This document shows, piece after piece, positions 1-36,281 of a stretch of 36,281 bases of DNA. The translations under genes and the position numbers were made by a program. The stretch's first letter is position 1. Every line of letters starts with the position of its first letter. Under the pieces are notes generated by a model. That model saw nothing but the letters and a program-made list of their open reading frames with translations. It did not search any database and had not been told where the DNA came from. Source of the DNA: an uncultured Clostridia bacterium (GTDB lineage Bacteria; Bacillota; Clostridia; Oscillospirales; Ruminococcaceae); assembly GCA_944388265.1 (NCBI GenBank), contig CALXIC010000067.1:1-36281 (forward strand), read 5' to 3'.

Positions 1-152
1 GGGAATGTCCCGAGTCGATGGCAGCATTGCTGTCGTCGTTTGCCGAAGCGATGGCCGATGGGCTCAATCGTCCGCGGGAAATGTCTACAAGAACGCTTGC
101 AGTGCCCGTCAATCGGGTGCGCAAACCGATGCAGACGCGCTTGTCGGATTGA
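1..152 (+). CDS. 3' end (49 codons) of an upstream gene, product unknown
   Basis: Frame 3 is open from the window edge to TGA at 150..152. A strong terminator hairpin follows 15 nt later. The fragment is too short to assign a family. Confidence 0.35.
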   Translation, partial: ECPESMAALLSSFAEAMADGLNRPREMSTRTLAVPVNRVRKPMQTRLSD

Positions 153-166
153 ACATAAAGAAAATC

Positions 167-216
167 AGACCTTCTGTTTGGCGGTATAGACCGCCGGCAG
201 AAGGTCTATTCTTTTT
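167..216 (+). terminator. Rho-independent terminator
   Basis: AGACCTTCTG (167..176) pairs with CAGAAGGTCT (198..207). An inner GGCGGT/ACCGCC stem sits inside, and ATTCTTTTT follows. Confidence 0.75.
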
Positions 217-283
217 CGGGCATGATTTTTTTAATGGCAGGGTGCACGACCTTTTTTCTTATCAAAACTTGACAAATTTTTGG

Positions 284-312
284 TTGACGGCAACGCCCGA
301 TGCTTTTATAAT
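284..312 (+). promoter_or_regulatory. Sigma-A type promoter for the tetR-RND operon (TTGACG-17 nt-TATAAT)
   Basis: TTGACG at 284..289, an exact 17-nt spacer, and TATAAT at 307..312. It lies 36 nt upstream of the tetR ATG. Confidence 0.55.
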
Positions 313-318
313 AGGATG

Positions 319-331
319 TGACAACTTGTCA
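319..331. promoter_or_regulatory. Candidate TetR operator, perfect palindrome TGACAA-C-TTGTCA
   Basis: The 13-bp dyad lies directly downstream of the -10 box. An extra TGACAA half-site is at 270..275. Confidence 0.45.
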
Positions 332-347
332 TTTTCGGAGGGAATGT

Positions 348-974
348 ATGCCGACTCAAACGTATGAACACCTTCCGCCGGAGAAGAAACAGCGGATTTT
401 GGCTGCCGTTTGCCGAGAACTGGCGCGGGTGCCGTTCGATCAGATTTCCATCAATCGGATCGTACAGGATGCGCAGATTGCACGGGGCAGCTTTTATCAG
501 TATTTTTCCGGCAAGGATGATTTGTTTTTGCTGGTAACGGAGGATTTTGCGCGCTATTTTGACGAACGCACGCGCTTTCGTTTGAAGCAGCATGACGGCG
601 ATCCGTTTTTGCTGATTCTTGGTATTTTTGACGATGTGTGCAGTTATGGAAAGACGTCGTCGGACCGGCAGCTGTTTCAAAATTTGTTTGAACAGATGCG
701 CCAGCGCACAGATCAGAAACAGAAAAATTTTGTGACATCCTTGAGCAAACAATATTGGCAGTATCAATACCCCAAGGAGCAAAAGGGCAATGGCCATGCA
801 AAGCAACACCTGGCTTTTGAGATCCTTTGCGATCTTTTGTTCAGCGCACTGGTTCGCGTGTGGATACAGGGTGCTGCGGTAGATGAGGCGCGTGTACAGC
901 TGGAACAAAAACTCTGGCTGGTGCGTCATGGGATTGAGCGGGAAGGAGAACAAACAGATGCTGGCAAAATTTAG
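348..974 (+). CDS. TetR/AcrR family transcriptional regulator
   Basis: The N-terminal helix-turn-helix region (ISINRIVQDAQIARGSFYQYFSGKDDLF) is typical of TetR_N. GGAGGG lies 5 nt before the ATG at 348. The gene ends in TAG and overlaps the RND start by 17 nt. Confidence 0.85.
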   Translation: MPTQTYEHLPPEKKQRILAAVCRELARVPFDQISINRIVQDAQIARGSFYQYFSGKDDLFLLVTEDFARYFDERTRFRLKQHDGDPFLLILGIFDDVCSYGKTSSDRQLFQNLFEQMRQRTDQKQKNFVTSLSKQYWQYQYPKEQKGNGHAKQHLAFEILCDLLFSALVRVWIQGAAVDEARVQLEQKLWLVRHGIEREGEQTDAGKI

Positions 975-3900
975 TGTAAAAAAACCTCTGACCATCTTCG
1001 TAGCGGCGATTGCCGTGTTGGTCATCGGCATCATGGCGTTGATGGAGATGACGCCCGATTTGCTGCCGAATATCAATTTACCCTATGTGGTAGTGATGAC
1101 GCCTTATCCGGGGGCAACGCCCGAAACGGTGGAAGAGGAGGTCACCAGACCGCTGGAGCAATCGATGGCGACGTTGGAGGACATCAACAACATCACCTCC
1201 ACCTCTTCCGAAAACTATTCGATGGTGGTGCTCGAATTTCAGGACGACGCGGATCTGGATGTGGTCGGCGTCGACATTTCGGAAAAACTCGATCAGGTCA
1301 CTCCAAACTGGGATGAGAGCATCGGTACGCCAGTGGTCATGAAGATCAATCCGTCGATGATGCCGGTGACGGTTGCGGTTGTCGATCAAGAAGGTACGTC
1401 GGTCACCGAGCTGACCGATCTTTTGAACAGCACGCTCATGAATGAACTGGAAGGCACCAACGGTGTGGCCAGCATCTCCAGCAGCGGGATGATCGAATCG
1501 GGCATTCATGTGACATTGTCGGAAGAAAAGCTTGATGCGGTGAATCAGAAGGTCATCGATGCCATCAACGATCAGTTTGCCGATTCGGAAGCGGAACTTG
1601 CGGATTCCCGCGAAGAACTGGAAGCGGGCGAAGCGGAGCTGAATGCGTCGGAATCGCAGATTGCCAGCGGACAGAGCGCTTTGGATGCGGCTCAAAGCCA
1701 GGCATCGGATCAGCTGGCCTCGGCGGGGACGGAACTGACCACCAACAAAATCACGCTGCAGCAGGCGCTGAGCGAACTAGATCAGCAGATTCAAGCGCTC
1801 GATCCCCAGATTTCCACGCTGCAGACGTCGATCGATACGATGCAGTCGGCAAAAGATCAGATGGATGCGCTGGAATCCGCCGTTGCATCGGCGGAAACGG
1901 AACGCGCATCGGCGTCCGCCCAGCTGACGGTGGCGCAGGCAACGCTTCAGACCTATGAGGATCAGATCGACGCCATCAATGAAGACAGCAGCCTGTCGGC
2001 GGAAGAAAAACAGCAGCAGATTGCGGCCATCACTTCCAGTCAGGATTACCTCGACGCACAGGCTTCGGTGACCGACTGGACGTCCAAACTGGCAACCGCG
2101 GAAGAATCGTTGACGGCGGCACAAGCAGCGCTCGAAGGATATGAAACGGCGCTCGGTATGACGGCGTCGGAATTGGACGATGCGATTGCAGAGGCACAGG
2201 ACGGATTAAATCAGCTGCTTTCCGCCAAAACCACACTGCAAACCAAGCGCGATGAGCTGGAAGACGGGCTGATTTCCGTCAACGAAGCGATGACCGAACT
2301 GGAATCGCAGAAAAGCCAGCTGACTTATACCATGTCCGCCAAGGCATCGCAGTTGATTTCCGCCCAAACCGCGTTGGAATCGGGCAAACAGCAGATGGAA
2401 AGCGCCAAAACGCAGCTGGACACGGCGGAAGAACAGCTCAAAGACGCAAAGGAACAGGCGCTGGATCAGGCGGACGTCAACAGCATCATCACGATGGATA
2501 TGGTTACCCAGATCCTCACCGCACAAAACTTCTCGATGCCGGCGGGTTATATCACCGATACCGACGAAACGGAATATATGGTGCGTGTCGGCGATAAAAT
2601 TGCCGATCTGGATGAACTGAAAAATCTGGTGCTCTTTGATTTGGACATGGATGGTTTGGAACCGATCCGTTTGTCCGATGTGGCGGACGTCTTTGTCACC
2701 GACAATTCCGACGAAGTGTATGCGCGCATCAATGGAAACGACGGCATCATTCTTTCGTTTAGCAAACAGTCGAACTACGCAACCGCGACGGTTTCGGACA
2801 ATTTGCAGGAACGTTTTGAAGAACTGAGCGAAAAATACGAAGGGCTGCACTTCACCACCATGATGGATCAGGGGGAATATATCAGCATCATCGTCGGTTC
2901 GGTGCTGCAAAACCTGCTGATGGGCGCGGTTTTGGCCGTGGTGATTTTGTTCCTCTTCTTAAAGAACTGGCGCCCGACGGTGATCGTGGCGTGCTCCATT
3001 CCGTTTAGCGTCATCTTTGCGATTGTGCTGATGTATTTTTCCGGCATTTCGCTGAATATGATTTCCCTTTCGGGATTGGCCATCGGGGTTGGCATGCTGG
3101 TGGATAACTCCGTCGTTGTCATCGAAAACACCTACCGTCTGCGCAGCAAGGGCTGCACGCTGATTCAGTCGGCCGTGTCCGGCGCCGGACAGGTCGCGGG
3201 GGCGATTACTTCCTCGACGCTCACGACGATTTGCGTCTTCTTGCCGATTGTCTTTATCGACGGCATTACAAGAGAGCTCTTTACCGATTTGGCGCTCACC
3301 CTCGGTTATTCGCTCATTGCCAGCTTGATTGTGGCGCTCACGTTGGTGCCGGCCATGTCGCGCGGGATGCTGTCGCGCGTGCCGACTGCGCGGGAACCGC
3401 TCATGGACCGGGTGAAGGCGCTCTATGAACATGTGGTGCGCTGGTGCTTAAAACGGCGGGCGGTGACGCTCCTCCTGGCGGTGGTCATCATGATCGTCAG
3501 CGTGCCGCTGGCGATGCTGCGCGGGCTGTCGTTTATGCCGACGATGGAAAGTACCGAAATTTCGGCCACACTGACCATGCCGGAGGGCTCCACGCTGGAA
3601 GAAACGGCGGCGGTGTCGGATGAAGCAATTTCCCGCATTCAGCAAATCGACGGCGTGGAAACGGTGGGCGCTATGGTGTCCGGCAACTCGGTGATGTCGT
3701 TCTCCGCGGCTTCCGCCTCGACCGATTCGGTGACGATGTATATCATGCTGGACGAGGATACCAAGCGCGGCGCTACGGAGATTACAAAAGAAATCAACGA
3801 AAGCTGTGAAGATCTGGACGGTACATTGGAAGCAACGGGCGCCAGCGACTTGTCTGCCTATCTGTCGATGGGCGGATCGGGCGTGACGGCGCAGCTCTAC

Positions 3901-4998
3901 GGCAGTGATCTGACCGAAATGCAGGAAACCGCGACCAAACTGGCCTCCAAACTCGAAGAAGTGGACGGTTTGACCAACATCTCCGATGGTCTGGAAGATA
4001 CCACGCCGGAAATCACCTTGACCGTCAATAAAAACAAAGCGATGGAACACGGCCTGACCGTTGCGCAGATTTACGCGGCGGTTGCCGGTCAGCTGAGCGA
4101 TTCGGTGGAATCCACTTCCTTAAACTACAACGGGATGGATACGACCATTACGATTCAGGATGCGCGCCTGTCTTCGCTCACACCGGATGATCTGTACGCC
4201 TATGAACTGGAAGTAACCAATCAGCAGGGAGAAACGTCGACGGTGCAGCTGCAGGAACTGGTGGATGTTTCGCACACCGATTCCTTGAACAGCATCAGCC
4301 GTTCGTCCCAGCGCCGGTATTTGACCATTTCGGCGGAAGTCGAAGAAGGGTACAATGCCACGACGGTCACCAGAGAAGCGGAATCGCTCCTGGAGGCGCA
4401 GGAACTGCCGGCAGGGATGTCGCTGGAATTTTCCGGTGAACTGGAAACGATTTTAGAGTCGATGAAACAGCTCTTGCTGATGCTGTTGCTGGCGATCATT
4501 TTGATTTATCTGATTATGGTGGCGCAGTTCCAGTCCTTGAAATCTCCGTTCATCGTCATGTTCACCATTCCGCTGGCATTCACGGGCGGATTTTTGGCCC
4601 TCTTCCTGACCGGTCAGCAGGTGAGCGTCATCTCGGTCATCGGGTTTGTCATGCTTTCCGGTATCATCGTCAACAACGGCATCGTGCTGGTGGACTACGT
4701 CAATCAGCTGCGGCTGGATGGTGTGGAAAAACGGGAAGCGTTGGTGGAAGCGGGCAAAACCCGTCTCCGTCCGATTTTCATGACGGCACTCACGACTGTA
4801 CTTGGGCTGGTGTTCATCGCCTGCGGCATTGGCACGGGCGCTGAAATGATGCAGCCGATCGGGATTGTCTGCATCGGCGGGCTTTTGTACGCGACGCTGA
4901 TGACGCTCTTTGTCATTCCGGTGATTTACGATCTTCTGAATAAGAAGGAAATGAAAAAGGTCGATGAAGCGGAATTAAAACTCGTCGAAGACCGTTGA
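958..4998 (+). CDS. RND (AcrB/AcrD/AcrF-type) efflux permease with a ~330-aa coiled-coil insertion in the first extracytoplasmic loop
   Basis: 1346 aa. The N-terminus (KKPLTIFVAAIAVLVIGIMAL...LPNINLPYVVVMTPYPGATPETVEEEVTRPLE) and the two TM bundles (around nt 2880-3400 and 4480-4930) match ACR_tran architecture. The RBS GGAAGGAG precedes the ATG at 958. Confidence 0.9.
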   Translation: MLAKFSVKKPLTIFVAAIAVLVIGIMALMEMTPDLLPNINLPYVVVMTPYPGATPETVEEEVTRPLEQSMATLEDINNITSTSSENYSMVVLEFQDDADLDVVGVDISEKLDQVTPNWDESIGTPVVMKINPSMMPVTVAVVDQEGTSVTELTDLLNSTLMNELEGTNGVASISSSGMIESGIHVTLSEEKLDAVNQKVIDAINDQFADSEAELADSREELEAGEAELNASESQIASGQSALDAAQSQASDQLASAGTELTTNKITLQQALSELDQQIQALDPQISTLQTSIDTMQSAKDQMDALESAVASAETERASASAQLTVAQATLQTYEDQIDAINEDSSLSAEEKQQQIAAITSSQDYLDAQASVTDWTSKLATAEESLTAAQAALEGYETALGMTASELDDAIAEAQDGLNQLLSAKTTLQTKRDELEDGLISVNEAMTELESQKSQLTYTMSAKASQLISAQTALESGKQQMESAKTQLDTAEEQLKDAKEQALDQADVNSIITMDMVTQILTAQNFSMPAGYITDTDETEYMVRVGDKIADLDELKNLVLFDLDMDGLEPIRLSDVADVFVTDNSDEVYARINGNDGIILSFSKQSNYATATVSDNLQERFEELSEKYEGLHFTTMMDQGEYISIIVGSVLQNLLMGAVLAVVILFLFLKNWRPTVIVACSIPFSVIFAIVLMYFSGISLNMISLSGLAIGVGMLVDNSVVVIENTYRLRSKGCTLIQSAVSGAGQVAGAITSSTLTTICVFLPIVFIDGITRELFTDLALTLGYSLIASLIVALTLVPAMSRGMLSRVPTAREPLMDRVKALYEHVVRWCLKRRAVTLLLAVVIMIVSVPLAMLRGLSFMPTMESTEISATLTMPEGSTLEETAAVSDEAISRIQQIDGVETVGAMVSGNSVMSFSAASASTDSVTMYIMLDEDTKRGATEITKEINESCEDLDGTLEATGASDLSAYLSMGGSGVTAQLYGSDLTEMQETATKLASKLEEVDGLTNISDGLEDTTPEITLTVNKNKAMEHGLTVAQIYAAVAGQLSDSVESTSLNYNGMDTTITIQDARLSSLTPDDLYAYELEVTNQQGETSTVQLQELVDVSHTDSLNSISRSSQRRYLTISAEVEEGYNATTVTREAESLLEAQELPAGMSLEFSGELETILESMKQLLLMLLLAIILIYLIMVAQFQSLKSPFIVMFTIPLAFTGGFLALFLTGQQVSVISVIGFVMLSGIIVNNGIVLVDYVNQLRLDGVEKREALVEAGKTRLRPIFMTALTTVLGLVFIACGIGTGAEMMQPIGIVCIGGLLYATLMTLFVIPVIYDLLNKKEMKKVDEAELKLVEDR

Positions 4999-5022
4999 CA
5001 AATTGATCAAAGAAATGTTCGA

Positions 5023-5050
5023 AAAGCAGAGAGAAATCTCTGCTTTTCTT
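5023..5050 (+). terminator. Rho-independent terminator after the RND gene
   Basis: AAAGCAGAGA (5023..5032) pairs with TCTCTGCTTT (5037..5046), followed by TCTTT. Confidence 0.7.
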
Positions 5051-5061
5051 TGATAAAGGGA

Positions 5062-5090
5062 TTGATGCGCGGAATACTCTTTGCTATAAT
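5062..5090 (+). promoter_or_regulatory. Sigma-A type promoter for the MATE gene (TTGATG-17 nt-TATAAT, TGn-extended)
   Basis: TTGATG at 5062..5067, TATAAT at 5085..5090, and TGC immediately upstream of the -10 box. Confidence 0.5.
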
Positions 5091-5120
5091 AAAAAGGATT
5101 GAAAAGAAAGGGGAAAAAAC

Positions 5121-6476
5121 ATGGAACAGATTCAAGAAAACAAGATGGGGACACAGCCCATTTTGCCGCTTATTCTAAAGATGTCGATTCCGGCAATGTT
5201 TTCCATGCTGGTGCAATCTCTTTATAATGTGGTAGACAGTTATTTTGTTGCGAAGATTTCCGAACAGGCGCTGACCGCGGTTTCTCTTGCAAACCCGGCG
5301 CAGACGCTGATGATTTCGTTTGCCGTTGGTACGGGGGTTGGCGTCAATTCGCTGGTATCTCGCCGGTTGGGGCAGCACAATCAAAAAGAAGCAGACGCCG
5401 CTGCAACCCATGGGGTCATTTTAGCGGTGCTCACCTGGCTGGTGTTTTTGCTGTTTGGCCTGTTTGCGTCCGGTCCGTTCATCTCTTCGACGACGACCAA
5501 TCCCGAAATTGCCAAACTGGGCACGCAGTATCTGACCATCGTGCTGGCTGCATCGGTGGGTTGCTTTGTGGAAATTGCGTTTGAAAAAACATTGCAGGCA
5601 ACCGGCAATATGATTTGGCCGATGGTTTTCCAGCTCACAGGGGCGGTCATCAACATCATTTTTGACCCGATTTTGATCTTTGGTCTGCTTGGTTTTCCTG
5701 CCATGGGGGTCATTGGCGCTGCGGTTGCGACGGTGTTTGGTCAGATTATGTCGATGATTTTGTCGATTGTGGTCATGTTTGTTGGAGAACACAAGGTGAC
5801 GGTATCGCTGCGCGGCTTCCGTTTTTCGGGACGCATTGTGCGCGATATTTATGCGGTCGGTCTGCCCTCGATTTTGATGCAGTCCATCAGCTCGATTCTC
5901 AACGGCGTGATGAACCAGATTTTGATTTCCTTCAACGAAACGGCGGTTGCGGTTTACGGCATTTACTTTAAAGTGCAGTCCTTCATCTACATGCCGGTAT
6001 TTGGTCTCACGCACGGCGTGATGCCGATTATGGGCTACAACTTTGGTGCGGCGAAACGCAAACGTCTGCTTTCCGCACTGTTTTGGGGAAGTGTCATCGC
6101 AACGCTCATTATGGTCGTCGGCGTGGTCATTTTTGCCGGTTTCCCGCAGGTGGTTTTGGGGATCTTCAATGCGTCCGATCATATGATGGAAATGGGCGTG
6201 CCCGCTTTCCGGACGATTGCGATCTGCTTTATTCCGTCGGCGTTTGGCATTATGTTTTCCACCCTTTTCCAGGCGATCGGCAAGGGCAGCAGCAGCTTGA
6301 TTATTTCGGTGCTGCGTCAGCTGGTGCTGATCATTCCGGCGGCACTGATTTTGTCCCAGTTCGGCCTGATGTATGTGTGGTTTGCATTCCCGATTGCCGA
6401 AGGGATTTCGCTGATTTTCAGTATTTTGCTTTACCTGCGCGCTAAGCATACGCTCATTGACGTCGTCACTCATTGA
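5121..6476 (+). CDS. MATE family multidrug efflux transporter
   Basis: 451 aa with 12 predicted TM segments. The N-terminus (ILPLILKMSIPAMFSMLVQSLYNVVDSYFVAKISEQALTAVSLANP) is a typical MatE motif. GGGG RBS lies 7 nt upstream. Confidence 0.9.
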   Translation: MEQIQENKMGTQPILPLILKMSIPAMFSMLVQSLYNVVDSYFVAKISEQALTAVSLANPAQTLMISFAVGTGVGVNSLVSRRLGQHNQKEADAAATHGVILAVLTWLVFLLFGLFASGPFISSTTTNPEIAKLGTQYLTIVLAASVGCFVEIAFEKTLQATGNMIWPMVFQLTGAVINIIFDPILIFGLLGFPAMGVIGAAVATVFGQIMSMILSIVVMFVGEHKVTVSLRGFRFSGRIVRDIYAVGLPSILMQSISSILNGVMNQILISFNETAVAVYGIYFKVQSFIYMPVFGLTHGVMPIMGYNFGAAKRKRLLSALFWGSVIATLIMVVGVVIFAGFPQVVLGIFNASDHMMEMGVPAFRTIAICFIPSAFGIMFSTLFQAIGKGSSSLIISVLRQLVLIIPAALILSQFGLMYVWFAFPIAEGISLIFSILLYLRAKHTLIDVVTH

Positions 6477-6525
6477 CGGCGTCTTTGCCCGTTTTTGCTG
6501 ACTGATGAGCAGATGCCTTGCAGGG

Positions 6526-6554
6526 TTGCAAAAAAGAGAGGAATTTACTATAAT
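6526..6554 (+). promoter_or_regulatory. Sigma-A type promoter for lon (TTGCAA-17 nt-TATAAT)
   Basis: TTGCAA at 6526..6531, a 17-nt spacer, and TATAAT at 6549..6554. Confidence 0.5.
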
Positions 6555-6633
6555 ATAAGCCAACACGTTTTTATAAAACAAGAAGACTGCAAACCAAAAC
6601 GGTTTGTGAGATTGGCATATCAAAGGAGTACGA

Positions 6634-9018
6634 ATGGAAGGAACTATGACGATTCCGGTTTTGGCGCTGCGCGGATTGGTGGTCATGGAACATATGACCA
6701 TCAGCTTCGAGGTTGGCAGAAAACGATCTCTGCTGGCGCTGCGGGAAGCGACAACGACCGATAAAAAGATTTTTCTGGTAGCTCAGCGCGATTTGGACTG
6801 TGAGGATCCCAAGCAGGAGGATCTGTTTGAATACGGCGTGCTGGCTACCGTCCGCCAGGTGATGCGCGGACAGGATGGCGTGACGCATGTGCAGGTGACG
6901 GGGGAAGCCCGTGCGCGCCTGGTACAGGTGGTGGAAGACAATCCGTTTTTAGTGGCGGAAGTGGTTCCCGAACCGATCAGCACCAATCCGGGGATGACTG
7001 CGGTCGAACTGGAAGCGCTGATGCGTGTGCTGCGCGAACTGTTTGAACAGTACAATTACCTGCTGCCCAAACCTCTCAAAACGATGACGGCGGTGCATAC
7101 GGAAGAATCGCCCGAACGGCTGTTTGAACTGATTGCCCATCACATGATGATGGAATATGAGGACAAGCAGGCACTTTTGGAATGCAACACCTTGGGCGAC
7201 CGCCTGGGGACGCTGGTGCATATCTTAAACCATGAACGTCAGCTGCTCGAATTGGAAAAGAGCATCTACGATCAGGTCAAAGAGGAAATGGACAAAAACC
7301 AGCGGGATTATTTCCTGCGCGAACAGATGCACGTCATTCAAAATGAGCTGGGCGAAGGCGATATGGATGACGACGATGTGGCGGGATTGCTCGATAAGAT
7401 TCAGGCAATCCAGACAATGCCGGACGATACCCGCGAAAAGCTCAAAAAAGAAGCGGAAAAGCTCTATAAAATGCCGCCCGGATCGCAGGAAGCAAACGTC
7501 ATCCGCAGTTATTTGGATGTTTGTTTGGAACTTCCGTGGGACAGCGCGACGGAAGATACCATTGATCTGAAGAAAGCGCGTAAAATTTTGGACCGCGATC
7601 ATTACGGATTGGATAAAGTCAAAGACCGCATTTTGGAAACGCTGGCGGTGCGCAAATTGCAGCCCGAGGTGAAGGGGCAGATCCTTTGTCTGGTCGGGCC
7701 TCCGGGCGTGGGCAAAACGTCCATTGGCCGCTGCATCGCTGAAACGATGGGCCGCAAGTATGTGCGGCTGTCGCTGGGCGGCGTGAAGGATGAATCGGAT
7801 ATCCGTGGTCACCGCAAAACCTATATCGGCTCGATGCCCGGGCGCATCATCAATGCTCTGCGTCAGGCGAAGACCAGAAACCCGCTGATTTTGCTCGATG
7901 AAATCGATAAGATGAGCAACGATTTTAGGGGTGATCCGTCTTCTGCGATGCTGGAAGTTTTGGACAGCGAGCAGAACAACGCCTTCCGCGATCACTATGT
8001 AGAAGTGCCGTTTGATTTGAGCGAAGTGTTCTTTATCACGACGGCAAACGACGCGTCTTCGATTCCGGGTCCGCTGCTTGACCGTATGGAAGTCATCGAA
8101 CTGTCGAGCTACACCCGCGAAGAAAAATTCCAGATTGCGAAAAAGCATCTGGTCGCGAAACAGCTGGAAAAACATGGGCTCACGGCGAAGGATTTGTCCT
8201 TTACGCAGGGCGCTTTGTACGGGCTGATCGATTATTATACGAGAGAAGCCGGGGTTCGTAACCTCGAACGCTCCATCGGTTCGCTTTGCCGCAAGGTCGC
8301 GAAGCAGAAGGTGGAAGAGGGCGACGCATTTGATAAGGTGCGTCTGGCAGAAAAGGATTTGGAACGCTTTTTGGGACCGAAAAAATATTCGGTGCCGAAA
8401 CTGCCGGAGAAGAATCCGGTCGGACTGGTCACCGGGCTTGCGTGGACGTCGGTCGGCGGCGAAACGCTGGAAATTGAAGCGGCGGTCATGCCGGGCACCG
8501 GTAAGGTCGAAATCACGGGCAATTTGGGCGATGTGATGACCGAATCCGCCAAACTGGCCGTCAGCTATGTGCGGACGATTGCCGACCGCTATGGCATCGA
8601 TCCTGATTTTTATAAGACCAAAGATTTGCACATCCATGCACCCGAAGGTGCGGTGCCGAAGGACGGACCGAGTGCCGGTGTGACCATCACGACGGCGTTG
8701 GTGTCGGCGCTCTCCGGCATTCCGGTGCGCCGCGATGTGGCGATGACGGGGGAAATTTCCCTGCGCGGACGGGTGATGCCCATCGGCGGCTTGAAAGAAA
8801 AATCCATCGCCGCTTACCGCAGCGGCATCCAGACGGTCATCATTCCCGCGGAGAACGAACCGGATCTGGCGCAGTTTGATGCGGTGGTTCGCGATCATCT
8901 CCATTTTTGTCCGGTCAAGACGCTGGACGAAGTGCTGGAATTGGCGCTTGCCAAGAAGGCGGAGATCAAACCGCCCCATCATACCCATTCGGCAGCGGAA
9001 AACCGCGCCAGTTGCTGA
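6634..9018 (+). CDS. lon: ATP-dependent Lon protease (endopeptidase La)
   Basis: 794 aa. It has a LON N-domain, the Walker A motif GPPGVGKTS, and the catalytic-serine region PKDGPSAGVT followed by MTGEISLRGRVMPIGG. AAGGAG RBS lies 5 nt upstream. Confidence 0.95.
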   Translation: MEGTMTIPVLALRGLVVMEHMTISFEVGRKRSLLALREATTTDKKIFLVAQRDLDCEDPKQEDLFEYGVLATVRQVMRGQDGVTHVQVTGEARARLVQVVEDNPFLVAEVVPEPISTNPGMTAVELEALMRVLRELFEQYNYLLPKPLKTMTAVHTEESPERLFELIAHHMMMEYEDKQALLECNTLGDRLGTLVHILNHERQLLELEKSIYDQVKEEMDKNQRDYFLREQMHVIQNELGEGDMDDDDVAGLLDKIQAIQTMPDDTREKLKKEAEKLYKMPPGSQEANVIRSYLDVCLELPWDSATEDTIDLKKARKILDRDHYGLDKVKDRILETLAVRKLQPEVKGQILCLVGPPGVGKTSIGRCIAETMGRKYVRLSLGGVKDESDIRGHRKTYIGSMPGRIINALRQAKTRNPLILLDEIDKMSNDFRGDPSSAMLEVLDSEQNNAFRDHYVEVPFDLSEVFFITTANDASSIPGPLLDRMEVIELSSYTREEKFQIAKKHLVAKQLEKHGLTAKDLSFTQGALYGLIDYYTREAGVRNLERSIGSLCRKVAKQKVEEGDAFDKVRLAEKDLERFLGPKKYSVPKLPEKNPVGLVTGLAWTSVGGETLEIEAAVMPGTGKVEITGNLGDVMTESAKLAVSYVRTIADRYGIDPDFYKTKDLHIHAPEGAVPKDGPSAGVTITTALVSALSGIPVRRDVAMTGEISLRGRVMPIGGLKEKSIAAYRSGIQTVIIPAENEPDLAQFDAVVRDHLHFCPVKTLDEVLELALAKKAEIKPPHHTHSAAENRASC

Positions 9019-9027
9019 GGTGAGACG

Positions 9028-9615
9028 ATGAATTTTCAACAAGCGCAATATGCCGCGTCCTATGGGATATCCAAACAGCTGCCGGAAAGCACGCGGCTGG
9101 AAATTTCCTTTGCCGGACGCTCCAATGTGGGAAAATCTTCTCTGCTCAATAAATTGTTTCAGCGCAAGGCGCTGGCGCGTGTTTCGTCGGTGCCGGGCAA
9201 AACGGCAACCATCAATTTCTATCGGGTAGAGGATGTGGATTTTGTCGACCTTCCCGGTTATGGCTATGCAAAGGTCGGGAAAACAGAAAAATTGCGGTGG
9301 GCGGAACTGATTGAGGGGTATTTTCACCAGGACCGCAATTTTGCTTTGGTCGTGGAACTGATCGATATGCGCCATCCGGCAACCAAATTGGATGTGCAGA
9401 TGGTGGACTTTTTGATCGAGAGCGAACTGCCGTTTTTGATTGTGGTGACCAAAGCGGACAAGCTGAATAAAACGCAGTTTGCGCAGCGCATGGCATCCAT
9501 TCGCAGTGAACTTCCCTGCGGCGAGGAGTTGACCATCATTCCCTGTTCGTCGGAAAACGGACTGGGGATTGAGGAACTCCGTGCAGCAATTGAACAGGTA
9601 TGCGGGGAAGAATGA
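9028..9615 (+). CDS. engB: Ribosome-biogenesis GTPase YsxC/EngB (YihA)
   Basis: 195 aa with the G1 motif GRSNVGKSSL and DLPGYGY, in conserved lon-engB synteny. Confidence 0.9.
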   Translation: MNFQQAQYAASYGISKQLPESTRLEISFAGRSNVGKSSLLNKLFQRKALARVSSVPGKTATINFYRVEDVDFVDLPGYGYAKVGKTEKLRWAELIEGYFHQDRNFALVVELIDMRHPATKLDVQMVDFLIESELPFLIVVTKADKLNKTQFAQRMASIRSELPCGEELTIIPCSSENGLGIEELRAAIEQVCGEE

Positions 9616-9629
9616 GGGGGTAATCAATC

Positions 9630-10901
9630 ATGGAGAAAAAACCGTTTGTCACCTTAGAACAGGTGAAGGAATTGGTCAAAACCTATCCGACGCCGTTCCA
9701 TCTTTACGATGAAGCGGGGATTCGCGAAAACGCACGCAAAGTGCAGCAGGCATTTGCCTGGAACAAGGGGTTTCGCGAATATTTTGCGGTGAAGGCGACG
9801 CCCAATCCGTTTTTAATCAATATTTTGAAGGAATACGGCTGCGGCTGCGACTGCTCGTCGATGACGGAACTGATGATGGCGCATGCGCTCGGCTTTTCGG
9901 GAGAGGGCATCATGTTTTCTTCCAACGCGACGCCGGCGTCGGAATTTCAGTATGCGCGCAAGATTGGTGCAACCATCAACCTCGACGATTTTACGCACAT
10001 TGAATTTTTGGAAAAATGCGCCGGTTTGCCGGAAACCATCTCCTGCCGTTTCAATCCGGGCGGATTGTTCCAGCTGAGCAATGGGATCATGGACAATCCC
10101 GGCGATGCGAAATACGGCTTTACCACCGAACAACTCTTTGAAGGTTTCCGTATCCTGAAAGCGAAGGGCGTCAAGCACTTCGGGATTCATGCCTTTTTGG
10201 CGTCCAATACGGTGACCAACTAGTATTATCCGGAGCTGGCAAAGGTGCTGTTCCAGCTTGCCGTGGACCTGAAAAAGGAAACGGGTGCGGATATTCGCTT
10301 CATCAATCTGTCGGGCGGCGTTGGCATTCCGTATCGTCCGGATCAGGAACCCAACGACATTTTGGCGATTGGGGAAGGCGTACACCGCGTCTACGACGAA
10401 ATTCTCACGCCCGCCGGCATGGGGGATGTCGCCATCTACACCGAAATGGGACGCTTTATGATGGGCCCGTATGGCTGTCTGGTGACGCAGGCGATTCACG
10501 AAAAGCATATTTATAAAGAATATATCGGCTGCGATGCCTGTGCTGTGAACCTGATGCGTCCGGCGATGTATGGCGCTTATCATCACATTAACGTGTTGGG
10601 CAAAGAAGATGCTGTGTGCGATCATAAATATGACATCACCGGTTCGCTCTGTGAAAACAACGATAAATTTGCGGTCGACCGCATGCTGCCGAAGATTGAT
10701 ATCGGCGATTATCTGGTGATTCACGATACCGGTGCGCACGGTTTTTCGATGGGCTATAACTACAACGGAAAACTCCGTTCCGCGGAAATTTTGCTGAAAG
10801 AGGATGGTTCCGCACAGCTGATTCGCCGTGCTGAAACGCCGGAAGATTATTTCCGTACCTTTGATTTTTGTGATATTTTAAAAGATATTGATAAACAGTA
10901 A
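9630..10901 (+). CDS. Fold-type III PLP-dependent decarboxylase (DAP decarboxylase family), interrupted by one in-frame TAG at 10221..10223
   Basis: ORFs 9630..10223 and 10245..10901 are in the same frame. The N part carries FAVKATPNP (PLP-lysine region). The C part carries GGVGIPY, EMGRFMMG and CENND. The combined length is normal for the family. Under standard code 11 this would be annotated as a pseudogene or as two fragments. Confidence 0.8.
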
Positions 10902-10904
10902 TGA

Positions 10905-10945
10905 AAAAGGGTTTTCAAAGCATTTGCTTTGAAAGCCCTTTTTGC
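10905..10945 (+). terminator. Rho-independent terminator
   Basis: AAAAGGGTTTTCAAAGCA pairs with TGCTTTGAAAGCCCTTTT (one G-U pair) and has a T-rich tail. Confidence 0.7.
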
Positions 10946-11055
10946 AGCTCATTTTGGCACAAATTTGACGCTTTACCACGAAAGTCGAGAAAGTATGCTC
11001 GGGGATAAAACGCCGAAAATATCGCCGATTAGAAGCGCTCGTAAGAAGTGAAAGA

Positions 11056-11090
11056 AAAAAGCCTTTCCGGAAAATCCGGAAAGGCTTTTT
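11056..11090 (-). terminator. Rho-independent terminator after assT (usable in both directions)
   Basis: The hairpin AAAAAGCCTTTCCGG-AAAA-TCCGGAAAGGCTTTTT. Confidence 0.75.
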
Positions 11091-11101
11091 CGTATCAGCA
11101 A

Positions 11102-13018
11102 TTAGCAAGTGATCTGCATGCCAGTTTCGTATTTCTTGTCGTCGATGACCACACGAATATCGTAAGTACCGGACAGACCAGCTTTGTTGATCGCGGTCTT
11201 GGTGTTACGTTTCAGTGCTTCTTCGCTCAAGCTGCTTTCGTCGAGGAAGGTACCAACACACATTGCTTTGAAGTCGGTCTTCGAGGTCGAAATGAAGTAC
11301 TGATGTGCTTCTTCGCCCTGTTCGAGCATGAGCAGAACGAGCTGGCCTTTCTTGAAGGTCGAATGGAAGGTGAAGCGGTCGATTTCTTCCACCAGTTTTG
11401 CTTCGCAGGATTCCGGAAGCATTTCGCCGGACGGATCCATCGGGATGAGGGTTTCGTCTTCTTTCGTGACACCCATAGCGCCCAGAACCTGGCCTTTGCC
11501 CAGTTCAAGGTTGATGCAGTCGGTGTAGAGTTTGAGTTTTTCTGCACGATAGAAGTTGCCGTGAACCTTCAGTTCGAGTTTCTTCACGTCGTTGTCGAGT
11601 TCAACGGTGATCGCGTACAGCGAGCCGCCTTCGAGATCGATCGCCGGGCCCAGTTTTTCGGACGGTTCGCCGTCTTTGGTGTAAGCGATACCGCCGGAGT
11701 GCACCATGTAATGGCCTTCGTTGTAGTATTCTACGTTACAGATGTACGGGGAGAAGTAATCCGCACCGCGGTCTTTACCATATTCCCAAACCTGTTCGAT
11801 GGTCATGTCTTTGGTGTTGATGCGGTAACGGACGCCGCGCGAATAGTTGTCTTTTGCCGGGAGATATTTTTCCGGATCTCTGGTGCCCCAGTGATGGTTG
11901 TCGAAGCACATGACGTCGCCGTTCGGGGTGATGACGTTTGCGTGCTGTTCATACTGCCAGCCGAAGTTGTTGCCGATCGGTTTGAAGCAGTATTTGTCGA
12001 CGAATTCCTGCGGCCAGCCGCATTTTTCTTTTTCCGGATCGGTGAAGACTGCCGGATCGGTGATGACCCAGTTGAGTTTGCCGGAATCAAAGTCGATGTT
12101 GACCATCGAGTTGACGTGACGGCCCGAGAAGGTCAGGGAGTTGGTGTTCTTGTCATACCAAACAGCGTTGTTGTGGAACCAGTCTTCTTCGGTCCAGCTG
12201 CCGGATCTGCCGTAACCAACCGGCATAAAGTCTTTGTAATCCCAGGTTTTGAGGATTTCGCCGGTCTGACGGTCCACCAGGATGCACATATCTTCTACGG
12301 TATCGCTGGTCAAATCTTCGGTCAGGATGAGGAGGTTGCCGTCTTCCATTTCGAAGGAGTCATGATGGTAACCGCCCGGAACGCGGAATTCTTTGTAGAT
12401 CTTACCGCACATGCTCATTTCGTAAAGACCGGACATGTAGTACGGCAGTTTGAGCAGACGGTCGGTACCGATCACGATGTTGCCGTTTTTCAAACGCTTC
12501 AGGTCGAATACGCAAGCAATGTTCAAATGCCAACGAGCGTCGCCGTTGTAGTCGTAGCCAACTGCCAGGTCAGCGCCAGCCGGGGAAACGATGATGATGT
12601 TGTCCTGCAGGTATTCAGCGGTGGTATCCATCGAGATGATCGGATCTTTGCCGTCGAATACGTCCGGAACGTCGATCGTGATCACGTTCGCATCGCCGCG
12701 GTATGCACGGATTTCCACTTTGTTGGAATAGTTGGAATAAAGGCCAACGATCGGGAGCACATGCACTTTTGCCGGAGCAAAGGTGTGGTAAATGTTGCCC
12801 TGCGGCTGTTTTTTGCCGAGCACGGTCACGGTGATTGCCACTTCTTCTTCGGTTTTGAAGCAGACAACGGCCGACAGCGGGTTGATGCCATACACGTTGT
12901 ATTTCACCAACGGGTTTTCCAGGGTGTAGTTGCCAGCTTCGAATTCAGCCAGCATTTCCTGTTCTGCTTTGTACTGACGGTCAATGATGTGTTCGGAAAA
13001 TTCGTATTTTACTGCCAT
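11102..13018 (-). CDS. assT: Aryl-sulfate sulfotransferase (ASST family, PAPS-independent), no signal peptide, extra C-terminal domain
   Basis: 638 aa. ASST-like blocks are present: ENPLVKYNVYGINPLSAVV (N-domain), GGYHHDSFEMEDGN, EDWFHNNAVWYD and YEQHANVITPNGDVMCFDNHH. The N-terminus is hydrophilic. GGAGG RBS lies 8 nt upstream. Confidence 0.8.
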   Translation of the reverse strand: MAVKYEFSEHIIDRQYKAEQEMLAEFEAGNYTLENPLVKYNVYGINPLSAVVCFKTEEEVAITVTVLGKKQPQGNIYHTFAPAKVHVLPIVGLYSNYSNKVEIRAYRGDANVITIDVPDVFDGKDPIISMDTTAEYLQDNIIIVSPAGADLAVGYDYNGDARWHLNIACVFDLKRLKNGNIVIGTDRLLKLPYYMSGLYEMSMCGKIYKEFRVPGGYHHDSFEMEDGNLLILTEDLTSDTVEDMCILVDRQTGEILKTWDYKDFMPVGYGRSGSWTEEDWFHNNAVWYDKNTNSLTFSGRHVNSMVNIDFDSGKLNWVITDPAVFTDPEKEKCGWPQEFVDKYCFKPIGNNFGWQYEQHANVITPNGDVMCFDNHHWGTRDPEKYLPAKDNYSRGVRYRINTKDMTIEQVWEYGKDRGADYFSPYICNVEYYNEGHYMVHSGGIAYTKDGEPSEKLGPAIDLEGGSLYAITVELDNDVKKLELKVHGNFYRAEKLKLYTDCINLELGKGQVLGAMGVTKEDETLIPMDPSGEMLPESCEAKLVEEIDRFTFHSTFKKGQLVLLMLEQGEEAHQYFISTSKTDFKAMCVGTFLDESSLSEEALKRNTKTAINKAGLSGTYDIRVVIDDKKYETGMQITC

Positions 13019-13036
13019 ATCATTTTTCCTCCAAAC

Positions 13037-13348
13037 TTATTTATATTCCTCAATCATTTTCACGATTGCGGTTTTCTGCTGCAAACCGGACATCCGTTTG
13101 AGTTCTTTGCCATCTTTGAAGAGGATGATGGTCGGATAGCCGGACACGTTGTATTCGGCAGTCAGTTCTTTGTTTTCGTCAAAGTTTACTTTGAGGATTT
13201 TCAGATCATCGCCAAAGGTTTTTTCCACATCTTTCAACACAAAGCCCAGCATTTTGCACGGACCGCAGGTCGAAGAGAAAAAGTCTGCCAGCACCAGACC
13301 GGTGCCCATTTCTTCTTTGAATTCTGCTGCGTTGACTTCTTTTAACAT
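13037..13348 (-). CDS. trxA: Thioredoxin (atypical TCGPC active site)
   Basis: 103 aa with FFSSTCGPCKMLG and the cis-Pro region GYPTIILFKDG. GGAGGA lies 8 nt upstream of the ATG at 13348; the TTG at 13354 is a less likely start. Confidence 0.85.
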   Translation of the reverse strand: MLKEVNAAEFKEEMGTGLVLADFFSSTCGPCKMLGFVLKDVEKTFGDDLKILKVNFDENKELTAEYNVSGYPTIILFKDGKELKRMSGLQQKTAIVKMIEEYK

Positions 13349-13363
13349 AATCAAGTTCCTCCT

Positions 13364-14287
13364 TTATCCATTCAGCCGTTCCACGTAGTGGGAAGCTTCC
13401 TGTGCTGCAATAGCGCCGTCCGCACAAGCGGTAATGACCTGACGCAGGTTTTTCACGATGCAGTCGCCGGCGGCATAGATGCCCGGGATAGCGGTTTCCA
13501 TGCGTTCATTGACTTTGATGTATCCGTAATCGTTGAGCAGACCGGTATCTTTCAGATATTCCGTCGTCGGCATCAAACCGATGTATTCGAATACGCCGTC
13601 GCAGGGAACGGTGGTTTCTTCGCCGGTTTTGGTGGATTTGAAACGAACGCCGGTCAGTTTGTCGTCGCCCGTAAATTCCAGTACATCCTGATAGGGATAG
13701 ATTTTGACGTGATCCATCGCGCGCAGTTTGTCGCAGGCGATCGGGTCAGCCGTCAGGTCAAACATGGTGACGATGGTCAGCGATTTGACGATTCCAGCCA
13801 GGAAGATGGATTCTTCTACTGCGGAGTTGCCGCCGCCGATGACCACAACGTCTTTGTCACGGTACTGTGCACCGTCGCAGATCGCGCACCAGCTGATGCC
13901 GTTGCCGCGGAATTTTTCTTCGGTCGGCAGATTCAGGCAGCGCTGTTTGGTGCCGGTTGCAAGGATCACCGTTTTGGTGGTGTACTGCATGTTGTCTTCT
14001 TCGCAGATGACGGTTTTTTCTTCGCCGTGATCTTCGATTTTGACCACCGTGCGGTAATCGAATTCCACATTCAATTCCTGCGTGTGTTCGTACATTTTAT
14101 AAGCGAGTTCCGCACCGTTGATGGTACCGACCCCGGTATAGTTTTGAATTTCGTTGGTATTGATGATCTGTCCGCCCGGTGCCAGCTTGTCCAGCAAAAG
14201 CACTTTCATGTTTGCACGGGCTGCATAAATCGAAGCGGTCATACCGGAAGGACCAGCGCCAACAATAATCACATCATATTGAGCCAT
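13364..14287 (-). CDS. trxB: Thioredoxin-disulfide reductase family flavoprotein (lacks the HRRxxxR NADPH motif)
   Basis: 307 aa. It has the FAD motif VIIVGAGPSG, redox-active CAICDG, GGGNSAVEE, and C-terminal GIYAAGD. AAGGAG RBS precedes the ATG at 14287. Confidence 0.85.
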   Translation of the reverse strand: MAQYDVIIVGAGPSGMTASIYAARANMKVLLLDKLAPGGQIINTNEIQNYTGVGTINGAELAYKMYEHTQELNVEFDYRTVVKIEDHGEEKTVICEEDNMQYTTKTVILATGTKQRCLNLPTEEKFRGNGISWCAICDGAQYRDKDVVVIGGGNSAVEESIFLAGIVKSLTIVTMFDLTADPIACDKLRAMDHVKIYPYQDVLEFTGDDKLTGVRFKSTKTGEETTVPCDGVFEYIGLMPTTEYLKDTGLLNDYGYIKVNERMETAIPGIYAAGDCIVKNLRQVITACADGAIAAQEASHYVERLNG

Positions 14288-14309
14288 TTTCAATACTCCT
14301 TTCTTATTG

Positions 14310-14351
14310 AACAACCTGTTCCTGATTATTATAAATCAAGAACAGGTTGTT
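14310..14351. promoter_or_regulatory. 42-bp near-perfect palindrome (18-bp arms, 1 mismatch) centred on a minus-strand TATAAT upstream of trxB
   Basis: AACAACCTGTTCCTGATT-ATTATA-AATCAAGAACAGGTTGTT. On the minus strand TATAAT is at 14333..14328, and a TCGACA -35-like box lies 18 nt upstream. Confidence 0.5.
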
Positions 14352-14400
14352 TGTCGATAGCATGCGCTAAAATTTATTCAATTTTAGTAAACTTGACAAC

Positions 14401-15873
14401 TTAAATAAACAAGTTGACGAAAGGAATACCAACGACAATGATGAGAGCAAGTTCAACCAGCGAATAGAAGCCGGCGAATTTGTAAACGTCCGTTGCTTTC
14501 AGCCATTCTTTGTTGGAGAACATCATTGCTGCAAACGGCGACGCTGCCGGAGTAACGATCGCGGAGAGCAGAACGAAGAAGATCAGCAGGGTGACAAACG
14601 GAGCTGCCGCCACACCAGTGGTGTTGCAGTAAGTAAGGATAACCGGCTGCAAAATCATACCGATTACCAAGCTGTTGCAGATGTTGGTGAGCAGGAAGGC
14701 GATGACCAGCAATACAATCGAGAAGACCATCGGGGTCATGCCGTTGAAGATCGGGGAAAGCACAGCGCTCAGGAAAGCGGAAACACCGGTGTTTTCATTG
14801 GTCAAAACCGAACCGATCAAAATAGCGGTTGCACAGAGGAAGAAAGTCGACCAAGCAAAATCTTTTTCCATGACTTTGGTGATCTGCAGCACCGGACGGC
14901 CGTCGCTGAGGATCACAGCACCCAAAATGGAAACGTAAATCAGTGCAAAGCCCAGGGAATAACCGTTGAGTTTTGCCATGATCGGAATGCTCTGCAGAAG
15001 GCTCGGAACGAGCATCAGGAGCACGTAAATGATAAAGGTAACAAACAAGGTTTTCTGGCGGGTATTCATCGGCGGGAGCGGGTTTTTCTGGAAATGTTCA
15101 ATCGAAACATTTTTCAAGAGGGATACATCCGGACGCAGGATGAATTTGGTCACCAGAATGATAACAGTCAGGAAGATCAGGCCAAGGATGAAGCAGGTAA
15201 TGAAGTAAGTACCATCATTGATGAATGCTACATCACCCGAAATGGTGCGGTAGTTGCTCAACAGTGCCAGGCCGTTGGACATATACGGCGGAACCGGGAA
15301 GCCCAGCATTGCAGCGATAACGATGAGGATGAGCATCAATTTCGGATATTTGTCGGTCTTTTTGTAGCCCAGTTCATCGAAGATGCCGTACATAACCGGC
15401 CAGAACAGGAAGATCGGAATGAAACATCCCATAAAGATGGACATTAGGTAAGCGCCTACGAGGATGACGCTGGTGAATACCCACGGACGACCGTTGACCA
15501 TTTTCCGGGTGAGGAAGAAACGGCCGATGTAAACGGTGATTTTTTCATAGGTCAAAGCACCGGTGCCAACCATCATGAAGAACATCTGCACAACGGTGGG
15601 GTTGCCGAACCAAGAGCCCAGTACACCGCCCATCGTGCTGTAAGCGGTCAGACCGATAGCGCCCACGGAAAACAAGCTGGCCCACAGCGGGTCAACCGTG
15701 GTCCACAGGTACAGGGTTCCGATGAATACCCCCAAAACCTGTTCCCCAACCGGGGTTACCGTTTCTGCCGGCCATGGAATGGGCAGCAATGGAAAGATCA
15801 CCATAATGGCGATGCCAATGATTGCATGAACAACTTGCATGTTCAGCTTGGACTTTGTTTTTGTCTCAGTCAT
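14401..15873 (-). CDS. Multi-pass permease, ion-transporter superfamily (DASS/SLC13-like anion transporter)
   Basis: 490 aa with about 12-14 hydrophobic segments. The N-terminal pattern (VLGVFIGTLYLWTTVDPLWASLFSV) resembles DASS/ArsB-NhaD type permeases. AAGGAG RBS is present. The family call is tentative. Confidence 0.55.
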   Translation of the reverse strand: MTETKTKSKLNMQVVHAIIGIAIMVIFPLLPIPWPAETVTPVGEQVLGVFIGTLYLWTTVDPLWASLFSVGAIGLTAYSTMGGVLGSWFGNPTVVQMFFMMVGTGALTYEKITVYIGRFFLTRKMVNGRPWVFTSVILVGAYLMSIFMGCFIPIFLFWPVMYGIFDELGYKKTDKYPKLMLILIVIAAMLGFPVPPYMSNGLALLSNYRTISGDVAFINDGTYFITCFILGLIFLTVIILVTKFILRPDVSLLKNVSIEHFQKNPLPPMNTRQKTLFVTFIIYVLLMLVPSLLQSIPIMAKLNGYSLGFALIYVSILGAVILSDGRPVLQITKVMEKDFAWSTFFLCATAILIGSVLTNENTGVSAFLSAVLSPIFNGMTPMVFSIVLLVIAFLLTNICNSLVIGMILQPVILTYCNTTGVAAAPFVTLLIFFVLLSAIVTPAASPFAAMMFSNKEWLKATDVYKFAGFYSLVELALIIVVGIPFVNLFI

Positions 15874-15974
15874 TGTTTTAACTCCTTTTCATTTATTCTC
15901 TGTGTGTTTGAAATTGTTGTCGTTAAAAATACAACAATCAAGGTTAATAAAACAATACCATATTTTAATTGTGA

Positions 15975-15998
15975 TAAAAATAACATATGTTATTTTTA
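15975..15998. promoter_or_regulatory. 24-bp perfect palindrome TAAAAATAACAT|ATGTTATTTTTA in the divergent permease / Crp-family promoter region
   Basis: It is perfectly self-complementary. Its core ACATATGTTAT recurs at 17571..17581, and its half-site AAAAATAACAT recurs at 18940..18950. Confidence 0.45.
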
Positions 15999-16061
15999 AA
16001 AAATCGTATCTTTTTGTCAAAAAATATGTTAATATATGATAGAAGAAATGAGGTGTTTATT

Positions 16062-16739
16062 TTGAGTTCTGTGCAGGAACCGATTGAAGCCTTTTTCCCA
16101 TATGGAAAACGAATGGTTGTCAAAAAGGGCGGAAGCATTTATAACTCGAATCGAGCGGACGATAACCGGTATGCTTTTTTTCTCGATTCTGGCTGCTGCG
16201 CATTATCCAGTTTAACAAAAGAGGGAGACGAACGCACCTATTTATATTTTCGTGAAAAAAGAACCATCGGCTTTGTGCAGCTGATGCCGGTATTGCATGA
16301 ACGCCACAGCGAGCCGTCCTCCCCGTTTTTGATTACAGCAAAGACCGACTGCGTGCTGTATCGTGTGTCTCAAGAAATGTTTATGTATCTGCTTCAAAAT
16401 AATGCGGAGTTCGGGAACTATATGCTCCGGGTTCTTTCGGAGAATTATTTGGATCTGCTCCACCGTTATCATGAAGCGCAGGATGAGTGTGCCACCGTAC
16501 GTCTGTGCCGCTTGCTGTTGGAATATGCCGAGGAGATCAATGGACAGTTGGTGATGCCGTCTTATTTCACACATGTGGAATTTTCGCATTATCTGGGCAC
16601 CCATGTCGTTACCGTCTCCCGCATTATGGCCCAGCTCAAACAGCGGGGATATATTGAAAAAATGGGGCATAAGATCATCCTCTGTGCTCCGAAGGAACTG
16701 CGTCAGCTGGTGGAGACCGGTATGAACTTTGATTTTTAA
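16062..16739 (+). CDS. Crp/Fnr family transcriptional regulator
   Basis: It has a cNMP-binding-like beta-roll (VVKKGGSIY...FFLDSGCCALSSLTKEGDERTYLYF) and a C-terminal helix-turn-helix (HYLGTHVVTVSRIMAQLKQRGYI). The start is uncertain: TTG at 16062 has GAGGTG 6 nt upstream, and the alternative is ATG at 16026. Confidence 0.8.
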   Translation: MSSVQEPIEAFFPYGKRMVVKKGGSIYNSNRADDNRYAFFLDSGCCALSSLTKEGDERTYLYFREKRTIGFVQLMPVLHERHSEPSSPFLITAKTDCVLYRVSQEMFMYLLQNNAEFGNYMLRVLSENYLDLLHRYHEAQDECATVRLCRLLLEYAEEINGQLVMPSYFTHVEFSHYLGTHVVTVSRIMAQLKQRGYIEKMGHKIILCAPKELRQLVETGMNFDF

Positions 16740-16749
16740 ATTGCATAGA

Positions 16750-16780
16750 AAAAAGCCACGCGAAACCGCGTGGCTTTTTT
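16750..16780. terminator. Bidirectional rho-independent terminator
   Basis: The hairpin AAAAAGCCACGCG-AAA-CCGCGTGGCTTTTT lies between two convergent genes. Confidence 0.8.
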
Positions 16781-16794
16781 GCTTTTGGAATCGA

Positions 16795-17505
16795 TTAAAG
16801 TTTGCTGTAGCCGTAGCTGTTGACGATTGCATCCAGCGGTTTGCCGGCTTTGCAGTTGTGGCAGTCTTTGGCGTCTGCCAGTTCGAAGTCCGGAAGGTCT
16901 TTCTTCGAGAAAACGGAGTTGACCGGGTAGCCTTCGATTTCATCCACAGCGCCGAAGATAACCGAAACACCCTGCACGTTGCCGCCGTAAGCGGTGATGC
17001 ATTTGATGCTCTTGTAAATGGTACGGCCGGACATGGCGGAAGCCAGGATGACCAGAACGTTTTTGCCTTTGATCATCTTTTTGATGTTATCGCGCACAAC
17101 CATCTGACCGGACGAGTCAAATTCCGGGCTGATGACATAGAACGAATGATGTTTGTTGTTCGAAGTGACGCCAAGGCTCAACAGTTCCTGTGCCAGATAA
17201 GCGCCGATGACTTCGCAGCCGTCCATGCAGATGATGGTGTCGATCGGTTTCGGCGATGCAAATGCACGGGTCATTTCCAGCATATGTTCGTCGATGGTGT
17301 TGATCTGGGTCTGCAGATTGACGCGGTTGATGTATTTTTTGGACATTTCACGCGCAATGAGCTGAGCTTCAGACTGGCGCATTTTCAAAGTGGTCATGTC
17401 AATGTAATAGTTGACGTGAAAACGGTCGGAAGAAAAATGACCGGGAGTGACAGTTAAAAACAGTTCCGGATTTTCTTTGGATTGGATTTTCATCGATTTT
17501 TCCAT
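16795..17505 (-). CDS. Type I phosphoribosyltransferase-fold protein (OPRT-like) with a degenerate PRPP loop
   Basis: 236 aa. It has GHFSSDRFHVNYYID (OPRT-like GHFxLSSGxHS block) and MDGCEVIGAYLAQEL. The PRPP motif position reads VLVILASAMSGRT, with no acidic pair. GAGGAGG RBS lies 8 nt upstream of the ATG at 17505. Confidence 0.6.
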   Translation of the reverse strand: MEKSMKIQSKENPELFLTVTPGHFSSDRFHVNYYIDMTTLKMRQSEAQLIAREMSKKYINRVNLQTQINTIDEHMLEMTRAFASPKPIDTIICMDGCEVIGAYLAQELLSLGVTSNNKHHSFYVISPEFDSSGQMVVRDNIKKMIKGKNVLVILASAMSGRTIYKSIKCITAYGGNVQGVSVIFGAVDEIEGYPVNSVFSKKDLPDFELADAKDCHNCKAGKPLDAIVNSYGYSKL

Positions 17506-17655
17506 AATGTAAGCCTCCTCGTATGATCGTCTTTCCTTTATTATAAAGGATTCGATAGTTAAAATACTATACATATGTTATGTTTTTGAAAAAACATTTT
17601 GAAATCAAACGACTTTCCGCCGCCAAGGTCGGCGTTTCAGGCAACATTTGGTGCA

Positions 17656-18804
17656 TTAAAGCAGGGAACGGTACAGCGCCTTGATTTCTTCCACTGAAGT
17701 GTCGCGCGGATTGCCCGGACGGCAGGCGTCGGCATAAGCGGATTCCGAAAGGAAATCGAGATCTTCTTCTTTGACGATGTCTTTGAGGTTGGCCGGAATG
17801 CCCACATCCTGCGAAAGCTGTTTGACGGCATCGATGGCGGCTTTGCGGTATTCTTCCAGCGTCATGGCGTCCACACCCGAAACACCCATGGCACGGGCGA
17901 TTTCACGGTACTTTTCACCCGTTGCCGGCGCATTGTATTCCATAACGGTGGGCAGGATGATGGCGTTTGCCACGCCGTGCGGGGTATCGTAAAGCGCACC
18001 CAGCGGGTGAGCCATCGAGTGCACAATGCCCAAACCGACATTCGAGAAGCCCATGCCGGCGACATACTGGCCAAGCGCCATGTCAGTACGGCCTTCTTTG
18101 GTGTTGGCAACGGCACCGCGCAGCGAACGGGCGATAATTTCGATCGCTTTGAGGTGGAACATATCCGACAGTTCCCAAGCGCCTTTGGTGATGTAGCCTT
18201 CAATGGCGTGGGTCAGCGCGTCCATACCGGTCGCAGCAGTCAGGCCTTTGGGCATGGTGGCCATCATGTCGGGATCGACGAACGCGACCACCGGAATGTC
18301 TTTCGGGTCTACGCATACCATTTTGCGGTTTTTGGCGGCATCGGTGATGACGTAGTTGATGGTCACTTCCGCAGCAGTACCCGCCGTGGTGGGAACTGCA
18401 AGGATCGGCACCGATTTATGTTTCGTCGGCGCAACCCCTTCCAGCGAAACGACGTCGGCAAAATCCGGGTTGTTGATGATGATGCCGATGGCTTTTGCAG
18501 TGTCCATTGACGAACCGCCGCCGATCGCGATGATGTAGTCGGCACCGGATGCTTTGTAAGCTTCCACACCGGTCTGCACGTTTTCGATGGTGGGGTTGGC
18601 TTTGATGTTGGAATAGAGTTCATACGCCGAACCATTTTGTTCCAGCACATCCAGCACCTTCTGCGTGACGCCGAACTGGATCAAATCCGGGTCGGAGCAG
18701 ACAAAGGCTTTCTGAAAGCCACGGCTGTTGACCTCGTCGGCAATGGCGGCGATTGCCCCTGCACCATGATACGAAGTTTCGTTTAAAATGAATCGATTTG
18801 CCAT
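17656..18804 (-). CDS. fucO: Lactaldehyde reductase / iron-containing alcohol dehydrogenase (1,2-propanediol oxidoreductase)
   Basis: 382 aa, collinear with E. coli FucO from MANRFILNETSYHGAGA through GGGSSMDTAKAIG, PTTAGTAAEVTINYVITD and GLGIVHSMAHPLGA. Confidence 0.9.
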   Translation of the reverse strand: MANRFILNETSYHGAGAIAAIADEVNSRGFQKAFVCSDPDLIQFGVTQKVLDVLEQNGSAYELYSNIKANPTIENVQTGVEAYKASGADYIIAIGGGSSMDTAKAIGIIINNPDFADVVSLEGVAPTKHKSVPILAVPTTAGTAAEVTINYVITDAAKNRKMVCVDPKDIPVVAFVDPDMMATMPKGLTAATGMDALTHAIEGYITKGAWELSDMFHLKAIEIIARSLRGAVANTKEGRTDMALGQYVAGMGFSNVGLGIVHSMAHPLGALYDTPHGVANAIILPTVMEYNAPATGEKYREIARAMGVSGVDAMTLEEYRKAAIDAVKQLSQDVGIPANLKDIVKEEDLDFLSESAYADACRPGNPRDTSVEEIKALYRSLL

Positions 18805-19020
18805 AACAATCTCCCTTTCTATTGTAAAGTTAAAGGAATGCTTGTTTACATTTTAACAATTGACCGTTCAAAAATCAAGCGTTTTCGGACAAATGGATTC
18901 ACAATTTACCGTGTCTGAAAGAATTATAAATATTTTTTCAAAAATAACATTCCTTTGCAATTTGTTCAAAATAATTTGCTATACTGAACACATTGCTCAA
19001 AGAAATGGAGGGGAAAATGG

Positions 19021-19614
19021 ATGGATGCCAAAGTGACGCGCCGATTGGTCAATGTGTGTACGGCAATCGGCATTGTTTTGCTCATCATCTTAGCGGTAGC
19101 GGGCTTTCGCAGCGGGATTTTGACCAACGAAGAAAAATTGCAGGCTTTTTTGGATTCCTGCTATCCGTTTGGGCCGCTGGTCTTTTTGGTGATTCAGGTT
19201 GCTCAAGTGGTGATGTCGTTCATTCCCGGAGGGATTACGCTGGCTGCCGGGGTGGTCTGCTTTGGCCCGTTTGGCGGATTTTTCTTCAATTATTTGGGCA
19301 TTCTATTAGGATCGTGTGTGAACTTTTTTTTGGCGCGCCGTTTTGGAAAGGAATTGGTGCGGGGATTGGTGTCGGACAAGACTTACGAGAAAACCAGTCA
19401 TTGGCTCAATCATCCGAATTTTGACCGCGCTTTTTTTATTGCGATTTTGCTGCCGGGTTTTCCCGACGACTTTTTGTGTTTGGTGGCCGGACTCACGGAG
19501 ATGAAATTTCGGCGCTTTTTGTGGATTTTGCTTTTGGGAAAACCGCTGACCATTGCGGCGTACAGTTTTGGGTTTACCGGGATTCAGGCGGTTTTTGAAA
19601 ATTTTTTGGGCTGA
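19021..19614 (+). CDS. TVP38/TMEM64 (DedA-related) family membrane protein
   Basis: 197 aa. It shows the SNARE_assoc-type pattern (FLVIQVAQVVMSFIPGGITLAAG...FFNYLGILLGSCVNFFLARRFG). GGAGGGG RBS lies 7 nt upstream. Confidence 0.75.
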   Translation: MDAKVTRRLVNVCTAIGIVLLIILAVAGFRSGILTNEEKLQAFLDSCYPFGPLVFLVIQVAQVVMSFIPGGITLAAGVVCFGPFGGFFFNYLGILLGSCVNFFLARRFGKELVRGLVSDKTYEKTSHWLNHPNFDRAFFIAILLPGFPDDFLCLVAGLTEMKFRRFLWILLLGKPLTIAAYSFGFTGIQAVFENFLG

Positions 19615-19684
19615 ATTTGAAAAAATGCTTGTCGAAATTTTGGGGATATGATACAATAAATTTTGTGTGAAAGGGGAAAATGAA

Positions 19685-20230
19685 TTGGGGCTCATTACCA
19701 CTTTTGATTTTATGATACTGGATGCCATTCAGGAGCATCTAAAGTGCGCATTTTTGGATTTTTTGATGCCGCTTGTAACCTTGTTTGGCGAACATGGCAT
19801 CGTGCCGGTGGTACTGGCGCTGATCCTGCTCGCGATCCCGAAGACCAGGAAGGCGGGGATTGCGCTGACGATTGCGCTGATTTTGCAGGTGTTGGTGGTC
19901 AATCTGGGACTCAAACCATTGGTCGGAAGAATCCGTCCTTACGATCAAAATCCGGCGGTTACGCTGCTCGTTTCGCCGCTTTCGGATTATAGCTTTCCTT
20001 CCGGACATACATCCTGCCTGTTTTTGACGGCAGTGGTATTTTCCCATCGTTTCCCCAAAGGCAGTCTCTGGTTTTATCTGACGGCTGCGCTGGTGGGGTT
20101 TTCCCGATTGTATCTTTATGTTCATTTTCCGACCGATGTGCTGACTGGAGCTGTTTTGGGGATTCTTTGCGGTGTCTTGGGTATTTGGTTGGCGGACCGG
20201 TTGGTGAAATGGCGCAGATCGACCAAATAA
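19685..20230 (+). CDS. PAP2 family lipid phosphatase
   Basis: It carries the PAP2 motifs KPLVGRIRP, SFPSGHTS and SRLYLYVHFPTD. The start is uncertain: TTG 19685, GTG 19667 or ATG 19712. Confidence 0.8.
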   Translation: MGLITTFDFMILDAIQEHLKCAFLDFLMPLVTLFGEHGIVPVVLALILLAIPKTRKAGIALTIALILQVLVVNLGLKPLVGRIRPYDQNPAVTLLVSPLSDYSFPSGHTSCLFLTAVVFSHRFPKGSLWFYLTAALVGFSRLYLYVHFPTDVLTGAVLGILCGVLGIWLADRLVKWRRSTK

Positions 20231-20242
20231 AGGAGAAGGTAA

Positions 20243-20722
20243 ATGCTTGATTTTTTCTATTCGAATCCCATTGGGCAGTTTTTGATGACGGTAGGCGTTT
20301 CGATGGTGCCGGTGCTGGAACTTCGCGGCGGTATCCCGTTTGGTGTTGCACTCGGTATGCCGATTCGTGAAGCCTTGATTGCAGCAATCTTGGGGAATTT
20401 CATTCCGGTACCGTTTATCCTGCTGTTCATCCGAAGCATCTTCCACTGGATGAAAAAACGCGGCGGAAAATTTGCCCATCTGGTGGAACGGCTGGAAGCA
20501 CGCGCCCATTTGAAAGGGCAGATGGTGCAAAAGTACAGCGCCATTGGTCTTTGCATTCTGGTGGCGATTCCGCTGCCCGGTACGGGTGCCTGGACGGGTG
20601 CGCTGGTCGCGGCAATTTTGGACATGCAGCTGCGCCGTGCGCTTCCGAGTATCTTTTTGGGCGTCATCATTGCTGCGGTGATCGTGACGATCATCACCTA
20701 TGGGGTAACCGCTCTGGTTTAA
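20243..20722 (+). CDS. Small multidrug-export-like membrane protein (COG2426 family)
   Basis: 159 aa and 4 TM segments. It has ELRGGIPFGVALG and PLPGTGAWTGAL, typical of this family. AAGGAG RBS is present. Confidence 0.55.
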   Translation: MLDFFYSNPIGQFLMTVGVSMVPVLELRGGIPFGVALGMPIREALIAAILGNFIPVPFILLFIRSIFHWMKKRGGKFAHLVERLEARAHLKGQMVQKYSAIGLCILVAIPLPGTGAWTGALVAAILDMQLRRALPSIFLGVIIAAVIVTIITYGVTALV

Positions 20723-20731
20723 GGAATTGAT

Positions 20732-21319
20732 ATGAGTAATTTTTATGCAATGATCCTGCGGATGAAGCATATCGACCGCTGGGGACTGATGCGCAATACC
20801 TGGAAAGAGAATCTGTCGGTGCATGCGCTGGATGTCGCAGTGCTGGTACATGCACTTTGTCTGATTGGGAACGAGCGGTTTGGCAAGCATTACGATGCGG
20901 AGCGTGCCGCCGTTTTGGCGCTCTTTCACGATGCCAGCGAGATTTTGACGGGGGATCTTCCCACGCCGATCAAGTATTACAACCCCGAAATCCGCACGGC
21001 TTATCATCAGGTGGAACGCGTGGCAAACCGTCAGCTGGTGGAGCTTTTGCCCGACGATCTTCAAAAGGCTTACCGTCCGCTCTTTTTGACGGAGGAAGAG
21101 GATCCGGAATTGCTGAAACTTTTGAAGGCGGCAGACCGTTTGTCCGCCATCATCAAATGCATCGAGGAAGAAAACGCCGGCAACCGTGAATTTATGGGGG
21201 CCAAAGAAGCACAGATGCAGGCGCTTACCGAGATGCACCTGCCGGAAGCGGACGTTTTTCTCTCCGAATTTCTCGGGGCGTTTTCCAAAACACTGGATGA
21301 ACAGTCCCATTCTTTGTGA
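20732..21319 (+). CDS. HD-domain 5'-deoxynucleotidase, YfbR-like
   Basis: 195 aa with RWGLMRN...ENLSVHALDVA and LFHDASEILTGDLPTPIKY, typical of YfbR. Confidence 0.8.
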   Translation: MSNFYAMILRMKHIDRWGLMRNTWKENLSVHALDVAVLVHALCLIGNERFGKHYDAERAAVLALFHDASEILTGDLPTPIKYYNPEIRTAYHQVERVANRQLVELLPDDLQKAYRPLFLTEEEDPELLKLLKAADRLSAIIKCIEEENAGNREFMGAKEAQMQALTEMHLPEADVFLSEFLGAFSKTLDEQSHSL

Positions 21320-21325
21320 AAAATA

Positions 21326-21365
21326 CCCGCGGATTTCGCCGTTTTGGTTGAGTATCCGCGGGCTT
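21326..21365 (+). terminator. Weak hairpin terminator candidate
   Basis: CCCGCGGAT (21326..21334) pairs with ATCCGCGGG (21353..21361). The loop is long (18 nt) and the tail is CTTTGTGTT. Confidence 0.35.
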
Positions 21366-21443
21366 TGTGTTATACTAATGAAAAGTATCGGCGGATGCTT
21401 CTGAAAGGGTGCATCCAATTTTCTTGAAAGAAGGAGATCTGCC

Positions 21444-22829
21444 GTGTCCGATCAGCGAAAAATGTTGGAACGAATCTGGCTGTTTTTGATGCGGATGGCG
21501 CTCTTTGTCTGTCTGTTTTTGGCTTTCTTCTGGACCTTTTCCATCGGGTATCCTTGGATTTTGCGCTTGTCCAGAACGGCTGCGGTCACGATGGTGACGT
21601 TTGCCGTAGCGGAAATGTGTTTGCAGAGTATCTACGGCGGATTTGCCGTCGGCAAGCAGCGCAGCAAAGCGATCATCAACAATTTGATTTTGGCAACGGG
21701 GATGACCGACGTCGTCACCTATATTCAGCTGTCCATCATGAATACGAACTCCCGCTTTAATTCGGAGTTTCATTTGGCGAATGCGTGGCTGCTTTTGGCC
21801 TCGTTTTTGCTTCAGCTCTTTATCATCACGATTTTCGCTTATGGCGGAAATGAAATCTATTTTCATTTTACACCGCCGGAAGCCTGTATCATCATTACCA
21901 CTTCGCAGTACAGTTTGAATAAGATTGTGCCCAAAATTAAGCGGTACGGCAAACAGTATCAGATTGTCGATGTGGTGGATTACAGCTCCATTCAGGTGTA
22001 CGACCGGATTTTGGCCTGCGATACCGTTTTCCTTTACGATATCCCGGTGGGGGAACGTGCGCGGTTGATTGAATATTGCTACGACAACCACAAAAACATC
22101 TATTATAATCTGGAACTGTCGGACGTGGTGGCGCTCGGCGCTCAGCACATCATGCTCGAAGATAAATCGCTCATTTGCGCGCCCATTCAGGAGATGCCGC
22201 TCGAACAGCGCTTTTTGAAGCGGGCGATGGATTTGATGCTGTCCATCCCGGCGCTGATTGTGGCAAGCCCGGTGATGCTTGGATGCGTGATTGCCATTAA
22301 GGCGTGCGATCATGGCCCCGTTTTATTTTTGCAGGAACGGGCGACGCGGGACGGCAAAATCTTTCGGGTCTATAAATTCCGCACCATGACGGTGCATGAT
22401 CCGAAAGCTCCTCAGCAGTCGGCCAAAACGAACGATGCCCGCATCACCCCGGTCGGAAAGTATCTGCGTAAATTCCGTTTGGACGAATTGCCCCAGCTCA
22501 TCAATATCATCAAAGGGGAGATGAGCCTGGTGGGTCCGCGTCCGGAAATGATGGAAAACGTCTACCGCTATACCAAACAGCTGCCGCAGTTTGAATACCG
22601 GCTGCGCGTCAAAGCCGGCTTGACCGGTTTGGCGCAGGTGTACGGCAAGTACAATACGTCGCCGAAAGATAAACTGATTCTTGATTTGATTTATATTCAG
22701 AAGTATCATATTTGGCTGGACATCAAATTGCTGATGCAGACGCTGCTCATCTTTTTGAAATCGTCCGACAGTACCGAAGGATTTTCGGAAGAAGAGACGA
22801 TCATCGAATTCAAGCGCTTTGACCATTAA
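21444..22829 (+). CDS. Polyprenyl glycosylphosphotransferase (WbaP/EpsB-like priming sugar transferase)
   Basis: 461 aa. It has an N-terminal TM bundle and a C-terminal Bac_transf domain (KRAMDL...PVLFLQERATRDGKIFRVYKFRTM...DELPQLINIIKGEMSLVGPRP). The start is GTG with an AAGGAG RBS. Confidence 0.85.
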   Translation: MSDQRKMLERIWLFLMRMALFVCLFLAFFWTFSIGYPWILRLSRTAAVTMVTFAVAEMCLQSIYGGFAVGKQRSKAIINNLILATGMTDVVTYIQLSIMNTNSRFNSEFHLANAWLLLASFLLQLFIITIFAYGGNEIYFHFTPPEACIIITTSQYSLNKIVPKIKRYGKQYQIVDVVDYSSIQVYDRILACDTVFLYDIPVGERARLIEYCYDNHKNIYYNLELSDVVALGAQHIMLEDKSLICAPIQEMPLEQRFLKRAMDLMLSIPALIVASPVMLGCVIAIKACDHGPVLFLQERATRDGKIFRVYKFRTMTVHDPKAPQQSAKTNDARITPVGKYLRKFRLDELPQLINIIKGEMSLVGPRPEMMENVYRYTKQLPQFEYRLRVKAGLTGLAQVYGKYNTSPKDKLILDLIYIQKYHIWLDIKLLMQTLLIFLKSSDSTEGFSEEETIIEFKRFDH

Positions 22830-22831
22830 AT

Positions 22832-22870
22832 AAAAATGCCCGATCCTGTGTTTCAGGATCGGGCATTTTT
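22832..22870. terminator. Bidirectional rho-independent terminator
   Basis: The hairpin AAAAATGCCCGATCCTG-TGTTT-CAGGATCGGGCATTTTT lies between two convergent genes. Confidence 0.85.
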
Positions 22871-22886
22871 GATACCGGATTGGGGT

Positions 22887-23927
22887 TCATTCGAACAAAC
22901 ATCCGTTGAATTTGTAAATCTTTCGAGCCAGCCGGTAAAGACCGATGCCCACCATTCGTCCCGATTCTCCGGGGAGAACGGTTGCCGCACTGATGGATCG
23001 GTATTTCATGTGGTGATAGAGCTTCGGATTCTTTTCTTTTAACAGTCTCCAAAGCGCCAGCTTTTTCTGACGGTCCTCCGGCTTTTGGGAAAGCAGGCAG
23101 AGGATGGAGCAGATGGCCACCATCATGGACAGATAATTGAACATGTAGCGGGAGAGTTTCGGCTGGGTCTTTGCCAGTTCTTCGAGATCGCATACATCGA
23201 GCATGATGCGGGTGACCCGAAGCTGCTGATCCACGCGCTTGACCATGACGGCTTCATTGACCGACTGATCCTGCCGGCCGATGAAGTAGCGGTACAGGTC
23301 GATGTCCATGTAATAGATCGATTCCACATAGGGAAGCGGCTGGTAGACAAAGATGTTGTCCACGTAGAAGGTGTGTTTCGGCAGCTTCAGCCCGCTTTCG
23401 CGCAGCAGTTCGGTGCGGTAGACACACGAATGCATCAGCAGGTACTGCGACGGACGGAAGCGTCTGGTATTTTGCCAGGAGAAGATGGTGTTCACCGGGA
23501 AAACATTGCGGTAATTGATCGGTTTGCTGGTACCGTCTTCCACATGTTCATACACGTAGTTGGCAACTACCAGGTCGACCGGTTTTGCCATGTGCGCAAA
23601 GACGAGCAGCTGTTTCATCAATTTCTGAAGCGCATCCAGATCGAGCCAGTCGTCCGAGTCCACGACTTTGTAGTAAAGGCCGGTGGCGTGCGCCAATCCC
23701 TGATTGACCCCTTCGCCGTGGACGCCGTTTTCCTGATGGATGACCCGCACAATATCCGGGTAGATCATGGCGTAGTTATCGGCAATCGCACCGGTTTCAT
23801 CCTTCGAACCGTCGTCCACCAGGATAATTTCCGCCTCTTTGCCTGCGGTGAGCAGGGTATCGATGCAGTGTGCCATGTACGCTGCGGAATTGTAGCACGG
23901 CACAGCAAATGTAATGAGCTTATTCAT
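22887..23927 (-). CDS. Glycosyltransferase family 2 (possibly a galactofuranosyltransferase, by context)
   Basis: 346 aa with the GT-A N-terminus FAVPCYNSAAYMAHCIDTLL...IILVDDGSKDET and a DSDD motif. It lies immediately downstream of glf. Confidence 0.85.
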   Translation of the reverse strand: MNKLITFAVPCYNSAAYMAHCIDTLLTAGKEAEIILVDDGSKDETGAIADNYAMIYPDIVRVIHQENGVHGEGVNQGLAHATGLYYKVVDSDDWLDLDALQKLMKQLLVFAHMAKPVDLVVANYVYEHVEDGTSKPINYRNVFPVNTIFSWQNTRRFRPSQYLLMHSCVYRTELLRESGLKLPKHTFYVDNIFVYQPLPYVESIYYMDIDLYRYFIGRQDQSVNEAVMVKRVDQQLRVTRIMLDVCDLEELAKTQPKLSRYMFNYLSMMVAICSILCLLSQKPEDRQKKLALWRLLKEKNPKLYHHMKYRSISAATVLPGESGRMVGIGLYRLARKIYKFNGCLFE

Positions 23928-23948
23928 AGAAATTCCTTTCGGGTCCTG

Positions 23949-25100
23949 TTATTTTTGCAGTTCTTCGGATAGCGCCAGTGCTTTTTCCACAATGGCGTCC
24001 ATGTTGTAGTATTGGTATTCCGCCAAACGTCCAATCAGGTGCAGTTGTTGAAAATGTTTGGAAACGGCCAGATACCGGTCGTACAGACGGCGGTTTTTCG
24101 GATTGATGATCGCGTAGTAGGGAATGTCCGGCGCCCCGTTGTAGGCTTTGGGATATTCCTTGACGATCGTCGTGGACGGCAGTTTTTGTCCCGAAAAGTA
24201 TTTGAATTCGGTGATGCGGGTATAATCCTGATCGACGGTGTAGTTCACCGTGCCGTGCGACTGATACCATTCCTGCGGATAGGTTTCGAATTCGAATTTC
24301 AGCGAACGGTAGGGCAGCTGTCCAAACCGGCAGTCAAAGAGTTCATCCAGCGCACCGGTGTAGACGACACTTCCTTCGAACGGTTCTCCGTCGACGGTGA
24401 TGGTGGAATGCAGTTCATCAAACTGCAGCACATCTTTGGCGGCGGTGTTTAAGCGCACCGTGATGTTCGGATGGTTTAACATCTTTTCGAACAGCACCGT
24501 GTAGCCCTCTTTTGGGATTCCCTGATACCGGTCCTGGAAATAGCGGTCGTCGCGGGAAAGAAAGACGGGTACGCGCGCGGTGACGCTCGGGTCAATTTCT
24601 TCCGGTTTCAGACCCCACTGCTTCATGGTGTAATATTTGAAGACGTGTTCGTAAACATATTCCGCTACTTCGCGAATTTCCGGTTCAGGATTTTGGCGAA
24701 GATCCAAAATCGTGATTTTGCGGTCGCTTCCGTAAATGTTTTCGAGCATCTCTTCCAGACGGCGGCCCTTTTCTTCGCCGAACGCGAGATAGAGGGACGT
24801 CAAGTTGAACGGAACCGGCATTTCCATATCTCCGATTTTTGCGACAACGCGGTGTTCGTAATCGCGCCATTCGGTGAAGCGGGAAAGAAAGTCATAGACC
24901 GGTTTGCTGTTGGTGTGGAAAATATGCGGACCATATTCATGGATCAGCACACCCGCGTCGTCCAAACGGTCGTAAGCATTGCCGCCGATGTGTCCCCGCT
25001 GTTCCAAAAGCAGAACCTGTTGTCCGTTTTCCGCCAATTTGCGGGCGGTTACTGCGCCTGCAAAACCGGCGCCGATGATGATTGCGTCATAATTATTCAT
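23949..25100 (-). CDS. glf: UDP-galactopyranose mutase
   Basis: 383 aa with YDAIIIGAGFAGAV, GHIGGNAYD and YGPHIFHTN, plus the C-terminal GRLAEYQYYNMD typical of Glf. Confidence 0.93.
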   Translation of the reverse strand: MNNYDAIIIGAGFAGAVTARKLAENGQQVLLLEQRGHIGGNAYDRLDDAGVLIHEYGPHIFHTNSKPVYDFLSRFTEWRDYEHRVVAKIGDMEMPVPFNLTSLYLAFGEEKGRRLEEMLENIYGSDRKITILDLRQNPEPEIREVAEYVYEHVFKYYTMKQWGLKPEEIDPSVTARVPVFLSRDDRYFQDRYQGIPKEGYTVLFEKMLNHPNITVRLNTAAKDVLQFDELHSTITVDGEPFEGSVVYTGALDELFDCRFGQLPYRSLKFEFETYPQEWYQSHGTVNYTVDQDYTRITEFKYFSGQKLPSTTIVKEYPKAYNGAPDIPYYAIINPKNRRLYDRYLAVSKHFQQLHLIGRLAEYQYYNMDAIVEKALALSEELQK

Positions 25101-25341
25101 AGTACATCTACCTTTTCCCCGAAAGAAAATCCTCTTTCGAGCATTCTATATGTACTATTATACCAGAACGGCCATAGGATGAAAAGCCCAAATCCTAAGG
25201 ATTTCCTTAAAATCCCGATTCAGAATTCTGAAAAAATCCAAAAACAACCAAAAGTACCCAAAATGATGCACATTTTTTATTCTTTGCTTCAGAAAGTCTG
25301 GTTAAATAGTCCGCAGAACTTCCCGCGCGCAGTCAGCTTCG

Positions 25342-25370
25342 TTGACTTTTCCACAGAAGTTTGGTAAAAT
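25342..25370 (+). promoter_or_regulatory. Sigma-A type promoter (TTGACT-17 nt-TAAAAT) for the CNNM/HlyC-family gene
   Basis: TTGACT at 25342..25347, a 17-nt spacer, and TAAAAT at 25365..25370. Confidence 0.5.
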
Positions 25371-25399
25371 AGTGAAAATATTTTAATCATTTTTGGTTT

Positions 25400-26704
25400 A
25401 TGAAAAAAAGGGGGAGTTTTACTCTGGACAGTCTGCCTGTGCTACTTTATGTGCTGCCGGTGATTCTGGTGGCCTTTTCCGCGTTTTTTTCCGGAACGGA
25501 AACCGCGGTGTCTTCGGTCAACCGTATTCGTATGAAGAACATGGCCGCGAATGGAGACAGCCGCGCGAAAAAAGTATTGCACGTATCGGATGATTATGAC
25601 CGCACCATCTCGTCGATTTTGATCGGCAACAACATTGTGAACATCGCTTCCGCTTCGGTGGGAACGGTCATCTTTACCTACTGGTTCGGCGCAGCCGGAT
25701 CGGTCATCTCCACCGCGGTGATGACGCTGGTGGTTTTAATTTTCGGGGAGGTACTCCCCAAGGCAATCGCGAAAGAAAATGCGGAAAAATTTGCCTTGGC
25801 GGTGGTCAACACTCTGGAAATTCTCATCAAATTGTTTACCCCGCTTTCCTTTCTGCTGATGCAGATCAAACGGCTGGTTGCCCGCAACAGCGGCGAATCG
25901 ATGCCGAGCGTCACGGAAGGGGAACTCAGAGTATTGATCGAAGAAAGCGAAAATGAAGGCGTGCTGGAAGAACAGGAAAGCGATCTGGTTCGTTCCGCGC
26001 TGGATTTTGACGATACGACGGTTGAAGAAATTTTGACGCCGCGTGTTGATGTGTCCGCACTCGATATCGAAGACGATGTGGCGTCCATTCAGGAATTCTT
26101 CTTTCATACCGGTTATTCCCGCATCCCCGTCTATGAAGAAAACATCGACCATATTTTGGGGATTTTGCACTGCAAAGACTTTTTTGAAGCGCAGGCTGCC
26201 GGCGATACGATGAATTTGCGCAGCATGCTGCGGAAGGTTTTGTATGTGCCGCCGCAGATGCACATTTCGGAACTGCTCAAAAAGATGCAGCAGACCAAGG
26301 CGCAGATGGCGGTTGTTGTCGACTCCTACGGCGGAACGCTTGGGATTGTCACGCTGGAAGACATCATTGAGGAATTGGTCGGCGAAATCTGGGATGAAAG
26401 CGATGAGGAAGAGATCCGCCTGATGCAGATCAGCAAGCATTGCTGGCGGGTTGCCGGTGTCTTGGCGGTCGTGGATTTTCTGGATGAAATTGATTATCAC
26501 TGTCTGGAAAAAGAACGGGACGAGCTTCCGGTATCCTTTGCCGCATGGGCGCTGGATATTTTCAAGCATATTCCCGAAGTCGGCGAACATTTTTGCTGGC
26601 ACGATTTGCAGATGACGGTGCTTTCGGTGTACGAACAGCGCATTCGTTTGATGGAAGTCAAGCAGCTCGATCCGCCCAAAACGGAAGAGGAAGAAGACTC
26701 CTAA
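25400..26704 (+). CDS. HlyC/CorC (CNNM) family membrane protein: DUF21 + CBS pair + CorC_HlyC
   Basis: 434 aa with FFSGTETAVSSVN (DUF21), the CBS-pair region (EILTPRVD...IPVYEENIDHILGIL) and a C-terminal transporter-associated domain. There is no clear RBS at 25400, so the start is uncertain. Confidence 0.85.
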   Translation: MKKRGSFTLDSLPVLLYVLPVILVAFSAFFSGTETAVSSVNRIRMKNMAANGDSRAKKVLHVSDDYDRTISSILIGNNIVNIASASVGTVIFTYWFGAAGSVISTAVMTLVVLIFGEVLPKAIAKENAEKFALAVVNTLEILIKLFTPLSFLLMQIKRLVARNSGESMPSVTEGELRVLIEESENEGVLEEQESDLVRSALDFDDTTVEEILTPRVDVSALDIEDDVASIQEFFFHTGYSRIPVYEENIDHILGILHCKDFFEAQAAGDTMNLRSMLRKVLYVPPQMHISELLKKMQQTKAQMAVVVDSYGGTLGIVTLEDIIEELVGEIWDESDEEEIRLMQISKHCWRVAGVLAVVDFLDEIDYHCLEKERDELPVSFAAWALDIFKHIPEVGEHFCWHDLQMTVLSVYEQRIRLMEVKQLDPPKTEEEEDS

Positions 26705-26715
26705 TAAATGACGAT

Positions 26716-26753
26716 AAAAAAACATCTTCCCTGAGAACAGGGAAGATGTTTTT
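26716..26753. terminator. Bidirectional rho-independent terminator
   Basis: The hairpin AAAAAACATCTTCCCTG-AGAA-CAGGGAAGATGTTTTT. Confidence 0.85.
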
Positions 26754-26770
26754 GTTTGTTTTGATTTTTT

Positions 26771-26887
26771 TTAAAAATACCATTCTTTTAAATAGCCAAG
26801 TGTGACTAAAACAACAAAGGCTAAAATGGAATAAAGAATGATCCGTTTGACGGACGGCTGACCGTTTTTGTTGTTGGAATCCTTCAT
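26771..26887 (-). CDS. 38-aa single-TM micro-protein, translationally coupled to the NERD gene
   Basis: The sequence is MKDSNNKNGQPSVKRIILYSILAFVVLVTLGYLKEWYF. Its ATG is 2 nt after the NERD stop, with GAGGA 7 nt upstream. A terminator follows. Confidence 0.4.
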   Translation of the reverse strand: MKDSNNKNGQPSVKRIILYSILAFVVLVTLGYLKEWYF

Positions 26888-26888
26888 C

Positions 26889-27572
26889 TTATTTTCCTCG
26901 GTTTCGGTTGGACGCCATTTGATGTACCTGGCGGTTGTGTTTGCGGATGACGGCCGGATCGGTGATGCGCACTGCATCGATTACCTTGCTGATTTCCATG
27001 GGATTCGCGTTGCTGCGCGCGTGAAAGGACGATTGCTTGAGGAATGCGTCCAAGCGATCCAACGTGATGACCGGCAAATTTTTGGGAATATTTAAATAGA
27101 TGTCTTTTGCCGAAAAAACAACCAAACCGGAAACCAAAACGTTTTTGAGACCGGCTTTGCGCAGATGGTGCGTCAGACAGTCAGTGTGCGCTTTGTTTTG
27201 CATCAGCGGGTTGTACACGCGGTTTTGTTTGCTGCCGATTTCCTGTTTCCAGTAGTCTTGGCGTTCGTCTCCGTAAAGCACGCCGGAAATGTGCTTGGTT
27301 TCAATGACCAGTACGCCGAAATCGCCGATCAGCAGATGGTCAATCTGGGTCGTTTTATCGTAAAGCGGAAGATAGACGTTGTTTTTGACGATCCATCCAT
27401 AACGAGCGGCGATTTTTTTCAAGCGGGATGCAACGGCAAGTTCTCCGCTTTTGCCGAGGGCGTCGGTAGCCGATTCTTTTTGTTTTTTGTGCAGCAGATA
27501 AAAAATCACATAAAGGATCATCGCTGCGATGATAACCGATGCCACAATCGTATAGAGCATTTGTTGTTCCAT
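26889..27572 (-). CDS. NERD (nuclease-related) domain protein with an N-terminal TM anchor
   Basis: 227 aa. It has a TM helix (YTIVASVIIAAMILYVIFYLL) and a NERD-like core (GELAVASRL...QIDHLLIGDFGVLVIETKHISG...NPLMQN). AGGAGG RBS precedes the ATG at 27572. Confidence 0.75.
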   Translation of the reverse strand: MEQQMLYTIVASVIIAAMILYVIFYLLHKKQKESATDALGKSGELAVASRLKKIAARYGWIVKNNVYLPLYDKTTQIDHLLIGDFGVLVIETKHISGVLYGDERQDYWKQEIGSKQNRVYNPLMQNKAHTDCLTHHLRKAGLKNVLVSGLVVFSAKDIYLNIPKNLPVITLDRLDAFLKQSSFHARSNANPMEISKVIDAVRITDPAVIRKHNRQVHQMASNRNRGK

Positions 27573-27678
27573 GAAGTTTCCTCCTTTTTCTTCTATTATT
27601 TTAACGGCAATGGAATAAGATTGCAATTTGCGGTACATAATATTCATGAAAAATTTTCAAACACAGGAGGATCTCCAT

Positions 27679-27879
27679 ATGTGGGATAAAATTGCTTTGG
27701 CATTGGTCATCATTGGTGCGCTCAACTGGGGACTGATCGGCATTTTTTCGTTCGATTTGGTCGCCTGGATTAGCGGTGGTTCTACGGCTTGGCTGGCGCG
27801 CATTATCTATACACTGGTTGGCCTGGCTGGTTTGTGGTGCATTTCTCTGCTGTTTCGGCGGGATGCGCTGGATAGCTGA
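27679..27879 (+). CDS. DUF378 family small membrane protein (YuzA-like)
   Basis: 66 aa with IALALVIIGALNWGLIGIFSFDLVAWI, the DUF378 signature. AGGAGG RBS lies 8 nt upstream. Confidence 0.8.
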   Translation: MWDKIALALVIIGALNWGLIGIFSFDLVAWISGGSTAWLARIIYTLVGLAGLWCISLLFRRDALDS

Positions 27880-27886
27880 TGCAAAT

Positions 27887-27917
27887 AAAAAATGCCGGAC
27901 CAATGGTCCGGCATTTT
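27887..27917. terminator. Bidirectional rho-independent terminator
   Basis: The hairpin AAAAAATGCCGGACC-AAT-GGTCCGGCATTTTT lies between the convergent DUF378 gene and ackA. Confidence 0.85.
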
Positions 27918-27926
27918 TCTTGATTC

Positions 27927-29132
27927 TTACAGTTTGCTGACAACCGACTGCGTGTCCTGTGCAATCGCCAGTTCTTCGTTGGTCGGAATGCAGTAAACTT
28001 TGACTTTGGAGTCTTCGGTGGAAAGCAGCGCTTCCGCACCGTGGGTAGCGGCGTTGACTTCGTCGTTCAGTTTGACGCCAAGCAGCTCCAAACCGTCGCA
28101 AATACGCTGACGGATGTCGCTCTGGTTTTCGCCAAGGCCTGCGGTGAAGACGATCGCGTCTACACGGCCCAGCGCCATCGCGAATGCGCCGATGAACTTC
28201 TGAATCTGGTAAACCAGCATTTCATGAGCCAGATGTGCGCGCGGATTGCCTGCTTTTTCAGCAGCAGCAACGTCGCGGTCATCGCTCGAAACGCCCGAAA
28301 TGCCCAAAAGACCGGATTTCTTGTTGAAGAGGGTATCCATTTCTTCTGCGCTCAGGTTTTCCTGTTTTTCAATGAAGGTAACGACCGACGGGTCCAGCGC
28401 CCCGGTGCGGGTGCCCATCATGAAACCGTCCAGCGGGGTGAGACCCATGGTGGTATCGATGCATTTTCCGCCGTCCACTGCGGTGATGGAAGAACCGTTG
28501 CCGATGTGGCAGGTGATGATCTTCGTGTCTTTTGCGTCTTTACCCAGCAGTTCGATGCAGCGTTTGGAAACGAAGCGGTGCGAAGTGCCGTGTGCGCCGT
28601 AGCGGCGGATGTTGTATTTGGTGTAATATTCGTACGGAATCGCGTACATATAGGCTTTCGGCGGCATGGTGGAATGGAACGCCGTGTCAAATACGGCAAC
28701 CTGCGGAACGTCTTTGCCGAGCACTTCCTGGCAGGCTTTGATGCCCTGCACGTGCGCCGGGTTGTGGAGCGGAGCAAGCGCGCCCAGTTCTGCGATGCCC
28801 TGCAGCACTTCGTCGTTGATGAGTTCCGGTTCACAGAAGCGCGAGCCGCCCTGCACCACACGGTGGCCGACTGCCGAGATTTCGCTCAGCTCTTTGATGA
28901 CGCCGACTTCCGGATCCAGCAGCGCTTTGATGACGCGGTTGAATGCGTGGGTGTGGTTGGGGGAGGGTTCTTTGTCGCCGTAGGATCTGCCGTCGGCAGT
29001 TTTGTGAGAGAAGTTGCCTTCTTCCAAGCCGATTCGTTCGACGTTGCCTTTCGCGACCATCTGTTCGGTTTCCATATCAATCAGCTGATATTTGAGCGAA
29101 GAACTGCCGCAGTTGATGACGAGTACTTTCAT
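27927..29132 (-). CDS. ackA: Acetate kinase
   Basis: 401 aa with MKVLVINCGSSSLKYQL, GHRVVQGG, AFHSTMP, YGAHGTSH and VFTAGLGEN. The long upstream ORF extension to 29546 has no support. Confidence 0.95.
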   Translation of the reverse strand: MKVLVINCGSSSLKYQLIDMETEQMVAKGNVERIGLEEGNFSHKTADGRSYGDKEPSPNHTHAFNRVIKALLDPEVGVIKELSEISAVGHRVVQGGSRFCEPELINDEVLQGIAELGALAPLHNPAHVQGIKACQEVLGKDVPQVAVFDTAFHSTMPPKAYMYAIPYEYYTKYNIRRYGAHGTSHRFVSKRCIELLGKDAKDTKIITCHIGNGSSITAVDGGKCIDTTMGLTPLDGFMMGTRTGALDPSVVTFIEKQENLSAEEMDTLFNKKSGLLGISGVSSDDRDVAAAEKAGNPRAHLAHEMLVYQIQKFIGAFAMALGRVDAIVFTAGLGENQSDIRQRICDGLELLGVKLNDEVNAATHGAEALLSTEDSKVKVYCIPTNEELAIAQDTQSVVSKL

Positions 29133-29185
29133 GTTTTTACATCCTTCCAATGATTCTTTGTTTGCGGAATATCCGGTTTGTGCGC

Positions 29186-29213
29186 TTGACAGCGCAAGCC
29201 GACCGCGTATAAT
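29186..29213 (+). promoter_or_regulatory. Sigma-A type promoter (TTGACA-16 nt-TATAAT) for tmcAL
   Basis: TTGACA at 29186..29191 and TATAAT at 29208..29213, within the ackA/tmcAL divergent region. Confidence 0.5.
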
Positions 29214-29275
29214 AAAATAATAATACTTCGCTTGCAATTTTGCAAGTATTTTTCCAAAAAAGCAGGAGGTTGACG

Positions 29276-30466
29276 ATGAAACTTGGCGGTGTGATTGCGG
29301 AATACAATCCCTTTCATCTGGGACACGAATGGCAGCTGCGGCAGATGCGCGAAGCGGGCGTGACCCATTTGGCGGTGGTGATGAGCGGCAATTATGTGCA
29401 GCGGGGCGAACCGGCGATTTATTCCAAGTGGGTGCGCGCACGTGCCGCGGTGGAAAGCGGCGCCGATTTGGTCGTGGAATTGCCGACTCCTCACGCCATG
29501 GCGCCGGCTGCCGATTTTGCACGCGCCGGGGTAGCGGCGCTGGCAAGGCTTGGCGTGGACGAATTGTGGTTTGGGAGCGAATGCGGCGATCTGGAAGCGC
29601 TCAAAGAAACGCTCGAACTTTGCATCTTCGCCGAACAAAACGAGGCACTGCAGCAGACATTGGCGGAAGGCAACGGTTTTCCCAAAGCACGGGAACTGGT
29701 GTTGCAGAAGTTATTCGGCGACGACCGGCTGGATATTCTGCGCGGCCCCAATAATCTGCTGGGACTGGAATATCTGCGCGCGGCGCAGTCTTCCGGTACG
29801 CGCATGATGTGCAAAACGCATACCCGCCAAGGTGCCCAGCACGACGGCAGCCCGGAAGGGGATTTTGCATCCGCTTCCTGGATTCGGGAACAGATTCGCA
29901 CCAATGGGCTGGATGCGGCAAAGGCGTATTTGCCGGTGCGCGCCTATCGGCTGGATCATGCAGAGGAGCTTTCGGGCAGCGGCCCGACGGATGCGAAGAA
30001 ATTGGATTTGCTGCTCTTGGGGGCGCTTTCCCAAACGGATGAAGAAACCCTTCTTTCCATTGCCGGTGTCGGCGAAGGACTGGAAAACCGTATATTAAAG
30101 GAAACGGCCACCTGCCAAACGCTGGAAGAATGCGTGACGGCGATTTCCAGCCGCCGGTATACCAAGGCGCGGATTCGGCGCATTTTGATGAATTTGCTTT
30201 TGGGAATCCGTGCGGGCGAATACCCCAAAACGCCGCAGTATCTGCGCATTCTGGCGATGAACGAACGCGGGATGGAAATTTTGCGGCATGCCAAAAGCCT
30301 CGACACCATGCCGGTGCTGCCAAAATTCGCCGATTTGGTGAAAAAAGGGTATTCGGAAGCCAAACTGGAAGTGCGCGCAACCGATCTCTATGGAATCATG
30401 CAGCCGTCGCCGCAGCCGCGCGGACGGGAATTTACCGAACAGGTCGCGGTGCTGCACCGCGATTAA
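29276..30466 (+). CDS. tmcAL: tRNA(Met) cytidine acetate ligase (YlbM/TmcAL, UPF0348 nucleotidyltransferase)
   Basis: 396 aa. The N-terminus (GVIAEYNPFHLGHEWQL...AVVMSGNYVQRGEPAIYSKWVRA...DLVVELP) is collinear with B. subtilis YlbM. AGGAGG RBS is present. Confidence 0.85.
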   Translation: MKLGGVIAEYNPFHLGHEWQLRQMREAGVTHLAVVMSGNYVQRGEPAIYSKWVRARAAVESGADLVVELPTPHAMAPAADFARAGVAALARLGVDELWFGSECGDLEALKETLELCIFAEQNEALQQTLAEGNGFPKARELVLQKLFGDDRLDILRGPNNLLGLEYLRAAQSSGTRMMCKTHTRQGAQHDGSPEGDFASASWIREQIRTNGLDAAKAYLPVRAYRLDHAEELSGSGPTDAKKLDLLLLGALSQTDEETLLSIAGVGEGLENRILKETATCQTLEECVTAISSRRYTKARIRRILMNLLLGIRAGEYPKTPQYLRILAMNERGMEILRHAKSLDTMPVLPKFADLVKKGYSEAKLEVRATDLYGIMQPSPQPRGREFTEQVAVLHRD

Positions 30467-30505
30467 AAATACCGCCGAAACCAAATGGTTTCGGCGGTAT
30501 TTTTT
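30466..30505 (+). terminator. Rho-independent terminator
   Basis: The hairpin AAAATACCGCCGAAACC-AAA-TGGTTTCGGCGGTATTTTTT. Confidence 0.85.
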
Positions 30506-30694
30506 CGAGAAACAGCGGCTTTTTTCAGGATGTTTAGAAATCTGAATAGTTTCTGATGAATTCTTAAAAACCCGGATTTTAGGGAAAAATTGTGATAAGA
30601 TAAAACTGGATTCAAGAGATGCAGCGAAAGTGCGGATGCTTGAAAAGCTTCTCGTCCGCTGCTTTCGTTTGATGGATAGAAAGAAGGCGTTATC

Positions 30695-32182
30695 ATGAAA
30701 TTGTCCGCTTTGCTCGAAGGGATTTCCTACTTTTGGATGCAGCAGTCCGGGGATCCGGATTGCACGCAGATTTGTTTTGACAGCCGCAAGGTGCAGCCCG
30801 GGGCGTTGTTCGTCTGCATCAAGGGCGAATTTTCGGATGGACACCGGTATGTGGAGGAAGCCATTCGTGCCGGCGCCTGCGCGATTGTGTGCGACGGCGT
30901 GTTTTCCCTTGCACAGGTTCCGTCCAGAGTGGCGGTTGTGCGCGTAGCCAAGGCGAGACAGGCGCTGGCAGTGCTGGCGGCAAACTTTTATCACCATGCC
31001 GACCGCCGGTTAAAACTCATCGGGGTCACCGGCACCAACGGCAAAAGCACCAGTGTGACGTTTTTGTAGTCGATTTTGCAGCAGGCCGGAAAGAAAACCG
31101 GCTTGATCGGCACCATTGAAAACGATACCGGAAAACGCCGCTTCCCCTCCGGCATGACCACGCCGGAAGCGACGGATCTTCAGCAGCTGTTTGCGGAAAT
31201 GGTGGACGCCGGCTGTGAATACTGCGTGATGGAGGTTTCTTCCCATGCTTTGGCGCAGGACCGCGTCTATGGGCTTACATTTGAAGTAGGGATTTTCACG
31301 AATCTCACCCACGATCATTTGAAATTTCACCGCACCTTTGAGCAGTATTATCAGGCCAAGTACCAGCTGATGCGTCAAAGCAAACATTGCGTGGTGCAGG
31401 TGGACGACCTTTACGGCCGCCGGATGGTCAACGAACTGCGGGAAGAGGGCGCTTCGCTCACAACGGCGGCACTCGATCACCAAGCGCATTTTCAGGGCAG
31501 CGGTGTGGTGATGGAACAAACCGGAAGCAGCTTTTTCTGCAACGGGGAAGCGTATTCCATCCGCATGCCCGGACGGTTTAACGTTTCCAATGCGCTGGGA
31601 TGTATTGCGGCGGCTCGGCTGCTAAACATTCCGGCTCCCGTCATTCGTGCAGGGATTGCCGACGTGCAGGTCGCCGGACGGATGGAACGGGTCTTTTCCG
31701 GACAGTTTCCGTTTGAAATCTTCATCGATTTTGCGCATACGCCCGACGGATTGCAAAAAGCGCTGGAAACGGTTCGCCTGTTTACCGAAGGCCGCGTGAT
31801 TGCGGTTTACGGAAGCGGGGGCGATCCCGATCCAGAAAAACGGGTCGAAATGGGACGAATCGGCACAGCATTTGCAGACATTGCGGTCTTTACCTCGGAC
31901 AACCCCAAAGACGAAAATCCGATGCAGATCCTGTATCAGATGGCATCGGGAGCGGAAACGAAGAACTATCAGCTGATTCCCGATCGTGCGGAAGCGATTG
32001 CCTGGGCGATTGCAAATGCCCGTCCCGGAGATACCGTATTGCTGGCGGGAAAGGGTCACGAAACCTATCAGTGGACCAAAGAAGGCCGTGAACCGTTCAG
32101 TGAACGCGAACAGATTGCCTCCTGCCTGCGTCCCAACCGCGTGTTTCCGTGGTTCTTCCACAAAAAGAAATTATACAATTAG
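30695..32182 (+). CDS. murE: UDP-N-acetylmuramoyl-L-alanyl-D-glutamate--2,6-diaminopimelate ligase (MurE), interrupted by one in-frame TAG at 31067..31069
   Basis: ORFs 30695..31069 and 31076..32182 are in the same frame. The sequence reads GVTGTNGKSTSVTFL-TAG-SILQQAGKKTGLIGT, followed by MEVSSHAL, FTNLTHDHL, DFAHTPD, SDNPK and GKGHETYQ. At 496 codons the total length is normal for MurE. The gene also terminates with TAG. Confidence 0.9.
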
Positions 32183-32199
32183 TATAATACAGATCGTAT

Positions 32200-32230
32200 A
32201 AAAAAGCGCCGTGAAAAACGGCGCTTTTTT
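32200..32230. terminator. Bidirectional rho-independent terminator
   Basis: The hairpin AAAAAAGCGCCG-TGAAAAA-CGGCGCTTTTTT. Confidence 0.85.
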
Positions 32231-32257
32231 GATAGGTTTGATTTTGTTTGATGGGAC

Positions 32258-32773
32258 TTAAATCATATCTTTGCGCAGATGCACTTTTGCCGGAAGCAGC
32301 TTGTCGGTCAGCAGGTTTCTGGTTTCCAGTGCGGTATCGCTGGAAACATCCCGCTTGGGCAGTACCAATACGCGTCCCGATTCCAGATAGAGGTAGAAAA
32401 ATTCTTTGGATTCTCTGGCGGAGTCCACGTCCTCCCATTCGTAATGATCGAATTTTCCGTTTCTCGCACAGACCACCTGTTCGTCGGACAATAAAATGCG
32501 CTGCCGCACGTTTTTCGGCAGTTTGGGATCTTTTGCCGCTGAATTGATTTTTTTGGCGGTGGACACCACAAAATAAATGGGGTAGGCCAGGCAAAGCAGA
32601 AATAAAACGCTCAGCGTATTGAGCGCGTGAATCCAAATGAGTCCCACAATGCCGATGAGCACAATTAAAATCAATAACGGCACGGTAAAGCGCATACGAA
32701 AATACGCGTTGTAGGTCATGGCTTTTTTCAAATCCTGTGGGGTAAAGTCGCTTTCATAGCAGAGATCTTTCAT
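32258..32773 (-). CDS. YcxB-like membrane protein (2 TM segments plus a C-terminal YcxB-type domain)
   Basis: 171 aa from the ATG at 32773. It has two hydrophobic helices, then a soluble tail (FFYLYLESGRVLVLPKRD) resembling YcxB-like proteins. The family call is tentative. Confidence 0.5.
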   Translation of the reverse strand: MKDLCYESDFTPQDLKKAMTYNAYFRMRFTVPLLILIVLIGIVGLIWIHALNTLSVLFLLCLAYPIYFVVSTAKKINSAAKDPKLPKNVRQRILLSDEQVVCARNGKFDHYEWEDVDSARESKEFFYLYLESGRVLVLPKRDVSSDTALETRNLLTDKLLPAKVHLRKDMI

Positions 32774-32929
32774 CGGCGTGTCATCCTTTCTGCACAAAAT
32801 GAGCCGCTTGTGTAACCTTAATATAGCATGAATGGACAAAAAAAGCAACGAAAGAGGGAGTGTTTTTTACTGTCAAAAAATCCCCGAGGTTTATTCAGAA
32901 ATCATTTACATTTTTATGGAAAAACGCAC

Positions 32930-32958
32930 TTGACAATCCATTTTGAGAGTGTTAAAGT
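32930..32958 (+). promoter_or_regulatory. Sigma-A type promoter of the hrcA operon (TTGACA-17 nt-TAAAGT)
   Basis: TTGACA at 32930..32935 and TAAAGT at 32953..32958, immediately upstream of CIRCE. Confidence 0.6.
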
Positions 32959-32962
32959 ATAT

Positions 32963-32989
32963 TTAGCACTCAGAGATGAAGAGTGCTAA
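32963..32989 (+). promoter_or_regulatory. CIRCE operator (HrcA binding site)
   Basis: TTAGCACTC-N9-GAGTGCTAA is a perfect match to the CIRCE consensus. It lies 46 nt upstream of hrcA. Confidence 0.95.
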
Positions 32990-33034
32990 AACGATGCAGG
33001 TCTTTCAACACATACAGAAAGGAGGCAATGGCAG

Positions 33035-34084
33035 ATGGATCTGGACAAACGGAAACTTCGTGTTCTGAAAGCAGTGGTCGACGCGTACATTCGTACCGGC
33101 GAGCCGGTGGGTTCCAAAGCGGTCATTGCCTATTCCGATCTGAATGTTTCTTCGGCAACGATTCGAAACGATATGGCGGCGCTGGAAAAAATGGGATTTT
33201 TGGAACAGCCGCATACGTCGGCCGGACGCATCCCGTCCTATCTGGGCTATCGGTTTTATATTCAAAAGCTGATGAGTCCGCAGATTTTGTCCGACCGCCA
33301 GAAACAGGAATTGGACGAACGCCTCAGCGTCGGCGATACGATGGAAACCGTGGTGGAAAATGCGGCGGAAGTCTTGTCCGATGTGACCGGTTTGGCCGTG
33401 GTGAATAAAACCAACCTGTTAAACTTTTCGGTGATTACCAAAGTGGAAGTCATCCCCGCCGGGCGCCGGCTGTACGCGCTTTTGATGATTACTTCGACCG
33501 GGTCGATGAAAAATAAGCTGTGCCGGCTGAAGATGGATCTTTCCGATGAACAGCTGCGCTGCTTTGCGGATTGTCTGAGTAAGAATCTGGTGGGCATCAA
33601 CGTTGGGGAACTCACACCCGGCAGACTCCAAAATATGGCGATCGCGCTGGGCAGCTATATGATGGCGCTTTCCCCGCTGTTGTATACCGTCTATCAGCTG
33701 GGCGAGGAGCTTGGCCGCGAGGATGTCAACATTCGCGGAGAGCAGCATCTCTTGGCGAACAAGGGCTTCAACACCGAAGAAATGGTGCGCTTTATCAGCG
33801 GACGGCAGGAAATCGCCAATCTGTTAAACGGTGCGTTCGGCGGCATTCGGGTGTTGTTTGGAAAAGAGGACGACAGCTTTGCCGTATCCAATTCGTCGAT
33901 GATTGTAACCCCTTATATGATCGGCAATGAACCGGGCGGATCGTTTGGAATTATCGGACCGTTGAGACTGGATTACGCCAAGATGATTCCTTATGTGCAG
34001 TATTTTTCCGAACGCCTCAACAAGCAGCTTGACAGCGTATTGGAAAAAGAAGCGCCGAATGAATTGGAAAGGGAGAATTCTTAA
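33035..34084 (+). CDS. hrcA: Heat-inducible transcription repressor HrcA
   Basis: 349 aa. The N-terminus (RKLRVLKAVVDAYIRTGEPVGSKAV...VSSATIRNDMAALE) is typical of HrcA. The gene sits in CIRCE-hrcA-grpE-dnaK context. Confidence 0.95.
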   Translation: MDLDKRKLRVLKAVVDAYIRTGEPVGSKAVIAYSDLNVSSATIRNDMAALEKMGFLEQPHTSAGRIPSYLGYRFYIQKLMSPQILSDRQKQELDERLSVGDTMETVVENAAEVLSDVTGLAVVNKTNLLNFSVITKVEVIPAGRRLYALLMITSTGSMKNKLCRLKMDLSDEQLRCFADCLSKNLVGINVGELTPGRLQNMAIALGSYMMALSPLLYTVYQLGEELGREDVNIRGEQHLLANKGFNTEEMVRFISGRQEIANLLNGAFGGIRVLFGKEDDSFAVSNSSMIVTPYMIGNEPGGSFGIIGPLRLDYAKMIPYVQYFSERLNKQLDSVLEKEAPNELERENS

Positions 34085-34086
34085 AT

Positions 34087-34626
34087 ATGGATACCAAAGA
34101 AACGAAAGAACAGGAATTGAAGCAGGAAGAGACCGCTGCGGCAGAACAGCCGAAGGAAGAAAAAGAAGCGGCGCCTTCTCTGGAAGAACAGCTTCAGAAA
34201 CTGGAAGAGGAAAACAAACAGCTTCAGGACCGCATCCTTCGCCAGATGGCGGAGTTTGACAACTACCGCAAGCGCACCTCGAAAGAAAAAGAGGAGCTGA
34301 CCGGTTTTGTCAAAGCCAGCTGTGCGGAACCGATCATTACGCTGATGGACAATTTTGAACGCGCACTCAAAAATGAATGCAGCGACGAAGCGTATAAGAC
34401 CGGGATTGAGATGCTATATCAGCAGTTCTGCGCGGCCTTGACCAAATTGGGCATCGAGGAGATTGAAGCAGAAGGAAAACCGTTTGATCCGGCGTTCCAC
34501 CACGCCGTCAGCCAGATTCAGGATGAAAATCTGGGGGAAAATGTGGTGAGCACCGTTTATCAAAAAGGATATAAACTCGGCGATCACGTGGTGCGTCATG
34601 CCATGGTGGTGGTCGCGAATCCCTAA
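34087..34626 (+). CDS. grpE: Nucleotide exchange factor GrpE
   Basis: 179 aa with an acidic N-terminal coil, NYRKRT, and the C-terminal GKPFDPAFHHAV...GYKLGDHVVRHAMV. Confidence 0.93.
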   Translation: MDTKETKEQELKQEETAAAEQPKEEKEAAPSLEEQLQKLEEENKQLQDRILRQMAEFDNYRKRTSKEKEELTGFVKASCAEPIITLMDNFERALKNECSDEAYKTGIEMLYQQFCAALTKLGIEEIEAEGKPFDPAFHHAVSQIQDENLGENVVSTVYQKGYKLGDHVVRHAMVVVANP

Positions 34627-34681
34627 CACAATCGCTAGCAAGACAAATCAACGATAAAAAGAAACCTTTGGAGGAATTGTT

Positions 34682-36281
<1,600 letters not shown>

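Follow-up and report, generated by a model that had tools for sequence, protein, structure and literature searches.

The murE gene of the 36281-bp stretch of DNA analyzed here (the window; 50.8% G+C) carries an in-frame TAG that originated by a private C->T change from a glutamine codon and that is not conserved among relatives, while TAG is otherwise in normal use as a stop codon. We consider it probable that this TAG is an ordinary private nonsense change that receives no special decoding, be it a real recent mutation or a consensus error. We infer both that the codon goes undecoded and how this explanation divides: a real, very recent nonsense mutation is quite possible, if short of an even chance, and a consensus error is the less likely of the two. 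Three readings, namely an undecoded real mutation, a consensus error and a real mutation that is suppressed, fit about equally.

An in-frame TAG in a full-length murE frame

The TAG at 31067-31069 (forward strand) is the only break in the frame between the murE ATG at 30695 and the terminal TAG at 32180-32182. Upstream of it, codons 1-124 (30695-31066, forward strand) were recognized by their in-frame identity to the conspecific 495-residue MurE; they encode the Mur ligase N domain and the P-loop GVTGTNGKST (MurE residues 110-119), which the TAG follows after five residues. Downstream of it, the frame reopens at 31070, and codons 126-495 together with the natural stop, a TAG that both reference strains share, extend to 32182 on the same strand. 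The second open reading frame listed here, annotated as a 368-residue murE fragment (P0132), starts merely at the first TTG, 31076. With the stop masked, the 495-residue product matches NF001126 with 518.8 bits (cut-off 373), residues 1-478 aligning to positions 1-482 of the 486-position profile, and TIGR01085 with 485 bits (cut-off 257). The Mur ligase N, M and C domains (PF01225, PF08245 and PF02875, found in the conspecific MurE proteins) are present in order. The full-length match above curated cut-offs, the P-loop and the domain order thus all place the product in the MurE family; what it lacks is an uninterrupted frame, and this in the window only, the gene being intact in 13 conspecifics. 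The earlier note had described the TAG as the sole interruption of a full-length collinear MurE, and the frame reading and the end-to-end match to NF001126 bear this out. The ribosome binding site and terminator that it reported are also present, and both are readable directly in the sequence. A Shine-Dalgarno-like GAAGG (30683-30687, forward strand) stands 7 nt upstream of the ATG. An intrinsic terminator follows the gene at 32200-32230 (forward strand), consisting of an A-run, a GCGCCG stem, a 7-nt loop, CGGCGC and a T-run, with the stem formed by 32206-32211 and 32219-32224; a consensus terminator scan did not pick it up. The gene is not part of a dcw cluster and sits between a HIGH_NTase1 gene and ycxB-hrcA-grpE-dnaK.

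A MurE made in two pieces would require termination at codon 125, re-initiation at TTG 31076 and assembly of the fragments into an active ligase. The stop and the TTG are 7 nt apart, and an annotated 368-residue product begins at this TTG. However, no Shine-Dalgarno sequence precedes it, the break disrupts the ATP-binding domain right behind the P-loop, and a split gene is found in no relative, so that we regard such an arrangement as barely conceivable.

At murE codon 125 all seven conspecific DNA loci (95.5-97.9% identical to the window) carry CAG, and the 33-nt context around the codon is otherwise identical in every one of them. Gln125 is present in 13 of 13 full-length 495-residue proteins of the 90% MurE cluster, which was drawn from ENA, Logan, JGI and NCBI. 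Among the compared sequences the C->T transition at 31067 occurs in the window only, and the 368-residue MurE fragment, like a 197-residue LysA fragment (P0257), is recorded only from the source contig, an NCBI contig of which the window is the whole 36281 bp. These data confirm the proposed C->T origin of the TAG, which is private to the contig, and they favour an ordinary nonsense change; a lesion that is absent from conspecifics is also what would be seen in a recent pseudogene. The site had been taken for a freely variable Lys, Gln or Glu position. This did not hold, since the conspecific proteins all have Gln there and Lys occupies the position in at least 90% of 27 more distant MurE sequences. 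One conspecific long-read contig, L096 (ENA ERZ21549425 s4627.ctg005237l), was set aside as noisy and rich in broken genes: its murE, its HIGH_NTase1 gene and its hrcA are all fragmented. These breaks are typical uncorrected indel noise and account for a 256-residue MurE fragment in the protein cluster. L097, a Logan contig with an identical Lon, belongs to a different strain (97.6% identity) and ends before lysA.

The MurE of this species has GGDPDP for GGDRDK (31817-31834), DNPK for DNPR (31898-31909) and a 13-residue C-terminal extension. Both of the replaced arginines are at least 90% conserved in the 27 homologues and are replaced only in the species and in a 64% relative, which shares the DNPK, so that the DNPR motif expected of MurE is missing from both. 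As the DNPR arginine binds the distal carboxylate of meso-DAP (PMC3829189), the motif suggests that the species' MurE may add a different amino acid or may be a specialised copy.

A second amber codon in lysA and the quality of the contig

Pfam matching and conspecific comparison revealed a second private in-frame TAG at 10221-10223 in lysA, which encodes diaminopimelate decarboxylase in 423 codons (9630-10901, forward strand). The Pfam match is split over the open reading frames 9630-10223 and 10245-10901, which share one frame with this single TAG between them. The conspecific comparison identifies the TAG as a replacement of GAG (Glu198) by a private G->T transversion: the codon is GAG in six of eight conspecific loci and GAT in the other two. 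Among the 80 homologues listed (GTDB genomes), 64 have Glu, 15 Asp and one Leu at this position, which is only moderately conserved in distant solved homologues, a point in favour of suppression. Private in-frame TAGs are thus found in two of the 29 genes of the contig, murE and lysA. According to the earlier note, a lack of other in-frame TAGs in conserved genes would have pointed to an error or an ordinary pseudogene. The lysA codon removes that objection, and because lysA carries a second in-frame TAG, suppression stays alive as an explanation. Each of the two interrupted genes either draws on the meso-DAP/lysine pool or supplies it.

The two genes differ in constraint. In lysA there are three non-synonymous and five synonymous private changes versus none and 29 in the sister lineages (p=0.007), and in murE two and 23 versus 14 and 65 (p=0.35). 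This shows that constraint is relaxed in lysA on the window branch and not in murE. The relaxation in lysA favours an ordinary nonsense change and speaks against suppression, since the gene behaves as though truly inactive. In contrast, unrelaxed constraint in murE is at odds with an ordinary nonsense change, and a murE free of decay after the stop is what suppression would give. A private T321N in LysA falls at a position where all 80 close homologues listed have Thr and distant solved structures have Phe or Ile. LysA shares 82-86% identity with Lachnospiraceae proteins. Outside the species, Lon (6634-9018) reaches at most 71%, to metagenomic proteins, and 57-61% to its best named relatives, which are Oscillospiraceae, so that the organism belongs to an uncultured Clostridia lineage near that family. 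The contrast between the two proteins may come from horizontal transfer of lysA or just from very strong conservation.

Two conspecific references were stitched across the whole window and aligned to it. All five window-specific indels are intergenic, though about 91% of the window is coding, and the 312 private substitutions against 16 conspecific loci comprise 237 synonymous, 37 non-synonymous and 38 intergenic changes. The ratio of non-synonymous to synonymous changes is not above that of the two sister lineages (odds ratio 0.79-0.82, p=0.26-0.43), and the substitution spectrum is ordinary, with no C->T excess. Random error is hard to square with a contig that is otherwise this clean in its indels, its 237 to 37 changes and its dN/dS. 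Several technical origins were considered and rejected. Poor assembly is countered by the exclusively intergenic private indels and the normal dN/dS. Ancient-DNA or deamination damage and a mutator are countered by a private spectrum that resembles those of the sisters (C>A among replacements 7/28 versus 18/143, p=0.14), and motif-linked (methylation) base-calling error by the lack of any sequence context shared between the two TAG sites and the other private changes. The data thus give no support to widespread random error, long-read indel error, deamination damage or motif-linked miscalls.

The private replacements are nevertheless unusual in kind. They are more radical than those of the sisters (mean BLOSUM62 -0.06 versus 0.37 and 1.03; Mann-Whitney p=0.0065), LysA T321N being among them, and this argues for an ordinary nonsense change. 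Nonsense changes make up two of the 37 private replacements versus none of 201 in the sister lineages (p=0.024). Such an excess favours suppression over an ordinary nonsense change. In the absence of selection, the 245 synonymous changes of the window branch would lead one to expect some 21 nonsense changes, about 11.5 of them amber, and two are seen; nonsense retention on this branch is comparable to, or above, missense retention. No frameshift, TAA or TGA lesion was found in the 29 genes of the window. General decay usually gives some, so that their absence, too, favours suppression over an ordinary nonsense change. That both nonsense changes are amber has a chance probability of about 0.3, because TAG is the outcome of 54% of the nonsense opportunities in these genes when the opportunities are weighted by the observed mutation spectrum, and it is thus compatible with an ordinary nonsense change. 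The two ambers moreover replace different residues (Gln in murE, Glu or Asp in lysA) by different mutation classes (C->T and G->T), which likewise favours an ordinary nonsense change.

Some further differences were noted along the window. In dnaK, private replacements fall at conserved positions, R48C in GERxVG and A236V in KEAAEKAK (window positions 34823 and 35388), and both belong to the unusually radical private set; one reference (refA) has no non-synonymous change in dnaK and the other (refB) two, over 23 synonymous ones. A GT2 glycosyltransferase gene on the reverse strand shows a private stop-loss (22887-22904), in which the TGA of both references is GGA and the open reading frame gains five codons up to the next TGA. 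In the gene of a CitMHS-family transporter (14401-15873, reverse strand), reference L089 shows 69 synonymous and 21 non-synonymous differences, a level well beyond its average, and this tract looks like an import by recombination. An AcrB/RND-family pump (883-4998) is about 1346-1371 residues long, some 300 over the 1021-position Pfam model, which it matches in two stretches with a large insertion in the N-terminal half; the TAG of the upstream TetR gene overlaps the start region of the pump. Reverse-strand open reading frames at 11102-14314 that share a frame and are separated by TAA were rejected as candidates for another interrupted gene, as they are three separate genes for an arylsulfotransferase, a thioredoxin and a thioredoxin reductase. 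The forward-strand open reading frames of 765 and 338 residues that lie antisense to them (11048-14404) have no Pfam match and are codon-bias artefacts, as are similar antisense frames opposite ackA and murE.

TAG as a stop codon and the hairpin downstream of the murE TAG

Natural stops in the 28 complete genes of the window are TAA in 19, TGA in seven and TAG in two. TetR (972-974) and murE are the two genes with a TAG stop, which both references share, and in relatives a TAG also terminates Sod_Cu. No compensating change follows the TAG stop of TetR, murE or Sod_Cu, and read-through of the natural TAG would add 113 residues to TetR and 22 to murE. UAG therefore still serves as a terminator in these three genes. 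This agrees with an ordinary nonsense change, and it counts against suppression as well, the natural TAG stops of TetR and murE being unchanged.

A change of the genetic code at the level of the species does not survive the finding that the TetR and murE stops are maintained in the window and its relatives. Reassignment of UAG to sense in the whole lineage, or general pyrrolysine-type decoding of UAG in the organism, could draw on the scarcity of TAG as a stop and on the presence of two in-frame TAGs in conserved genes. Against it, both sites encode amino acids in every conspecific strain, the TAG stops of TetR, murE and Sod_Cu are conserved, and the residues aligned to the two in-frame TAGs, two sites only, differ between Gln in murE and Glu or Asp in lysA. 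The window also contains no pyl genes. The bacterial stop reassignments known so far all involve UGA (PMC8629427), and no bacterial chromosome is known in which UAG is a general sense codon. Judged by the conspecific sequences, reassignment at the lineage level appears largely refuted already, and we hold it to be highly unlikely.

Pyrrolysine decoding, with its pylTSBCD genes and methylamine methyltransferases, resembles the situation in murE in that an in-frame UAG is followed by a hairpin. It differs in that the murE UAG is not conserved among orthologues, which have CAG in the seven conspecific loci and Lys or Gln in the 27 homologues, and in that murE is unrelated to the methyltransferase families. 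The downstream structure is not specific to UAG-bearing genes either. The 8-bp hairpin at 31082-31105 (forward strand) lies in the murE coding sequence, over the codons for AGKKTG, and folding and allele comparison showed that it is not specific to the TAG allele: its folding z is -2.9 in the window versus -1.6 and -0.85 in CAG alleles. In the window, one G.U pair of the hairpin has become G-C through a synonymous private T->C at 31102. The hairpin pointed out in the earlier note is thus real; its role as a read-through element is not borne out, as every CAG allele has a slightly weaker copy.

Programmed read-through of the murE UAG driven by this hairpin, in the manner of a PYLIS or SECIS element, could be argued from its position 13 nt after the TAG, its z of -2.9 and its strengthening by the private synonymous change. 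However, the same hairpin is encoded by every CAG allele and lies within a conserved coding stretch, the murE TAG is not conserved, and nothing comparable follows the lysA TAG (z = +0.5). We therefore consider programmed read-through most improbable, and a hairpin that is not allele-specific agrees well with an ordinary nonsense change. Since the TAG is private to the contig, since TAG is still an ordinary stop and since the CAG alleles contain the hairpin, a conserved recoding signal and a species-level code change are excluded. The 36-kb window holds no tRNA gene and no Rfam match. This, too, fits an ordinary nonsense change, and the missing tRNA counts against suppression.

Nonsense allele or suppressed amber

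If the murE codon is an ordinary nonsense change, a strain-private substitution would have turned CAG (Gln125) into TAG in the species' ordinary, selectively constrained murE. Under standard decoding RF1 would terminate at codon 125, the product would be a 124-residue N-terminal fragment that ends just past the P-loop, and the remaining 370 codons would not be productively translated. The TAG allele would be one of a small set of unpurged private changes, together with the lysA amber and several radical replacements. Should these be recent deleterious mutations in one population, lysA would be becoming a pseudogene, and MurE activity would have to come from residual read-through or from another ligase. 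Alternatively, the same set could consist of consensus errors in a MAG that is fragmented; there are hints of sibling NCBI contigs 3.8 and 7.9 kb long. A nascent unitary pseudogene likewise presents as a stop created by one base change where all conspecifics have an intact gene, here with a second lesion, in lysA, that shows signs of relaxed constraint. The case at hand differs from it in that the interrupted gene is normally essential and unrelaxed, and in that the lesions are amber only, free of frameshifts, and lie in a well-purified contig. A further difficulty for an ordinary nonsense change is that cells normally cannot do without murE, and a lethal allele would not be expected to become dominant in a population.

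The main rival explanation is amber suppression in the strain, in which a CUA-anticodon tRNA reads UAG often enough to give full-length MurE and LysA. A suppressor would allow private amber codons to persist in constrained genes. It would most plausibly insert Gln, leaving MurE exactly wild type and LysA with E198Q, and it could be a mutated chromosomal tRNA or a tRNA of a TAG-recoded prophage. In favour of suppression, two private in-frame TAGs stand among 29 genes of a contig that is otherwise clean, with intergenic indels, a normal dN/dS and no other disruptive lesion. Gln is the original MurE residue as well as the mildest replacement for Glu in LysA. The Lon of the window is near those of Oscillospiraceae, and TAG-recoded prophages are reported in Oscillospiraceae hosts. 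On the other side, U follows both TAGs, and in E. coli UAG followed by U is a good context for termination and a poor one for suppression. Two events, moreover, give little statistical power. We regard suppression as possible, if on the unlikely side.

Suppression is biologically plausible, the literature describing suppressor tRNAs of the TAG-to-Gln type and, in an Oscillospiraceae genome, a prophage recoded at TAG. Strains with a supE-type tRNA-Gln (CUA) and the TAG-to-Gln suppressors of phages and prophages resemble the present case in that ambers are tolerated in constrained genes, and the CAG->TAG change in murE is one that a Gln suppressor would restore exactly. They differ in that the window is devoid of a suppressor tRNA and in that the in-frame TAGs described lie in phage genes and not in host housekeeping genes. 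More specifically, the strain might be a natural amber suppressor, either a lysogen of a TAG-to-Gln prophage or the carrier of a mutated tRNA-Gln, that is gathering UAGs in housekeeping genes including murE. We put this forward as a doubtful hypothesis.

If the murE TAG is no more than a consensus error or a private nonsense allele, its main lesson is caution, as a stop in a single MAG is no evidence for recoding unless relatives share it. If both ambers are real and suppressed, host genes would be drifting into dependence on a suppressor tRNA. Suppression would then represent a rare natural intermediate toward reassignment of UAG, the known bacterial reassignments all concerning UGA (PMC8629427). 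In a natural suppressor strain, the path of a bacterial chromosome toward codon reassignment would be open to observation at an early step.
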